Source: Candidatus Micrarchaeota archaeon (GTDB taxonomy: Archaea; Micrarchaeota; Micrarchaeia; Anstonellales; Bilamarchaeaceae). From it: a DNA stretch of 64,000 nucleotides. The stretch's first letter is position 1. The number at the start of each line of letters is the position of its first letter. The notes beneath the pieces were generated by a model. The model worked only from the letters and a program-made list of their open reading frames with translations. It had not been told where the DNA came from and searched no databases. Position numbers and translations under genes: made by a program. The stretch spans positions 53,557 through 117,556 of the forward strand of contig JBDRPL010000005.1 in assembly GCA_043827025.1 (NCBI GenBank), given 5' to 3'. Of the stretch, positions 1 to 64,000 are shown one piece after another.

Positions 1-2
1 CG

Positions 3-707
3 CAATCTAAGGGTTCGCATACTATTTATGTAAGATGCACTGACAGCATAGGCAACCTAGGAAATGAAACTTCAATCGCATTCAATGTTACAAAGCCAAT
101 AAAGCCAATTTTGTTTATTCAGGATGCGGCAGGTGCAACTGCAACTGAAACTTATTGGAAGAGTTGGATAAGTGGCCACACTTCAGCACAAGGATATAAT
201 TGGTCCTACGATGTCAGTAATGTGGCGGATGTGACTGGTGGAGTGACTGATCCAACTGGCTACAAGATTGTTGTGATGGCGGAATATCCGAATGGAAACG
301 CCCTACTTAATAGCAATTTAACAAATTACAAAACAGGTGGAGGATATGTGGTGTTATTAGCAAATGCACTTCAAAGAGGCCCACAGAATCTTGGGCTTAC
401 AGGATCAACAGGGAATCAACAAAGCAGAAATGAGATGGAGATCATTACGGCCCATAATATAACCACTGGTTACACCGTAGGCATCCAGTACACGATTCAA
501 AACTCAAATCAAAATATTTATTACAACAACAATCTGGTGACAAATATAGGCGCTATGGAAACAGGAAGTACCAGAACCATGCTTGGGGAAAATTCTAGGA
601 TTCTTACCTATGGACCAACAAGGCCAGATATATTCAATGCCGATGGGAACACCTTTGCAACAAGAGTGCTTGACTGGGCGCTTGCTCAATCAACAATAGC
701 AGGTTGA
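3..707 (+). CDS. C-terminal part of a large secreted/surface protein (5' end outside window), pilus-locus associated
   Basis: Frame is open back to the window edge (QSKGSHTIYVRCTDSIGN, Ig-like repeat style); Asn/Thr/Gly-rich; stop lies 4 nt before the pilin gene. Confidence 0.7.
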   Translation, partial: QSKGSHTIYVRCTDSIGNLGNETSIAFNVTKPIKPILFIQDAAGATATETYWKSWISGHTSAQGYNWSYDVSNVADVTGGVTDPTGYKIVVMAEYPNGNALLNSNLTNYKTGGGYVVLLANALQRGPQNLGLTGSTGNQQSRNEMEIITAHNITTGYTVGIQYTIQNSNQNIYYNNNLVTNIGAMETGSTRTMLGENSRILTYGPTRPDIFNADGNTFATRVLDWALAQSTIAG

Positions 708-711
708 TTTC

Positions 712-1116
712 ATGAAAGGGCAGGCAAGTATGGAATTCCTTATCTTCGTATGCATTGGCATGTTCTTTCTTCTAATTTCAGTTGTTTTCTATGCGGACAG
801 AATCTTCGAGGTTTCTGAATTCCAGATTGTTTCTGAGATGAGAGGGATTTGCAACACCCTTTCAAGTTCAGCAAGCATGGTCTACACTGGGAAGGATGGA
901 ACAAACATCTCACTTTCCTTTCCAGAAGAGATATACGGAAAACCCTATTTTATCAGAGTCAACAGCATTGACAAGACAGTTGCAATTGCAAGGGACAATT
1001 CCACCATGGTCGCCTGTTCATTTTTCGTTAATGCCTCCAATGGCCTAAACAACACGTTCGAAGCATCAAAATCACCTGTTCTGCAGAACAGGAAAGGGGT
1101 GGTTGTGTTTGGCTAA
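712..1116 (+). CDS. Class III signal peptide pilin-like protein
   Basis: MKG|QASMEFLIF cleavage motif with E at +5, followed by a hydrophobic helix. Confidence 0.85.
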   Translation: MKGQASMEFLIFVCIGMFFLLISVVFYADRIFEVSEFQIVSEMRGICNTLSSSASMVYTGKDGTNISLSFPEEIYGKPYFIRVNSIDKTVAIARDNSTMVACSFFVNASNGLNNTFEASKSPVLQNRKGVVVFG

Positions 1117-1567
1117 TTCACTTGATTTCATGTTTTCCACATTCATCTTTCTGATAGTGTTCATGTATTTGATACTTCTTTATTCGAATTACGTTGACAA
1201 GTATAATATCGAAGAAGTAAAGAGGGCTTTGGAAAGCGAGGCTCTGTCAGCATCAGAAATACTTGTTAAGACCCAAGGTGTTCCATACAATTGGGAAAAA
1301 AATACGAGCCAGATATATTCGATTGGTTTGGCAAACAGCGAAAACGTGCTTGATGGTGATAAAGTATCATTCATCTCCAGCCTAAATTATGATTTGTTGA
1401 AAAATTATACTGGTTTTAGCAGGGATTATTACCTAAGATTGAAAACAATTTCAGGAACAACTGTTTTTGAGAAAGGCAATTCAACTGGTGAACTCTCGGT
1501 TTCCATAATACGCACTGTGATATATAACAATTCGATTGCGCGTCTGACGGTGAGGCTCTATGGTTAA
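1109..1567 (+). CDS. Pilin-like membrane-anchored protein
   Basis: SLDF plus N-terminal hydrophobic helix; TxGxPxNW motif; TTG start after GGGGTGG; overlaps neighbours. Confidence 0.7.
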   Translation: MANSLDFMFSTFIFLIVFMYLILLYSNYVDKYNIEEVKRALESEALSASEILVKTQGVPYNWEKNTSQIYSIGLANSENVLDGDKVSFISSLNYDLLKNYTGFSRDYYLRLKTISGTTVFEKGNSTGELSVSIIRTVIYNNSIARLTVRLYG

Positions 1568-1952
1568 TTTCACTGTTGATGCGCTTTTCGCAGTTCTCAT
1601 TGCCATAATCTTCCTTTTTGCAATAGGAGGGTTCATATCGGAAACAGACAAATTTCAGGATTCCTATGTCATCAACGATATCCTCATAGTCCTTGACAAG
1701 CAAAACACACTATCGACATTTGATTCTGCGACAATCAACAACTCTCTTGACATTCTTTTAGATGCAAATTATAGGTTAGAGATCACAACTTATAATGCGA
1801 CGTCATTTGCTTTGCTAAGAAACATGGCGATTGGGCAGAATCTTCCGCAGATCAATGACTATGAGATAATGACTGCTGACAGGTATTTTGTGCAGTCTGC
1901 AGGAAATCGGATACAGAACCTGTCAAAGGCGAGGTTGTACGCATGGCGCTGA
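1560..1952 (+). CDS. Pilin-like membrane-anchored protein
   Basis: FTVDALFA plus hydrophobic helix; overlapping operon arrangement. Confidence 0.7.
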   Translation: MVNFTVDALFAVLIAIIFLFAIGGFISETDKFQDSYVINDILIVLDKQNTLSTFDSATINNSLDILLDANYRLEITTYNATSFALLRNMAIGQNLPQINDYEIMTADRYFVQSAGNRIQNLSKARLYAWR

Positions 1953-2737
1953 CTTCAAACAATGGAACAACGAATGCCAAGAAAGGCATATTTCTTGTAG
2001 TATCAGTGTTTGTGATGATGCTTGCCTTGTTTGCCATGTCATCTCTTTTGTACAACATACAAACTCAGAAGAAGAATGCGATGTCAGGCACGCTTTTGCT
2101 TTCGACAATGAATGAAAAGGCTTCAAACCTTGGTTACATAGCAGGAAAAATCTATTCTTCATCAGGAAGGTCAGTAAGCAGGTTTGGGGATTATGTTCAG
2201 ATAATACAGGATGATAATCTTTCTTCCAACTTGGACTATAACCTTAACCTAATAGTTTCATTGACTAATTTTACAAATTCGTCCCTTTCAATATCTGACA
2301 AGCGAAGGGTTTATTTCGGTGAACAGCAGGCTCAATTCATTTACTTTTCTGTTCCCAATACCACGATAAACGTAAATACCACTTATCTTCATATAGGTGT
2401 GCATATGTCCTGCACCAACCTTTCATCTTCCTGGTCTTCAAGAAGTTCAGGGAATAGAAATGTCTCAGTATATGTTGACTGCACGAATTCCGGATCCTAC
2501 GTCAGTGTTTTGGATAGCATACAATCAGGCATTTTGAATGTCACTGATAGTGGAGAAACTGTAATTTCAATAGACGTGAATGACAGGGTGCAAATCATGA
2601 AATACAGAGGCGCATATTTAAATATGATAACGAAGATGAATGAAACATCTCCTGCAGGCTTAAACGGTTCGATATCCGTTTCAAGAGGCAGTGCAAACAA
2701 GAATTCGATATTATGGATGGATGGCTATGTTGGTTAG
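1943..2737 (+). CDS. Class III signal peptide protein (minor pilin)
   Basis: KKG|IFLVV followed by a hydrophobic helix; many N-x-S/T sequons. Confidence 0.75.
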   Translation: MALTSNNGTTNAKKGIFLVVSVFVMMLALFAMSSLLYNIQTQKKNAMSGTLLLSTMNEKASNLGYIAGKIYSSSGRSVSRFGDYVQIIQDDNLSSNLDYNLNLIVSLTNFTNSSLSISDKRRVYFGEQQAQFIYFSVPNTTINVNTTYLHIGVHMSCTNLSSSWSSRSSGNRNVSVYVDCTNSGSYVSVLDSIQSGILNVTDSGETVISIDVNDRVQIMKYRGAYLNMITKMNETSPAGLNGSISVSRGSANKNSILWMDGYVG

Positions 2738-3371
2738 TGAATTGATGAGGAAGGAGTTTATTTCCATAGATGCAAATCAGAGCCTGCTTTACATCATAAA
2801 ATTGTTTGCGAAACATGGTGTACATGAGGCTCCTGTCATAAACAATAAGCTTTTCCTTGGCCTTGTTTCGGATAGGGAGATATCTCGTGCAATTGTCAGC
2901 AGGCCGTGGTTCAAGAAACCCTTCATGAAATCACGCGATGATTTTGAGGGGCTAAAGGCAATCGATGTTGTCAATAAATCTCCCCTTAAACTCAAGCCTG
3001 ATGACTCTGTGATTAATGCCATACTTGACATGGGTTCAAAACACATTAACATAATCCCTGTTCTTGATAAAGGAGTGCTTGTAGGCATAATTACTGGAAA
3101 GGATATAATCCAGTATCTTTCCCTAGATATTGCTAAACAAACAATTTCCAAAACAGATGACTCTACTGTCAAGTCGCTCATAGATTCCTTTCTTTTGATA
3201 ATAAGGAACTCAAAGAAGATAAATGCGCAGAAGGTTGCGAAGATGCTTAAGATACGGGTGGAAAAGGCTGAAGAGATTGCAAAAGCGCTTGAATCGCACC
3301 ATCTTATAGCGATTGAATATTCTCTTTCAGGAAACATGATTTTGAGGGATAAAAATGCTGGACAAATATAA
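2721..3371 (+). CDS. CBS-pair protein with C-terminal winged-helix-like domain
   Basis: Two CBS repeats (APVI..GLVSDREI; IPVLD.G.LVGIITGKDI); C-terminal VAKMLKI..AEEIAKALE; start reassigned to ATG 2721 (or 2727). Confidence 0.8.
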   Translation: MAMLVSELMRKEFISIDANQSLLYIIKLFAKHGVHEAPVINNKLFLGLVSDREISRAIVSRPWFKKPFMKSRDDFEGLKAIDVVNKSPLKLKPDDSVINAILDMGSKHINIIPVLDKGVLVGIITGKDIIQYLSLDIAKQTISKTDDSTVKSLIDSFLLIIRNSKKINAQKVAKMLKIRVEKAEEIAKALESHHLIAIEYSLSGNMILRDKNAGQI

Positions 3372-4824
3372 CATTCGTGAAAACCATACTACTTTGCAGG
3401 TGACCATAGACAAGGACGAAACATCATACACTGACGTTTATAAGTTGTCAATCCCAAAAATATCCGAAGCAACTCTTGCTTATGTAGACAGCATAAAAAC
3501 AGACCTTTTGAAAGACATCACCATCTCAAAGACGGAGATACTTGATGAATCCAAAATGGATGTGCTTAAACAATATTTACATTCAGAAGCAACAAAAAGG
3601 CAGAAATCTTTCATGCCTGATGCTGATGAGGACACATTATGCTACGTTTCTTGTACAATCGTTAGGGATATGCTTGGGCTTGGGGAGATCGAGTTTCTTC
3701 TTGCAGATGAAAATCTTGAGGAAATATGCGTGAATGGGGCGCAATTCGCAATCTGGGTATATCATAAAAAGCATGGCTGGCTGAAAACGAATCTCAAACC
3801 AAAAAGCGAGATGGAAATACGGAATTATTCAGCATCCATAGGCCGAAGGGTGGGCAGGCAAATAACGGTCCAGGACCCTCTTTTAGACGCCCATTTGATC
3901 ACAGGCGACCGTGTCAATGCGACCCTCTCGCCAATATCTGCATTTGGAAACACAATCACCATAAGAAAGTTTGCAAGAAAACCCTGGACTGTTGTGGACC
4001 TTATCAAGAATGGAACACTTGATTTTGAATCAACCGCATTTCTGTGGATGTGTCTTCAGTATGAATTGAATCTCATAGTTTCAGGGGGAACAGGCTCAGG
4101 AAAAACCTCGTTTCTCAATTCTCTTTCATCATTTTTCCCTCCAAACCAAAGAACCATAAGCATAGAGCAGACAAGGGAGATAGTTCTTCCAAAATACCTG
4201 CAATGGGTGCCATTGGTTATAAGGGAAGCCACGGGCGAAGGGAAAGGCCAGGTCGGCATGCTTGACCTTATGATAAATTCATTAAGAATGAGGCCTGACC
4301 GCATCATAGTCGGCGAAGTCAGGTCGAGCGATGAGGCCCAGGTGCTATTCGAAGCAATGCATACTGGCCATTCTGTTTACGCAACAATGCATGCAGAAAC
4401 TGCCTATGAATCTCTCAGAAGGCTGACAAATAAGCCAATTGATATTCCTTCGGTTGTGCTTGGCTCATTGCATCTTATTGCAGTGATGTATCGCGACAGG
4501 CGCTCTGGAATACGCCGTCTTTTTGAGGTTGTAGAATTGCTTCCAACTGAAAGGAAAGAGGACATGTCCATACGTTTCCTCTATAAATGGAGGCCGTTTA
4601 AGGACACTATCTCCACAAGTGAAAACAGTGTAAGGTGTTTTGATACGATAAAGACATTCACAAGGATGGATGAGGATGCTATCAAAAGAGATCTTGCTGA
4701 AAAAGAGCAGATCCTAAGGTGGCTTGTAAAGAATGATGTTAATGATGTTGATAAATTCGGTGCGCAGATAGGCGAGTATTATTTCGATAAGGAAGCGTTC
4801 CTCAAGAAATTGAAAATTAAATAG
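3355..4824 (+). CDS. Type II/IV secretion (pilus assembly) ATPase, CpaF/TadA/FlaI family
   Basis: GGTGSGKT Walker A, RMRPDRIIVGEVR, HTGH His box. Confidence 0.95.
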   Translation: MLDKYNIRENHTTLQVTIDKDETSYTDVYKLSIPKISEATLAYVDSIKTDLLKDITISKTEILDESKMDVLKQYLHSEATKRQKSFMPDADEDTLCYVSCTIVRDMLGLGEIEFLLADENLEEICVNGAQFAIWVYHKKHGWLKTNLKPKSEMEIRNYSASIGRRVGRQITVQDPLLDAHLITGDRVNATLSPISAFGNTITIRKFARKPWTVVDLIKNGTLDFESTAFLWMCLQYELNLIVSGGTGSGKTSFLNSLSSFFPPNQRTISIEQTREIVLPKYLQWVPLVIREATGEGKGQVGMLDLMINSLRMRPDRIIVGEVRSSDEAQVLFEAMHTGHSVYATMHAETAYESLRRLTNKPIDIPSVVLGSLHLIAVMYRDRRSGIRRLFEVVELLPTERKEDMSIRFLYKWRPFKDTISTSENSVRCFDTIKTFTRMDEDAIKRDLAEKEQILRWLVKNDVNDVDKFGAQIGEYYFDKEAFLKKLKIK

Positions 4825-4833
4825 TGTAGGGTT

Positions 4834-5718
4834 ATGCAAATGAGGGTTCCGTTTATATTGCCTGACAGGCTTTCAGACATTCTTTCAAGGCCATTTAGCA
4901 TTCCAATGGCATATCTAGCAAAGCTTTTCCCTGAAACTTCAGGTGCGCTTGAGCTTTCTGAAATAAAAATGAAGGACGTGGAATATCTGAGAAAGGCGCT
5001 GATAAATGCGTTTTTCGTAGGAATCATCCTTGGTTTTTCATTCTATCTCTTTGCTTTCAGGATGAAAGTTTCAGATTCAATCCTATTTTTTGGCTCGATA
5101 TTCTTTGGTGTTGCATTGTTTTTTGGATATTTCTTTTATCTTGTAATATTTCCTAACTGGCTGATTGTGAAAAGATCTCAGGAAATAGACGAATACCTTA
5201 TATTTGCAATGAGGCACATTTCCGTGCAGGTGAGTGCAGGTGTTCCTGTTTTTGATGCCATTCAGTCAGCATCAACAGGTTATGGGGCAGTTTCCAAAGA
5301 ATTTAGAAAAATAGTTACAAATGTCAACGGGGGCCAGGATTTTGCTGATGCCATAGATGAGAGTGCAGAAAAATCCCCATCAACATATTACAGGAGGATA
5401 ATGTGGCAACTTTCCAACTCAACCCGGTCAGGCTATGCTATAAAAGACATACTAAAGGAATTGGTTGATTTCCTAACTGATGACCAAAAAACAAGGCTCA
5501 AGAAATTCGGTTCTGAGTTGAATGTCATTTCCATATTTTATCTTTCAACTGCAATCATACTTCCAACATTGGGGTTGATATTCGTAATAATCGCCTCTTC
5601 TTTCGGAGTAGTGAGTCCAAATACTGCAGTACTTTCGATGTTTGTATTTCTTATAACTCTTTTCAATTTGATATTTCTAGGGTTGATAAAGTCCAAGAGG
5701 CCAAGGGGGATAATGTAA
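4834..5718 (+). CDS. Type II secretion system F / TadB-C-like platform protein
   Basis: SAGVP..AI..YGAVSKEF T2SSF signature; multiple TM helices. Confidence 0.9.
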   Translation: MQMRVPFILPDRLSDILSRPFSIPMAYLAKLFPETSGALELSEIKMKDVEYLRKALINAFFVGIILGFSFYLFAFRMKVSDSILFFGSIFFGVALFFGYFFYLVIFPNWLIVKRSQEIDEYLIFAMRHISVQVSAGVPVFDAIQSASTGYGAVSKEFRKIVTNVNGGQDFADAIDESAEKSPSTYYRRIMWQLSNSTRSGYAIKDILKELVDFLTDDQKTRLKKFGSELNVISIFYLSTAIILPTLGLIFVIIASSFGVVSPNTAVLSMFVFLITLFNLIFLGLIKSKRPRGIM

Positions 5719-6650
5719 TGATTGTCGAAAACATAGGAACACTTTTGAAATATTGCGACATCGATATCAATGCAAGGAAGTTTCTTCTTTTTGTGATCTG
5801 GTTCCCATTAGGCATTTCCTTAGTATTCCCTATCATGTTTAATGCAGACCTCTTGCTTGGTTTCGTACTTTTCATAGTTTCATCAGTATTTATAGTGCTA
5901 ACTATTTTTGCTTACCTGTATATGATAAAGAACAAAAGGGCAGAGCTTGTAGAGGCTAACCTTCCGGATTATCTTTTGCTTGTTGCCAATAACATAAGGA
6001 GCGGGATACCTCCTGAAAAGGCGCTCATGATCTCAGCTAAAAAAGAGTTTGGCGTATTAAGCAAGGAAGTTATGGGTGTGATGAAGCTTTCCTTTTCAGG
6101 TAAGTCCTTGGAAGAGATTCTTCCGGAGATAAGTGCAAGGATAGACTCTGAGGTTCTCAGAAATTCCATAAACCTGATTGTCGAAGGGATGCAATCTGGA
6201 GGAGAATTGCCTTCGCTTCTTGAAAGGACGTCCTATGACCTAAGGAGCTTTGAATCAGTGAGAAAAGACATAAAATCAGTCATAACTACCTATGAATTGT
6301 TTATTGCAGCTGCAGCTTCATTTGCAGCGCCTTTGTTGCTTGCAACATCCACTTACATCGTTCAGATAATGACCTCTTTAAAGTCAAGGATTCCGGAGGA
6401 CATTGCAGCAGGTTCTATTCCAGTTTTCAAGCAAAGCGAGATTGCAATAACCTCGGATGACCTTCTTATATTTTCATTTGTCTCCATCTTCATCACTGCA
6501 TTTTTTGCATCTCTTGCAATTGGCTTGATGTCAAAAGGAAAAATAGTTGAAGGTGTAAAGAGCATTCCAATGCTTGTGGCTTTGGGGTTAGCACTTTTTT
6601 TCATATTCAGGCTGCTTCTCCAGGGGATGCTTGGGAATCTTATTGTCTAG
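5718..6650 (+). CDS. Type II secretion system F / TadC-like platform protein
   Basis: LPDYL..NIRSG.PPEKAL..EFG.LS; SGG.L..LLE; TM helices. Confidence 0.9.
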   Translation: MIVENIGTLLKYCDIDINARKFLLFVIWFPLGISLVFPIMFNADLLLGFVLFIVSSVFIVLTIFAYLYMIKNKRAELVEANLPDYLLLVANNIRSGIPPEKALMISAKKEFGVLSKEVMGVMKLSFSGKSLEEILPEISARIDSEVLRNSINLIVEGMQSGGELPSLLERTSYDLRSFESVRKDIKSVITTYELFIAAAASFAAPLLLATSTYIVQIMTSLKSRIPEDIAAGSIPVFKQSEIAITSDDLLIFSFVSIFITAFFASLAIGLMSKGKIVEGVKSIPMLVALGLALFFIFRLLLQGMLGNLIV

Positions 6651-6668
6651 TATTTGCTAGAATATTTT

Positions 6669-7199
6669 CTAGATTTTTATAACTTTATCACAGAGCTGGG
6701 ATATTGTAGGAGTCATCTTTTCAATCTTTGGGTCGTTGATGCCTATTGCAATTGCTTTTATTCCAAGTATTTTTGATTTCTTCATTAGGTAATAAAAGAA
6801 ACGCGTTGTTGTATCCACTTCATTGTAAAGTGTAGTGCCATTTATCAAATCAAATATTATGAATTTGAATCTGCCAGTGTTCAGGTTTTTCGTCATCAAT
6901 ATAGATAGTTCTGTAAGTGATCCTGGGCTTTTTATCCTTGTAAGTCCTTCTGCGTCGTTTTTTCCAGTTGCAATTATTTGAACCTTGGATTTATCTATGC
7001 CCTGTTTTTTGAAATCCTCAAGTATCGAATTGAAATCTTTGTTAGTACTTACATATATTCCAGCCATCTTTTGCTTTGAAATCAGGTTTTTCAAGAGTTT
7101 TGATGAAAGATAGGCGTAATCTTCAGTATTGGTCAAAACAATGGCGCTGTTTATTTTTTTGATTACACCCAACTCGGAATATTGGTTCTTCATGTTCAC
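6669..7199 (-). CDS. Degenerate RecA/KaiC-fold protein lacking Walker A
   Basis: GIYVSTNK, FIIFD, SQLCDKVI pattern of short KaiC-like domains. Confidence 0.6.
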   Translation of the reverse strand: MNMKNQYSELGVIKKINSAIVLTNTEDYAYLSSKLLKNLISKQKMAGIYVSTNKDFNSILEDFKKQGIDKSKVQIIATGKNDAEGLTRIKSPGSLTELSILMTKNLNTGRFKFIIFDLINGTTLYNEVDTTTRFFYYLMKKSKILGIKAIAIGINDPKIEKMTPTISQLCDKVIKI

Positions 7200-7768
7200 T
7201 GCCTCTTCCTGCCATATTGCTCGTAAAACACCAATTCTTCCAAGGATTTCCTTTCCTTTTCTTTCTGATATGCTCCTTTTTTCTCATAACCAAGGCCAAT
7301 GCCAAGTATCGCTTCCTTATCTTTTGGAACGTTCAGGAGCCTGTTCGTTTCATTAACCTTGAGCGAAAGGATGCAGTTGCCAATGCCAAGCGAAGTTGCC
7401 TCGAAACACATGCTTGTCAATGCTGCACCTGAATTAAGATACCTGTGCTTTGGAAAAATCCCCATTGCTTCTGCATGGGCAGCTGCCTTTTCCTTAGTAT
7501 GGACTTCTTCGCTCAGTATGACAAGTATTACTTTGGGTATGGAATGGAAGAAACCATAGTAAACAGAATCCATTATTTTTTCGATTTTCTTTTTGTCTCT
7601 GACCACTATAAAATACCAGGGTTGGCTGTTCAATGAACTTGGAGATAACCTGCCCGCCTCAAGAATCTTGGTTATGTCTGTTTCTTTGACATTCTAGTCT
7701 GTGAACTCATAGGTTGTCTTCCGTTCATTCGCCAGCTTGAGAAAATCGCATCTTTTGTTGAATAGCAT
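7196..7768 (-). pseudogene. Nitroreductase family gene interrupted by an in-frame TAG at 7694-7696
   Basis: Read from ATG 7768: MLFNKRCDFLKLANERKTTYEFTD*NVKETDITKILEAGRLSPSSLNSQPWYFIVV; SPS..N.QPW.F, ATSLGIG and GLGY motifs. Confidence 0.8.
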
Positions 7769-7777
7769 GTTCTCGCC

Positions 7778-8578
7778 TCAGAATATCTCTGCATCAGGAT
7801 AAACTTCAATGCCTTCCTTCTTGATCTCCATTGGCAGGAGCCTTAATGGATGTTCAGTGAAGTCTAATTTCCTTATCTGCAATGCCCTTACGTATATTGC
7901 CTGGTCTGATTTTGCTATCAGGTGAAGCATGAATACTCCGTTTGCAACAAATTCCTCGAATCCGCTTGCAGAGAATGCCCTTTCCCCTTCCTTTACATCT
8001 GAAATGGCAAGAGCAGTGCATCCTCTTTTTCGCATTATTGTTCTAAGCTGTGACAGTGCTTTCCTTACATCATAAGTGCTTTCAAAATATGCAGTTATGA
8101 AACTGAAGGGGTTTACAACAACTCTTTTAGCCCCCATCTTTTCCACTTCATCTTCTATTAATTCTTTGAGAACATCAAACCTATAAACCTCAGGCCTTAG
8201 GACAACTAATTTCTTCTCTTTTATAAGTTTTCTAAGGTCTGGCCAGTGCATTTCCATTGCTTCTATAACTTCGTCGACTTCTTCTTCTAAGCTAATGTAT
8301 AATCCTGGTTCGCCATTCTGCGCGCCATAGTAAAGGAACTGCATGGCAAAGGTTGCCTTTCCGCTTCCAGAATAGCCTGAAAGGAGATTAAGCGTTCCTA
8401 CAGGTATTCCGCCTTCAATTACAGAATCAAGGCCTTCAATGCCTGTTTTGCACCTTTCTTTTTTCTTAGGCTCCTTTTGTGTCTTTTCAATTTTTTCAGC
8501 AGTACCTTTTGGAACCTCAGCTTTCTGTTTCATCCTTGCTGCAAGCTCTTTTGTCTTGTTACGTTTCTTCGAAGGCAT
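7778..8578 (-). CDS. KaiC/RAD55-like RecA-superfamily ATPase
   Basis: TGIEGLD..GGIP, GYSGSGKAT, GEPGLYISLEE, RALQIRK. Confidence 0.9.
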   Translation of the reverse strand: MPSKKRNKTKELAARMKQKAEVPKGTAEKIEKTQKEPKKKERCKTGIEGLDSVIEGGIPVGTLNLLSGYSGSGKATFAMQFLYYGAQNGEPGLYISLEEEVDEVIEAMEMHWPDLRKLIKEKKLVVLRPEVYRFDVLKELIEDEVEKMGAKRVVVNPFSFITAYFESTYDVRKALSQLRTIMRKRGCTALAISDVKEGERAFSASGFEEFVANGVFMLHLIAKSDQAIYVRALQIRKLDFTEHPLRLLPMEIKKEGIEVYPDAEIF

Positions 8579-8673
8579 GAATAAAGCACCAATCTAATAT
8601 TTAAAAATCATACTGTCTTCTGAAATCTGCTGTTTTTCATAAAACATTTAAACATTTCCTGTTCATTATACTT

Positions 8674-9825
8674 ATGAAAAGGAATGTCACAGTCAACTAT
8701 TTTCCTAAACCTAATTTGGATATCGAATTCGTGGAACGAAAGGGCCTTGGTCATCCTGATTCTTTGACTGATGGAATAGTTGAGTTGATATCAAGGGAGC
8801 TTTGCAAGTATTATCTTGATCATTTTGGAACAATACTTCACCACAATGTTGACAAGGCTCAGTTGATTGCAGGGAATGTGGTTCGCAAGAAATTCATCAA
8901 ACCAATCAGGTTTGTTTTGGGAGGAAGGGCAACAGATTCCTTCAAGGGAAAGAAGATTCCTGTAAAAGAAATCGCAGAAAACTCTGTTGAGTTATATCTT
9001 TCTAAGATAGTGCCTCAACTGAAATCTAAAGACTATATTATTGATTGCTATATTGCTCCTGGTTCTGCAGACCTTAATGAGTTGTTTTTAAGAAAATCGA
9101 AGGTGCCACTGGCTAATGATACTTCTTTTGGGGTTGGCTATGCCCCCTATTCTGAGCTGGATGCTTTGGTCCTATCTGTTGAGAAATATTTAAATTCAGA
9201 GTATGCAGATAGACATTCCTATATAGGGTCCGACATCAAAGTCATGGGATTCAGGGAAAACAACAGGATAGGTTTGACACTTTCAGTTGCTTTCATCTCA
9301 AAATTCGTTCCATCCATTGACAGCTATTTAAAATACAAGGAAAAACTGGCTTCAGATGTTCTAAGGTATGCTGAAAAAACAATAAAAAAGAAGATCATGG
9401 TACAGATAAATACTGCTGATGACCCTAAAAACAAGTCTGTTTATTTGACTTTATCCGGCACAAGTGCTGAAATGGGGGATGATGGAGAGGTTGGCAGAGG
9501 CAATCGGGTTAATGGTTTAATTACACCTGGAAAGCCAATGAGTTTGGAGGCAGCTGCTGGTAAAAATCCAGTAACGCATGTTGGTAAGCTATATAACATA
9601 CTGGCATTTGAAACTGCCAAACAAATTTCAGAGGAATTGGATACCTATGCAGAAATCTATCTGCTTTCTTTTATCGGGACACCAATCAATGTTCCAAAAG
9701 CAGCATACCTAAAGATTTCAAGGAAAAATATAGAAAAGAAAGCCCAGTATATTCTCTCAAAGAATATCGAGGATATCCAGGATTTGACTTCAAAGCTAGT
9801 CTCTGGGAAATTAAGCATTTTCTAG
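8674..9825 (+). CDS. mat: S-adenosylmethionine synthetase, archaeal type
   Basis: [52 protein letters not shown]. Confidence 0.97.
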
Positions 9826-9849
9826 CTTTCTAGAGGCGCGTTCGAGTTC

Positions 9850-9912
9850 GCATCTTAGCTAATACATTTGCTAAGATGTATGCATCCTAGCTAATCAATT
9901 GACTAAAATGCA
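9850..9912. repeat. Tandem pair of ~31-bp palindromic units upstream of the AAA ATPase
   Basis: CATCTTAGC-N10-GCTAAGATG (9851-9878) and a degenerate second copy at 9882-9912. Confidence 0.75.
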
Positions 9913-9945
9913 TATATTTTTAAAGCAAATAGACTTAATATACTC

Positions 9946-11172
9946 ATGGACGTAAACCAAGAAATACTGGAGCTTAGTGCAAGGGCAAAGGAAGAGGGAA
10001 AAGAATATCCAAAAAAAAGGTTTTTCCATGACAAGATAATGAGTTATCTGCCAGAGCGAATTTTCATTGCTTTGGTTGGTCCGCGAGGCGTTGGAAAAAC
10101 AGTAACACTAAAACAAATATTGTCTGAGACTGAGGCCGCACTTTATGTCTCTCTTGATACAACAAAACCTGAAAACGGAATATATGATTTTGCAAAAGAA
10201 GCTGAAGGAAGAGGCATAAAATTGTTACTTCTTGATGAGGTGCACAATTATCCGGGTTTTGATCGAGAACTTAAAAAAATATACGATGTTCTGAAAATCA
10301 ATGTGATATTTACTTCTTCAGCAGCACTTGCACTTCATGAGTTAACCTATGACCTCTCACGGCGCGTAAGGGTATTGCCAGCACCACCATTTTCCTTCAG
10401 AGAATTTGTATTTTTTGAAAAAGGAGATAAACCGCCAGCACTATCCTTTGACAATTTATTGGATGAGAATTATGCCAAGGAATATTATGGGAAAGTTATG
10501 CATGTGGAATATTTATTTGAAAGATATTTGGAAGGTAGAAATTATCCATTTACATTGGACAAAACTGATCGATTGCCATTATTTTACAATATCCTTGAAA
10601 CAATAATAAACAAAGACTTACTTCTCACTGGCAAAGTAACACTCGAAGAGGCAATAGAAGTCCGACGACTTATGACCTTCATCGGAAATTCACCTGTTGA
10701 AGATATGAATTACACGACAATTGCGAAGAATCTTGGAATAACAAGATACAAAACAGAAAAATATCTTGATCTTCTTGAAAAGGCATTCGTTCTGAAAAGA
10801 GTGATTCCTGCAGGCACTAACGTTCTCAAAGAACCTAAAATACTTTTGGGCCTACCATATCGTCTCCTTTACAAAAATTTTCGTGATTGTGTTGGTGCAC
10901 TGAGAGAAGATTTCTTTACTGATTCTATGAGATACCTAGGTTTTGAATTACATTACCTAAAATCCAATAGAGGAGAAAAAATGCCAGATTATGCTGTTAA
11001 AGATGTTGTTATTGAGATTGGAGGAACCTCGAAAGGTATTTCACAGTTCAAAGGTTTTTCAACAAAAAGAAAAATCGTGTTGACTCATCCAGGAACCATT
11101 GATAAAATACACAGACCTTTATTTTTTGCTGGTTTGGTTGACTCGTATGAAGCGAACACTACTGTTTTTTAG
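9946..11172 (+). CDS. AAA+ superfamily ATPase (AAA_14/DUF4143-like) with wHTH and nuclease-like tail
   Basis: GPRGVGKT, LLLDEVH, LKKIYD, YLDLLEKAF, PDY...IEIGG. Confidence 0.85.
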   Translation: MDVNQEILELSARAKEEGKEYPKKRFFHDKIMSYLPERIFIALVGPRGVGKTVTLKQILSETEAALYVSLDTTKPENGIYDFAKEAEGRGIKLLLLDEVHNYPGFDRELKKIYDVLKINVIFTSSAALALHELTYDLSRRVRVLPAPPFSFREFVFFEKGDKPPALSFDNLLDENYAKEYYGKVMHVEYLFERYLEGRNYPFTLDKTDRLPLFYNILETIINKDLLLTGKVTLEEAIEVRRLMTFIGNSPVEDMNYTTIAKNLGITRYKTEKYLDLLEKAFVLKRVIPAGTNVLKEPKILLGLPYRLLYKNFRDCVGALREDFFTDSMRYLGFELHYLKSNRGEKMPDYAVKDVVIEIGGTSKGISQFKGFSTKRKIVLTHPGTIDKIHRPLFFAGLVDSYEANTTVF

Positions 11173-11212
11173 TCCAGTCATATATTTTTCTAGTTTTTAG
11201 CCACATTCCAGA

Positions 11213-11734
11213 TCAAATTAAAATATTGCAGGTAACTGCAGGCAATCTCCAAGGAACTGTAACTTCTTCTGGCGCCCTACCCTGCCTGAGTATCCTAAAA
11301 TGTAATTCCGGCTCTCTTCCCTCATGCATTTTTCTGGCAAATTGTGAGAAAATCTCGCTATTGCTTCTCCATGGGACTATGACTGTTCCTGAGACTGCGC
11401 TTTCTATGAGTCGCATTGCTACAGTCCCATCGATTCCAGTTTCAGAAAAAAGAAGCCTTCCTATATTCCATGGAAGATTTGGAAAAACAGTTCCTGATAA
11501 GGAGTAATAACCGCGTACTCCTTCAAAACCGCCTGCGCCATAATGCGGTGGATTTGAAAGTACGTGCATCCCTGCAATTTCAGGAGGGATGAAACCGCCT
11601 GCGCCACTTAAAAAAGTAGCAGATGCTTCATAGTCCATCGGCAAAGTATCTAGGGTTAACCCGCCAACGACAAAATCTCTGTGTTCAGCATAAGTTACCT
11701 TTGGTCCGCTACGTAATAACAGTTCTTCATCCAT
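11213..11734 (-). pseudogene. N-terminal fragment of a branched-chain aminotransferase (class IV)
   Basis: HVLSNPPHYGAGGFEGVRGY matches the ilvE LHYG.G.FEG.RAY motif; ORF ends before the PLP-binding domain. Confidence 0.6.
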
Positions 11735-11871
11735 GTAAACACCACGTAAAATTGCTGCATCTATTTTGCGGGCTCAATTTTTTAAATGCTTTATGAATTT
11801 TCTCTGTTATTTGTCGAATATTTAGTTTTGACCAATAAAAAACAATTATAAACTTTCATCCTGATATATAC

Positions 11872-11887
11872 TCGAATAGATATTCGA
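11872..11887. promoter_or_regulatory. Palindromic operator candidate downstream of a TATA box
   Basis: TCGAATA-GA-TATTCGA, ~20 nt after TTATAAA (11846-11852). Confidence 0.5.
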
Positions 11888-11914
11888 ACTTATTATTTAG
11901 GTAGGGTTGAGATT

Positions 11915-12832
11915 ATGTTGAACAACGCAGACTGGACAAACAAACAAATTGTAATATTGGCTTTTGACCACAGAGGAAGCTTCACAAAGAACCTTTTTGG
12001 GATTTCAGGAAGAGGGCCAACTGCTGAAGAATCAAAGAAGGTGTCAGATTACAAGACAGTCATTTACGAAGGATTCAAGAAAGCCCTGACAAACGGAGTT
12101 TCTAAAGATGTTGCTGGCATTTTAGTAGACGAACAATTTGGAAAAGAGATTGTGCATGATGCAAAGAAAAACGGCTTCAGATTCGCCATGCCGGTTGAAA
12201 AATCAGGGCAGGATGAATTTGACTTCGAGTATGGCCAGGATTACCAAAAGCACATAAAGGAATTTGACCCTACGTTTTGCAAGATTCTTGTAAGATTGAA
12301 TCCGGAAGGTGATAGGGCAGTCAATGAAAGGCAGATGAAGCGCCTTAGGGAACTTGGTGAATTCCTAAAATCCATCAATAAACCTTATTTATTCGAACTT
12401 TTAGTTCCTGCAACTCCAGAACAGTTGCAAAGCGTTGGAAATGACAAGAAGAAATATGATTTTGAATTACGCCCAAAGCTCATGGCATGGGCAGTTGCAA
12501 TGGTCCAGGCAGCTGGAATTGAGCCAGATATTTGGAAACTAGAGGGTGTTGACAGGGCAGAAGATGCAAAACGAATTGTCGGGCAAGTCCAGTCTGCTGG
12601 TAGAACGGCAGGTGTTGTTACCTTAGGAAGAGGAGAAGATGCAGAAAAAGTCACAGAATGGCTTAAAATCGGAGCAAAAATCAACGGAGTCATTGGATTT
12701 GCCATTGGAAGGACAATCTTTTGGGATGCGCTTGCAGGCCTAAGGGATGGCAAATATGACAGGCAGAAAGCAATTGAGATAATCGCTGATAATTACCAAA
12801 GATTCGTCAAACTCTGGGTAGGGACCCGATGA
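11915..12832 (+). CDS. DUF2090/IolC C-terminal-like class I aldolase (LacD-like TIM barrel)
   Basis: LAFDHR, ILVDEQFG, PVEKSG, PDIWKLEG, LGRG, GFAIGRTIFW. Confidence 0.85.
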   Translation: MLNNADWTNKQIVILAFDHRGSFTKNLFGISGRGPTAEESKKVSDYKTVIYEGFKKALTNGVSKDVAGILVDEQFGKEIVHDAKKNGFRFAMPVEKSGQDEFDFEYGQDYQKHIKEFDPTFCKILVRLNPEGDRAVNERQMKRLRELGEFLKSINKPYLFELLVPATPEQLQSVGNDKKKYDFELRPKLMAWAVAMVQAAGIEPDIWKLEGVDRAEDAKRIVGQVQSAGRTAGVVTLGRGEDAEKVTEWLKIGAKINGVIGFAIGRTIFWDALAGLRDGKYDRQKAIEIIADNYQRFVKLWVGTR

Positions 12833-12855
12833 ATTGAGTTCATAATGGTGAACAA

Positions 12856-13800
12856 ATGCAGGATACGATCATTCAAAACAAAGATTTTCAGAATCAACTG
12901 CTTCGAGTAACTGAAAAGGCAGCAATCGCATGTTATGAATGGATTGGCAAGAAGAATGCGAAGTCTGCAGATCAGGCAGCTGTTGATGCAATGAGAAAGG
13001 AATTCAATTTTGTTGATATTGATGGCACAGTTGTTATTGGTGAAGGAGAAAGAGATGAGGCTCCGATGCTTTATATCGGAGAAAAAGTAGGCAATGGCAA
13101 AGGCCCTGAATGTGATATAGCAGTTGATCCGTTGGAAGGAACGAATCTTTGCGCCAATAACCTGCCAAATGCAGTTGCAGTGCTTGCCCTTGCCCCAAAA
13201 GGCACGCTGTTGCATGCACCTGATACTTATATGGATAAGATAGCAGTTGGCCCTAAGATCGGCAATGCAGTCTCACTTAAACGATCTGTCAAAGAAAATC
13301 TTGAAATCGTATCTCAAAAGCTTGGAAAACCAATGAAAGATGTTAGAGTGATAATGCTTGAACGCGATCGCCATAAACAACTGGCAAAAGAGGTTATTGA
13401 TGCAGGCGCTCAGATAAAATATATCTCTGATGGAGATGTTTTCGGTGCAGTTGCAACTCTTTGGGGTAAAGTAGACATTTTGCTTGGAATAGGTGCAGCT
13501 CCTGAAGGAGTGCTTGCAGCATCTGCCCTCAAACCGCTTGGTGGTTATATGGAAGGAATGCTCAAATTCAGGAATGAAGATGAAAGAAAGAGGGCAATCG
13601 CTTATGGCATGAAAGAGCCTGATAAACTACTGACAATCAATGATCTTGTGAAAACCAATGAATCGCTTTTTATGGCGAGCGGAGTCACTGACGGAGACTA
13701 CCTAAATGGCGTTAAAATTGAAGGAAAAATAGGAAAAATAAATTCTGTCGTAATAGATAAATACGGACACAGAATTATAGAAGAGAGGTTGGATATATAG
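12856..13800 (+). CDS. glpX: Fructose-1,6-bisphosphatase class II
   Basis: VVIGEGERDEAPML, DIAVDPLEGT, APDTYMDK, SDGDV, GAAPEGV, GVTDG. Confidence 0.97.
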   Translation: MQDTIIQNKDFQNQLLRVTEKAAIACYEWIGKKNAKSADQAAVDAMRKEFNFVDIDGTVVIGEGERDEAPMLYIGEKVGNGKGPECDIAVDPLEGTNLCANNLPNAVAVLALAPKGTLLHAPDTYMDKIAVGPKIGNAVSLKRSVKENLEIVSQKLGKPMKDVRVIMLERDRHKQLAKEVIDAGAQIKYISDGDVFGAVATLWGKVDILLGIGAAPEGVLAASALKPLGGYMEGMLKFRNEDERKRAIAYGMKEPDKLLTINDLVKTNESLFMASGVTDGDYLNGVKIEGKIGKINSVVIDKYGHRIIEERLDI

Positions 13801-13806
13801 AAAGAA

Positions 13807-14022
13807 TTAGTTCATCTTTTTCATTTTTTGAGAGCATACTCTTATCAATTTAGTTACTCTCTTTCTAGACAATTCATCCAAATCCCTTCCATTTAATTTG
13901 GTCAACTGAATAGATATTTCCTGAACTGCTGCCGGGCTGATTGAGCTGGTAAAGCAGTCTTCGTAATACTGGATATCATCTTCCAGTTTTCTTCTTAACA
14001 TTCCTGCAGTCATTCTTCTCAT
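13807..14022 (-). CDS. Hypothetical protein
   Basis: 71-aa ORF preceded by GAGG; fills the gap. Confidence 0.55.
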   Translation of the reverse strand: MRRMTAGMLRRKLEDDIQYYEDCFTSSISPAAVQEISIQLTKLNGRDLDELSRKRVTKLIRVCSQKMKKMN

Positions 14023-14177
14023 ACAACAAAACCTCTCAATAAGTTTTACAAAAATTCAGAACAATTAACTTAAACAAATATGTTAGATGTTCAAAATAGA
14101 TGTATTATATATACAACGGAACTCCTTTAAATACCTTTGGTTTGTAGTTATGAATGGGAATTCACAGCAAATTTGCA

Positions 14178-14426
14178 TTATTTTAGGTTTTTCCTTAGTA
14201 AATCCAGAGCTTCCTTTACAGTCTTATTCTTTAGTTTAACTGCTTCTTTCATATGCTCCCCGCAAAACCACACTTCGTTCGAAGGCTGGTCAGTGAGGCC
14301 TGCCCTTTCCAATCTTTTACGCTGTTTTTTATCTTCTTTGGTTTCCTTGAAACAGACAGTATCATACTTCAAATCAGGAAAGTCTTGTATTCCCCTTCCA
14401 CATATTGCGCATATTGGAGGTTCCAT
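14178..14426 (-). CDS. Small Zn-finger-like protein
   Basis: PPICAIC...WFCGEH. Confidence 0.75.
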   Translation of the reverse strand: MEPPICAICGRGIQDFPDLKYDTVCFKETKEDKKQRKRLERAGLTDQPSNEVWFCGEHMKEAVKLKNKTVKEALDLLRKNLK

Positions 14427-14502
14427 GCTTCTAATTGGTGTTTAAGATTTAAATGTTTTGTGTGTGTTACATATTTAAATACTTTGAAACACTCTTTAAT
14501 CT

Positions 14503-15324
14503 ATGATTGCCGTAAATAACAGACCATCCATAATCTTTCTGCGTTCCAAAAAGCAGTCTGATTCATCTGTTCATTTCAGGGACAGGCTTTCGTATCCCAC
14601 ATACACTGCAATACATCGAACCCCGGAGGAATTCGAATTTCTACGTGGCAGAATCTCTAGCATTCCTGATGCAAGGATACGTGTGCTTCAGGTTGGAATC
14701 GGAGAGGATCTTGTAGGAGAAACTCTTAGTTTGTTGGATATGCTGCATAGGACTGGCAAAGAGTATGAAATTACCTGTCTGGATCCAAATACAAGAGTTG
14801 TTTTTGGCCATGCATCGCAAAATGAATTCGAATTGCATGCCGATACTTTGTTATCCTGCGGGTTTGATGCAACGAATGCAAGAAGAATTCTCGGGGAAAT
14901 GCAGATAGTCAGAGATGTACATGAAATATCTGAGGAACCATTAGATGACGGATTTCATCGTCTTCAAATGGCAACATTTCGTTTTAATATTTTACCAGGA
15001 GTCCTTGATAGGCTTGCATATGTCGTAGGGGATATTTCAGAAGATCGATTACCTGGGGATATGCAAGGATTTCATGCAATAGTTTGTTTTCATACGCTTT
15101 ATCATTTAGAACACGATCCTCGATTAATAATTGAAGCAGTGAAAAACATGGCTTCTTATTTGCTTAAAGGAGGTTGTCTTGCAATAGATAGTGCCAGGTT
15201 TAATGTTTATGGCCTGCTTACGTCTGAATTGGTTCAAGAAATCGGGTTGAAGCTTGTTTATGATTCAAATGTACATGCAAGGCACCCCTTGAAAGAGAAT
15301 CCAAGGATATATGAACGAATTTAA
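14503..15324 (+). CDS. Divergent SAM-dependent methyltransferase (CheR-like)
   Basis: RVLQVGIG..GETLSL, YVVGDI, FHAIVCFHTLYHL, LLKGGCL. Confidence 0.7.
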   Translation: MIAVNNRPSIIFLRSKKQSDSSVHFRDRLSYPTYTAIHRTPEEFEFLRGRISSIPDARIRVLQVGIGEDLVGETLSLLDMLHRTGKEYEITCLDPNTRVVFGHASQNEFELHADTLLSCGFDATNARRILGEMQIVRDVHEISEEPLDDGFHRLQMATFRFNILPGVLDRLAYVVGDISEDRLPGDMQGFHAIVCFHTLYHLEHDPRLIIEAVKNMASYLLKGGCLAIDSARFNVYGLLTSELVQEIGLKLVYDSNVHARHPLKENPRIYERI

Positions 15325-15412
15325 TCTATCTATCCTATGGTTATTTTCCACGTATTTCTATTTTATAAACCCTTTCTAACACAATCTACAAACATATGAT
15401 TGGTTGATATTT

Positions 15413-16657
15413 ATGACACAAAGAGCTTTGGTTATGCAGGGAGGAGGACCGACGAGAGTAATTAATTCGACTCTTGTAGGGGTAGCAAGGCAGGCAAGAG
15501 TAAGGGAACTTGAATTAATTGGAGTAAGAAGGGGAATTGAAGGGATTTTGGGTGATCGACCGAACATCATCCATTTTTCAGACATCAATGATGGTAGATT
15601 AGATCTCATTTCCAGAACACCAGGCGCAGCATTAGGCACCACACGGGTAAAACCAACTCAAAAAGATTGTGAAAAAATAGTAGATCTTTTGATTGAAAAT
15701 AATATCAAATATTTATTCTATATTGGCGGAAATGATACTGCACTTGCAGTTCAATTGATGGATACGTATGCCAAATCAAAAGGTGCAGACATAGTATTTA
15801 CTCATGTCATCAAAACTATTGATAATGATGTTCCAGTGAATGATCATACGCCGGGATATGGCAGCGCTGCTAGATATGTCGCTTCTGTGGTAAGGGGTGC
15901 AGCACTTGATAATCTTGCATTGCCAGGAATATATCTTGCAGTTACTATGGGCAGAAATGCAGGTTTCCTTACCGCGGCTTCTGCACTTGCAAGAAGCAAA
16001 AATATACCTGAACTTGGACCACACATTATTTGTTTGCCTGAAAAAGAATTTGTTGAATCTGACTTTTTATCTCAAATTCATCAGACCTATTCCCGACTTG
16101 GAAGAGCAGTCATAGTTGTTTCTGAAGGAATATGGATTATGAAGGACGGTCAAAAAGTAGAGCTTACTAAATTATTGAAAGAAGGGTCAAAAAATGGCAA
16201 TGGAAATGGGGAAGATGGGTTTTATCATCCGCAACTTTCAGGAAGCGGCGCCCTTGCAGACCATCTTTCTGCCAGAATAACTGCTGAACTCAATATAAGA
16301 CGGGTTCGGGGAGATACACTTGGATATGCACAAAGAAGTTTTCTTGAAGGTTATTCAGAAGTTGATTGGAATGAAGCTCTTATGATTGGCGTTGATGCTG
16401 TGAATTACGCAGTTGATGGTCACGTATCAGGGTCTGTTGCTTTGCTAGCGAACAGAGGAGTAATATATCGATCCCACACAACAACCTGTGGGTTATCAGA
16501 GGTTGCTGACAAAGTACGGGTTCTTCCAGAAGAATTCATTGCAACAAATGGGCATGACATAACTCCTGCATTTATCGAATATCTTACTCCGTTGATAGGG
16601 ATACCTCTTCTTGAAGTTGACACGTTTCTTCAGGTCGATCGTAAACGAAGGCTATAA
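15413..16657 (+). CDS. pfp: Phosphofructokinase, PPi-dependent type
   Basis: QGGGPT, IGGNDT (Asp at the donor-specificity position), KTIDND, MGRNAG, LGYAQRS. Confidence 0.85.
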   Translation: MTQRALVMQGGGPTRVINSTLVGVARQARVRELELIGVRRGIEGILGDRPNIIHFSDINDGRLDLISRTPGAALGTTRVKPTQKDCEKIVDLLIENNIKYLFYIGGNDTALAVQLMDTYAKSKGADIVFTHVIKTIDNDVPVNDHTPGYGSAARYVASVVRGAALDNLALPGIYLAVTMGRNAGFLTAASALARSKNIPELGPHIICLPEKEFVESDFLSQIHQTYSRLGRAVIVVSEGIWIMKDGQKVELTKLLKEGSKNGNGNGEDGFYHPQLSGSGALADHLSARITAELNIRRVRGDTLGYAQRSFLEGYSEVDWNEALMIGVDAVNYAVDGHVSGSVALLANRGVIYRSHTTTCGLSEVADKVRVLPEEFIATNGHDITPAFIEYLTPLIGIPLLEVDTFLQVDRKRRL

Positions 16658-16703
16658 TCAAGAGATGAAGAACAAATATAAACATTAAGTTAGTATTTCT
16701 TTT

Positions 16704-16994
16704 ATGGAAATGCCATCTTTTTCGGAATCTTCTCCGTTTGAAATGATAAAAAAAATAAAGGTACCTCATTGTGCACGTGGACCGGCCAGTTGTGAAAAAT
16801 GCGAGGAAATAAACAAGAAACCTGCAAAATATAGTCTTGTCAAAGTGGCTTCTGATCCAAATGTTTGTAGGCCAATGACTTACTTTGGAACAGGAAAAAC
16901 TAGTGTTTTAATGCCCTATGAGGTAGTGAAGGTTTTCTCTTCGGAAAAGGAAGCAAAGGAGTATGCAAAAAAGAACAAGATAGAAATTCAATGA
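16704..16994 (+). CDS. Hypothetical Cys-containing protein
   Basis: HC....CEKC; leaderless after TATA-like AAATATAAA. Confidence 0.65.
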   Translation: MEMPSFSESSPFEMIKKIKVPHCARGPASCEKCEEINKKPAKYSLVKVASDPNVCRPMTYFGTGKTSVLMPYEVVKVFSSEKEAKEYAKKNKIEIQ

Positions 16995-17006
16995 GGGGAA
17001 TATGTT

Positions 17007-17279
17007 ATGACAATCGTTCGAGATGGAGTGCTACAATGCAAGTTCTGCAAGGGATATTTTGTAGGTTCTGTGAGTTTCTTTGTTCATATTGGCCCTGACG
17101 GCAAATCAGATATGAACACTATGGCGCCCAAGATCTGTCCTTATTGTAAAAAGGAGCTGAAGTATGCAGATTGGGGTGAAAATATAATGTATAATCCAAC
17201 GCTTCAGCCAAGATATAATAAAATGAGTGAGAAGGAAGCTTACAAGAAAGTGAAGGAATCGCAGGATAAGGCCAAATGA
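17007..17279 (+). CDS. Zn-ribbon protein
   Basis: CKFC...CPYC; SD GAGGGG. Confidence 0.75.
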   Translation: MTIVRDGVLQCKFCKGYFVGSVSFFVHIGPDGKSDMNTMAPKICPYCKKELKYADWGENIMYNPTLQPRYNKMSEKEAYKKVKESQDKAK

Positions 17280-17408
17280 CTTATTTTCTTGTCTTTGAAA
17301 GAGAATGTTAGAATTTCTAATATTATTTTAGTAGCATTGAATTAAACGTTATTACATACGTAAAAAAACGTAACATTTAATATATTAAACATACAATAAG
17401 CTGCAGAT

Positions 17409-17606
17409 ATGCAAAAGCTTCTTTCAAGACCTGAGAAAAATATTATTATATTGCAAGAACTGCCTTTACTTGGTGTAGATGTTGCCAAGAAATTAAGAAC
17501 TGCTTTTGAACGTTCTGAAAACAAAGGGTATTTTGAAATTCACACTGTTCCAGAGCCTGGAAAGGCTAAAAGTGATGAAGTGTTTACAAGTAGCGTGCCA
17601 AAATAA
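17409..17606 (+). CDS. Hypothetical protein
   Basis: 65-aa ORF with stop overlapping the next ATG. Confidence 0.45.
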   Translation: MQKLLSRPEKNIIILQELPLLGVDVAKKLRTAFERSENKGYFEIHTVPEPGKAKSDEVFTSSVPK

Positions 17607-18082
17607 TGATAATACAAAATTATTTTCCTGATCAGATCCCTTTCTATTTTAGTGATTTTGAAATATATACTGACCATTCTCCTTTTATCCTAATAACTGG
17701 AGAACCAGATGCGCCAATTCCAATTCCTAGTAACTGGGAACAAGTACTTTCTAGTTTAGCTGAGTTAGGGCTTAGAAAAATACATTTGTTTGGTTATGAA
17801 GCTCAAACAGTGCCTTTTGAAATGTGGGAAATATTTTATTCTAGGCGCTTAGATAATCCCCATCATAAAAGGATCTATGAAACAATGCACAAATTGTTTT
17901 TAGAAAAGCCTGAAGTCAAAGAAGAACCTGTTTTGATGATAGGTTGTGTTCTTGGTGCATATATTGAATTATTGGCAGCAAGAAAACAGTTTGGTTGTGA
18001 TATTGTTCTTGAGCATGAGCTATTGAATCCAGGTTTTGATGAACAGAATGTTGCGATATGGGCCCAAATCCTAGCAAAATAA
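17606..18082 (+). CDS. Hypothetical protein
   Basis: 158-aa ORF, no motif recognised. Confidence 0.6.
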   Translation: MIIQNYFPDQIPFYFSDFEIYTDHSPFILITGEPDAPIPIPSNWEQVLSSLAELGLRKIHLFGYEAQTVPFEMWEIFYSRRLDNPHHKRIYETMHKLFLEKPEVKEEPVLMIGCVLGAYIELLAARKQFGCDIVLEHELLNPGFDEQNVAIWAQILAK

Positions 18083-18495
18083 CAATATATTGGAATTTCT
18101 AGAAGTTTATTGGAAAGAGATAATTTACCTATGTCCCCAATCGGTTTCACGTTGGTAATGGTATTGTTCTAAGTTTTAGCAATGCAAAAGCCTACCTAAT
18201 TGATACGGAAATACTAAAGAATATTACACTGATTGACACAGTATTTCATCGCATTTCCAGAACAATTAATGCAGAAAAGATCGCGTCATTCTAACAGTAA
18301 ACTACTTTCATTATCAAGTACTGTTAGTGTAAACCAGACTTTATTGCACACAGCACAATTTTGTAGATCGGTTTACTAACACAGTATGAAGTGGCAAAAC
18401 TGGAAAAGGTAATCCTGGTTAAACGGATGAAAGGGTTGAAAAGAAGTGTTTTGAAGGAATTTTGGCATAACTGGCGTACTGCTACGGTGTTTATT

Positions 18496-19191
18496 TTATG
18501 GGGGTTTACTGAGGTGGTGTTTTTCAAAAGTTGGACAAAGGTTATCAAAAAGTTCAAACTCAAATCCTCGAATAATAGACACAAGTTTTGAATCAACTGA
18601 AAATCCAAGGAGTTCATAGTCATTTGTATCCCATCGGACATATACCTGATCATTTCTTTTAGAAGTCTTATGTTCGTACCTAGTACGTAAATTATTTACC
18701 TCTTTTATCCAAAGAGAATATTCTTTCAGTAGCCATTCACACAATTCGTGATCTCTTTTAATGATTAGATAATCTTCTTTAATTAAATCCATGTACTCTT
18801 TTCCACAATTCCCACATAAATTCCTTATTTTTGTAGAAACTTGCGTATTCAAAGAATTAAAGAATGAAGTCAGTTCAAAAGTTTGTAATGTTTTAGTTGT
18901 AGCTCCGTTCTGCTGAAGAATTATACGACATGTACAGTTTACAAGTCTTTTTGCACTAGTAATAAATGAGTCGCATTCAAAATCTAAAGGTGCAAGTTTA
19001 ACCTTTGGCATTTTGCCTTTTAGAAGTGGATCTATTGATTCAAAAATTTCAGTACTTGTATAATATTTTCTCATATTGGAGAAATGATATCCACATTTTT
19101 CTTTTAAATAAAAATATTCAGAAATAAGGTCTTCTTTTTGTCCTACTTCATTCTCAAGTTTCTTCATTTTCATCCCATTTCCTTTCCTCAT
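18496..19191 (-). CDS. Putative HEPN-domain RNase
   Basis: Helical protein with NNLRTRYEH (R-x4-H) near the C-terminus. Confidence 0.55.
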   Translation of the reverse strand: MRKGNGMKMKKLENEVGQKEDLISEYFYLKEKCGYHFSNMRKYYTSTEIFESIDPLLKGKMPKVKLAPLDFECDSFITSAKRLVNCTCRIILQQNGATTKTLQTFELTSFFNSLNTQVSTKIRNLCGNCGKEYMDLIKEDYLIIKRDHELCEWLLKEYSLWIKEVNNLRTRYEHKTSKRNDQVYVRWDTNDYELLGFSVDSKLVSIIRGFEFELFDNLCPTFEKHHLSKPP

Positions 19192-19245
19192 CCCATCTAT
19201 TTATTCCTTTCTTTCCTAAATGTTATTAGTTTTTCTAAGTATGTC

Positions 19246-19623
19246 TTAGATAAGTTCAACATCAACCAAACCCTTGAAATCACGATCCTTTGTCCAAAGG
19301 ATTAAACCATGACACCTTGCAGATGTGTAAATTATGCAATCAATAAGGCTTATTTTTCCATTTTTTCTTCGTTCGTCAGCATATATCCTTCCGCTGGCTA
19401 CGAATACGTCCTCGTCCAATTCAAGCATTACTGAAAGGGATCTAATAGTTTCAAGGTATTTCTCAGGAGATTCATTGTTCTTATGGCACCAGGCCGAAAT
19501 CTCTGCAAGCGTAATCGGACAGGTATAAACGCCGACATTCTGATAAAGCAACTTCCTGATTTTATTACCTGTTTCCGTAGACGTAAGATACTCTATCCAT
19601 GCAGACGTATCTAATAAAATCAT
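19246..19623 (-). CDS. vapC: PIN-domain (VapC) toxin
   Basis: ILLDTSAWIEY, LAEI, SLIDCII, TKDRDF. Confidence 0.92.
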   Translation of the reverse strand: MILLDTSAWIEYLTSTETGNKIRKLLYQNVGVYTCPITLAEISAWCHKNNESPEKYLETIRSLSVMLELDEDVFVASGRIYADERRKNGKISLIDCIIYTSARCHGLILWTKDRDFKGLVDVELI

Positions 19624-19838
19624 CAGAATTCCCTTGTTTTCTTATCTCTCTCGAAAGGTTTTGTGAAATGTTTTGCCATTCCAAATCCAAGATCAATTTC
19701 CGCCATATCTCTATGCTTAAGCAATACAACATCGATTTCGTCGCCGATTTTCAGGTTTTCCTGCTCTAGCCGTTCCTTTGGTATAAGTACACACGCCGAA
19801 GAACCAAGAGGCCTTATTTTAGATTTAAAGATGTCCAC
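19623..19838 (-). CDS. AbrB/MazE-type antitoxin
   Basis: KIRPLGSSACVLIPK..LKIGDEI; stop overlaps the toxin start. Confidence 0.85.
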   Translation of the reverse strand: MDIFKSKIRPLGSSACVLIPKERLEQENLKIGDEIDVVLLKHRDMAEIDLGFGMAKHFTKPFERDKKTREF

Positions 19839-19912
19839 ACAATCACCAATTATAATATATTATACGAAAGGTTTATAATTATAATTGATTATAATTTATC
19901 TGTCATTTTGTT

Positions 19913-20290
19913 TCATCTCTTTACCTCTTTCAATAGATCCTCATCAAAGCTAATCAATTCTGAGCCTGTCGTTCTTGCCAGATAAACTAATGACGCGTCA
20001 ATAAAGCTCAGCTGATGCTTCTGTTTCTTGTAGATATCTATGATTTTACCAAAATCATCCTCTGAGACAAATATGATTCTAAAATTTTCAGCTTGTTGCA
20101 CAGTTTCAAGGAATGCTTTTGAAGCTTCCAATCCATTTTTATACAACAAAACCGTTGCTGTTTCCCCGATTACGTATTCTGAAAGCAGGAACTTCCTATC
20201 GACGTAATTCTTCATCATGGAAATTGCCTTCTCGTGATTGGAATCATCCTTATCGTAAAACGAAATTAAAAAAGAGCTGTCAAGGATCAT
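19913..20290 (-). CDS. vapC: PIN-domain (VapC) toxin
   Basis: ILDSSFLI..D..H, ET.T, LSFIDAS, SFDEDL. Confidence 0.92.
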   Translation of the reverse strand: MILDSSFLISFYDKDDSNHEKAISMMKNYVDRKFLLSEYVIGETATVLLYKNGLEASKAFLETVQQAENFRIIFVSEDDFGKIIDIYKKQKHQLSFIDASLVYLARTTGSELISFDEDLLKEVKR

Positions 20291-20557
20291 CTAATCACGT
20301 TTCCCATAAAGGATTTTGTCTATATTTTTACTCAAATCTTTCTCGCCAGATCTGAATGCAATCCTATCATAAGTATCAAAGAAGCTTTTGTACTTCTTCT
20401 TCGATTTCTGCTGATCCTTTTCCTTCAAATGCTCCTTGGCCAACCTAGCGATTTCATCCAAAGCTTCACCAGTATTCAGGTCGTGCAAATGTGCGTATTC
20501 ATAAATGAATTCCTTTGTCTTCTCATCAACTTTTCGAACTGCGAATATGTCTGCCAT
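20291..20557 (-). CDS. Putative antitoxin (ribbon-helix-helix-like)
   Basis: Abuts vapC; C-terminal DLSKNIDKILYG typical of archaeal VapB. Confidence 0.8.
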   Translation of the reverse strand: MADIFAVRKVDEKTKEFIYEYAHLHDLNTGEALDEIARLAKEHLKEKDQQKSKKKYKSFFDTYDRIAFRSGEKDLSKNIDKILYGKRD

Positions 20558-20573
20558 CTAAACACCTGTATAA

Positions 20574-20617
20574 CATGTTAAACAAATAGTTTTTAAAGGT
20601 TATACTTGTTTAACATG
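20574..20617. promoter_or_regulatory. Inverted-repeat operator flanking the TA-operon TATA box
   Basis: Perfect CATGTTAAACAA / TTGTTTAACATG with a 20-nt spacer containing minus-strand TTTAAAAA. Confidence 0.7.
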
Positions 20618-20695
20618 CGACCTAGAGCTTACTTTGATATTTACAATATACCTCAATTAGTAACACTTTTATTCATTTCCTAATATCATATAACT

Positions 20696-22021
20696 ATGCC
20701 TTTAGCTGAATTCACAGAAATATACAACTATCTTTTGAAATTCACCTCGCCACCTAGCAGTACAGTTGAGAGCGCACATAGAGGACTTGATTCCATTTCA
20801 TCTATTCAAAATAGTACTGATGCCCTAAAAGAAACTCCGTTTTCAGAGACATTAAGGCTAGCCAGAATCACTTTGGGCAGGTTTGAAGAAGCTGGAATAA
20901 CCTACGAGCAAACAGTAAATCAAGCGAGGAATTTGGCTGAAAAACTTGTTTCTGCATTACATTCTGTTCGTAATCTTCCGTGGAAAGGTTGGAGCCTTTC
21001 CAACGACCAAATAGATTTTTTGTTTGATGTTGTCATGCCGGCCCAAAAAGCAGAGCGTGAGCTTAGGAATATGCTTTCTGGAAAAAGACTGGTCCATCCA
21101 GATATCATGGAAAATAAAGACACAATCAGCATCCTGGAGATTCATGTTACTGAGAGGTGTATGGTAGGCTGCCCCTTTTGTGGAAATGCCTCTAAACCTA
21201 ATAATCCAGTCATGGATATTCAGATGGTTCATGACCTTCTGCAAAGCCCACAGGTTTCTTTCGATGGGTCAAAGACTGTTTATATTGGGAGTGCAGAGGT
21301 TTTAGCATATCCTTATCCAAGAGAACTTGCTGAGTGCGCGATTTCAATGGTCAAGGATTATGGAATTTTTCTAGGTTTCAATATTTCAGGTTTATTGCCT
21401 CCAAATCGTCATTTTGGCAAAACCTTCCTTGAAGGATTGGCTGAATTTGGTCCCTACGCCCAGGACGTAGTTGTCTTTCTGAGTATTAATCCTATGAATC
21501 CATATGCAGTAAAAGATAGTTCTGCATATATTGATTCTCTAGCTGATACTATTGGTTTACTCAAAGCTGCAAATGTCAGGCATTATTTGAATGCACGATA
21601 TAGGGAGGAATCTGAACAAGATGCAGTTTTTCAGTTAATCAAAAGACTCGAGTCGCGATGCGGCCACAGTCTTGGAAAAGAGATTCGTCCGATAAACGCT
21701 ATCGGAGATGGTGTGAACGTTATTGGCAATGTTTACACCGGACGCTGTGACATTTGGTTCAAAACTGATCCACAATTCGGAATTCGGCATAACGGCGAAG
21801 CAGTGGTAGGTTGTTGTGGCCTTGGAGCACGCGGATCCAGTTGCGGGAATGTTTACGAACATGATGCAACCCAGCTAAGGCAAAACCTATCAGTTATGCT
21901 AAGGAAGTTACGAGGAGCATATGAAAATGAGAGAATCAAAACCAGTTGTGAATTCCACAGGACTTGCGGAATCAACATTACTTCGCCTCGTTCTTCTAGA
22001 CCAATTCTTCAGAGGCGTTGA
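20696..22021 (+). CDS. Radical SAM protein with N-terminal extension and Cys-rich (SPASM-like) tail
   Basis: HVTERCMVGCPFC (CxxxCxxC); C-terminal C..GCC..GNV..CEFHRTC. Confidence 0.85.
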   Translation: MPLAEFTEIYNYLLKFTSPPSSTVESAHRGLDSISSIQNSTDALKETPFSETLRLARITLGRFEEAGITYEQTVNQARNLAEKLVSALHSVRNLPWKGWSLSNDQIDFLFDVVMPAQKAERELRNMLSGKRLVHPDIMENKDTISILEIHVTERCMVGCPFCGNASKPNNPVMDIQMVHDLLQSPQVSFDGSKTVYIGSAEVLAYPYPRELAECAISMVKDYGIFLGFNISGLLPPNRHFGKTFLEGLAEFGPYAQDVVVFLSINPMNPYAVKDSSAYIDSLADTIGLLKAANVRHYLNARYREESEQDAVFQLIKRLESRCGHSLGKEIRPINAIGDGVNVIGNVYTGRCDIWFKTDPQFGIRHNGEAVVGCCGLGARGSSCGNVYEHDATQLRQNLSVMLRKLRGAYENERIKTSCEFHRTCGINITSPRSSRPILQRR

Positions 22022-22083
22022 TCCTTGAGTTAACCATAGAAAAACATATAAACTATATTATCTACATATTATAACTGATCATA

Positions 22084-22587
22084 ATGTCCCATAAAAAACA
22101 ATTAACTGCTAGAAATATTTATCCACATACTTCAAGAGCATTAGTATTCATGCGCGGGGTGATATCATTTTCACTCAGTAATGAGGTTGCTTTAGAAGGC
22201 CTAAGGAGATTTGAGGGTAAAACAGGTTTCAAACTGCAACGAAATAACTATCTACGACAACTAAGAGATGGTGCTACTTTTTTTGATATTTGCCGGATTC
22301 TTCAAAGAGAGAAATTGTCTTCAGAAGCACAGATATATCTTACCAAAGAGCTTAAACAACTTTACGATCAGACGCTTAACTTTGCTTTAGCTAAAAGCTA
22401 CGGAATATTTGCGCAATTGACTCCAGAAACGCTTCGACAACATTTTATGCATGACGTGCAAATTGCCTTTCAGGATCTAGAGCCTGTTCCCGCCCTTAAG
22501 AGAATGTGGTTGCAAGCAAAGGAATTGGAAGTAAAGCAATTGTGTGGACCTGCAAGAAGGAATATTGTAGATTTGATTCAGTTTTGA
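22084..22587 (+). CDS. Hypothetical protein
   Basis: 167-aa ORF after a TATA-like element. Confidence 0.6.
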   Translation: MSHKKQLTARNIYPHTSRALVFMRGVISFSLSNEVALEGLRRFEGKTGFKLQRNNYLRQLRDGATFFDICRILQREKLSSEAQIYLTKELKQLYDQTLNFALAKSYGIFAQLTPETLRQHFMHDVQIAFQDLEPVPALKRMWLQAKELEVKQLCGPARRNIVDLIQF

Positions 22588-22690
22588 CAAACCTACTTCC
22601 AAAAGATTCCTTCGTCACCTGCCGTTCAATTTTTCACATCCTTTTTAAACCCTCTTTTTCAATCCTAATCATCTAATTTAGGGTGGCAAA

Positions 22691-24607
22691 ATGAACATTA
22701 CTCAAAAGATAATAAAGGAGCACTTAGTCGAAGGAGAAATGGTTGCTGGGAAGGAAATCGGAATCAAGATAGACCAGACTCTAACCCAGGATGCGACGGG
22801 AACAATGGCATACCTGGAATTTGAGGCATTGAATATTCCAAGAGCGAAAACCGAATTGTCAGTGAGTTACGTTGACCATAATATGCTTCAAACCGATTTC
22901 AAGAATCCGGATGATCATTTATACTTACAGTCAATTGCTGCAAAATATGGCATTCTATTTTCAAGGCCTGGGAATGGCATATGCCATCAAGTCCATTTAG
23001 AGAGATTCGCAAGGCCTGGAAGAACATTGATTGGAAGTGATTCCCATACGCCTACTGCAGGAGGTATTGGTTCATTATCTATAGGTGCAGGAGGATTAGA
23101 TGTTGCACTTGCAATGGGTGGAGATACCTTTTATTTGAATATGCCTAAAGTAGTTGGCGTAAAACTAACTGGAAAATTAGGTCCATGGACATCTGCAAAG
23201 GATGTGGTTCTGGAGTTATTGAAAAGAGTCACTGTAAAAGGAGGAAAGGGCAAGGTTTACGAGTATTTTGGCCCGGGAACAAAAACATTGTCTGTTGCAG
23301 AACGAGCTACAATCACAAACATGGGAACAGAAACAGGGGCAACAAGCTCAATTTTCCCTTCTGATGAAATCACAAAAGAGTTCCTGAAATCCCAAAAAAG
23401 AGAAAATCAGTGGATAGAATTGAAGGCGGATTCAGAACAATATGATGAAATAATTGAAATCGATTTGTCTTCAATAGAGCCCTTGATTGCCAAACCACAT
23501 TCACCAGGAGAGGTTGTGCCTGTGAAAAAGGTAGAGGGAACAAGAATAAGGCAGGTTATTGTGGGATCATGTACTAATTCATCCTACAAGGATTTGATGA
23601 TTTTTGCAAAGGCAATGAAAGGAAAGACAGTTCATCCTGAGGTAAGCCTTTGTGTTTTACCAGGTTCGAGACAGGTCTATCAGGAAATTGCAAGAAATGG
23701 CGCATTGGCAGACCTTATCAAAGCAGGTGCAAGAATATTGGAATCAGCCTGTGGCCCCTGCATAGGCATGGGACAAGCACCACCATCTGAGAGTGTCACA
23801 ATAAGGACATTCAACAGGAATTTCGAAGGAAGATGCGGGACAAAAGATGCAAAGGCATATCTATGTTCTCCGGAAGTTGCAGCAGCATGTGCAATATATG
23901 GAGAAATTGCAGACCCACGGAAATTAGGTGTATGCCCTGAAATAGAGCCTTCAGCAGGAATTGTTGATGATTCTATGATAATCCTGCCTACAAAGGACGG
24001 ATCTTCAGTTAAAATAGTAAAAGGCCCGAACATAAAACCATTGCCTGAGATGAAACCCTTGGAGGACAATATTTCAAAAGAGGTTTTGTTGAAGGTCGGG
24101 GACAATATTACAACAGACCATATAATGCCTGCGGGCGCACAGATATTGCCATTGCGCTCTAACATCCCGGCAATTTCTGAATTCGTTTACAATTCCGTTG
24201 ACAAGGACTTCGTAAAAAGAGCAAAGGAAAAACAAGGAGGAATGATTATCGGCGGCGAAAACTATGGCCAGGGATCTTCAAGGGAACATGCTGCAATTGC
24301 TCCTTTATACTTAGGAATAAAGGCAAAGATAGTGAAATCCTATGCAAGGATACATCTTGCAAATTTAGTTAATTGGGGAATACTGCCTTTGGAATTTGCC
24401 GATCCGTCAGATTATGACAAGATTGAACAGGGAGACAAATTGGAACTTATGGATATTAAGGAATCATTAAAGAATGGAAAGAACATAAAAGTAAAAAACA
24501 CAACAAAATCATTCGAGTTTGAGGCAAAATATAATTTATCTAAAAGAGACGTTGCAACACTTGTTGCTGGCGGTTCAATTAATTATGTAAAACAAAGACA
24601 TGGATAA
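22691..24607 (+). CDS. acn: Aconitate hydratase
   Basis: QDATG, DHN, GICHQ, GSDSHT, GSCTN, CGPCIG, NRNFEGR, TTDHI, GSSREHAA. Confidence 0.95.
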   Translation: MNITQKIIKEHLVEGEMVAGKEIGIKIDQTLTQDATGTMAYLEFEALNIPRAKTELSVSYVDHNMLQTDFKNPDDHLYLQSIAAKYGILFSRPGNGICHQVHLERFARPGRTLIGSDSHTPTAGGIGSLSIGAGGLDVALAMGGDTFYLNMPKVVGVKLTGKLGPWTSAKDVVLELLKRVTVKGGKGKVYEYFGPGTKTLSVAERATITNMGTETGATSSIFPSDEITKEFLKSQKRENQWIELKADSEQYDEIIEIDLSSIEPLIAKPHSPGEVVPVKKVEGTRIRQVIVGSCTNSSYKDLMIFAKAMKGKTVHPEVSLCVLPGSRQVYQEIARNGALADLIKAGARILESACGPCIGMGQAPPSESVTIRTFNRNFEGRCGTKDAKAYLCSPEVAAACAIYGEIADPRKLGVCPEIEPSAGIVDDSMIILPTKDGSSVKIVKGPNIKPLPEMKPLEDNISKEVLLKVGDNITTDHIMPAGAQILPLRSNIPAISEFVYNSVDKDFVKRAKEKQGGMIIGGENYGQGSSREHAAIAPLYLGIKAKIVKSYARIHLANLVNWGILPLEFADPSDYDKIEQGDKLELMDIKESLKNGKNIKVKNTTKSFEFEAKYNLSKRDVATLVAGGSINYVKQRHG

Positions 24608-24622
24608 TACTAGGTGAAAAAT

Positions 24623-25861
24623 ATGGTGATAAGTGGAGAAAAAATAAAGATGGAGAATGGAAAACTAGTGGTACCCAACATACCTTATATCCCATACATC
24701 AAAGGGGACGGAGTTGGAGAAGACATCTGGCCAGTAGTCCAAAGAATCATTGATGCAGCAGTTGCAAAGGCATATGGAAACACTAACAGGGTGCCGAACA
24801 AAGCAATATTTTGGCTTGAAGCTCCTGCCGGAGATAAGGCATATAAAGAAACCGGCGAATATCTTCCCCAAAACACAGTAGATATGATAAGAGAATACCT
24901 AGTTGCAATAAAGGGTCCTTTAACTACTCCAGTTGGTGGGGGCCACAGATCATTGAATGTAACTATGCGCCAAGTGTTAGACCTATATTGTTGTGTCAGA
25001 CCTGTCAAATGGTTCGAGGGGGTTCCAAATCCAATGAAAAATCCTGAGAAATTGAATGTGGTGATTTTCAGGGAAAATACAGAAGATGTATATGCGGGAA
25101 TCGAATTCAAGGAAGGCAGCGATGAAGTAAAAAAAGTGATTGACCTGATGTCCAACATGGGCAAGAAGATAAGGCCAGATTCAGGCATCGGAATAAAACC
25201 GATTTCAATAACTGGAACCAAAAGATTGGTGGAAGCTGCTATTGATTATGCAATAAAATATAGGAAAACTAGAGTGACTTTGATGCACAAGGGAAACATA
25301 ATGAAATTTACAGAAGGCGCATTCAGGGAATGGGGTTATGCGGTTGCAAAGGAAAAGTTTCCTGATAAGGTCATAACAGAACAGGAAGTCACGGATAACC
25401 ACGGAGGAAAAATCCCTGAGGGAAAAATAATGATAAATGACAGAATTGCAGACTCAATGTTCCAGCAGGTTTTATTAAGGCCTGATGAATATGAGGTAAT
25501 TGCCACAACCAATCTGAATGGGGATTACATAAGCGATGCATGTGCTGCACAGGTTGGCGGTTTGGGAATTGCTCCTGGCGCAAACATCAATTATAAGACC
25601 GGACATGCATTGTTTGAAGCAACACATGGCACTGCACCAAAGCATGCAGGGCAGGACAAGGTGAATCCAGGCTCTTTGCTTCTTTCAGCAGTCATGATGC
25701 TTGATTATATGGGATGGGAAGAGGCTGCCAAAATGATTGAATCAGCATTTGAAAAGACAATCAACCAAAAGATCGTGACCTACGATTTTGCAAGGCAGAT
25801 GGAAGGCGCAACTGAAGTCAAATGTTCTGAATTTGGCGCGAAAATAATTGAAAATCTTTGA
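24623..25861 (+). CDS. icd: Isocitrate dehydrogenase (NADP-type)
   Basis: [56 protein letters not shown] before ATG 24623. Confidence 0.97.
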
Positions 25862-25893
25862 ATGGGAAACAATGAATAACGAGGGACAATCAC

Positions 25894-27126
25894 ATGGCAA
25901 GAAGAAAAATCCGCGAATACGATGGGCGAAGGCTTTTTGGCGAATACTTTGGAATTCCTAGCGAATCGATCCTAGTTGATTCTTCTACGGATATTGAAGG
26001 ATTGGGCAAAACTCACCCCTGGCTGAATTCAAAAAAACTGGTGGTGAAGCCAGATGTGTTGATGGGGAAAAAAGGCAAGCACAACCTCATTCTCCTAAAT
26101 GCGGATTTTTCTGCTGCCAAAGGCTTCATAAAAGAGCACCTCAATAAAGAAATGAAAATCGGGAACATTTCAGGAGTTCTGACACACTTCATAATCCAGC
26201 CATTTGTCCCTCATCAAAATGAATATTTCGTTTCCATCATGAGCGGAAGGGATGCTGACAAGATATACATCTCTGAAAAAGGAGGGGTTGACATTGAAGA
26301 GAACTGGGAAACAGTCAAACACATAGATGTTCCTATTGCCGGCCCCTTTCCCAAAGAAGAATTGGCAAAATGCCTTTCTTCATTTGGAAATGAAAAAGAT
26401 GCAACAACGAAATTCATAGAAAAACTTTACCAGTTCTTTGCAGAATATGATTTTTCATACTTGGAGCTAAACCCGTTTTGTTTTGTGGATGGAAAGGCAA
26501 TTCCATTGGGATTTGTTGGAGAGGTGGATGATTGTGCAGAATATAAGGATTATAAGAGATGGGGCAATTTGGCATTTCCCCAGTCCTTTGGCAAGAAACT
26601 GACGAAAGAGGAAGAGTTCATAAAAGACCTGGATTCCAAGACAGGGGCTTCCCTGAAACTTACAATTTTGAATCCAAAGGGCAAGATATGGCCCATGGTC
26701 GCAGGAGGAGGCGCATCAGTTATCTATGCAGACACAATTGTAGATCTTGGATGCGGCAATGAGCTTGCCATATATGGGGAATATTCCGGGGACCCCAATG
26801 AAGAAGAAACCTATCAGTATGCCAAGACTGTTTTGGACCTGATGACAAGGGAATCAAGAAAAGACGGCAAGGTTCTGCTGATAGGAGGCGGAGTTGCAAA
26901 TTTCACAGATGTTGCAAAAACATTCAAAGGCATCATCCGAGCATTGAAGGAATATAAGGAAAAACTAAAGAAAAATAATGTCAAGATATACATCAGAAGG
27001 GGCGGACCAAATTATGAGGTTGGCCTGGAACTTATGAGAAAACTAGGAGGGGAATTAGGAGTACCTATGGAGGTTTATGGCCCAGAAACCCACATGACAA
27101 AGATTGTCGCGTTAGCTTTGAAGTGA
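25894..27126 (+). CDS. aclB: ATP citrate lyase beta subunit (ATP-grasp plus citrate-binding)
   Basis: KIREYDG, VVKPD, GASLKLT, MVAGGGASV, GEYSG, GGGVANFT, RRGGPNY. Confidence 0.93.
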   Translation: MARRKIREYDGRRLFGEYFGIPSESILVDSSTDIEGLGKTHPWLNSKKLVVKPDVLMGKKGKHNLILLNADFSAAKGFIKEHLNKEMKIGNISGVLTHFIIQPFVPHQNEYFVSIMSGRDADKIYISEKGGVDIEENWETVKHIDVPIAGPFPKEELAKCLSSFGNEKDATTKFIEKLYQFFAEYDFSYLELNPFCFVDGKAIPLGFVGEVDDCAEYKDYKRWGNLAFPQSFGKKLTKEEEFIKDLDSKTGASLKLTILNPKGKIWPMVAGGGASVIYADTIVDLGCGNELAIYGEYSGDPNEEETYQYAKTVLDLMTRESRKDGKVLLIGGGVANFTDVAKTFKGIIRALKEYKEKLKKNNVKIYIRRGGPNYEVGLELMRKLGGELGVPMEVYGPETHMTKIVALALK

Positions 27127-27130
27127 TACT

Positions 27131-28954
27131 ATGACCGATTTATTCACAAACAAAACACAGGCATTCATATACAATTTTAAGGCAAACCCTGTGCAGAGAA
27201 TGCTTGATTTTGATTACATCTGCAGAAGAAAAACCCCTAGCATTGCAGGGCTTATCAATCCAGGAGGATCAGGTTTTCACAAAGCATTTTTTGGTGCAAC
27301 TGAAATCATGCTTCCCATATATTCAAGCATTGATGCTGCAACAAAAGCTCATCCAAATGCAGATGTGATGGTTAATTTTGCTTCGTTCAGGAGCGCCTAC
27401 GCATCATCATTGGAAGCGCTTAACAATACTTCCATAAAGACCGTTGCCATCATAGCCGAGGGGATTCCTGAAAGACTGACAAAGGAATTGATTGCAATAG
27501 CAAACAAAAAGAAGAAATGGATAATCGGGCCTGCAACAGTTGGAGGATTGGCAGCAGGCAAATTCAGGATAGGGAATACTGCAGGCACCATTGACAACAT
27601 AATCAAATGCAAGGCTTACAGACCCGGCTCAGTTGGCTTTGTTTCAAAATCAGGAGGTCTTTCCAATGAGATGTTCAATGTCATTGCAAGAACTACTGAT
27701 GGAATTTATGAAGGAATTGCAATTGGCGGAGATGCATGCCCAGGCTCCAAATTAATAGACCATATCCTAAGGTATGAAAATAATCCTGCAATCAAAATGA
27801 TTGTTGCTCTTGGAGAACTTGGAGGAAATGAGGAATATGAGATCGCCAATGCAGTGAAAGCGAAAAAAATAACCAAACCAATTGTCATGTGGGTTGCAGG
27901 AACCTGTGCAAATGTTTTCCCAGGGGAAGTGCAGTTCGGCCACGCAGGCGCAAAAAGCGGTAAACAAGAAAATTCAGCAGCTGCCAAGAACAAGGCATTG
28001 AAAGAAGCTGGAGTCATCGTGCCAAATTCATACGAGGATTTTGACCAAAGGATAAAGGAAACGTTTGACAGGTTGAAGAAAGATGGCAAAATAAAGGAAA
28101 TTGAAGAGCCCGAGGTTCCAAAATTACCTATGGACTATTTAGAAGCACTGAAAAAAGGAGTGATACGTAAACAAACCAATTTCATCTGCTCAATTTCAGA
28201 CGATAGGGGGGATGAGCCCTATTATGCAGGCATTCCAATGAGCAAAATGATTGAGGATGACTATTCTGTTGGCGAAATAATTTCCTTATTGTGGTTTAAG
28301 AAAAGATTGCCAAAATATGCCACGAAATTCATTGAAACTGTGATGATAATTGCAGCAGATCACGGGCCATGTGTATCAGGTGCCCACAATACAATAATTA
28401 CTGCAAGGGCAGGGAAGGACCTGATATCCTCATTATGCTCTGGCTTATTGACAATCGGCCCAAGATTCGGAGGTGCAATTGATGATGCTGCAAGATATTT
28501 CAAGCATGCAGCTGATTCTGGAATGGCTCCTGATGAATTTGTCAGTGAAATGAAGAAAAAGGGCATTAATATCCCTGGAATTGGCCATAGGATAAAATCT
28601 GCAAAAAACCCTGACAAGAGGGTCGAAATACTAAAGGCGTATGCAAAGAAAAACTTCCCCCAGACAAAATACCTTGACTATGCTTTGTCAGTTGAAAAAG
28701 AGACGCTGAAAAAGGCAGACAACCTTATTTTAAATGTGGATGGCTGTATAGGCATTTTATTCGTGGATTTGATGGATGGTTGCGAGGCATTTTCAAAGGA
28801 AGAACTTAATTCAATTGTTGATATAGGCTACCTGAACGGTTTGTTCATCTTGGCAAGATCAATAGGGTTAATGGGCCATGTATTTGACCAAAAGAGGCTG
28901 AAACAGACACTCTACAGGCATCCATGGGATGATGTGTTGTTTATAGACCGTTAA
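27131..28954 (+). CDS. aclA: ATP citrate lyase alpha subunit (CoA-binding plus citryl-CoA lyase)
   Basis: QRMLDFD, NFASFRSA, GPATVGG, QFGHAGA (phospho-His), DHGPCVSG, GIGHRIK, LNVDG. Confidence 0.95.
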   Translation: MTDLFTNKTQAFIYNFKANPVQRMLDFDYICRRKTPSIAGLINPGGSGFHKAFFGATEIMLPIYSSIDAATKAHPNADVMVNFASFRSAYASSLEALNNTSIKTVAIIAEGIPERLTKELIAIANKKKKWIIGPATVGGLAAGKFRIGNTAGTIDNIIKCKAYRPGSVGFVSKSGGLSNEMFNVIARTTDGIYEGIAIGGDACPGSKLIDHILRYENNPAIKMIVALGELGGNEEYEIANAVKAKKITKPIVMWVAGTCANVFPGEVQFGHAGAKSGKQENSAAAKNKALKEAGVIVPNSYEDFDQRIKETFDRLKKDGKIKEIEEPEVPKLPMDYLEALKKGVIRKQTNFICSISDDRGDEPYYAGIPMSKMIEDDYSVGEIISLLWFKKRLPKYATKFIETVMIIAADHGPCVSGAHNTIITARAGKDLISSLCSGLLTIGPRFGGAIDDAARYFKHAADSGMAPDEFVSEMKKKGINIPGIGHRIKSAKNPDKRVEILKAYAKKNFPQTKYLDYALSVEKETLKKADNLILNVDGCIGILFVDLMDGCEAFSKEELNSIVDIGYLNGLFILARSIGLMGHVFDQKRLKQTLYRHPWDDVLFIDR

Positions 28955-29402
28955 GCGCGAATATCCAATAATTAAGCACTGAGGCAAAGCTTACCCACAG
29001 CAGATAAGGGATCATAAGATAGGTTGCTGTTTTGGAAACCCTGTAAAATGCCAACATTGTTGCCACAATAGAAAGCCACAGCGCGATAATGCAGATGAGC
29101 CCATAAATCGGAGACCTCAAACCAAAGAACAGGACAGACCATAGCAGATTAAGCCCAAGTTGAACGGAATACAATGAAATAGCAGTCTTATTTTTCTTTG
29201 CAATCCAAACCAGATAGAATGCAACCCCCATCAATATATATAGAAGCGTCCAAACAGGCCCAAAAAGCCAGGAAGGAGGATTAAACGATGGTTTTTCCAA
29301 AGTTGAATACCAAGTATTAACTGAAGAAATCGTGAAATAAGAACCTACAAAGCCCACCAGCAAAGGAATCAAAATTGCAATACCAAGCATTTTCCAGTTC
29401 AT
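28941..29402 (-). CDS. tspO: TspO/MBR family tryptophan-rich sensory protein
   Basis: WY..LEKPSFNPP.WLFGPVWT.LY, LN..WS..FFG, PYLLWVSFA. Confidence 0.95.
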   Translation of the reverse strand: MNWKMLGIAILIPLLVGFVGSYFTISSVNTWYSTLEKPSFNPPSWLFGPVWTLLYILMGVAFYLVWIAKKNKTAISLYSVQLGLNLLWSVLFFGLRSPIYGLICIIALWLSIVATMLAFYRVSKTATYLMIPYLLWVSFASVLNYWIFALNGL

Positions 29403-29713
29403 TATTCCTCTCCTGCAAGCGAACTCAATATTTCCTTTGCTTTTGATTTTGAACCTGGGTCTTGCGAATACACTATGAACAAATAAGCGCCTGAAACTCC
29501 TGATTCAAATACCGGATAAATTGTTTTCTGAAGTAGTTTAATCTTTCCAAGTTCAGGAATTGCAAGATCCTGCCTTTCGAACCTATAAAGCTCGATATGA
29601 ACTTTATCCATGACATAAAATGTAGCCTCACGATAATTTTTTACCATCTTGTGCCCGCTTATATGTGCAGTTTTCAAGCCTTTTTTCGGCAACCTTGCTT
29701 CCATGTAATCCAT
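29402..29713 (-). CDS. Hypothetical protein
   Basis: Translationally coupled to both neighbours. Confidence 0.6.
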   Translation of the reverse strand: MDYMEARLPKKGLKTAHISGHKMVKNYREATFYVMDKVHIELYRFERQDLAIPELGKIKLLQKTIYPVFESGVSGAYLFIVYSQDPGSKSKAKEILSSLAGEE

Positions 29714-30268
29714 TCATCCACCTTGTTTCTGGAGTTTTTTCTCCTTGTCCTTCACTTTCTTGCTTTTTTTCACAGAAGCCTTTTGATCTGAAACAGCTGT
29801 ATTGGGCTCTTCGACAGTTGTTCGTATGTCCTTTACTTTTTCAGCTCCAAGCCTTGTCTTAAATTCATTGAGCATCTCCTGGCAAAGTCCTTTTTGATTA
29901 GTTTCAAGCTGTATACGATAAACTGCATAGTCAGGAAGCGTACGGATGAATAGTGCATAGCCTGGCTTCAGAGTAATGTTGCCTTCTGTTCGTTCGGATT
30001 GCGAATAAATGGCAAAGACATCATATATTTGATAATATGCAAATTCATTGTAGGAAATCGATGGCCGAATTACAGCAAATTTAGTGTCATAGAATACATA
30101 ATCCATCTTCCACATAAAGAACAATGTGACTAAGAATGAAGTTATCAAAAGCATCAGAGAGCCCCTGCAGATGGACATCTTAAATAAAAACAAAGCAGCC
30201 AAAAAGAACAGAATTGACAGTATCCCAATCAACAAGCGGTTTTTTGAGGTTGTGAATTTACGGATCAT
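29714..30268 (-). CDS. Hypothetical membrane protein
   Basis: Two N-terminal TM helices, then a soluble domain and Lys-rich tail. Confidence 0.65.
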   Translation of the reverse strand: MIRKFTTSKNRLLIGILSILFFLAALFLFKMSICRGSLMLLITSFLVTLFFMWKMDYVFYDTKFAVIRPSISYNEFAYYQIYDVFAIYSQSERTEGNITLKPGYALFIRTLPDYAVYRIQLETNQKGLCQEMLNEFKTRLGAEKVKDIRTTVEEPNTAVSDQKASVKKSKKVKDKEKKLQKQGG

Positions 30269-30384
30269 GCAATGTCATCTCACATGACCTATTTAATCTT
30301 TGCCTTGCAGTCATATTCACTGGAAGTATTGTGTTTGAAGATGTAAATATAGGTTTAAAAGCATTACGAAACATAACTTTGTTC

Positions 30385-31161
30385 ATGAAGACAACCACTA
30401 AACCAAAGGTTCAGAACCAGGTTGGCATTGCTAGAATAAGCAAGGACACTTCTCCTAAGGAAGCACAAAGATTGTTTGGGGCATTTAAAAAATTGACTGC
30501 TACTGCAGGCAAAATCGTCTGTCTCGAAACAGATTTGCCTTTCGGAAAGTCAGAACACAGGGAATGGCATGAGGCCGTAGAAGCTGGGGAAAGAACAGTC
30601 TTGCTTGCGCTTAAAGAAGGCAGTGCTGTAGGAACTTTCTCGATTGTTGAAGGTGCTTTACCAGTTTTATCAATCACAGACGGCATAATCTCAAGCACAG
30701 TCGATATGGTTGTTGCAGGTCTTGACCTCACAGCCGCTTTTATACTAGAGAATCAAAGAGGAAAAGGTGTTTGTAGGGCACTTGCAGAAGAAGTCAGAAA
30801 AACAGCAGTCGAACAGGCAACAGGCACTAACAATGACGTTCATATGAGCATCTCGACAGGAGAAGAAGCATATGAGATAACAAATCCAATACTTGCAAGA
30901 ATGCTTGGAAAAACAAATGAAGAAATAGAAGGACTCGCAACTGTTGTTCTCTTCAGCATGTTCGCAGGAATGAAAGGAAAAACACTTACCTCTGATGAAA
31001 TGAAAGGGATTGTTGATATTACCCAAAGAATTGGAATAAATCCAGATTCCGCAGCAATTAAGACAATACTTGACAGCTGGGTTTCAAAAGGAAATGCAAG
31101 ATTCGTAGGCCACTCAGTAGATGGTGCAGAGCCTGTTTGGGTTATGCATCCTTTGAGTTGA
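30385..31161 (+). CDS. Divergent GNAT-fold protein
   Basis: AFILENQRGKGVCRAL acetyl-CoA binding motif A. Confidence 0.6.
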   Translation: MKTTTKPKVQNQVGIARISKDTSPKEAQRLFGAFKKLTATAGKIVCLETDLPFGKSEHREWHEAVEAGERTVLLALKEGSAVGTFSIVEGALPVLSITDGIISSTVDMVVAGLDLTAAFILENQRGKGVCRALAEEVRKTAVEQATGTNNDVHMSISTGEEAYEITNPILARMLGKTNEEIEGLATVVLFSMFAGMKGKTLTSDEMKGIVDITQRIGINPDSAAIKTILDSWVSKGNARFVGHSVDGAEPVWVMHPLS

Positions 31162-31184
31162 AATTTTTCCATTTTAGATGAGCC

Positions 31185-31631
31185 CTAATGACTAATGCCA
31201 TCAAGTTCAGTAAAACTAAAAACGCCTGTTTCTTCTTCGGACCCGATAGTACAGTTTTCTTTCTCCCTTATACATGTTAAACTAAAGGGGTGCTTGCCAT
31301 CTAATGCATCTACCTTGCAGTTATATTGCTTTTTATCTTTGGTTTCTTCTGCACTGCATGAACATCCAAAAACAGCGAAATCAGGATACCCTTTTTCCCT
31401 TGCAAGTTCTTTTGCCTTCAGAAGGCAATTCCGTTCCACTGAAGATTTCCCTATCTGTGACCACAGATCAACAGTCTGATTCATAGTCTTATTGATCTCT
31501 GTTTCATTAGCCAGAACATCCTGGTTTCTGGGAATAAGGAGATTGACAAATATTGTGACGAGTACAGAAATAGCAAGTACTAACGCTATGACCGCAAAGA
31601 ACATCGTCATTGATCTTTTTTTGGATAGCAT
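31185..31631 (-). CDS. Membrane-anchored Cys-rich hypothetical protein
   Basis: N-terminal TM helix; 6 Cys. Confidence 0.7.
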   Translation of the reverse strand: MLSKKRSMTMFFAVIALVLAISVLVTIFVNLLIPRNQDVLANETEINKTMNQTVDLWSQIGKSSVERNCLLKAKELAREKGYPDFAVFGCSCSAEETKDKKQYNCKVDALDGKHPFSLTCIREKENCTIGSEEETGVFSFTELDGISH

Positions 31632-31635
31632 AAAA

Positions 31636-31935
31636 TCATTTCTCTTTCTTCAGCCTTTCTATCTCTTTTCTTGCAGTGCCGCAAACCTTGCTCATTGGAT
31701 CTGCCTTTAGGCAATTCTGGCAAATGAATATAGGTTCAATGTCTTTAACCATTTTCTCTGCACTGCCTATTGCCATATTCCCTAGACACTGGGCATTCCC
31801 CTTTAGAACTTCCTCGTGCATATTCCCAACATTCGAATCAGATTCAAAAAAGAGCATCATCTCCTTTCCACAGCAATTGCATTTTACCAAGTAAACATCT
31901 CGGCCATATGCTTTTTCTTTTTGCATGGAATTCAC
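31636..31935 (-). CDS. Zn-ribbon-like hypothetical protein
   Basis: CNCC...CQNC; 4-nt overlap with the upstream gene. Confidence 0.65.
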   Translation of the reverse strand: MNSMQKEKAYGRDVYLVKCNCCGKEMMLFFESDSNVGNMHEEVLKGNAQCLGNMAIGSAEKMVKDIEPIFICQNCLKADPMSKVCGTARKEIERLKKEK

Positions 31936-32690
31936 TGAAAAACCCTATATGGAACAATAAGGCCGGGCATCCTTTTGAAAACAGGGTCTATGGCCACTGC
32001 CTCGTCTCCTTTACATTCGATTGCAAACAAGACCAAATGAGAAGGATTTCCCTTTATATCTGTTGAGCCGCCTGTAATTGAAATAGCATATATCTTGTTT
32101 CCTTGAAAAGCCAAATCAAACGCCTTTCCCTCTCTTAAGGTATCGTTTGCCCATGCAGGGGGTTTGGATTTTTCATCCTGAGTGATTACTTTGACCAGTT
32201 GTTGCCAAGAACGCTGAAGAGTTTGCATCAAAGCCTCGTTTTTATCCTTTGCTTTCAAAGCTTTGCTTATTTCCGATAGAAGCGTGAGTTTCATATATTG
32301 TTGGGGCGTATGCATATGCAGCTCCCCTTCTTTATCAAGATAAAGTTGGGCAACAGCTTCCTTTCCATTAATAACAAGAACTGTGTTCGTCCAACTATCG
32401 AATTTAACTTTTAAGGATCCTGATTCAATGAGCCCTGCCAAATCACCTTTACTACCCTCTTTCTGCGAAGCCAGCTTATTTACGATGAATCTGCAGGCAT
32501 CGTCCCTGGAAAGAATCTCTTTGGCTAAATAATTCAATGAACCAAAGTATCTAACCTCCTCAGAACGTGCTCCGCCATATCTTGCCTCTGGATTATCAAA
32601 ATAAACCCTTCCGTGTTGTATGATTCGTGAAACTGCATCTTTGAGATCCTCTTCCACACCTTGTTTTTGAATAAGTGCCATGGAATACAT
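31932..32690 (-). CDS. Hypothetical protein
   Basis: Long ORF; start moved to ATG 32690 (or 32681) to avoid overlap with the divergent gene. Confidence 0.7.
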   Translation of the reverse strand: MYSMALIQKQGVEEDLKDAVSRIIQHGRVYFDNPEARYGGARSEEVRYFGSLNYLAKEILSRDDACRFIVNKLASQKEGSKGDLAGLIESGSLKVKFDSWTNTVLVINGKEAVAQLYLDKEGELHMHTPQQYMKLTLLSEISKALKAKDKNEALMQTLQRSWQQLVKVITQDEKSKPPAWANDTLREGKAFDLAFQGNKIYAISITGGSTDIKGNPSHLVLFAIECKGDEAVAIDPVFKRMPGLIVPYRVFQ

Positions 32691-32732
32691 TGGGAATGAA
32701 ACTTTAAGAATCTTATACTTTAACAGATAGTA

Positions 32733-33608
32733 ATGGAACCTCAAGAATTTAAGGACTGGCTCTCGACTTACACGAATGCCGACCAGTGCTTGGAAGCATT
32801 CAGAAACCAAAAGGAGTTCTTTAGGGTAAACACCATCAAAATGGACGTAGATCGTTTTCAGTTAACAACAAAGATAAAGTGCAAGAAAAGCCCTTATTGC
32901 GCTGCAGGCTTTGAACTCGAAGAAACCAATTATGCAATTGGAAGGACATGGGAATATTTCCTGGGTTATATCTACCCCCAGAGCTTGAGCTCGATGCTTG
33001 TTTCGCCTGTTCTCGATCCAAAACCTGGTGAATGCATATTGGATGTTGCAGCATCCCCTGGATCCAAGTTCTCGCATATGGCAATGCTTATGCAGAATAA
33101 AGGCGTTTTGGTAGCGAATGACATCAAGAAAGATAAGATTTCTGCGATTTACTCAACAATTAATCGATTGAACATATTGAATTCAATTGTCACAGTCAGA
33201 GATGGAACACAATTGGATTGGAAGGAAAGATTTGATAAGATTTTATTGGACGCACCGTGTACTGCGCTTGGAAGCGGAGAAAGCGCTCCAGAAAGATGGC
33301 AATTGGAGAATTCGCAGAAAATATCAGTACTCCAAAAAAAGATGCTCTTCAGCGCCTATGATGCGCTTAAGAAAGGCGGCGAGCTTGTTTATTCTACATG
33401 CACATACGCAAAAGAGGAGAATGAGGCAGTTGTTGCTAATCTTCTGGATAATGTTTCAACAGCAAAATTGGAATCAATTGAACTAGATATTCCACATGAA
33501 TCAGGTTTGAGTGAATATGGAAACGAATTCAAAAAAGTTTACAGGATATACCCTCAGCACATAAACAGCGAGGGATTTTTCATAGCAAAGATAAAGAAGA
33601 GCGAGTGA
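32733..33608 (+). CDS. RsmB/NOP2 family m5C RNA methyltransferase
   Basis: LDVAASPGSK, ILLDAPC, LVYSTCT..EENE, GFFIA. Confidence 0.95.
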   Translation: MEPQEFKDWLSTYTNADQCLEAFRNQKEFFRVNTIKMDVDRFQLTTKIKCKKSPYCAAGFELEETNYAIGRTWEYFLGYIYPQSLSSMLVSPVLDPKPGECILDVAASPGSKFSHMAMLMQNKGVLVANDIKKDKISAIYSTINRLNILNSIVTVRDGTQLDWKERFDKILLDAPCTALGSGESAPERWQLENSQKISVLQKKMLFSAYDALKKGGELVYSTCTYAKEENEAVVANLLDNVSTAKLESIELDIPHESGLSEYGNEFKKVYRIYPQHINSEGFFIAKIKKSE

Positions 33609-33618
33609 TGGTGGCAAT

Positions 33619-34047
33619 ATGGGCATAGGGCATAAGGAAAGGAATTTCGAAAAATACCTTGAGAAGCACTTCGAGATAAAGTTGCCTGAAGGGGTGGAGA
33701 TCTTTTATGCAAAAGGCATTAGAATAGGCAATACAGATTTGATGAAGAGTCATCTTCATGGAGATTTAGGCTATGCTGCATGCGATTTTGGCTTCAATCC
33801 TACAAATTCAATGATTCAAAACTTCGGCCATTTGGCAAGGAAAAATGTTATCAAAGTAGAGGAGAAAGATGCTAAAGAATTTGCTTCTGGAAAGGACATG
33901 ATTAAAGAGCTTGGAACAAAAAGCAAGTTCGTCATTGTCAGATACGGATCACATATTATTGGTTTAGGGCATTATGATCCTAAGAGGAAAAGAATATTGA
34001 ATAAGATGCCTGAGAAAAGAAGGAGAGATATTGTAAATTCAATTTGA
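33619..34047 (+). CDS. NIP7/PUA-like partner of the RNA methyltransferase
   Basis: PT...IQ.FG.LA.KNVI, F..GKD, IGLG; follows the NOP2 gene. Confidence 0.65.
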   Translation: MGIGHKERNFEKYLEKHFEIKLPEGVEIFYAKGIRIGNTDLMKSHLHGDLGYAACDFGFNPTNSMIQNFGHLARKNVIKVEEKDAKEFASGKDMIKELGTKSKFVIVRYGSHIIGLGHYDPKRKRILNKMPEKRRRDIVNSI

Positions 34048-34056
34048 AAACTAAAA

Positions 34057-35019
34057 TTATGCGCCCATCTCTTTCTTCACCTTAAGCAATGCTCCAAGCC
34101 TCTTGTAAGTTAAAGGATGGGTGCTTATTATTTCAAATCCTCCATGTTTTTTCTCATTCTCTATTGCCTGCGCTATCTTTTCAGGATGGCCTGTCTTTAT
34201 CAACTGAACGATTTCTCCTGAAAAATTAGCCTCGTTTTTAGAGGGATTAGCAAAATAGAATGCCTTTATCATGCCTCCTGAATCAGAAGGTTTTGTTGCA
34301 GAGGTGTAGCTTATCTTCGCAAGGGCATTTATCAGATAATCTGGTTTTCCAGTTGCCTTAGCAGCAAATTCATCTGCACAATATTCCCTGCTTCTTGAAA
34401 GCCAAAGCACGAGCAATTGGCCTATAAATTGAGATGCTAATGCTCCAAGCCATACTACCAAAAATCCTCCGCTTCTGTTATCCCTTCCTCCAAAAATAAG
34501 AACCCCATAATATATCATTACAGGAATGACGCTTGCAAGAGTCATTATTATAACATCGCGATGCTTTATGTGTGCAATTTCATGGGCTAGAACACCTTCG
34601 ATTTCCTCTTTGTTCAAGACATTCATCAACCCACTATAGATTGCAATACCAGCGCTCTTTTGAGTCCTCCCAAAAGCAAATGCATTTGCATTCGGACTAT
34701 CAACAATGTAAAGCTTTGGCATTGGTATTTTGGCAACCACAATCAACCGCTCAACTATTTCATAAATCCCAGGAGCTTGTTCTCTTGGAAGATCCTTTGC
34801 CTTGGTAGACCATTTGATTATTATTGGCCCAAGGTACCATTGAATAAAAACCATGAATAGCGAAAGGCCTATCCACACAGTGATACTTCCTGAACCAAAT
34901 CCAGTGAAATAGATTATTGCACCAATTATTACAGTTATAAATGTGAATAAGAGGACTGTAGTAAGAAAAATCCTCATATCCAGATTGAATAAACCTGAAG
35001 TTTTAATCTGTTCGACCAT
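34057..35019 (-). CDS. htpX: Zn metalloprotease HtpX
   Basis: NAFAFG, LAHEIAH, SRSREYCAD, STHP. Confidence 0.95.
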   Translation of the reverse strand: MVEQIKTSGLFNLDMRIFLTTVLLFTFITVIIGAIIYFTGFGSGSITVWIGLSLFMVFIQWYLGPIIIKWSTKAKDLPREQAPGIYEIVERLIVVAKIPMPKLYIVDSPNANAFAFGRTQKSAGIAIYSGLMNVLNKEEIEGVLAHEIAHIKHRDVIIMTLASVIPVMIYYGVLIFGGRDNRSGGFLVVWLGALASQFIGQLLVLWLSRSREYCADEFAAKATGKPDYLINALAKISYTSATKPSDSGGMIKAFYFANPSKNEANFSGEIVQLIKTGHPEKIAQAIENEKKHGGFEIISTHPLTYKRLGALLKVKKEMGA

Positions 35020-35029
35020 AGAGATACCT

Positions 35030-36325
35030 TCATTTCGGCTTGAGATAGCCCCATTTCTCCAAGGCTTCTCTTAGTTCTACACACTTATTGGCCTTTTCTT
35101 TTAAGCTTTTGCTTTCCATTGTTGCTTCAATAGCCTGCATAGTTGCCTTTGCACCTGCACGTGTCCCTTTTGGATGGCCATGGATTCCCCCACTTACAAG
35201 CAACACAAACTCATTTCCATAAATTTTCATGACATCTGGTACCAACCCTGGATGCAACCCGCCAGATGAAACTGGAAAGGCTGATTTTATGTGGCCCCAA
35301 TCCTGTTCTAATAGCATATTCTGGACAGGCTTTGTCTTTGCATCACGCAAAAGATCTGCAAGTGCTTCAACCTCGCCTTTTGCAGCAGTTAATTTGCCAA
35401 CTTCTGTTCCTGAATGAATTTGGCTTACTCCGATCAATCGCATCATCTTTGCCAAGAACTGCATTGTCAATCCATGTTTTGGATTCCTGTCAAATGCAGC
35501 ATGCATTGCACGATGTGCATGAATAGCCAAACCAAGATCTGAACAATAATCCCGCATTGTTTGGACGCCAGCATATCCTGCAATTACAACATCAATCATG
35601 CAATAATTCCAGCCATTGTCTGCAAGCAGTTTTGCCCGCTTTTTCATTACTTCTGTCTCACTAGTTATGTTTATGAACGCGGATTTCACTTCTCCTGTTT
35701 CTTTTTCAGCCTTTTCCCTCATTTTTGTCATGAGATTAACGCGATCCTCGAACCTATTGAATTTCTGCGAAGTTAAATTCTCATCATCCTTTACGAAATC
35801 GAATCCTCCCATCCAGGTTTCATAACCAATTTCTGCGTGTTCTTTTGCACTGAAACCAATCTTTGGCTTTGGCACTGCGCCTGTCAAAGGCCGCTTATAG
35901 ACTTTCATCATTTTCCTAAGGCCATCTATCCCAAATTTAGGTCCTTTAAAATATTTTATATATTCTTTTGGCAAAGTCGCATCTATTAATCTAAGATTCT
36001 TCACAGCCTTCATTCCGAAGATATTGCCTGCGATTCCGCTGAGAAGCTGGCAGGCGTTTCCTTCTTCCCAAAGGTCTAACGGATAGGATACCTTGAGGTA
36101 ATTCCCATTGATCTCGAATGCAGTTGCCTCTAAAGATTTCATTCTTGGGGGCAATCTCTGGAGAGTTGTCCATGTTCCTGTTGAACTCTCAGATGCGATT
36201 CTTCCTGCAACTTCCTTGAGGCCCATTCCCTTATCTGGCTCAAAATAAAACAAACAGATTATCTCGTCTTTAGACGGCTTGTATTTCAAATCCACAAATT
36301 CATCATACCAGTCGATCTTCGCCAT
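35030..36325 (-). CDS. rbcL: RuBisCO large subunit, form III
   Basis: ASESSTGTWT, KPKIG, FVKDDENL, HAHRAMH, VGKL, SGGLH, GGIHGHP. Confidence 0.96.
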   Translation of the reverse strand: MAKIDWYDEFVDLKYKPSKDEIICLFYFEPDKGMGLKEVAGRIASESSTGTWTTLQRLPPRMKSLEATAFEINGNYLKVSYPLDLWEEGNACQLLSGIAGNIFGMKAVKNLRLIDATLPKEYIKYFKGPKFGIDGLRKMMKVYKRPLTGAVPKPKIGFSAKEHAEIGYETWMGGFDFVKDDENLTSQKFNRFEDRVNLMTKMREKAEKETGEVKSAFINITSETEVMKKRAKLLADNGWNYCMIDVVIAGYAGVQTMRDYCSDLGLAIHAHRAMHAAFDRNPKHGLTMQFLAKMMRLIGVSQIHSGTEVGKLTAAKGEVEALADLLRDAKTKPVQNMLLEQDWGHIKSAFPVSSGGLHPGLVPDVMKIYGNEFVLLVSGGIHGHPKGTRAGAKATMQAIEATMESKSLKEKANKCVELREALEKWGYLKPK

Positions 36326-36373
36326 AAGAAGTAAAAACAGACAAGGAATATAAAGATTTGCAATAGGGGCGAA

Positions 36374-37141
36374 TTAAATCTTGATTTTATTTAAATCGCA
36401 GTATTTTTTGACAATTTCCAGTTCATTTTCATTCAATCTTTTGTTTCCCGCATAAAAGAAGGATTCATGGAAACCTGAAAAATCGTATAAAAAGATATCA
36501 TAGCCTTCTTTTGATTTTTGACAAATAATCCTAAAAACAACATCCCCCTGATGATTCTGTTCAATGGATAAAAGATCGTTCTTCTTAGATGCTCGATAGG
36601 TGTACTTATCTGCGTATTTATTGTTGGGATCCTTGAATTCTTGAATAATTGGATCACCGTCAGCAGTTTCCTTATAATTCAGGGTTTCCGTGTCAAAGTT
36701 TTCTTTGATATAATCTCCAAGCTCATTTATAGGAATGGACTGGTTGACCTTGATTTCAATGATTCCTTCCTTTTCATTCTTTTCAATAACCTTCTTGGGA
36801 ATACATTCAACTATGCGCGTCTTGGAATCAAGATACTCCTCTTCAGAAGATTCAGGATAAAAAAGCGCCCAGAACCTTTCAGGCAATCTTATGCGAAAAG
36901 GATTTTTTACTTTTATTCTGCAGGTAGCCCCTTGCATAGGAGAGTTTTCACTAAACTGTCCCTTCTTGTCCAACCAGATCATATTTGTAAATCCAGTCAT
37001 TACTGCCCAGTAAGGTCGTTTGTATTCATCTAGGAACTTGCCCCTATTGCCTTCACAGCACCAGTTCAGGGTTTCAAAAGAGATCTCAGAGTCAACTATT
37101 TGTTTGTCAGCCATTTTTGATCCAACTTCCTTTTTGTACAT
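36374..37141 (-). CDS. Hypothetical protein
   Basis: 255-aa ORF; start may be the internal MADKQ. Confidence 0.7.
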   Translation of the reverse strand: MYKKEVGSKMADKQIVDSEISFETLNWCCEGNRGKFLDEYKRPYWAVMTGFTNMIWLDKKGQFSENSPMQGATCRIKVKNPFRIRLPERFWALFYPESSEEEYLDSKTRIVECIPKKVIEKNEKEGIIEIKVNQSIPINELGDYIKENFDTETLNYKETADGDPIIQEFKDPNNKYADKYTYRASKKNDLLSIEQNHQGDVVFRIICQKSKEGYDIFLYDFSGFHESFFYAGNKRLNENELEIVKKYCDLNKIKI

Positions 37142-37146
37142 TCAGT

Positions 37147-37827
37147 TCAATCGATAACTTTCTTTTCCCTTAATATATTCAACTTTTGGCCATCATTGTT
37201 CCCTATGAGAATGGATTGTATCCTTATGAAAACATCCTTTGCATTCATCCTAGAATTATTCTCGGGATTTTTAAGTGCAATATCAAGAAGCTGATCCACC
37301 CATTTACCAAAATCCTTGCTTTTTGAAACCAGCTTGGATAATGAATAAGAAATCGAATTCCTTGTCGAGTTGTACTGTATTCCTGGCGTACACAGGTATT
37401 TTATTATCGAATCTATCGCTTTTTCATCGCCAAGGTTACCAAGAGCCTGGCACGCTGCTGATTTTATATCTTCGTTCTCTCCACTATCCTCAACAAGCTT
37501 GATGAGTTGTGGCACAAGATGAGGCATGCTTATCAGAGGACTTAGCCTAAGAGAGATTACATACAGGGCGACCTTCCTATCTTCAAAGACCGTATTCGAT
37601 TTATCTATTCTCTTGGCCAATTTATTTATCTGCTTAGAAAGATCATTGTTCTTTGAGATCATCTGCAATGCATTGGCAGAACGTTCGGTGATCTGCCAGT
37701 CCGAACCCTCAAGAAGCCCGAACAGGATTTCGATGGTGTTTTGGTCTCCTTTTGTCAACTCTTTGACCTCTGCTTCCGTACCATTCAAGAGTATTTCCTT
37801 TATCTTTTCCCCAGTGAATTTTACCAT
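37147..37827 (-). CDS. HEAT-repeat protein
   Basis: IKSAACQALGNLGDEKAI and similar helical repeats. Confidence 0.8.
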   Translation of the reverse strand: MVKFTGEKIKEILLNGTEAEVKELTKGDQNTIEILFGLLEGSDWQITERSANALQMISKNNDLSKQINKLAKRIDKSNTVFEDRKVALYVISLRLSPLISMPHLVPQLIKLVEDSGENEDIKSAACQALGNLGDEKAIDSIIKYLCTPGIQYNSTRNSISYSLSKLVSKSKDFGKWVDQLLDIALKNPENNSRMNAKDVFIRIQSILIGNNDGQKLNILREKKVID

Positions 37828-37897
37828 AAGAATCTCCAGTGCTTATTCAAAGCCAATATTTATAAGAATTGCACGAGTTCTCTGAGCGGTGAAATAA

Positions 37898-38101
37898 ATG
37901 ACAGTTGTAAAGGTAATTGAATTATTGGGGATTTCAGAAAAGAGCTTTGAAGATGCAATTGAAACAGCAATAAAAAAGGCAAACAAGTCACTAAAGCACA
38001 TCCATGGTGCAGACATCATAGGGCAAAAGGTAAAGGTGAATGACAAGGGAAAGATTGTTGAATATCGAGTAGATATGAAAGTGGCATTCAAGCTTGATTA
38101 G
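37898..38101 (+). CDS. Dodecin (flavin-binding)
   Basis: KVIELLG.S.KSFEDAI..A, YRVDMKVAF. Confidence 0.93.
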   Translation: MTVVKVIELLGISEKSFEDAIETAIKKANKSLKHIHGADIIGQKVKVNDKGKIVEYRVDMKVAFKLD

Positions 38102-38609
38102 CCTTTCTTTTAAGCAAAATCTCTGTCAATTCCCTCATCATTTGTTCCTCAACATCCAAAAGCATGGCCATAAGCTTCTGATTAATTTTTGGAATGCTTA
38201 TATTCATCACAATATAACCATTTTTATATGCAAACGAAGGACGATGTTTGCCGTCGCTTTTCAAAAACTCAAAATTTACATTTAGATTCTCCCGAATTAC
38301 ATCTTGATCCATTTTGTCCATAGGTCCAAAATTATGTAAAAAATAGGCATCGAAATTTGATATCAGTTCATATCTTTGGCCCGTCAAAGTAAGAGGATTT
38401 GCCTTGACATTGATCAAAAATCCATTATGGAAAACAAGTATCAGCTTGCTCTTGTTCGGGTTGACATTAAATCTTTCGATCTTAGCCCCAATGTTCTTTA
38501 ATATCAAAACATCCTCGTCATTCTGCCCGCTTTTTACTACATGGAATGCAAAACTGGCAAGAAATATGAAAACCAGAAACAAGAACAAAGTTATGGCAAG
38601 CTCAATCAT
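38088..38609 (-). CDS. Hypothetical membrane-anchored protein
   Basis: N-terminal TM helix; follows carB. Confidence 0.65.
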   Translation of the reverse strand: MIELAITLFLFLVFIFLASFAFHVVKSGQNDEDVLILKNIGAKIERFNVNPNKSKLILVFHNGFLINVKANPLTLTGQRYELISNFDAYFLHNFGPMDKMDQDVIRENLNVNFEFLKSDGKHRPSFAYKNGYIVMNISIPKINQKLMAMLLDVEEQMMRELTEILLKRKANQA

Positions 38610-38613
38610 CTTT

Positions 38614-41600
38614 TCACTTATATTCTCTGAATTCCTCTATATTTAATTCTTTGTTTCTCAGCTGCTTCAGAGCATTTAGAAGCTGGATAGCTGTTTCCAG
38701 ATTAGTTATGCATGGAATGCCTTTTTCAATTGAAGCGCGCCTTATCTTGAATCCGTCGGTTGCGGATCGTCCACCGCGTCTTGGAGTGTTGATTATCAGA
38801 TCGATCTTGCATTCCGATATGATATCTATTATGTCTGGCTTCTGATCCCCTATTTTTGGAATGGAAGTTGCGAGTTTCAGGCTTTTTGCAGTTCCAGGTG
38901 TTGCATATATCATATACCCAAGATCTTGTAACAGGGATTTCAGCTTCTGTGCATTCACCTTGTCCAAATCATTCAAACTTACTATACAATCGCCCCTTTC
39001 CTTTATTCGGATTCCGGCTGCAAGCAATGCCTTGTAGTATGCGATTTCAAAAGAATGGCCAATACCCATGGTCTCTCCAGTTGATTTCATTTCCGGACCC
39101 AAGGTAATGTCTGCTCCGACGATTTTAAGAAAAGGGAAAACTATTGATTTGACTGCATAGCCTTTCTGCTTGTTTGCAGATTCCAAACTAAATTCAGACA
39201 AATGATGGCCAGCCATTACTTTAGTGGCGATTTTTGCCATTGGAATCCCAATTGCCTTGCTTAGGAATGGAACAGTACGAGATGCACGAGGATTGGCTTC
39301 AAGGCAATAAATGATTCCATCCTTCACAACATATTGAACATTGATCATTCCGACTATTCCAAGAGCTTCTGCCATATCCTGAGTGTATTTAGTAATTGTT
39401 TTCTTGTCACTATCGGTCAACCTAATTGACGGAACAACGATATTTGCATCTCCTGAATGAACTCCAGCAGGCTCAATGTGCTCCATTATCCCGCCAATGA
39501 ATAATTGAGAGCCATCAAAAATTGCATCCACTTCACATTCAATTGCATTGTCAAGATATTTATCTATCAGAATAGGCTTCTTTTCGCTTATGTCAACAGC
39601 TTCTCGCATGTATTTCTTCAATTCTTCGTCATCGTATACGATTGCCATAGCCCTTCCCGCAATCACATAACTTGGCCTTACTACAATGGGATAAGTTATC
39701 CGTTTAGCAAGTACAAGCGCCTGCTCTTCCTTGAATGCAATCCCATGGTCTGGCTGTGGAATCTTCAGCTTTTTCATTAGTTGGCTGAATTTATCCCTGT
39801 CTTCTGCAACATCAAGGCCCTTTGGGCTTGTCCCAATTACCTTGAAACCATGTTCTGTAAGTGAATCCACAAGATTAAGGCTGGTCTGGCCTCCGAATTG
39901 GACGATTACGCCATCAGGTTTTTCAAGCTCACAGATATTAAGAACATCTTCTGCAGTAAGAGGCTCGAAATACAATCTATCAGATGAATCAAAATCTGTT
40001 GAAATGGTTTCTGGATTGTTGTTTATGACAATGCTTTCGATATCCATCTCCTTTAATGCAAAGGCTGCATGCGAACAGCAATAATCGAACTCTATGCCCT
40101 GACCGATTCTGATTGGACCAGAACCAATGACAATTGCTTTTCGCTTTTTGCTGGGAATTACCTCATTCTCCTGCTCATAAGTTGAATAATAGTATGGAGT
40201 CACTGCTTCGAATTCGCCTGCACAGCTGTCAACTATTTTATATGTTGGGATGATGCCGTGTTTGTGCCTAAGCGTTCGAACACCTTCCTCGTCCTTGCTG
40301 ACAAGTTTGGCAATTTGCTTGTCTGAAAATCCCAAACGTTTCGCTTTTCTCAGCAGATCTCCGCTAGCACCATTTTGCTTCAATTCGGATTCCATTTTGG
40401 CGATGTTCTCCAATTTATAAAGAAACCACTTGGAGATATTTGTGATTTGATTTAATTTTTCAACACTCTCGCCTTTTCTAAGGAGTTCAAAGATGGCAAA
40501 CAGCCGGATATCCGTTGCAGGATTCAGATGTTTATAAGGATCTTCAATCTTTGGAGGTTTTATGTCAAGGCTTCTCAACGCCTTTAACAAGGATTCTTCA
40601 AATGTCCTTCCAATAGACATTGTTTCTCCCGTTGATTTCATTTGCGTTCCTATGGTTCGGTCAGACATCTCGAACTTGTCAAAAGGCCACCTTGGTATTT
40701 TTGTAACGATATAATCAAGAGATGGCTCAAAGGCTGCATTTGTTCCTGTGATTGCATTTTTGATTTCATATAAATCATAGCCAAGTGCGATCTTTGTCGC
40801 GACTCTTGCAATCGGATAGCCCGTTGCTTTTGACGCAAGCGCAGAAGACCTAGAAAGCCTGGGATTGATTTCAATTACTGCAAACTCCCCTGTCTTTTGA
40901 TTGAACGAGAATTGGACATTGCACGAACCTTTGATTCCGATTTCATCCACTATCCTTAATGCTGCATTTCTGAGCATCTGATGATCTTTATCATTTAATG
41001 TTTGGGAAGGTGCAACTACAATGCTTTCACCAGTGTGGATACCCATAGGATCGAAGTTTTCCATATTGCAGATGATGATCGAATTGCCTCTTGCATCTCT
41101 TACAACCTCATATTCGAATTCTCCCCAACCTAAAACAGATTTTTCTACCAACGCCTCATGGTTTGCACTTAATCTAAAAGCAAGCTCAAGTATCCGCTTC
41201 AGGTCTGATTTGTTGTATGCAATTCCGCCCCCTGTTCCACCTAAGGTGAATGATGGTCGGATTATGAGCGGATAGCCTATCCTGTCAGCAAATTCAAGGG
41301 CCTCATCATAGTTCTTGATTGTTCTTCCAGGAAGGATTGGAACTCCTATCTTATCCATGGCTTCGTTGAATGACTCCCTGCCTTCTGCGCGTTGAATTGA
41401 TTGTGCACCAGTCCCAAGGAATTCAACTCCGTATTTGGCAAGTATGCCTGCGCCATGAAGTTCCAATGACAAATTAAGAGCAGTCTGTCCACCTACTGTT
41501 GCAAGTATCCCTTCTGGTTTTTCCTTTGCAATTATCTTTTCAAGCACTTCAATAGTCAATGGCTCTATGTAAATGCGGTCAGCAGTTTCAGGATCTGTTT

Positions 41601-41754
41601 GGATGGTTGCAGGATTAGAGTTGACTAATACTACTATAATACCTTCTTCGCGCAATACCTTGCAGGCCTGTGTCCCAGAGTAATCAAATTCAGCACTTTG
41701 TCCGATGACAATCGGCCCTGAACCTATTACAAGGACTTTTTTGGGTTTTTTCAT
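38614..41754 (-). CDS. carB: Carbamoyl-phosphate synthase large subunit
   Basis: Duplicated GSGPI.IGQ..EFDY domains, NPR.SR, C-terminal MGS domain. Confidence 0.98.
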   Translation of the reverse strand: MKKPKKVLVIGSGPIVIGQSAEFDYSGTQACKVLREEGIIVVLVNSNPATIQTDPETADRIYIEPLTIEVLEKIIAKEKPEGILATVGGQTALNLSLELHGAGILAKYGVEFLGTGAQSIQRAEGRESFNEAMDKIGVPILPGRTIKNYDEALEFADRIGYPLIIRPSFTLGGTGGGIAYNKSDLKRILELAFRLSANHEALVEKSVLGWGEFEYEVVRDARGNSIIICNMENFDPMGIHTGESIVVAPSQTLNDKDHQMLRNAALRIVDEIGIKGSCNVQFSFNQKTGEFAVIEINPRLSRSSALASKATGYPIARVATKIALGYDLYEIKNAITGTNAAFEPSLDYIVTKIPRWPFDKFEMSDRTIGTQMKSTGETMSIGRTFEESLLKALRSLDIKPPKIEDPYKHLNPATDIRLFAIFELLRKGESVEKLNQITNISKWFLYKLENIAKMESELKQNGASGDLLRKAKRLGFSDKQIAKLVSKDEEGVRTLRHKHGIIPTYKIVDSCAGEFEAVTPYYYSTYEQENEVIPSKKRKAIVIGSGPIRIGQGIEFDYCCSHAAFALKEMDIESIVINNNPETISTDFDSSDRLYFEPLTAEDVLNICELEKPDGVIVQFGGQTSLNLVDSLTEHGFKVIGTSPKGLDVAEDRDKFSQLMKKLKIPQPDHGIAFKEEQALVLAKRITYPIVVRPSYVIAGRAMAIVYDDEELKKYMREAVDISEKKPILIDKYLDNAIECEVDAIFDGSQLFIGGIMEHIEPAGVHSGDANIVVPSIRLTDSDKKTITKYTQDMAEALGIVGMINVQYVVKDGIIYCLEANPRASRTVPFLSKAIGIPMAKIATKVMAGHHLSEFSLESANKQKGYAVKSIVFPFLKIVGADITLGPEMKSTGETMGIGHSFEIAYYKALLAAGIRIKERGDCIVSLNDLDKVNAQKLKSLLQDLGYMIYATPGTAKSLKLATSIPKIGDQKPDIIDIISECKIDLIINTPRRGGRSATDGFKIRRASIEKGIPCITNLETAIQLLNALKQLRNKELNIEEFREYK

Positions 41755-41764
41755 TTTTCATCAC

Positions 41765-42148
41765 TCAGATGATGATCTCATTCTCGCATTTCACACATTT
41801 TATCTTCTGGCCTTTTAGATCTGCAATTTTATCCCACACATCCCCAAAAAGAGCATATGTCACTTCTTTTTTTTCTTGCTTCTTCTCAAGACTGTAGCTT
41901 CCTGAGCAACCAATGTCAAAAACAATCGGCGTACCGCATTTCAAGCACATCCTGCCTGTCAAATCGTTTTCAACGCATTTGCAAACCTCTGCCTTCTTCT
42001 TGCAGAAGACGCAGGTCTTGACAAGCTTGCCGTTCTTGCATTTCGAACAGGCCTTTGCCGAATCAGCGAAGTACTCATTGCATTTATCGCAGATATACCA
42101 AATTCTCCTTGTTGCCTCGTTTTGCAAAGCTTCTGTATTAATGTCCAT
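41765..42148 (-). CDS. Multi-Zn-ribbon protein
   Basis: Five CxxC pairs plus CKC. Confidence 0.75.
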   Translation of the reverse strand: MDINTEALQNEATRRIWYICDKCNEYFADSAKACSKCKNGKLVKTCVFCKKKAEVCKCVENDLTGRMCLKCGTPIVFDIGCSGSYSLEKKQEKKEVTYALFGDVWDKIADLKGQKIKCVKCENEIII

Positions 42149-42150
42149 GT

Positions 42151-42381
42151 TTACACCATTTCTTTCCTAAGAATTGAAATAACATATTCAAAACCGCACT
42201 TTACACATCTAAGCGGATGAGTAGTTGGATCAACAAACCAGTCTACAGACCCCAACGGAATATAGTTTACTTCTTTTTTTGCGCATTTCTTTTCTAATTC
42301 TTTGTTTGGTTCAGAATTATCATCTACGAATATAGGTATTCCGCATTTTTTGCACTTAAATTCCTCAATCATTGCCACCAT
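42151..42381 (-). CDS. Zn-ribbon protein, paralogous to the C-terminal half of 41765-42148
   Basis: CKKCGIPI..LEKK..KKEV.Y..CVKC. Confidence 0.75.
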   Translation of the reverse strand: MVAMIEEFKCKKCGIPIFVDDNSEPNKELEKKCAKKEVNYIPLGSVDWFVDPTTHPLRCVKCGFEYVISILRKEMV

Positions 42382-42393
42382 ACCATAACACCA

Positions 42394-43461
42394 TTATTTT
42401 AACAGTTTAATGAACTCATCAAACAAATACTTAGAATCATGCGGTCCAGCTGTTGCTTCTGGATGATACTGAACCGAGAATATTTGTTTGTCTAAATGTT
42501 TCATACCTTCATTGGTTTTGTCATTTAAATTCTGATGCGTTAATTCAAAACCTTTTGGAACTTCTTTGACTGCAAATCCATGATTTTGCGTTGTGATTAC
42601 CACTTTCTTTCTAGTCAAGTCGATGACTGGTTGATTGCAACCTCTATGGCCAAACTTAAGTTTAAAAGTCTCAGAACCAAATGCATGGCCAATCAACTGA
42701 TGGCCAAGACAGATTGCCATGATAGGATAGTCCTTGTCAGCAAGATTACGAATCACTTTATGTGCATGAGTCAATATCTTTGGATCTCCTGGGCCATTTG
42801 AAAGCATGACACCATCAGGTTCGTATTGCCGTATCTGTTCACTCGTATAAAATGAAGGGACTACAATAACTTTCAAGCCACGCGCCACAAGTTCATTTGC
42901 AATATTCCTCTTGTATCCATAATCAATCAGAACTACCTTTCCTTTTTTGTTTTCTCCAAACTCCAAAGGCTGTTTTGTTGTTACTTTTTCAACGAAATCA
43001 ACTGATGAGTAATCGAATTTGAGTTTCTTTTGAAGTGAACTGATGTCCAAGTCTCCATCATAGGTGGAAATTATGGCTGGGACGACTCCTTTTGACCGAA
43101 TATGTCTAACTAGAAAACGAGTATCAATTCCAGTTATTCCAGGAACATCAAAATCCTTCAGGAACTGGTCAATTGATTGAAATGCATCTTTATGTTCGTA
43201 CTTTTCGCAGATTTCCCTTGTGCAAAGCCCTTCAACATGGATTTTATCGCTCTCAAAATCAGTTTTATTTATGCCGTAATTGCCAATCATCGGATAAGTG
43301 GAAATCAGTATCTGGCCGGCATAGCTTGGATCTGTCAGACTTTCCTGATAGCCAATCATAGAAGTATTAAAGACTAGTTCACCTATCCGCGTGGTCTTTG
43401 CACCAAACCCATTTCCATGGATGATTGTGCCGTCTGCCAACAGTAACACTGATTTCATCAT
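42394..43461 (-). CDS. carA: Carbamoyl-phosphate synthase small subunit
   Basis: GELVFNTSM.GYQESLTDPSY, LSNGPGDP, ICLGHQ, QNHGF, QYHPEA; GGAG before ATG 43461. Confidence 0.98.
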   Translation of the reverse strand: MMKSVLLLADGTIIHGNGFGAKTTRIGELVFNTSMIGYQESLTDPSYAGQILISTYPMIGNYGINKTDFESDKIHVEGLCTREICEKYEHKDAFQSIDQFLKDFDVPGITGIDTRFLVRHIRSKGVVPAIISTYDGDLDISSLQKKLKFDYSSVDFVEKVTTKQPLEFGENKKGKVVLIDYGYKRNIANELVARGLKVIVVPSFYTSEQIRQYEPDGVMLSNGPGDPKILTHAHKVIRNLADKDYPIMAICLGHQLIGHAFGSETFKLKFGHRGCNQPVIDLTRKKVVITTQNHGFAVKEVPKGFELTHQNLNDKTNEGMKHLDKQIFSVQYHPEATAGPHDSKYLFDEFIKLLK

Positions 43462-43584
43462 TAATACTCCAGTAAGCCGAGAACTATGTTCTCGATTGAC
43501 GGAATTTAATTCCATCAAGAACTAGAACAATATCTCTCAACGAAAGTTTATATATTTAGCGCATGAATAAGATTTGGCGAGGCT

Positions 43585-44547
43585 ATGACATCCGAATTAT
43601 CAAAACTTGTTGACAAAGTTTTGCAGCTAAGTGAAAAAATAAAAAATGGGAAGGACGGGGTTGATTTCTGTGTCCCATCTAAGAATGAGCCTGGGTTTGA
43701 AAGTACTCCTCTTGAAACTGAGATTTATGAATTAATGGGGAAGGTAATTAAAAACCTGGAAAAAAATCCGAAGGATGTTGATTCCAAGATTGTTGAAAAA
43801 CTTATGATCTGCATGGAAAATTCCAGCAGGGCAAGAAAACAGGATAGGGGCGATGTGGGTTTTGGATATACGGATTTTGATTCTACACTTTACAGCATAA
43901 TCTGGGATTTGAGATACAAGCTGAAAGATGCCCTTGACAAACTCAAGAACAAAACGGACATCCTAAGCAAGGTGGATAAAAGGCTTCTTGAGGCAAACAA
44001 TGGAGAATATCTTGCGCTTTATGGCGTAAGCAGGGAACAAAGTAATGAGTTCAAGTTCAAATTTACAGTTGATAAACTCTTGAATCTAAGCAATGAAGCA
44101 AAAAAATCAGGAAAGAAGGGTATGGAAGGCCTGAAAGAAGAAATACGAGGGTGTCTGCACGAGGTATATATGACTATGGACATTGATATAATAGAAGACA
44201 AGTCATACCATTACTCTGATTCCGGATACTCCCCTAGAACATACAACAGCGACGGCACGATACAGGATGGAAACATAATGAAATACTTTGATGAAAAACT
44301 GTTGAACAAGCTATTGGAGAGTTTGATAAACTGCAAAGTGCTTTTCGTAAAAGGGGATTATGATCCAATAAAATCAAAAATAAAAGAAGTTGTTTATGCC
44401 TTGAAATACCTTTTGCTTGAGATGAAGAAGAATAAGATTTCACCATTGGAAAAGGCAGACCAGAAACTGTTCAAATCCAAGGAAAATGGCTTCAGGAAAA
44501 CATTCTATGGATATTTTGCCGATGAAAAACCTGGCGAGTTTTGCTAA
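43585..44547 (+). CDS. Hypothetical Lys/Glu-rich helical protein
   Basis: 320-aa ORF with GAGG SD. Confidence 0.75.
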   Translation: MTSELSKLVDKVLQLSEKIKNGKDGVDFCVPSKNEPGFESTPLETEIYELMGKVIKNLEKNPKDVDSKIVEKLMICMENSSRARKQDRGDVGFGYTDFDSTLYSIIWDLRYKLKDALDKLKNKTDILSKVDKRLLEANNGEYLALYGVSREQSNEFKFKFTVDKLLNLSNEAKKSGKKGMEGLKEEIRGCLHEVYMTMDIDIIEDKSYHYSDSGYSPRTYNSDGTIQDGNIMKYFDEKLLNKLLESLINCKVLFVKGDYDPIKSKIKEVVYALKYLLLEMKKNKISPLEKADQKLFKSKENGFRKTFYGYFADEKPGEFC

Positions 44548-44604
44548 CAGGATTGCAAAATAAAAACATCACATTTAAAAACAGTTTTGCACATATTTCA
44601 TAAC

Positions 44605-44841
44605 ATGGTTGCAGAACAAAAACAAAAAGGCGATTCAAAAATATCCGTCAATGATTCAAAGGCAAGGCAGGACCCAGAAAATTGTTTGACTCAGCCTGAA
44701 CCACATCCAATTCAAAAGGTGCACAAGATAGATGAAACTAACTTAAGGATAGACAATCTTACACCTGCACTTGCATTCGGACTTCTTACTGTTGCAATGT
44801 TCGGTGCTGCATACCTATTCTCAAAAAACAATAAGAATTGA
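44605..44841 (+). CDS. Small protein with C-terminal TM anchor
   Basis: Leaderless after TTTAAAA; hydrophobic C-terminus. Confidence 0.55.
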   Translation: MVAEQKQKGDSKISVNDSKARQDPENCLTQPEPHPIQKVHKIDETNLRIDNLTPALAFGLLTVAMFGAAYLFSKNNKN

Positions 44842-44887
44842 GCAAGAGTCAATACTATTTATTATCTTTTCTTTCTTAATCTTCTTT

Positions 44888-46552
44888 ATGAAACTTGAAG
44901 AGATCATCAGAAAACACACTCTGAAGAATGCTTTTGAATACGGCAAGGCCAATCTAGGCTCTGTAGTTGGAAAAGTAATCGGCGAGATGCCCAATGTCAA
45001 AAAAGATATGAAAAAAACGATAGAACTCATAAACAAGGCTGTTGTTGAAGTCAACAAGATGCAGAAGGATGCTGTTGAAAAAGAGCTTGAGAAATACCAT
45101 TTTGAGAAAAAAGAGGAGAAAGAGAAGAAGATAATCGAAGCAAAGGAAAATGTGATTACCAGATTCCCCCCTGAACCTTCTGGTTATCCACATATAGGCC
45201 ATGCAAAGGCAGCTTGGCTTGATTATACTGTTGCCGAAGAAAATGGCGGAAAGATGATTCTAAGGTTTGATGACACTAATCCGGAAAAAGAAACGCTAGA
45301 GTTTGTTGATGCAATAAAAGAAGGGCTGAAATGGCTTGGAGTAAAATGGAGCGAAGAATCATATACTTCTAACAATATGGAGAAGCTCTATTCCTTTGCT
45401 GAAAAACTCATAAAGGATGGGAAGGCATACGTTTGCACTGAAAAACAAGAAGAAATGTCAGAGATGCGGACTTCAAAAAAACCACTTAAAGACCGAGCAA
45501 ACAAGCCGGAAGACAACATGAAACTATGGAATGAAATGAAAAAGGGCAAGAGATATGTTCTCTTGTTCAAAGGCGATTTAAAATCCGAAAATACTGTGAT
45601 GAGGGATCCCACGCTTGCAAGGGTGATTGAGGGTAAACATTACAAACAAGGAGATAAATACAAGGTCTGGCCAAATTATGACTTGGCAGTAGTTGTAATG
45701 GATAATCTTGAAGGCATAACCCATTCCATGAGAACCAAGGAATATGAGTTAAGGGATGAATTGTATTTTGCATTGTGCGATGCCCTCGGATTCAAAAAAC
45801 CAGAGCTTATAGGATTTTCAAGGCTTGAAATAAAAAATGCGCCGATAAGCAAAAGGCTACTCAAGCCTCTTGTCGAAGAAAAGAAAGTCATGGGATGGGA
45901 TGACCCCAGATTGCCAACACTAAGCGGTCTTAAAAGACGAGGCATTCTGCCACATGCAATAAAAGATTTTGTACTTTCTTTTGGACTTTCAAAAGTCGAA
46001 AGCAATCCTGATTATGAAAAACTGCTTGTCTTTAATCGAAAGTTGCTTGATCCGATTTCAAAGCATTATTTCTTTGTACCTAATCCCGTCAAAGTAAGGT
46101 TAATAGGTGCAAAGCCACAGCTACTGGAACTCCCGCTGAATCCAAAGGAAAAGGTAGGCTATAGGGAAATGGCAGTTGGAAACGTTGTTTACATAAACGA
46201 AAACGAACTGGATTCTATCAAAATAGGCGAAGTCTTCAGGCTCAAGGACTTTTGCAATGTCAAACTCCTGAAAAAAGGGAATGTGGTTGAAGCAGAGGTA
46301 GTAAAGGACGAGATGGTGCCTAAGAAATTGCAGTGGGTGTGTGAAGAGCATACCCCGACAAAGATACTTGTTCCAAAAGATTTGTTGAAGGATGAAAAGT
46401 TCGACCCGGAGAGCCTTGAGGTAATTGAAGGCTATGCTGAGAATGACTGCGAAAGGCTTAATATCGGAGAAATTGTCCAGTTCGAGAGATTTGGATTCTG
46501 TAGGCTGGACAAGAAAGGCGATAAGAAGCTGACGTTTGTATTTAGCTGCTAA
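44888..46552 (+). CDS. gltX: Glutamyl-tRNA synthetase, archaeal type
   Basis: RFPPEPSGYPHIGH, RFDDTNP, ISKR, GWDDPRL, QFERFGF. Confidence 0.97.
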   Translation: MKLEEIIRKHTLKNAFEYGKANLGSVVGKVIGEMPNVKKDMKKTIELINKAVVEVNKMQKDAVEKELEKYHFEKKEEKEKKIIEAKENVITRFPPEPSGYPHIGHAKAAWLDYTVAEENGGKMILRFDDTNPEKETLEFVDAIKEGLKWLGVKWSEESYTSNNMEKLYSFAEKLIKDGKAYVCTEKQEEMSEMRTSKKPLKDRANKPEDNMKLWNEMKKGKRYVLLFKGDLKSENTVMRDPTLARVIEGKHYKQGDKYKVWPNYDLAVVVMDNLEGITHSMRTKEYELRDELYFALCDALGFKKPELIGFSRLEIKNAPISKRLLKPLVEEKKVMGWDDPRLPTLSGLKRRGILPHAIKDFVLSFGLSKVESNPDYEKLLVFNRKLLDPISKHYFFVPNPVKVRLIGAKPQLLELPLNPKEKVGYREMAVGNVVYINENELDSIKIGEVFRLKDFCNVKLLKKGNVVEAEVVKDEMVPKKLQWVCEEHTPTKILVPKDLLKDEKFDPESLEVIEGYAENDCERLNIGEIVQFERFGFCRLDKKGDKKLTFVFSC

Positions 46553-46591
46553 GGGCAAAAACCATTAAAACAACAACTGAGAATTAATAGC

Positions 46592-47122
46592 ATGAAGATT
46601 TACACTAAATATGGAGATAAAGGAGAAACAACACTCGTTAGCGGGGAGAAGATGATAAAGGATGATATTAGAGTCGAAGCCTATGGTACTGTTGATGAGT
46701 TAAATGCTTTCATAGGAGTGATAAGCACCTTTACAAGCGATGATGATGTCAAAAAGACACTCCTGCCCATACAGAAAAACTTGTTTTCCATTGGAGCAAT
46801 GCTTTCCACAAGAAGCCCTACTGAAAAAACCCCAAAAATAAACCTAAATGACATTTCCAAATTAGAGGCAACTATTGATGAAATTGAAAAGGAGCTTGAC
46901 CCTATTAAGCATTTCATAATCCCCGGAGGGTCCAAGACATCTGCCTTGTTGCACATGGCAAGAACAGTATGCAGACGCGCTGAGAGAAGGATCGTAACGC
47001 TGTCAAAAACAGAAAAAGTAAGCGAAGACATCATTATTTATCTAAACAGGTTAAGCGACCTATTATTCGTAATGGCAAGGATGGCCAACAGAAAGAAAAG
47101 GATAGAGGATGTTCTCTGGTGA
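46592..47122 (+). CDS. pduO: ATP:cob(I)alamin adenosyltransferase, PduO type
   Basis: IYTK.GD.G.T, YGTVDELN, RTVCRRAER, NRLSD. Confidence 0.95.
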   Translation: MKIYTKYGDKGETTLVSGEKMIKDDIRVEAYGTVDELNAFIGVISTFTSDDDVKKTLLPIQKNLFSIGAMLSTRSPTEKTPKINLNDISKLEATIDEIEKELDPIKHFIIPGGSKTSALLHMARTVCRRAERRIVTLSKTEKVSEDIIIYLNRLSDLLFVMARMANRKKRIEDVLW

Positions 47123-47267
47123 GTGAGAACATATCCACAAATTTATCTTTTTACAACTTATTTTTATCTCGAAAAAAGAAGGGTTTAAATACTAATTATG
47201 CGAAGTAGAATCCCACATCTGCTTTTCGGATAAATGTTCGACAACAAAAGTTTTACTGGTGAAATCC

Positions 47268-49364
47268 ATGGCCATATCAAAAGTAAGAAAGAGAGACGGA
47301 AGCATAGTAGAATTTGATAACGAAAAGATAGAAAATGCCATCTTCAAGGCTGCGCAATCAGTAGGCGGATCTAATAAAGACGAGGCAAAAAAAATAACTG
47401 ACAAAGTCATCGAACTACTCCATGATAAATATAAAGACGAATATGTGCCATCAGTTGAAGAAATACAAGACCTGGTTGAAAAAGGACTCATAGAAACAGG
47501 CCATGCACAAACTGCAAAGGCATACATACTATACAGGCACAAAAAGAACGTCGAAAGAGAAGTCAAAAGAATGCTTGGAGTCAAGGACGATTTGAAACTG
47601 TCATTGAACTCAATCCAAGTCCTTGAAAAGAGATATCTGCTTAAAGATGATAAAGGAAAGCCTATTGAAAGCCCAAGCCAGATGTTCAGAAGAGTTGCAA
47701 AACATATTGCAAGCGGGGAAGCCAAATTCGGTGCTGACCCTGAAACTGTAAAATATTATGAAGATGCATTCTACGAGATAATGACGAATTTTGAGTTCCT
47801 GCCGAACTCGCCTACATTGATGAATGCAGGCTGCAACATAGGCCAATTGTCTGCATGTTTCATACTTCCAATCCCAGACGACATAGAGGGGATATTCGAA
47901 ACAGTCAAATACTCCGCCATAATCCACAAAAGCGGAGGTGGTACAGGATATGCCTTTTCATATCTCAGGCCAAGGGGAGACTTCGTGAAATCAACTTCAG
48001 GAGTTGCTTCAGGCCCACTGTCATTCATGAGCGCTTTTGATAATGCAACAAATGTAGTCAAACAAGGAGGAAAAAGAAGGGGCGCAAATATGGGAGTCAT
48101 GCATGTGTGGCACCCTGACATAGAAGAATTCATAACTGCAAAGCAAACCAAAGGAGTTCTCGAAAATTTTAATGTAAGCGTTGCAGTAGACGACAAATTC
48201 ATGAAGGCTGTTGAAGAAGATGGGGATTATGACTTAATAAATCCAAGAAACAAAGAACCTGTGAGGAAGGTCAAGGCAAGAAGCATATTCAAGCTCATAG
48301 CCTACAGCGCATGGAAATCTGCAGAGCCAGGATTGTTGTTTATAGATACGATAAACAATACCAATCCTACTCCAAAATATGTTATAAATGCTACAAATCC
48401 ATGTGGCGAGGTACCTATGCCTGATTTTGAGTCATGCAACCTAGGAAGCATAAATCTTTCCAAATTCGTAGAGCATGACTGGAGCAAGACAAGCTGGAAA
48501 AAGAAGGTGAATTGGTCAAGATTAAGATATGTTGTTAGGCTTGGGGCTCAGTTCCTAGATAATGTAGTTGAATTGAACAAATATCCAATTGCCCAGATAA
48601 AAGAGATGACTCATAAGCACAGGCGATTAGGCCTTGGAGTCATGGGCTTTGCAAAGATGCTTACAAAAATGGGATTAAGGTATGATTCGGAAGAGACATA
48701 TGGAATTGCAGCAGAACTCATGAATTTCGTTACAAGCGAGGCAAGGAAGATGTCTCATGAAATGGGTCGAGTACGCGGTTCATTCCCTGGATTCCAGGAC
48801 AGCACCTGGGCAAACAAATACGATGCCATGAGGAATGCAACAGTGACTTCAATCGCACCAACAGGGACCATATCCATGATAGGGGATACAAGCAGTGGGA
48901 TTGAACCGAACTTTGCTCTTGTTTATATCAAAAATGTGATGGATGGCACAAAACTATATTATTCGGATGATATATTCGAACATTTACTGAAAGTCAGTGG
49001 ATTGTATTCTCAAGAGTTAATGCAGGAAATCATTGACAACAATGGTTCAATCCAAAACCTTGAGGGGATTCCGAAAGAGATACAAAATGTATTTGTAGTT
49101 GCCCACGACCTGAACACAGATGCGCATGTGAAGATGCAGGCAGCATTCCAAAAACATACGGATCTTGCTGTGAGCAAAACAATCAACATGCCAGCAGAAG
49201 CAACAGTTGATGATGTTGAAAAGGCTTACATACTTGCATGGAAATTAGGCTGTAAAGGTTTAACAGTCTACAGGGATGGAAGTAGAGGGCTTGGAGTCTT
49301 ATATACGGACAAAAAAGCAAAACAAGAGGAAAAAAGAGAGGTAAGCGAAGCGATTACACATTAA
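47268..49364 (+). CDS. nrdJ: Class II (AdoCbl-dependent) ribonucleotide reductase with ATP cone
   Basis: ATP cone VRKRDG, PNSPTLMNAG, SACF, TNPCGE, CNLGS, IAPTGT, SKTIN, VYRDGSR; adjacent pduO. Confidence 0.93.
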   Translation: MAISKVRKRDGSIVEFDNEKIENAIFKAAQSVGGSNKDEAKKITDKVIELLHDKYKDEYVPSVEEIQDLVEKGLIETGHAQTAKAYILYRHKKNVEREVKRMLGVKDDLKLSLNSIQVLEKRYLLKDDKGKPIESPSQMFRRVAKHIASGEAKFGADPETVKYYEDAFYEIMTNFEFLPNSPTLMNAGCNIGQLSACFILPIPDDIEGIFETVKYSAIIHKSGGGTGYAFSYLRPRGDFVKSTSGVASGPLSFMSAFDNATNVVKQGGKRRGANMGVMHVWHPDIEEFITAKQTKGVLENFNVSVAVDDKFMKAVEEDGDYDLINPRNKEPVRKVKARSIFKLIAYSAWKSAEPGLLFIDTINNTNPTPKYVINATNPCGEVPMPDFESCNLGSINLSKFVEHDWSKTSWKKKVNWSRLRYVVRLGAQFLDNVVELNKYPIAQIKEMTHKHRRLGLGVMGFAKMLTKMGLRYDSEETYGIAAELMNFVTSEARKMSHEMGRVRGSFPGFQDSTWANKYDAMRNATVTSIAPTGTISMIGDTSSGIEPNFALVYIKNVMDGTKLYYSDDIFEHLLKVSGLYSQELMQEIIDNNGSIQNLEGIPKEIQNVFVVAHDLNTDAHVKMQAAFQKHTDLAVSKTINMPAEATVDDVEKAYILAWKLGCKGLTVYRDGSRGLGVLYTDKKAKQEEKREVSEAITH

Positions 49365-50082
49365 TAGTTTCACAGAATCCCTTTACTTTTTCCAATCCTC
49401 CCTCTTTATAGAGCGTGATTAGTTTGCTTCCGATTATGAAGCCGTCAGCTCCTGCAATCTTAAGCTGTTGAACTTGATTCTTGTTTGAAATTCCAAACCC
49501 AACCACTAACGGAACTTTGGAATAACGCTTTGTGATTCGCATCGTTTCGGCAAACTCAGCTGGAAGCTCTTTTCTCTCTCCGGTAACCCCTAAAGTCGAG
49601 ACAAGATAAACAAGGCCCGTTGCCTTACTGCAGATTTGTTTGATTCGTTCTTCATCTGAATTCGGAGCAATCATCAAAACAAGGTCAACTCCATATCGTT
49701 TACTCATAGCCATAACAGGTTCTGATTCTTCCAAAGGAAGGTCTGGAAAAAGAACTCTGCTTGCACCTGATTTTTTTATCTCAATTAGGAAAGCTTCAAG
49801 CCCAATGCTAAACGCAGTGTTGTAATAGGCCATAACAGTGATTGGAACCGCAATTGCAATATCCTTTATCTGTTTAATCAATTTGAATGCCCTTTCCCCT
49901 GTCATCCCGTTTTTTAATGCAACTTGACTTGCTTTCTGAATTGTTGAGCCATCTGCAATCGAATCTGAGAAAGGAATGCCTAATTCAATTTCATTTGCTC
50001 CACTCTCAATCAGCATTTTGGCAATGTCAAATGTTTTTTCTTCGTCAGGATAACCAAGGCATAGATAAGGCATGAACTTCAT
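49354..50082 (-). CDS. trpA: Tryptophan synthase alpha subunit
   Basis: ELGIPFSD.IADG.TIQ, YYN, PDLP.EE, GVTG, VGFGI, ADG.IIGS. Confidence 0.95.
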   Translation of the reverse strand: MKFMPYLCLGYPDEEKTFDIAKMLIESGANEIELGIPFSDSIADGSTIQKASQVALKNGMTGERAFKLIKQIKDIAIAVPITVMAYYNTAFSIGLEAFLIEIKKSGASRVLFPDLPLEESEPVMAMSKRYGVDLVLMIAPNSDEERIKQICSKATGLVYLVSTLGVTGERKELPAEFAETMRITKRYSKVPLVVGFGISNKNQVQQLKIAGADGFIIGSKLITLYKEGGLEKVKGFCETINV

Positions 50083-50115
50083 AACTCTAATTTGACAAAA
50101 AGCAGATTTAAAGCA

Positions 50116-50601
50116 TCAATGTACCTTTTTAGACATTTCTTTTGTTGCATACTCAAGTATGGAAAACAAGGCCGTCGTATTATTTCTGAAAATAGGTGTA
50201 TTTGCATCATAATTCGCCTTTGTCTTTGCATACGTAACAATTGAAAGAATTGTTATTCCCCCTAAAAAGACTGCAAACAGATCGTGGCCTCCAATAAACA
50301 GCAACCCAAGGGATGACCCTCCTAGTATTAAGACAGAAAATTTCATTACTCTAAAAAAACTTGAAACAGAATTTTTCCTTTTCACTCCAAAATGAACTAC
50401 TTCCTGTTTTGCGATTTCGACCATCTCCTTGCAGAGTTTTGAAAGGATCCTATTGACTTTCTTTTGATTAAGAAGTTTGTTCTCGGATTTGTAAATAGTA
50501 AAATCAATAAAATCAGCTATGTTCTTCTGGGTTTCTTCAAGACCCATGACAATTGCAAGGTGTTTTGCTTCCTGCAAGCTTCTGACAGCATCAACAGACA
50601 T
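50116..50601 (-). CDS. Hypothetical membrane protein
   Basis: Two TM helices; start placed at ATG 50601. Confidence 0.55.
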   Translation of the reverse strand: MSVDAVRSLQEAKHLAIVMGLEETQKNIADFIDFTIYKSENKLLNQKKVNRILSKLCKEMVEIAKQEVVHFGVKRKNSVSSFFRVMKFSVLILGGSSLGLLFIGGHDLFAVFLGGITILSIVTYAKTKANYDANTPIFRNNTTALFSILEYATKEMSKKVH

Positions 50602-50702
50602 CCTAAGAACCTCTAACGAATTTGAATATTCCAATCTGGTCGAATTATTAAGATATAGAAAATAAGATTTATAAATTAGGGGTGAAGATGATTGACACCC
50701 AA

Positions 50703-51623
50703 TCATTGCTCAATTATTGTTTCATCCTTAACCAAAGTGCCGAAATGCCTTCCTCCTTGTTGGAAACGACCAAGAATTTTGTCGCCTACCTTTAGTTCTG
50801 TTACTGCCTTGCTTCCGCTCTTTGTCACCAATCGAATGGTTTCTGCGTTCTGCAGGATAAGATTTGCTTCATAACCTGCCTGGTTCTTGGCCTTTACTAA
50901 TATCAAAGGCCTTACCTCTATCTTGTTACGGCCCACAACTGCAATTTCTGTATCCCCATTCCTGCTTACAAGCATCACTTCCTTGCCTGTTTTTACTTCT
51001 TCGATGTAGGCGGTTTTTTCATTTGGAGCCAATGAATACATTGAAACTCCACCTGCATTTACTCTAAAAGGCCTTGGAGCTGCCAATTCATTTTTCATCA
51101 CTTCAGCCTGGACCAAGAGCATTCCGGATGCTGAAGAACCAATTAACATACCTTGGCCTTCTTTCATCATTGTGCATGTGTCAACGCATGACCTTGCACC
51201 AGTGCCAAGAGGAATTATTGCAATCACTTCTGCTTCTTCAAGATCGAGTTTGTCTGATTTTTGCTTTGTAAGTTCAAGGCATTTCTGCAATTCTTTGGAG
51301 TCGTCAGTTTCGAGCAGGACTCCATCCGCCCCCATTTCCATTGTCTGCAGGGCGAGTTTCGCTTCCTTTGCATCCCTTACCAGTGCAATAAGCTCGGTTT
51401 TGCCTTTGCATTTTGCAATCAAATTTTCGAGGGGAATGATCTTCCAGTCCTTGCAATTAACGAATATTCGCTTGGAACTAGACGCAAGCTTTACAGCTTT
51501 ATCTTCGTCAGCTTTTGTTTCTATTGAAACCAAAGGCTCAGGCTTTGAAACGATTTCAAGCTGAAACAGCTTTGCTTCTTTTCGAACATCTTCATCATTC
51601 GTCTTTACAAGGATTTTTTTCAT
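50703..51623 (-). CDS. 3-dehydroquinate synthase II (AroB')
   Basis: DWKIIPLENLIA, RSCVDTC, RPFRVNAG, GRNKIE.RPL, LQNAETIRL, GRHFG. Confidence 0.96.
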   Translation of the reverse strand: MKKILVKTNDEDVRKEAKLFQLEIVSKPEPLVSIETKADEDKAVKLASSSKRIFVNCKDWKIIPLENLIAKCKGKTELIALVRDAKEAKLALQTMEMGADGVLLETDDSKELQKCLELTKQKSDKLDLEEAEVIAIIPLGTGARSCVDTCTMMKEGQGMLIGSSASGMLLVQAEVMKNELAAPRPFRVNAGGVSMYSLAPNEKTAYIEEVKTGKEVMLVSRNGDTEIAVVGRNKIEVRPLILVKAKNQAGYEANLILQNAETIRLVTKSGSKAVTELKVGDKILGRFQQGGRHFGTLVKDETIIEQ

Positions 51624-51627
51624 AATA

Positions 51628-52368
51628 TCATCTCTCGATTATCCAAACCATGTGTTCGGCCATACTTTTTAATTTTTCATTTTTGAATCCACCATAAACT
51701 AGATACTTGCTAAATCCAGCAAGTTTTAACAGTAGTTCAAACTCTTTTTTATAGATGTATGAAAGATTTATTCTCAGTTTTTTAATCGGTTTTCCTTCTT
51801 CCTTTAATATCCTTTGACTTCTTATCAGTTGGTCAATCGGATAATATTTGACATATTCCGAAACTTGAACTCTTTTTCCCGTTTTCGGATTAATATAGTC
51901 TGAATGTTTTACTCTTGTTGTTTTTCCATTCTTTTTTGCCATGTAATAGAAATTCGGGTAAAAGATGTTGAGGATCAGCCTGCCTCCCGGCGCAAGATGC
52001 CCCCGTATATTCCTAAGAGTCTGGATTTGCTCGTCTTGTTTTTCAACATGCAGGAAAGAATTGTACGGAATGATTATCAAATCGAATTTCTTATTAATGC
52101 GAAAATTACGCATGTCTCCAAGTATGGTTTTCGATTTAAGTCCTTCTTTTCTTGCTTTTTCATTTAATTTGGAAAGCATTTTACCTGAATTATCCAATCC
52201 GACGATTGAAACACCTGATTTTGCAATTGGAATGAGGATTCTGCCTGTTCCACAACAAAGCTCCAGGACATTCTTTGCTTTTCTGGCATGTTTCAGGTAA
52301 AAATTCAAATCCCCAGGAGCGCCCTTCAAAGAAACATCGTAAACTTCTGCAAAATGGTCGTAAAGCAT
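51628..52368 (-). CDS. Class I SAM-dependent methyltransferase
   Basis: VLELCCGTGR, GDMRNF, FDLIIIPYNSF, HLAPGG. Confidence 0.92.
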   Translation of the reverse strand: MLYDHFAEVYDVSLKGAPGDLNFYLKHARKAKNVLELCCGTGRILIPIAKSGVSIVGLDNSGKMLSKLNEKARKEGLKSKTILGDMRNFRINKKFDLIIIPYNSFLHVEKQDEQIQTLRNIRGHLAPGGRLILNIFYPNFYYMAKKNGKTTRVKHSDYINPKTGKRVQVSEYVKYYPIDQLIRSQRILKEEGKPIKKLRINLSYIYKKEFELLLKLAGFSKYLVYGGFKNEKLKSMAEHMVWIIER

Positions 52369-52372
52369 ATTA

Positions 52373-53155
52373 TCACTTCAACAATTTCATCGCATCCTCA
52401 ACACTTGCATTATTCACAATAATAGACCTTAAAGCTGACACCATCCTGATTCTGTTTGCATGTTGGAATGCATTTCTTCCTAATGAAATGCCAATTGAAC
52501 CTGCATCCATTGCCCCTCTAACCATTTCCAAAACATCCTTGTCAGTCTTGCATTTTGATCCGCCTGCGATTACCACAGGAACAGGACAGCCACGCACGAC
52601 TTCCTTGAATGAATCAGAGTCGCCAGTGTAATTGCATTTGACAAGGTCTGCACCCAATTCGGCTCCAACTCGCGTAACCAGCTTGATTGCTTCGACATCG
52701 AAACTGTTCTTTACATTGTCGCCTCTTGCGTATGTCATTGCAAGCAAAGGCATATTCGCTTTGTCGCAGTCAGAAGCCATCTTTCCCAAGTCCTGGAGCA
52801 TTTCAGGCTCGTATTCTGAACCCCCGATATTTACGTGGATGGACATCGCATTTGCTCCCAAACGAAGCGCATCCTCAACTGAAGCTATGATTACTTTTCG
52901 TTTGGTGTCTCGTTCAAGGTCGGTTCCAGCAGATGCATGCAATATTACGCCGCATTTTGGTCTTGATTTGAGGGATTTGATTATTCCCTTGTGCAATAGA
53001 ACGGCAGATGCTCCGCCTAAGGATATGTCTTCAACTGCCTTGTTCATGTCAATCAGGCCATCAATAGGGCCGCATGAAACTCCATGATCCATCGGGATTA
53101 TAACTGCCTTTCCATTCTCCAATATTTTCGAAAGATCTTTCTTTACGCCAACCAT
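52373..53155 (-). CDS. DhnA-family aldolase, most likely ADH synthase (AroA')
   Basis: PMDHG, HKG, HVNIG, YARG, ELGADLVKCNY, IAGG, GRNAFQ; lies between asd and DHQ synthase II. Confidence 0.9.
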   Translation of the reverse strand: MVGVKKDLSKILENGKAVIIPMDHGVSCGPIDGLIDMNKAVEDISLGGASAVLLHKGIIKSLKSRPKCGVILHASAGTDLERDTKRKVIIASVEDALRLGANAMSIHVNIGGSEYEPEMLQDLGKMASDCDKANMPLLAMTYARGDNVKNSFDVEAIKLVTRVGAELGADLVKCNYTGDSDSFKEVVRGCPVPVVIAGGSKCKTDKDVLEMVRGAMDAGSIGISLGRNAFQHANRIRMVSALRSIIVNNASVEDAMKLLK

Positions 53156-53160
53156 AAATT

Positions 53161-54213
53161 TCACCTCAAAAGCTCTGCGAGCTTGTTTGTCTTTACCAAG
53201 TATTCGGCATCTAAAATTGATGCGCCAGCTGCCCCTCTTACCGTATTATGGCTTACTAAAGTATAAGCAATTGATTTTTCATCAATTCCCTGTCGAATTC
53301 GTCCAACAGTGACTGCCATTCCCTTGCCATTATCTCTATCAAGCCTTGGTTGTGGACGATCATCTTCATCCCGAACAATGATTACTGGATCAGGTGCGCT
53401 TGGAAGCTTTAACTTTTGTGGAATGCCCTTAAAGTTTCGCATTGCATTCTTTACCTCGTCAACGCTCACCGTTCTGTCGAATCGAACATGAACTGACTCA
53501 GTATGGCCATCTATCACCTGAACTCGATTGCATGTTGCAAAAACTTCTAGATTCGGAAGCCCAAGTATTTTTTTGGTTTCTTTCACTACCTTTTCCTCTT
53601 CACCACCAATGAATGGAATTACATTCTCAGTTATCAAAAGCGAAGGAACACCTGGGTAGCCTGCACCTGAAATGGCTTGCATGGAAACCATCTGCACTTC
53701 CTTCAAGCCAAGTGCTACAAGTGGCTTGAGAGTTAAGGCTAATCCTGTTGTCGTGCAGTTCGGATCAGTGATAATGCATCCTTTCAGCTTACGATTTGCC
53801 TTTTGTTTCGGAATCAGCTGATCCAAAGACTCGGGATTCACTTCGGGAATCAAAATAGGCACATCCGCCTCGTAGCGATTGGTCTTTGCCTTACTGATGA
53901 CAATTTTGCCCTGCTTTGCCAATTTCACCTCAACTGTTTCAGCTACTTCCGGAGGCAATGCTGAAAAGCATATCTGCGACTTTATCTCAGAATCCACGTT
54001 CTTGATCTTCATGTTCTTCAAGTACTGTGGAATCTCTGAACTGACAACCCATTTTGTAGCTTCGCCAATAGTCTTGCCAGCGCTGTTTTCCGAAGCACAT
54101 ATTTCTGCTACGTTGAACATTGGATGGTTCTCTAATAGTTGTAAGAACTTCTGCCCAACTGCGCCAGTTGCACCTAATACTGCGACATCAATTTTTCCAG
54201 CATCATTTTTCAT
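53161..54213 (-). CDS. asd: Aspartate-semialdehyde dehydrogenase
   Basis: [41 protein letters not shown]. Confidence 0.97.
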
Positions 54214-55456
54214 AGTCATCACCAAGCAACTCTTTCTCGATAAGCTTCTTTGCATTATGTTCGTCTCCGAATAATACGATCAGAAATATCTGAGACATAA
54301 CTGTGTATTGTCCATAGATGTTTATTCCATTGGCCCTCAATATGGAGGCAACACGTGATATCGAACCAGGTGTTTCCTGAAGCCCAATCCCGTTTATTCG
54401 CAATACTGAAAGCCCAGTTCTTCTTGCAATTGCCAATGTCTCTTTGTTCGCAACAACAATATTGTGGAGTTCTGCTACTGCCCTCTCGACACCTCCTTGA
54501 TCCAGGTACATTACCAAGCTTCCCTGATCTGCACTCATTCCGTATAATGGAACATTAAGTTTATGCAAAACTCCAAGAATCTGAGACATTACCCCTGGAT
54601 TTTCAGTTATGCCATTCCCGACTATTGTGATCGAGCCTGCTTCCTTCTTTGAAATTATGTCTACTTCTATATCAAGAACTCCGCCAGTTATCATTGTTCC
54701 TGACTCATCAAGGCTGTTGCTTGTATTGTTGATTATTTTGACGTCAATATCCTTTGGCTTGTAGCCCAATGCCTTCTTATGCATAAATTTAACTCCTGAA
54801 TCTGCCAAACCAACCAATTGGCTTACATCTATCCTTTCGATCTTTTTTGGATTCTTCACTACCTTCGGATCAGCTGACATTATTCCTGAAACATCGCTTA
54901 CTAAAATGACATCTCGGATGTTGAGCGCATCCGCTACAACGTAAGTGGTTGCATCGCTTCCTCCTCTTCCGATTGTTGTCACATGTCCATCTGTCGAACG
55001 TCCGATAAAACCAGGAATCACCAGAACATCAAGGTTTTCCATCTTCCTTGATACTGAATTCGCCAGCCTCTCCTTTGTGAGTTCCAGGACAATGTTTGCG
55101 CTTCCATGGCTTGCGTCGGTTATGATTGGCCAATCTTCATCATCCACATCAAGAAAGTCTGAATTAATTCCAAATGAAGCTAAGGCCACGTTAAAGACAC
55201 GGCAGCTTGTCCTCTCGCCCATTGCAAGTACTTCGTCCATCTGCTTTGGAGTTGCTTTTGAGGCGCTTCCGTTTGCCAGCTTTACAAGCTCATCTGTTGT
55301 CTTGCCAATTGCAGATATTATGACTATTATTTTCTTTCCATCCTTTGCCTTGTCTGCAACCAGCTTTGCAGCATGTGAAATCTTATCACTGTCTGCAATC
55401 GAGCTGCCTCCGAATTTGACCACCATCATCTGGTCATTGAATGGTACATTGGCCAT
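54203..55456 (-). CDS. lysC: Aspartate kinase (start may be 55429 or 55426)
   Basis: VVKFGGSS, SAIGKTTD, GER, GRGGSD, DVSGI.SADP, two ACT domains. Confidence 0.95.
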   Translation of the reverse strand: MANVPFNDQMMVVKFGGSSIADSDKISHAAKLVADKAKDGKKIIVIISAIGKTTDELVKLANGSASKATPKQMDEVLAMGERTSCRVFNVALASFGINSDFLDVDDEDWPIITDASHGSANIVLELTKERLANSVSRKMENLDVLVIPGFIGRSTDGHVTTIGRGGSDATTYVVADALNIRDVILVSDVSGIMSADPKVVKNPKKIERIDVSQLVGLADSGVKFMHKKALGYKPKDIDVKIINNTSNSLDESGTMITGGVLDIEVDIISKKEAGSITIVGNGITENPGVMSQILGVLHKLNVPLYGMSADQGSLVMYLDQGGVERAVAELHNIVVANKETLAIARRTGLSVLRINGIGLQETPGSISRVASILRANGINIYGQYTVMSQIFLIVLFGDEHNAKKLIEKELLGDDYEK

Positions 55457-55496
55457 ACCGTAAATCCCTTCCCGTTCCTCTTTCCTTACCTTCCAT
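55434..55496 (-). other. Short out-of-frame uORF (MEGKERGTGRDLRYGQCTIQ) behind a strong SD
   Basis: GAGGTGA-N5-ATG; its TGA lies 4 nt before lysC ATG 55429. Confidence 0.4.
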
Positions 55497-55543
55497 ATAT
55501 TTCACCTCATATTTTCAAACCTATCACTGATTCTAAACATGTC

Positions 55544-55595
55544 AAGAAAGCCAACAAAAATTCATTAGAGATTTCTTCATTAGTGTTGGCTTTTT
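55544..55595 (-). terminator. Attenuator-like stem-loop followed by U-rich sequence
   Basis: 10-bp perfect stem AAAGCCAACA (55593-55584) / UGUUGGCUUU (55556-55547), 27-nt loop, then CUU. Confidence 0.55.
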
Positions 55596-55664
55596 TCAAA
55601 ACCAAAAGTAATAGCTAAAGCTGAATCCATAGAAGAAGTTCTTTGATTTGGGTTCAGCATTCAT
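55596..55664 (-). CDS. Putative aromatic amino acid leader peptide MNAEPKSKNFFYGFSFSYYFWF
   Basis: Hand translation; 6 Phe, 3 Tyr, 1 Trp in the last 13 codons; lies between the TATA box and the aromatic-precursor operon. Confidence 0.75.
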   Translation of the reverse strand: MNAEPKSKNFFYGFSFSYYFWF

Positions 55665-55697
55665 TTCCAACACTTGTAATTATTTGAAGGGGAAATG

Positions 55698-55706
55698 TTT
55701 TTAAAT
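55698..55706. promoter_or_regulatory. TATA element, possibly bidirectional
   Basis: TTTTTAAAT: ~34 nt upstream of leader ATG 55664 (-) and ~23 nt upstream of ATG 55729 (+). Confidence 0.55.
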
Positions 55707-55728
55707 GGTTGATGTACGTTTTCAATTC

Positions 55729-55995
55729 ATGGCTTCAATTGCAGAACTCGAAAAACGAATCGGGAAAATCGAGGAAAGAAACAAACGAGTCGAACTCGAC
55801 AAGAAATGGGAAACGAGTTATGTAAGGCGAGGCCTGCTTGTGCTGTTCACATATCTCTCAGTTGGAATCTATTTCCAGTTCATAGGAATAAAGGATGCCT
55901 GGCTCAATGCAATTGTTCCTGCTGTTGCCTTCTTGTTATCCACATTAACATTGCCTTTCTTCAAGGGAGTTTGGGCGAAGCACATCAAAGAATAA
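55729..55995 (+). CDS. Small hypothetical membrane protein
   Basis: IEERN.RVE.DK.WETS..RR, two TM helices, LSTLTLPF. Confidence 0.8.
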   Translation: MASIAELEKRIGKIEERNKRVELDKKWETSYVRRGLLVLFTYLSVGIYFQFIGIKDAWLNAIVPAVAFLLSTLTLPFFKGVWAKHIKE

Positions 55996-56006
55996 CATCC
56001 TCTAAT

Positions 56007-58169
56007 TCAAATTTTCGCCCATCTCAATGTCAATGCACTGGCCACAACTGAAACACTTGAAAATGCCATTGCCCCTCCTGCAATCATTGGAGATAGTAGC
56101 ACGCCATAGGACGAATAAAGTATTCCTGCTGCAATGGGAATTCCGATTATGTTATAAATAAGCGCCCAGAACATGTTCTGTTTTATCTTGTTGATGGTGG
56201 CACGTCCAAGCCTTATTGACCTGACAACATCCATAGGATCGCTTTTCATCAGTACAACTGAACTTGTTTCCATTGCCACGTCCGTACCGCTTCCTATTGC
56301 AATGCCTATGTCTGCCTGCGCAAGTGCTGGTGCATCATTTATGCCATCTCCAACCATTGCCACTTTCTTCCCCTCTCCTTGCAATTGCTTGACGTAATTC
56401 GCCTTGTCCTTAGGCAACACCTCTGCAAATACGTGGGTAATACCTGCTGTTTTTGCAATTGCTTCAGCAGTTCGCTTATTATCACCAGTAATCAGCCAAG
56501 GTTCAATGCCAAGACTCCTAAGTTCTTTTATTGCTTCAACACTTGTTGGCCTCAAAGTATCTGCAACACCGAACAGCGCAGCCACTTTGGAATTTATGCG
56601 AAGAATCATCACTGTTTTACCTTCGCTCTGAAGTTTTGATATTGATTTGGAAATGATTTTTCCTTCCTTCCCATCCGGCTTGCCAACATAAACATGTGCC
56701 TTTCCAACCCTTCCCCCTACTCCATGCCCAGGAATGGCCTTGAAGTTCATGACTTTTGCTAGCTTAGCCTTGTTTGACTTTGCATAATCAACTATTGCAT
56801 CTGCAAGAGGATGCTCTGAATTCTTTTCAACTGCCAGGGCAAAACCAAGCGCCTGCTCTTTTTTCACATTGCCAAGCAAGAGAAAATCAGTTACCTTTGG
56901 ATTTCCTTCAGTTATGGTCCCAGTCTTATCAAAGATTATTGCATTTGTCTTGTGCATTGTTTCAAGGGCTTCTGCATTCTTGATCAATATTCCTCGCTGT
57001 GCACCCATTCCTGTCCCAACCATTATTGCCGTGGGAGTTGCAAGTCCCAAAGCACATGGACAAGCAATTACCAATACTGAAACTGCAATCATCAATGCAA
57101 ATGAAAATGACTGGCCAAACGCAAAATACCAAACTGCAGATGACAGCAATGCAATCACTATAACTACTGGCACAAAAACGGCGCTTATTGAATCTGCGAA
57201 TCGCTGTATTGCTGCTTTGCTACCTTGCGCATCCTCTACCAATTTAACAATCTGTGCTAGGACAGTATCCTTGCCTACCTTAGTGGCCTTGAAATTGAAG
57301 GAGCCGTGTTTATTGATAGAACCACCTATCACCTTAGAACCTTTATTTTTCTCCACTGGAATACTTTCTCCAGTTATCATACTTTCGTCAACTGAAGAAC
57401 TGCCCTCAACAACAACTCCATCAACTGGGATCTTCGTGCCTGGCTTGACAATCAAGACATCTCCCACTACAACCCCATATATTGGAATCTCGATCTCGCT
57501 GTTATTTCTTATTACAATTGCAATCTTAGGTGCAAGCCCCATGAGCTTCCTTATTGCATCTGAAGTCCTGCCTTTTGCAAGTGCCTCAAGATATTTGCCA
57601 AGGAGCACCAAAGTGATAAGAACTGCTGAAGTCTCGAAATACTGCTCTTCTGCAAAGCCAAGCATTGCAGCAACGCTGAAGAAATAGGCTGCGCTTGTAC
57701 CTACAGCTATGAGCGTGTCCATACTTGCCGTACGGTTTCTAAGCGAACTCCATGCCCCAAAATAGAACCCTCGCCCTGCAATGAACTGCACGGGAGTTGC
57801 AAGAACAAAAAGTACAAGCATCCGGTATGGAAAATCCATCATGAACATTCCTATTACTAATGCAGGCACTGCAAACAATGCACTGAACACCAATAGTTTC
57901 TTGAGGTCAGAGATTTCCTTCTGCCGCACCAATTTTTCCTGCTCTTTGTCAACACCTATGTTCGCAGTGTATCCTTTTGATCGAATCACTTCCACGAGTA
58001 TTTCATCCTTTGTCTGCTTGTCATCGAATTCCACAACTGCCTTTGCTGCAGCATAATTGACATTTGCAGATTTTACTCCCTGAGTTTTCTGAAGCGCTCG
58101 TGTAATCAGAGCAGAACAGGATGCGCAATGCATCCCGCCTATTGAAAATTCTGTTCTTTTTGTTGACAT
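56007..58169 (-). CDS. copA: Cu(+)-exporting P1B-type ATPase
   Basis: GMHCASC, TGES, CPC, DKTGT, SEHP, GDGINDAP, YN and MxxSS. Confidence 0.96.
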   Translation of the reverse strand: MSTKRTEFSIGGMHCASCSALITRALQKTQGVKSANVNYAAAKAVVEFDDKQTKDEILVEVIRSKGYTANIGVDKEQEKLVRQKEISDLKKLLVFSALFAVPALVIGMFMMDFPYRMLVLFVLATPVQFIAGRGFYFGAWSSLRNRTASMDTLIAVGTSAAYFFSVAAMLGFAEEQYFETSAVLITLVLLGKYLEALAKGRTSDAIRKLMGLAPKIAIVIRNNSEIEIPIYGVVVGDVLIVKPGTKIPVDGVVVEGSSSVDESMITGESIPVEKNKGSKVIGGSINKHGSFNFKATKVGKDTVLAQIVKLVEDAQGSKAAIQRFADSISAVFVPVVIVIALLSSAVWYFAFGQSFSFALMIAVSVLVIACPCALGLATPTAIMVGTGMGAQRGILIKNAEALETMHKTNAIIFDKTGTITEGNPKVTDFLLLGNVKKEQALGFALAVEKNSEHPLADAIVDYAKSNKAKLAKVMNFKAIPGHGVGGRVGKAHVYVGKPDGKEGKIISKSISKLQSEGKTVMILRINSKVAALFGVADTLRPTSVEAIKELRSLGIEPWLITGDNKRTAEAIAKTAGITHVFAEVLPKDKANYVKQLQGEGKKVAMVGDGINDAPALAQADIGIAIGSGTDVAMETSSVVLMKSDPMDVVRSIRLGRATINKIKQNMFWALIYNIIGIPIAAGILYSSYGVLLSPMIAGGAMAFSSVSVVASALTLRWAKI

Positions 58170-58185
58170 GTCTGTAATCACCTTT

Positions 58186-59124
58186 TTACAAATATATAAT
58201 ACCATTCTTTGGGCCGTATAGCATAATTTCAAGTACCAAAAGCGATACTGCAACTGCCAAGAGTGCGAATTCGGAGAATTTGACATTCATCTCTTTGAGC
58301 TGGGCAGGCCCTGCTTCGCGATGCATCATATAGCTAAGCCCTCCAAGCATCACTGCACAAAGACCAAAGAGTAGGTACAGAAACAGAATGAGATTGTCAT
58401 TGACCATCATCACCGAAAGCATGGCTCCCATAGTACCTGCCATTATTCCTGCCATGATACCTTCCATTGCACCCATTATCCCGCAATAGCGCCCCAATGC
58501 AAAACCAGGAAGTATGCCCAATGCCATTCCAACAACTGAACCTATGAACATCCCATTTGTGGCGCCAACGATAGCACCTGCGAGAAAACCACTCATCATA
58601 CCGATTGTCATGCCAACCATCATGCCATTTGCACAGGACAAACTTTTCCTATAGCATCTGATATGATAGTATGAGAAAAGAAGCATTAGTACTCCTGTAA
58701 ACAATAATACAAGCAATGGCAGGTATTGGAGTGCAAAATTGATGAACGCAGGAAATGCCAGATAGGCTGCAAAACCAAGTATCAGAATTGCAGATGCTGA
58801 ACCAATTACATATTCCAGCAATGTTGACTCTACCTCGGCCTGTGGCTTCTTTCCAAGTATATTCAGGAGATATTTAACCACACGCCTATGATCCCCGCGT
58901 TGCTCCTCTTCCATAAACTCTTGATTCTTCTCATGGAATCCTTTTTCAGAAAGATTCTGCTTTATCAGACCTAGCTTGTCGTCCTCACAAAACAAGGTCA
59001 CTTGGCCATTTTTGATGTCAATGTTTGCCACCTGGCCTTCGTTCTGTGTGATTACTCTTGTGATAAGAGTCTCACAAGCACCGCAGGTCATTCCTTTTAA
59101 TTCCATCTTATGTTCTTTTATCAT
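58186..59124 (-). CDS. HMA-domain membrane protein with Met/Gly-rich TM helices
   Basis: GMTCGAC; GMMVGMTIGMM and GIMGAMEGIMAGIMAGTMGAM. Confidence 0.8.
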   Translation of the reverse strand: MIKEHKMELKGMTCGACETLITRVITQNEGQVANIDIKNGQVTLFCEDDKLGLIKQNLSEKGFHEKNQEFMEEEQRGDHRRVVKYLLNILGKKPQAEVESTLLEYVIGSASAILILGFAAYLAFPAFINFALQYLPLLVLLFTGVLMLLFSYYHIRCYRKSLSCANGMMVGMTIGMMSGFLAGAIVGATNGMFIGSVVGMALGILPGFALGRYCGIMGAMEGIMAGIMAGTMGAMLSVMMVNDNLILFLYLLFGLCAVMLGGLSYMMHREAGPAQLKEMNVKFSEFALLAVAVSLLVLEIMLYGPKNGIIYL

Positions 59125-59324
59125 TTCGACACCAAATACCCAAGTTCTTTTATCGCAGATTTCACTGAAGGAAGAACTGATTCGTCATCATATTCCACCT
59201 TGACAGTTCCCTTCTTATTATCTGCAAGAATCTTCTTTACTCCCTTTATTTCCATCAAGGCGTCTACAAGTAAAAGCTCGCATGACTTGCAATGCATTCC
59301 GCTTACATTCAATGTTTTTTCCAT
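59121..59324 (-). CDS. copZ: Copper chaperone
   Basis: 67 aa, GMHCKSC, ELGY. Confidence 0.9.
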   Translation of the reverse strand: MEKTLNVSGMHCKSCELLLVDALMEIKGVKKILADNKKGTVKVEYDDESVLPSVKSAIKELGYLVSK

Positions 59325-59368
59325 TTTTCCACCTCATATAAATTTAACCTATAGCTCGAAGCCCAAAA

Positions 59369-59899
59369 CTACTGAACAATCAGTTTGCCTGGTCCCCACA
59401 TTCTCATTCCACAGCTGTAATCATAAGTGCCTGATTCCTTAGGCGTGAAATCAACAACCTGTTCCTGGCCATTCATGGAAGTTGCCTGAACATTAAGCCC
59501 ATAAAGTACAATTTGCCTTCCACAGCCTGCATTTGAATCAGCAGTAAAATGCAAACGCACTGGAATGCCTTTCTTCACTGTGATTTCGATCTTATCATAA
59601 TAGCCATTCGAAAGAGCGCGGATGTAGATATCCTGAATGCCTACCTCTTGACTATCTGCAGATGGCTGAACCTGCTGAAGATTTGTTGCGGTAGGTAGTA
59701 CCTGCGTATTACTGCTTGAGCCAAATGACTGAGTCGGAATGAAATTCGATTTATCATTGACACTAGCGCTTTGCGGAAGTACAACATATACTATAAGTGC
59801 TACCAGGATCAACAAAAATGCACCTGCGCCTAATGCCAGGTTTTTGCTTACTGCAATCTTGTCTCCAGAACCCTTTGATTCGTATTGTGAATTTGTCAT
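59369..59899 (-). CDS. Membrane-anchored cupredoxin-domain protein
   Basis: TM helix, VKKGIPVRL, AGC, YSCGMRM. Confidence 0.85.
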   Translation of the reverse strand: MTNSQYESKGSGDKIAVSKNLALGAGAFLLILVALIVYVVLPQSASVNDKSNFIPTQSFGSSSNTQVLPTATNLQQVQPSADSQEVGIQDIYIRALSNGYYDKIEITVKKGIPVRLHFTADSNAGCGRQIVLYGLNVQATSMNGQEQVVDFTPKESGTYDYSCGMRMWGPGKLIVQ

Positions 59900-59937
59900 G
59901 CTAAACTCAGCAACGAAACAGCATATATATAAAGAGG

Positions 59938-59951
59938 TGAAACTAGTTTCA
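59938..59951. promoter_or_regulatory. Perfect 14-bp palindrome just upstream of the copper-operon TATA box
   Basis: TGAAACTAGTTTCA; minus-strand TTTATATATAT at 59933-59923. Confidence 0.65.
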
Positions 59952-60005
59952 GTGGAAACGCGGGGGAAGTGTCCCCCTCATTTCTACACATATTTCTGAT
60001 CCCCC

Positions 60006-60521
60006 TCAATGTTTAAGGATCACAACGTTCGTCATTCCACGGCGTTTTCTTTCGATTATTTCCCTTCCTTCTAGTTTATCTAAAACTCTAGTTACTTTGA
60101 CTTTGTTGAGGTTTGTCCGTATCACAAGATCAGACTGGAAGATTGTTCCTTTGGATTCGATTATCATATTCAAAACCATTTTCTCTTCTTCATCTAAAGT
60201 TGAAAGGACTTTCTGGTAATTCTCCTTTGTTATCTCCTTCGGTTCGATCTGCTGCCTTATGACTCTGGTTTTTGTCTTGGTTATTGTTATGGTCCTTTCC
60301 TTATAAAAGAAAGCAAAATACACACCTACAATAAGAATAATCAAAAGGACTACAGAACTTACACTTGTCTCAAAATTTATTGTGCCCCACATCGGACAGG
60401 TTACTCCGTGAGTACATGAGTCGTTGACAATATTAGTCAAAGCACTGTTGAATGAAAAGATTATGAATCCCATTAGGACTGCAATTACAATCAAAAGGTA
60501 CCCTACTGTCTTGTTTTCCAT
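60006..60521 (-). CDS. Membrane-anchored winged-helix regulator
   Basis: Two TM helices flanking CTHGVTCPM; C-terminal IFQSDL..KVKVTRVLDKLE..IIERKRRGMTN. Confidence 0.85.
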   Translation of the reverse strand: MENKTVGYLLIVIAVLMGFIIFSFNSALTNIVNDSCTHGVTCPMWGTINFETSVSSVVLLIILIVGVYFAFFYKERTITITKTKTRVIRQQIEPKEITKENYQKVLSTLDEEEKMVLNMIIESKGTIFQSDLVIRTNLNKVKVTRVLDKLEGREIIERKRRGMTNVVILKH

Positions 60522-60626
60522 GACAAAATTGTGAAGAAAGGCTATTTATAGCTAAGCACTAACTGATGGTAAAGCAATCCAGCACCAAACATAAAAACTT
60601 ATATTCCTCTGCTTAGTAATTATCTT

Positions 60627-62051
60627 ATGGTAAACTACAATATTCTTTCTGCAAGATATGCAACTTCTGGGATAAATGACATATTTTCTGAAATAGGCAA
60701 GATAAGGCTTGAACGTGAATTATGGATTGCTGTAATGAAGACACAAAGAAAACTGGGTGTTGACATACCTCAGAAATCAATTGATGCTTTTGAGGGTGCA
60801 AAGGAAAGGATAGACCTTGAAAGGATTGCAGAGATAGAAAAGAAAACAAAGCATGATGTTAAGGCGCGTATCGAGGAATTTGTAATTGCTGCAGGAACTG
60901 AAGAGCATATTCACAAGGGCATGACTGCCAGGGATTTAACAGATAATGTCGAGCAGTTGCAGATTAAATTGGCCTCCAAGGTAATAATCGGAAAGATGGT
61001 TTCCATACTCAGGCACCTGGTTGATAAGTCAAAAGATTATTCAAACATAGTTTTGACTGCAAGAACCCACCACCAGCCTGCACAGCCAACATTACTTGGA
61101 AGGAGAATGTCCATGTGGGCTGAAGAATTATATTTGCACCTTGTCGAATTTGACAGGTTCGTTGAAGAATATCCGTTACGAGGCATAAAAGGACCTATTG
61201 GGACGCAATTCGACATGTTTACCTTGCTTGGAAGCGAGGCAAAGGTGGATGAATTGGAAAAACAGGTTGCAAAATCACTTGGATTTGCGAATGTTTTGGA
61301 TTCAACAGGACAAGTTTATCCAAGATCGCTGGATTATTCGCTCATATCTAAATTAGCTGCACTTGCTTCAGCTTGCGAGAACTTCGCAAAAGGCATGAGA
61401 TTAATGGCAGGATATGAACTCGTTACTGAAGGATTCAGGAAAGGCCAGGTTGGCTCAAGTGCCATGCCTCACAAGATGAATACAAGAAGCTCTGAAAGGA
61501 TCTGTGGGTTTGCTGAATTAATTAAGATGTATGCTGACGGAGCTTCCAGATTAGCAGGAGACCAATGGGAAGAAGGAGATGTTTCATGCTCTGTAATTAG
61601 AAGAGTCATCTTGCCTGATTCGTTTTACTCGATTGATGGATTATGTGAAACTGTTTTGACTGTGCTTAACCAGATGGGACCTTACCCAATAGTAATAGAA
61701 AAGGAATATCAAAAATATTCCCAATTCCTTGCAACAACTGAAGTTTTGATGATAGCTGTCAAGGCAGGCATAGGACGAGAAAGGGCGCATGAAACCATAA
61801 AGAAATATGCAGTTGCCGAAGCATTGGCAATGAGAGAGGGCAAATTGCCAGAGCTTGCAGAGAAGCTTGCTTCTGATCCTGAATTCAAAAAAGCAGGAAT
61901 CACAAAAGAAAAAATAGAGAAAATATTTGCAGACAAGATGCACTTTGTCGGAAATGCAAAGAAACAGATTCTTGAAGTCGAGAAAAAGGCAAAGAAACTG
62001 ATTTCCAAGTATCCAAAGGAAGCGAAATACAAAGCTGGAGATATATTGTGA
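60627..62051 (+). CDS. purB: Adenylosuccinate lyase
   Basis: RYA, HDVKA, ARTH.QPAQPT, GSSAMPHKMN. Confidence 0.96.
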   Translation: MVNYNILSARYATSGINDIFSEIGKIRLERELWIAVMKTQRKLGVDIPQKSIDAFEGAKERIDLERIAEIEKKTKHDVKARIEEFVIAAGTEEHIHKGMTARDLTDNVEQLQIKLASKVIIGKMVSILRHLVDKSKDYSNIVLTARTHHQPAQPTLLGRRMSMWAEELYLHLVEFDRFVEEYPLRGIKGPIGTQFDMFTLLGSEAKVDELEKQVAKSLGFANVLDSTGQVYPRSLDYSLISKLAALASACENFAKGMRLMAGYELVTEGFRKGQVGSSAMPHKMNTRSSERICGFAELIKMYADGASRLAGDQWEEGDVSCSVIRRVILPDSFYSIDGLCETVLTVLNQMGPYPIVIEKEYQKYSQFLATTEVLMIAVKAGIGRERAHETIKKYAVAEALAMREGKLPELAEKLASDPEFKKAGITKEKIEKIFADKMHFVGNAKKQILEVEKKAKKLISKYPKEAKYKAGDIL

Positions 62052-62052
62052 A

Positions 62053-62871
62053 TTAGAATCTCCTGAAATCAAATGCGCTATATTGCTGAGGAGGTTCTGG
62101 CTCAGGCGCTGGAATGAAAGGAATCTGCGCGAATGCCTCGAGTATTGATGCGTAGATATTTACCACATAAGAGCATACTTTATTGGTTGTGGCAGGAGTT
62201 AATGGATAAATATCTGGCTTGTGTCCAAGGAAAGCGAATATCTCTTTCCTTGATGGGAACCTGCCTTCAAGGTCAACCAAGTCAAAGTCAGGAATATTTT
62301 CTATCAAACCGCCGATATCAAGCCTTTGGATTCTTGGTCCCACTTCCTGGATCAACCTAACCACATCCTCGAAATATAAGTCAGGAAACCTATTATTCTG
62401 ATCCAGTGAAAACTCCATGAATTTAGGCTGCATTGGGAAATTGATGATCCCATCGCAATCGATTGTCAATGCGACTTCACTGTTTCCAAAACGCAATCCA
62501 AAACCAATCAGCTTATCAAGTTCGCGATGCTGATTGAAGCCTGTTGCAATTTTAACTCCCTGGTTCTGAGTCCAGGCCATATGACTGCTTGGACCAACAT
62601 AAGGAGAATAGGTCGTATCTCCATGCCAATCCACATTCATCTTTGCCTTGACTCGGTTAAGAGTGAAAAAATATGATTCATGATGCGCCTGCCCATCACC
62701 CCAAACGAATGCAACCTTTCCGTCAAGCGCCATTAATGCAGAAATACGCACTCCAGATACCTGTGGCAATCCTATGAAATCACAGCTTTGGGCTTTTTGA
62801 AATCTCTGGATTGCTCGGATGATTTTGAGATTTGCCGGAGTGGGACTATAGTGCACATTAAGTTTCTGCAT
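62053..62871 (-). CDS. Divergent arginase/ureohydrolase-fold protein
   Basis: GDG..HH, NVDWHGD (DxHxD), TIDCDG (DxD), LDIGG. Confidence 0.65.
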   Translation of the reverse strand: MQKLNVHYSPTPANLKIIRAIQRFQKAQSCDFIGLPQVSGVRISALMALDGKVAFVWGDGQAHHESYFFTLNRVKAKMNVDWHGDTTYSPYVGPSSHMAWTQNQGVKIATGFNQHRELDKLIGFGLRFGNSEVALTIDCDGIINFPMQPKFMEFSLDQNNRFPDLYFEDVVRLIQEVGPRIQRLDIGGLIENIPDFDLVDLEGRFPSRKEIFAFLGHKPDIYPLTPATTNKVCSYVVNIYASILEAFAQIPFIPAPEPEPPQQYSAFDFRRF

Positions 62872-62939
62872 GTTTTAAAATATGGTAGAGAGTGTTTTTA
62901 AAGGATTGCTCATGACTAATATTGATGAAAAAGAAAAAA

Positions 62940-63031
62940 AGCCAGGTGCAGGAGTTGAACCTGCCTACTCCGCTTTCTGGTGTTCTTTTGAACCACTGCA
63001 GGCGGACGCATAGCCGATCTGCCAACCTGGC
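62940..63031 (-). tRNA. tRNA-Cys(GCA) with a 21-nt canonical intron (62975-62995)
   Basis: GCCAGGT/ACCTGGC acceptor, TCCGC/GCGGA anticodon stem, CT-GCA-G loop, GCAGG-TTCAACT-CCTGC, U discriminator, followed by a T tract. Confidence 0.93.
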
Positions 63032-63085
63032 TTCAGACAGTTGGCAGGCTTTGAATGATCAGTTCAAACAAACTGCCAACCTGGC
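63019..63085 (-). repeat. 13-nt direct repeat of the tRNA-Cys 5' end
   Basis: ctgccaacctggc at 63019-63031 and at 63073-63085. Confidence 0.9.
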
Positions 63086-63201
63086 GCTGAACTGTTGTTT
63101 TATAAGATAAGTTTTATTTGAAGAACATTTATAAACAGTTTCGCTCTAAAAGAATTTCTCTAATTGTTATATTGCAGTTAGTCGTATAAATAAAATATTA
63201 T

Positions 63202-63368
63202 GGGCCTGTAGCTCAGCTAGATGTGAAGCGCATTTTTCAGAAAGCTTCGCATTCTGAAATGGTAGAGCGTCGGACTTTTACTTTGAGGAGGTAGCGAATC
63301 CGTTTTGGGCTCGCCTTTTCCTAAAAGGCGAAATCCGCAGGTCGCGCGTTCAAATCACGCCAGGCCCG
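63202..63368 (+). tRNA. tRNA-Lys(TTT) with two introns: D-loop (63219-63259) and canonical 37/38 (63281-63332)
   Basis: GGGCCTG/CAGGCCC acceptor, GCTC/GAGC D stem, CT-TTT-A, GTTCAAATC; D-loop intron forms a BHB with TCAG/CTGA; T tract downstream. Confidence 0.9.
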
Positions 63369-64000
63369 TTTTTCCTTTTTTTTGCTTTAACTTCAGAAGA
63401 ATTGCTGCATGAAAAACGGGCTGAAGTGAACGAAGTTCACTGAGAGGCCCGTATATATAATTATATGTACCCATTCTGTTTCTCTTCGTCAAAGTTTGTG
63501 TAAAAACACCGAAAAGTATATTAACCTTTGCTGAGTTTAAATTCTCCCAAGAAAAATATTCTTCTTGTTGAATTGGAAGTCGACTGATTTCCAATGCTGA
63601 AAAATTTTGGTGAAAATTTTTCACTAATGGATATATCGGCTGCCTCTGTAAGAAACAGGCACTTTATACAACCTCTTGCAAATGCTCAACCATGTTTACG
63701 AAGCCTGGACTTTATCTCTTCGTATCCAGCTTGTATTTGCTAAGTTTCACGTATGATTTAAGAAGTAGAAATTCGTTTACGAGCAATAGTTAAGTCTGAT
63801 TTGCTCATTTAACGGTGCTTCTTTGCCGAGTCCAGAAATAGAGGGGGAAACAGAATTTACTTCAATTCCCCCTACTATAATACCCCCTTATTACATACTC
63901 AAAATTACTAATTCAGAGTGTCCATATCAAAACCAAATTAAACTTTTCCATACACAGCCCTAGATATGAAATCGGTTTCTGTAAAAAGTTCGGCTCATGC

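What the first reader, a model, noticed from the sequence alone, without database searches (positions are those of the whole stretch)
55544..55706. Candidate archaeal ribosome-mediated attenuator: Phe/Tyr/Trp leader peptide ahead of the aromatic-precursor operon
Seen: a 22-codon minus-strand ORF (55664-55596), MNAEPKSKNFFYGFSFSYYFWF*, below the ORF-track cutoff. Ten of its last 13 codons are aromatic and all three aromatic amino acids occur. It lies just downstream of a TATA element and upstream of lysC-asd-ADH synthase-MTase-DHQ synthase II. Known: aspartate semialdehyde plus DKFP gives ADH, then dehydroquinate, the archaeal entry to the shikimate pathway shared by Phe, Tyr and Trp. Bacterial trpL/pheL leaders sense charged tRNA through such codon runs. 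Inference: one leader integrates all three end products at the common trunk of the pathway. To my knowledge this mechanism is barely documented in archaea. A rough binomial estimate at 10-13% aromatic codons gives ~1e-7 to 1e-8 per 13-codon window.
Basis: partly seen in the sequence, partly recalled or inferred. Interest (0 to 1): 0.93.

Follow-up and report, generated by a model that had tools for sequence, protein, structure and literature searches.

The report
Archaeal Phe/Tyr leader peptide attenuator candidate
A tiny gene packed with phenylalanine, tyrosine and tryptophan codons, followed at once by an RNA hairpin, sits in front of this archaeon's aromatic amino-acid operon and is kept in its relatives and in many other archaea, so it looks like the ribosome-based amino-acid gauge that is so far known only from bacteria.

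Summary
A 22-codon ORF (55664..55596, minus strand) ends in 10 aromatic codons out of 13. It lies between a TATA-like box and lysC-asd-ADH synthase-MTase-DHQ synthase II-trpA, and the genome is archaeal. Composition alone is weak evidence: three loci in this genome reach 10 of 13. Conservation carries the case. All 6 genomes of this phylum that hold the orthologous lysC have such a uORF. So do 72 of 80 metagenome loci with the same operon, against 9 of 80 on the antisense strand. The uORFs are 22-31 codons long, with Phe and Tyr in all 61 distinct peptides and Trp in 29. A hairpin starts at or inside the stop codon, with compensatory changes. I read it as a ribosome-sensing Phe/Tyr(+Trp) leader (confidence 0.7). 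How the signal is passed on is unresolved. Only one hairpin is supported, competing stems fail their controls, and no RNA data exist. The scan noted this element before on other archaeal DNA. This window extends it to a small-genome archaeal lineage. Five literature searches found no archaeal case.

The parts
55698..55705 (-). TATA-like box TTTAAAAA, 41 nt upstream of the uORF ATG
   Evidence: An A/T-rich box of TTTATA/TTTAAA type stands about 35-50 nt before the uORF ATG in the related leaders printed (read by eye). No TSS data.
55596..55664 (-). Leader uORF, 22 codons plus TGA: MNAEPKSKNFFYGFSFSYYFWF*
   Evidence: Homologous uORFs in G011, G096, G417, G180 and L034 and in 72 of 80 metagenome loci.
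55599..55637 (-). Aromatic codon tail: 10 of 13 codons are F, Y or W, running up to the stop codon
   Evidence: In 58 of 61 distinct leaders the last aromatic codon is 0-1 codon from the stop.
55547..55593 (-). Hairpin starting 2 nt after the stop. 5' arm AAAGCCAACA (55593..55584), 3' arm TGTTGGCTTT (55556..55547), followed by CTTG
   Evidence: MFE -12.8 to -13.5 kcal/mol. z = -3.3 against shuffles. The same position is kept in 55 of 56 distinct leaders. Covariation.
55556..55560 (-). T5 run at the junction of the loop and the 3' arm
   Evidence: Runs of T5-T8 lie in the loop or 3' half in 7 of 8 leaders of the window's clade (read by eye).
55502..55508 (-). Shine-Dalgarno-like GAGGTGA, conserved in the window's clade
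55434..55496 (-). Second small ORF (uORF2, 20 codons, MEGKERGTGRDLRYGQCTIQ*) behind that SD, overlapping the lysC start in the +1 frame
   Evidence: Counterparts in G096, L035, L036 and G417. Role unknown.
54203..55456 (-). lysC (aspartate kinase), first gene of the controlled operon
   Evidence: TIGR00657, 234.3 bits, cut-off 208.7. It is the only aspartate kinase match in the genome.
49354..54255 (-). Rest of the operon: asd, ADH synthase, SAM methyltransferase, DHQ synthase II, 196-aa unknown, trpA
   Evidence: lysC, asd and DHQ synthase II follow the leader in 5 of the 6 other loci annotated (no asd in L041), and ADH synthase in 5 of 6 (none between asd and DHQ synthase II in L066).

Best explanation
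The 22-codon ORF is a translated leader peptide that reports the supply of charged Phe-, Tyr- and (here) Trp-tRNA. It sits at the 5' end of the transcript of the operon that makes aspartate semialdehyde and converts it through ADH to dehydroquinate. When aromatic amino acids are scarce, ribosomes linger on the 8-10 aromatic codons that fill the last third of the leader. When they are plentiful, ribosomes run to the stop codon. The stop codon touches the foot of a conserved hairpin, and in most relatives is part of it. So ribosome position decides whether that hairpin is folded or melted, and the state of the hairpin sets expression of lysC and the genes behind it. Shown here: the conserved uORF, its frame, length and composition; the hairpin, its position and its covariation; the conserved operon; the archaeal host. 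Inferred: that the uORF is translated, that it shares a transcript with lysC, that starvation changes output, and in which direction the hairpin acts. My split is as follows. About 40%: the folded hairpin is the permissive state, and it hides a U-rich, pyrimidine-rich 3' arm that otherwise pairs with the ribosome-binding region or serves as a U-tract termination signal. About 35%: the folded hairpin is the repressive state and is melted by a ribosome stalled on the last codons. The rest: other couplings.
For: Within the phylum, the orthologous lysC occurs in 4 of 99 genomes of the family and in 5 of 401 sampled genomes. Every one of the 6 genomes has the uORF. G011...FRFFFGFSFGYFYSWF*. G096...FWFFSFSYGH*. 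G417...NSFFFSFSYY* and G180...WRFFYTWFSCSYC*. G001 is covered through contig L034...NFFYGFSFSFWFY*, whose sequence overlaps G001's truncated upstream end.

Outside the phylum, 72 of 80 metagenome loci with lysC (37-69% identical) have at least 7 aromatic codons in 13 just upstream. The antisense control gives 9 of 80. Weaker homologous uORFs occur in 5 more loci.

Across 61 distinct peptides the length is 22-31 codons (median 24). They carry 5-10 aromatic residues in the last 14 (median 8, about 56%), against 4.3% in the neighbouring proteins. Positions of F and Y swap while the count is kept, and the window and G011 differ by a one-codon indel.

pN/pS in frame is 0.16-0.69, and it is the lowest of the three frames in 3 of 4 length groups.

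The hairpin starts -3 to +2 nt from the end of the stop codon in 55 of 56 distinct leaders, and inside the stop codon in 46 of 56. Its folding z-score has a median of -3.3, and 53 of 57 lie below -2. 94.7% of cells are paired against 90.8% in shuffles (0 of 500 reach it). 7 of 12 pairs show compensatory changes (5 of 500 shuffles). The stems differ wholly between clades: GCCCAG/CTGGGC, GGCTGAAACGG/CCGTTTTAGCC, GCCAACA/TGTTGGC, GAAATCAC/GTGGTTTC.

The lysC-led operon follows the leader in 6 of 6 loci annotated, complete (lysC, asd, ADH synthase, DHQ synthase II) in 4 of them; L041 has no asd and L066 no ADH synthase. A TATA-like box precedes the uORF at a fixed distance. Neither dapA nor hom was found in the genome, but chorismate synthase was.

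For the permissive-hairpin variant: blocking the 5' arm lowers the predicted SD accessibility from 0.61 to 0.25, with a drop above 0.2 in 44 of 59 leaders. The unpaired TT on the 3' arm is 93-98% conserved, while the opposite 5' loop bases are 47-63% conserved (43 of 53 rows used).
Against: There are no expression data. No RNA run holds the stretch, and two metatranscriptomes of one study gave no contig.

Only one conserved structure exists. RNAalifold on the mixed alignment found none. Whole-leader thermodynamics show no SD switch (means 0.37 free, 0.38 with a ribosome at the stop, 0.40 stalled). The SD masking by the freed 3' arm is no better than with composition-matched shuffles (0.24 against 0.26). 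Pairing of the uORF tail with the 5' arm is no better than with codon-shuffled tails (median z -0.04, 0 of 59 below -2).

The U-run after the stem is variable: TTCAT or TTCTT in most, T5-T6 in some. Archaeal termination, as described for Methanococcus, relies on U4-tracts and aCPSF1. None of the 12 of 25 passages shown on those terms mentioned a hairpin, though the word occurs 5 times in the paper (PMC8716108, passages).

In the window's clade 79-192 nt separate the leader from lysC. These stretches hold TATA-like sequences, AAAATAT around 55516-55510 and TATATAAAA in L034. lysC could therefore have its own promoter.

In one length group another frame has a lower pN/pS (0.59 against 0.69). The pairs compared are related, not independent.

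The archaeal origin of the metagenome loci is inferred: promoter form, an L15e neighbour in L070 and an Atlas lead.
Confidence: 0.7

Rival explanations
1. The uORF is translated and conserved, but it does not sense amino acids. It acts as a constitutive upstream ORF (a translational coupling or damping element), or its aromatic-rich peptide has a function of its own.
For: The frame and length are conserved and pN/pS is below 1. The motif GFSF / FYSF[GS]Y recurs. No alternative structure could be shown.
Against: What is kept across clades is the number of F/Y codons, not their order. Compare RYFFKYYYYY*, MFYGYRYFFYR*, FYSFGYFFYN* and NFFYGFSFSYYFWF*. The N-terminal half is free to vary. The element is tied in 6 of 6 annotated loci to a lysC-led operon that carries DHQ synthase II and so builds exactly these amino acids. 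A peptide with a function of its own would be expected elsewhere too.
Confidence: 0.12
2. The leader and hairpin form a separate short transcription unit or a non-coding promoter-proximal element, and lysC in the window is driven by its own promoter between 55546 and 55457. The open frame is a by-product of a T-rich sequence.
For: T-rich spacers can give aromatic frames by chance. The hairpin with flanking T-runs looks like a terminator in L034 and L036. TATA-like sequences lie between the hairpin and lysC in the window's clade.
Against: In the larger clades only 50-69 nt lie between the leader stop and the lysC ATG. The hairpin and the SD fill this gap, which leaves no room for a promoter. 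An ATG at a constant distance, an intact frame and a stop codon at the foot of the hairpin are kept in 61 distinct leaders. The in-frame pN/pS is lowest in 3 of 4 groups.
Confidence: 0.1
3. The switch works by frameshifting. Starved ribosomes shift frame on a short overlapping ORF and so reach the lysC frame.
For: In the window's clade a strong SD (GAGGTGA) and an ATG open a 16-23 codon ORF. It overlaps the lysC start in the +1 frame in 5 of 5 sequences. In the window the conserved in-frame residues EGIY lie upstream of the lysC ATG without any start codon.
Against: The four relatives have an in-frame ATG or GTG for lysC. No slippery site was identified. uORF2 is absent from the larger clades, which still keep the aromatic leader. 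I did not test this further.
Confidence: 0.05

Closest known systems
Enterobacterial pheL-pheA (and pheM-pheST, trpL, hisL, thrL) leader-peptide transcription attenuators (recalled; Rfam holds such leader families)
   Same: A short ORF at the 5' end of a biosynthetic operon, crowded with codons for the pathway's end products and running almost to its stop codon. The stop codon abuts an RNA helix, so ribosome position controls folding.
   Different: The host is archaeal. There is no sequence or structure match to any Rfam family. Only one conserved hairpin is found, not the 1:2 / 2:3 / 3:4 set. The U-run is variable. The operon is the archaeal AK-ASD-ADH synthase-DHQ synthase II trunk. Phe and Tyr (and often Trp) are read together.
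Translational attenuation of ermC by its leader peptide (passage in PMC10219788)
   Same: A ribosome arrested on a leader ORF changes a nearby mRNA hairpin and with it access to the next gene's ribosome-binding site. In the larger clades the hairpin ends 3-5 nt before the lysC SD.
   Different: Here the stall signal would be hungry codons, not a drug. The SD lies outside the stem. In the window's clade the hairpin is 79-192 nt from lysC.
Polycysteine leaderless short ORFs as cysteine-responsive attenuators in mycobacteria (bioRxiv 10.1101/834739; search listing and start of abstract only)
   Same: A short ORF near the very 5' end of a polycistronic mRNA, rich in one amino acid's codons, controlling the genes behind it.
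   Different: It is bacterial, senses cysteine and is leaderless. I did not read the paper beyond the listing.
Earlier notes of this scan on Bathyarchaeia and Asgard genomes (e1-3784711, e1-6419928, e1-6507694, e1-6523563, e1-5300638)
   Same: The same element: a Phe/Tyr-rich leader, a hairpin that starts in the stop codon, and the same operon. My contig class with ...FYSFGYFFYN* shares 27 of 32 words with one of those windows.
   Different: The window belongs to another lineage, a small-genome archaeal phylum in which only 5 of 401 sampled genomes hold the operon. It has a different stem sequence, a long spacer and a second small ORF before lysC.

Membership tests
Bacterial-type leader-peptide transcription attenuator | Short upstream ORF enriched in codons of the regulated pathway's end product | tested here: met
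   10 of 13 codons in the window. Median 8 of the last 14 in 61 distinct leaders, against 4.3% aromatic residues in the neighbouring proteins.
Bacterial-type leader-peptide transcription attenuator | Leader lies on the same transcript, between the promoter and the first structural gene | tested here: inconclusive
   A TATA-like box stands at a fixed distance before the uORF. There is no room for a promoter in the larger clades. No TSS or RNA data exist, and TATA-like sequences lie in the window's long spacer.
Bacterial-type leader-peptide transcription attenuator | Mutually exclusive RNA structures (antiterminator against terminator) | tested here: not met
   One hairpin is supported by covariation. 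Pairing of the uORF tail with the 5' arm is no better than with shuffled tails. Pairing of the 3' arm with the SD is no better than with shuffled arms.
Bacterial-type leader-peptide transcription attenuator | Intrinsic terminator (G+C-rich stem followed by a U-run) before the first gene | tested here: inconclusive
   A stem plus T5-T6 occurs in some leaders (L034, L036, L037, L038, L060, L066). Most have TTCAT or TTCTT, and the window has TTTCTTG. The consensus scan finds none at the site.
Bacterial-type leader-peptide transcription attenuator | Output responds to starvation for the amino acid | not testable with these tools
   This needs a reporter or transcript assay.
Rfam leader families (Phe, Trp, His, Thr, Leu leaders) | Match to the covariance model | tested here: not met
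   No leader family matched at E up to 10 in window 54000-57000. None matched at E up to 1 in 7 related loci.
ermC-type translational attenuation | The SD of the regulated gene is sequestered inside the hairpin that the stalled ribosome opens | tested here: not met
   The SD lies 3-5 nt beyond the stem in the larger clades and far away in the window's clade.
Archaeal DKFP/ADH route operon (AK, ASD, ADH synthase, DHQ synthase II) | The genes for ADH synthase and DHQ synthase II sit next to AK and ASD | tested here: met
   for the window; all four genes in 4 of the 6 other loci annotated; no asd in L041, no ADH synthase in L066.

The most novel reading that the evidence does not exclude
Archaea possess their own form of ribosome-mediated amino-acid sensing. 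It is a one-hairpin attenuator in which the leader's stop codon is built into the foot of the helix. A ribosome that reaches the stop frees a conserved U- and pyrimidine-rich 3' arm. That arm then acts as a U-tract signal for the archaeal termination machinery (aCPSF1/FttA type) or as an anti-SD. A ribosome starved on the Phe/Tyr/Trp codons leaves the arm hidden and the operon on. The device is spread over several archaeal phyla. It travelled with the AK-ASD-ADH synthase-DHQ synthase II operon into a small-genome lineage in which AK and ASD serve only the aromatic route.
Probability: 0.35. Interest if true: 0.9.

Novelty: new variant of a known kind. Interest (0 to 1): 0.85.

Why it matters
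Leader-peptide attenuation is a textbook bacterial mechanism that depends on coupled transcription and translation. Five full-text searches found no amino-acid-sensing leader peptide described for an archaeon. The only relevant statement was a general one that uORFs act in archaea (PMC10219788, passage). This element is conserved over dozens of lineages and tied to one pathway. It has a simple architecture of one uORF and one hairpin. That would make a long-standing question directly testable: do archaeal ribosomes feed back on gene expression in cis, and through which termination or initiation step? It also marks the aspartate kinase of this operon as an isozyme dedicated to the aromatic route. 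That matters for metabolic reconstruction of uncultured archaea.

Tried and rejected
Steps tried that gave nothing or were rejected:

1. RNA evidence. No RNA holder was listed for window 54900-55760. Two metatranscriptome runs of one study gave no contig on 55300-55760, and the DNA contigs of two other runs were identical to the window.
2. Scan of genome contigs with lysC. It returned only 4 distant relatives (25-33% identity) and none has an aromatic uORF.
3. RNAalifold on a MAFFT alignment of all clades. It predicted no pairs because the alignment was mixed. The covariance model R1 also matched the antisense strand of the symmetric hairpin, so I did not use its alignment A4.
4. SD masking by the uORF tail across the whole leader. 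No consistent switch appeared.
5. SD masking by the freed 3' arm. It is present but not specific when compared with shuffles.
6. A 1:2 alternative stem. It looked attractive in the window, L034, G011 and G096, but it is no better than codon-shuffled tails.
7. Other leader peptides in this genome. A scan of sORFs before 1,216 crude genes found none before a biosynthetic gene.
8. A test of the domain of the metagenome contigs through the genome search handles. The records are not held. Pfam on 25 flanking ORFs gave no domain-specific marker.
9. Chance. Rejected because of the conservation, not because of the composition.

Full report
**The observation.** On the minus strand an ORF runs from ATG 55664 to TGA 55596 and encodes MNAEPKSKNFFYGFSFSYYFWF (one search lists the same frame from an upstream GTG). 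Ten of its last 13 codons are aromatic (6 Phe, 3 Tyr, 1 Trp). TTTAAAAA lies at 55705..55698, 41 nt before the ATG. Downstream on the same strand are the following genes:
- aspartate kinase, 55456..54203
- aspartate-semialdehyde dehydrogenase
- ADH synthase
- a SAM methyltransferase
- DHQ synthase II
- a 196-aa protein with only a far-sub-cut-off match (BasF, 21.3 bits against a cut-off of 1300)
- trpA

A small ORF with no family match diverges on the plus strand (55705/55729..55995). A CopA-type ATPase ends at 56007. The genome is archaeal. It is 1.325 Mb in 36 contigs, 40.6% G+C and 91.6% complete. It has two TBP repeats and an archaeal SSU rRNA.

**Is it more than chance?** Not by composition. 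In a six-frame scan of the whole genome, 6 of 1,532,403 stop-free 13-codon windows reach 10 aromatic codons, at three loci. The other two loci are the antisense of a ribosomal protein S11 gene and a T-rich spacer after an S7 gene with no start codon. Among ATG-started intergenic sORFs of 9-40 codons before 1,216 crudely called genes, the lysC uORF is the top aromatic hit. No comparable codon run precedes another biosynthetic gene.

**Conservation within the phylum.** The orthologous lysC is rare. It occurs in 4 of 99 genomes of the family and in 5 of 401 genomes sampled from the phylum. Every holder has an aromatic uORF at the same place:
- G011: MCWPMNGSLNQITKAFRFFFGFSFGYFYSWF*
- G096: MMTLAKEFGGYLPFWFFSFSYGH*
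- G417: MRNAKVCISGNSFFFSFSYY*
- G180: MLNLPNIAWRFFYTWFSCSYC*

G001's contig stops 131 nt before lysC. Metagenome contig L034 overlaps those bases and goes on to MNKLNQNVSNFFYGFSFSFWFY*. The window and G011 differ by synonymous changes, by F/Y swaps and by a one-codon indel.

**Conservation beyond the phylum.** A scan of metagenome contigs with an alignment of four lysC proteins returned 80 loci, 37-69% identical. In 72 of 80, a frame just upstream of lysC has at least 7 aromatic codons in 13. The antisense strand of the same stretches reaches that in 9 of 80. The eight misses are as follows:
- L102 has 6 aromatic codons.
- L067, L070, L090 and L096 belong to a G+C-richer clade whose homologous uORFs end ...SMFQYY*...FYLMFHYY*...GGLFFRTY* and ...FYSMFHYY*.
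- L085 is cut inside the uORF.
- L106 offers only 42 nt upstream of the lysC match.
- L069 has none.

Across 61 distinct peptides the length is 22-31 codons (median 24). The last 14 codons hold 5-10 aromatic residues (median 8). Phe and Tyr occur in all 61, with a mean of 3.7 each. Trp occurs in 29 of 61. The last aromatic codon is 0-1 codon from the stop in 58 of 61. The neighbouring long ORFs hold 2.4% F, 1.4% Y and 0.5% W. Order varies while the count is kept: RYFFKYYYYY*, MFYGYRYFFYR*, FYSFGYFFYN*, FYSFEYSFYYYFN*.

A Nei-Gojobori-type count gives in-frame pN/pS of 0.42, 0.69, 0.44 and 0.16 in four length groups, against 0.59-2.55 in the other frames. The uORF frame is lowest in 3 of the 4 groups. 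The pairs compared are related, so this is a weak test.

Gene content behind the leader was annotated in six loci. L083, L050, L036 and L070 carry lysC, asd, an ADH-synthase-type aldolase and DHQ synthase II. L041 lacks asd and L066 lacks the aldolase, and both go on to dehydroquinase. An A/T-rich box of TTTTATAT type stands about 35-50 nt before the uORF ATG in the leaders printed (read by eye).

That these contigs are archaeal is inferred from three things. One is the promoter form. Another is a ribosomal L15e gene next to L070. The third is an Atlas lead, in which the nearest clusters are 66-96% Archaea and Nitrososphaerota and Bathyarchaeota are the commonest. Earlier notes of this scan name Bathyarchaeia and an Asgard archaeon as carriers. 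I did not check those names.

**The hairpin.** Directly after the stop codon every clade has a long-stemmed hairpin with a large A/U-rich loop. In the window it spans 55593..55547, with arms AAAGCCAACA and TGTTGGCTTT. Its MFE is about -13 kcal/mol and its z-score against shuffles is -3.3. In 55 of 56 distinct leaders the first paired base lies -3 to +2 nt from the end of the stop codon. In 46 of 56 the stem includes bases of the stop codon itself. The median z is -3.3, and 53 of 57 lie below -2.

The stems differ between clades but stay complementary: GCCCAG/CTGGGC with AGCT/AGCT, GGCTGAAACGG/CCGTTTTAGCC, GCCAACA/TGTTGGC, GAAATCAC/GTGGTTTC, AAACCACAA/TTGTTGGTTT. On a 53-row alignment with a 12-pair structure that I wrote by hand, the counts are:
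- 94.7% of cells pair, against 90.8% in shuffles (0 of 500 shuffles reach it).
- 7 of 12 pairs have changes on both sides (5 of 500).
- 18 cells have such changes (0 of 500).
- Sliding the partner by one column drops pairing to 40-73%.

There are two caveats. The rows were trimmed to each sequence's own MFE hairpin, and about 10 rows of two clades are misaligned and counted as broken. No Rfam family matches.

**How might it work?** In the larger clades the stem ends 3-5 nt before GGAGG/GGGGG, and lysC starts 50-69 nt after the leader's stop. In the window's clade the spacer is 79-192 nt. I tested four ideas.

1. The aromatic codons pair with the SD. This is predicted in some leaders but not consistently. 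Mean SD accessibility is 0.37 free, 0.38 with a ribosome at the stop and 0.40 with a stalled ribosome.
2. A ribosome on the stop codon frees the 3' arm, which then masks the SD. Accessibility falls from 0.61 to 0.25, with a drop above 0.2 in 44 of 59 leaders and a rise in 1. Arms shuffled at equal composition do the same, 0.26 against 0.24. So this is a property of a pyrimidine-rich arm beside a purine-rich SD, not of its order.
3. A 1:2 stem forms between the last codons and the 5' arm. It looked convincing in the window (TTGGTTTT/AAAGCCAA), L034, G011 and G096. It is no better than with codon-shuffled tails: median z -0.04, and 0 of 59 below -2.
4. The hairpin is a terminator. A T5-T6 run follows the stem in some leaders and lies inside the loop in others. 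Most have only TTCAT or TTCTT.

One asymmetry hints that the 3' arm does more than pair. Its two unpaired T's are 93-98% conserved. The opposing loop bases on the 5' arm are 47-63% conserved (43 of 53 rows). In Methanococcus, termination efficiency follows the number of U4-tracts, to which aCPSF1 binds (PMC8716108, passages). A hairpin that hides or exposes a U-rich arm could couple to that machinery. This is my inference.

The robust statement is therefore a one-hairpin design in which ribosome position at the end of the leader decides whether the helix is folded. The direction and the level (termination or initiation) remain open.

**Physiology.** No DHDPS and no homoserine dehydrogenase were found in this 91.6% complete genome, whereas chorismate synthase is present. 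This lysC is the only aspartate kinase match. AK and ASD therefore seem to serve only the ADH route, which fits a leader that holds aromatic codons and no Thr. In the other clades the first half of the leader is Thr/Ser/Asn-rich: T is 21% against 6.4% in neighbouring proteins, and 13 of 61 have at least 4 Thr in 8 codons. One locus, L056, has a second aspartate kinase and a prephenate dehydratase just upstream of the leader.

**Comparison with what is known.** The element works like the enterobacterial pheL, trpL and hisL leaders (recalled), and in geometry partly like ermC translational attenuation (PMC10219788, passage). It is not a member of those families. The membership rows give the details: no Rfam match, no terminator/antiterminator pair, an SD outside the stem, and an archaeal host.

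Five full-text searches found no amino-acid-sensing leader peptide described in an archaeon. The library lacks most subscription journals, so this is not proof of absence. The scan itself noted the element before on other archaeal genomes. Those notes are not independent evidence.

**Verdict.** It is corrected on the statistics, on Trp and on the assumed mechanism. Confidence that this is a ribosome-sensing leader is 0.7. Interest is 0.85. It is a new variant of a known kind.

Noticed in passing
window 55434-55508 (-): A strong SD (GAGGTGA, 55508..55502) and an ATG at 55496 open a 20-codon ORF that overlaps the lysC start in the +1 frame. The SD and an out-of-frame ATG recur in G096, L035, L036 and G417, and the lysC start always lies in the +1 frame (distances of 10, 25, 25, 22 and 40 nt). 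In the four relatives the lysC ATG or GTG follows GGAAAGGG with no spacing.
   Followed up: partly
window 55457-55500 (-): In the lysC frame, the residues EGIY that are conserved at the N-terminus of the relatives' lysC lie upstream of the window's ATG (55456), with no ATG, GTG or TTG before them. The true start of lysC here is uncertain. The window seems to have lost about 20 nt relative to G096, L035 and L036.
   Followed up: partly
L034-L113 leaders: The N-terminal half of most leaders outside the window's clade is Thr/Ser/Asn-rich (T 21%, S 19%, N 12%, against 6.4%, 6.8% and 4.5% in neighbouring proteins), for example MEKYLTTTTTNSMMM.... These leaders may also sense threonine or methionine. 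The window's leader has no Thr.
   Followed up: partly
G000 whole genome: No DHDPS and no homoserine dehydrogenase were found, though chorismate synthase is present. There is a single aspartate kinase. AK and ASD appear dedicated to the aromatic (ADH) route in this small genome (91.6% complete).
   Followed up: partly
L067, L070, L075, L090, L096: A G+C-richer clade keeps a uORF of about 30 codons with a shorter aromatic tail. L070 and L096 have no hairpin, and the stop lies only 8-20 nt before the lysC SD. This is a different coupling geometry.
   Followed up: no
L056 2-2254: A second aspartate kinase with ACT domains and a prephenate dehydratase lie directly upstream of the leader. This suggests that the leader-controlled kinase is an isozyme specific to the aromatic route.
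   Followed up: no
window 51628-52368 (-): A SAM-dependent methyltransferase sits between ADH synthase and DHQ synthase II (its best NCBIfam match is far below cut-off). The other loci annotated have no gene there.
   Followed up: no
window 55705-55995 (+): A divergent small ORF of 88-96 aa has a charged N-terminal part and a hydrophobic C-terminal part (read by eye) and no Pfam or NCBIfam match. It shares the promoter region with the leader.
   Followed up: no
G000:C27:6400-7422 (L120): Chorismate synthase lies in an open frame of 791 aa, so it may be a fusion protein.
   Followed up: no
G000:C5 ~44148 and ~25437 (L116, L117): The only other frames in the genome with 10 of 13 aromatic codons are the antisense of a ribosomal S11 gene and a T-rich spacer between an S7 gene and an adenosine deaminase gene. 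Both are compositional artefacts.
   Followed up: yes
window 49354-50082 (-); L036 302-2226: trpA closes the operon in the window. In L036 a PALP-family enzyme (a possible trpB) and trpA lie just upstream of the leader instead. Trp genes keep company with this operon in the window's clade, whose leaders also tend to hold Trp codons.
   Followed up: no
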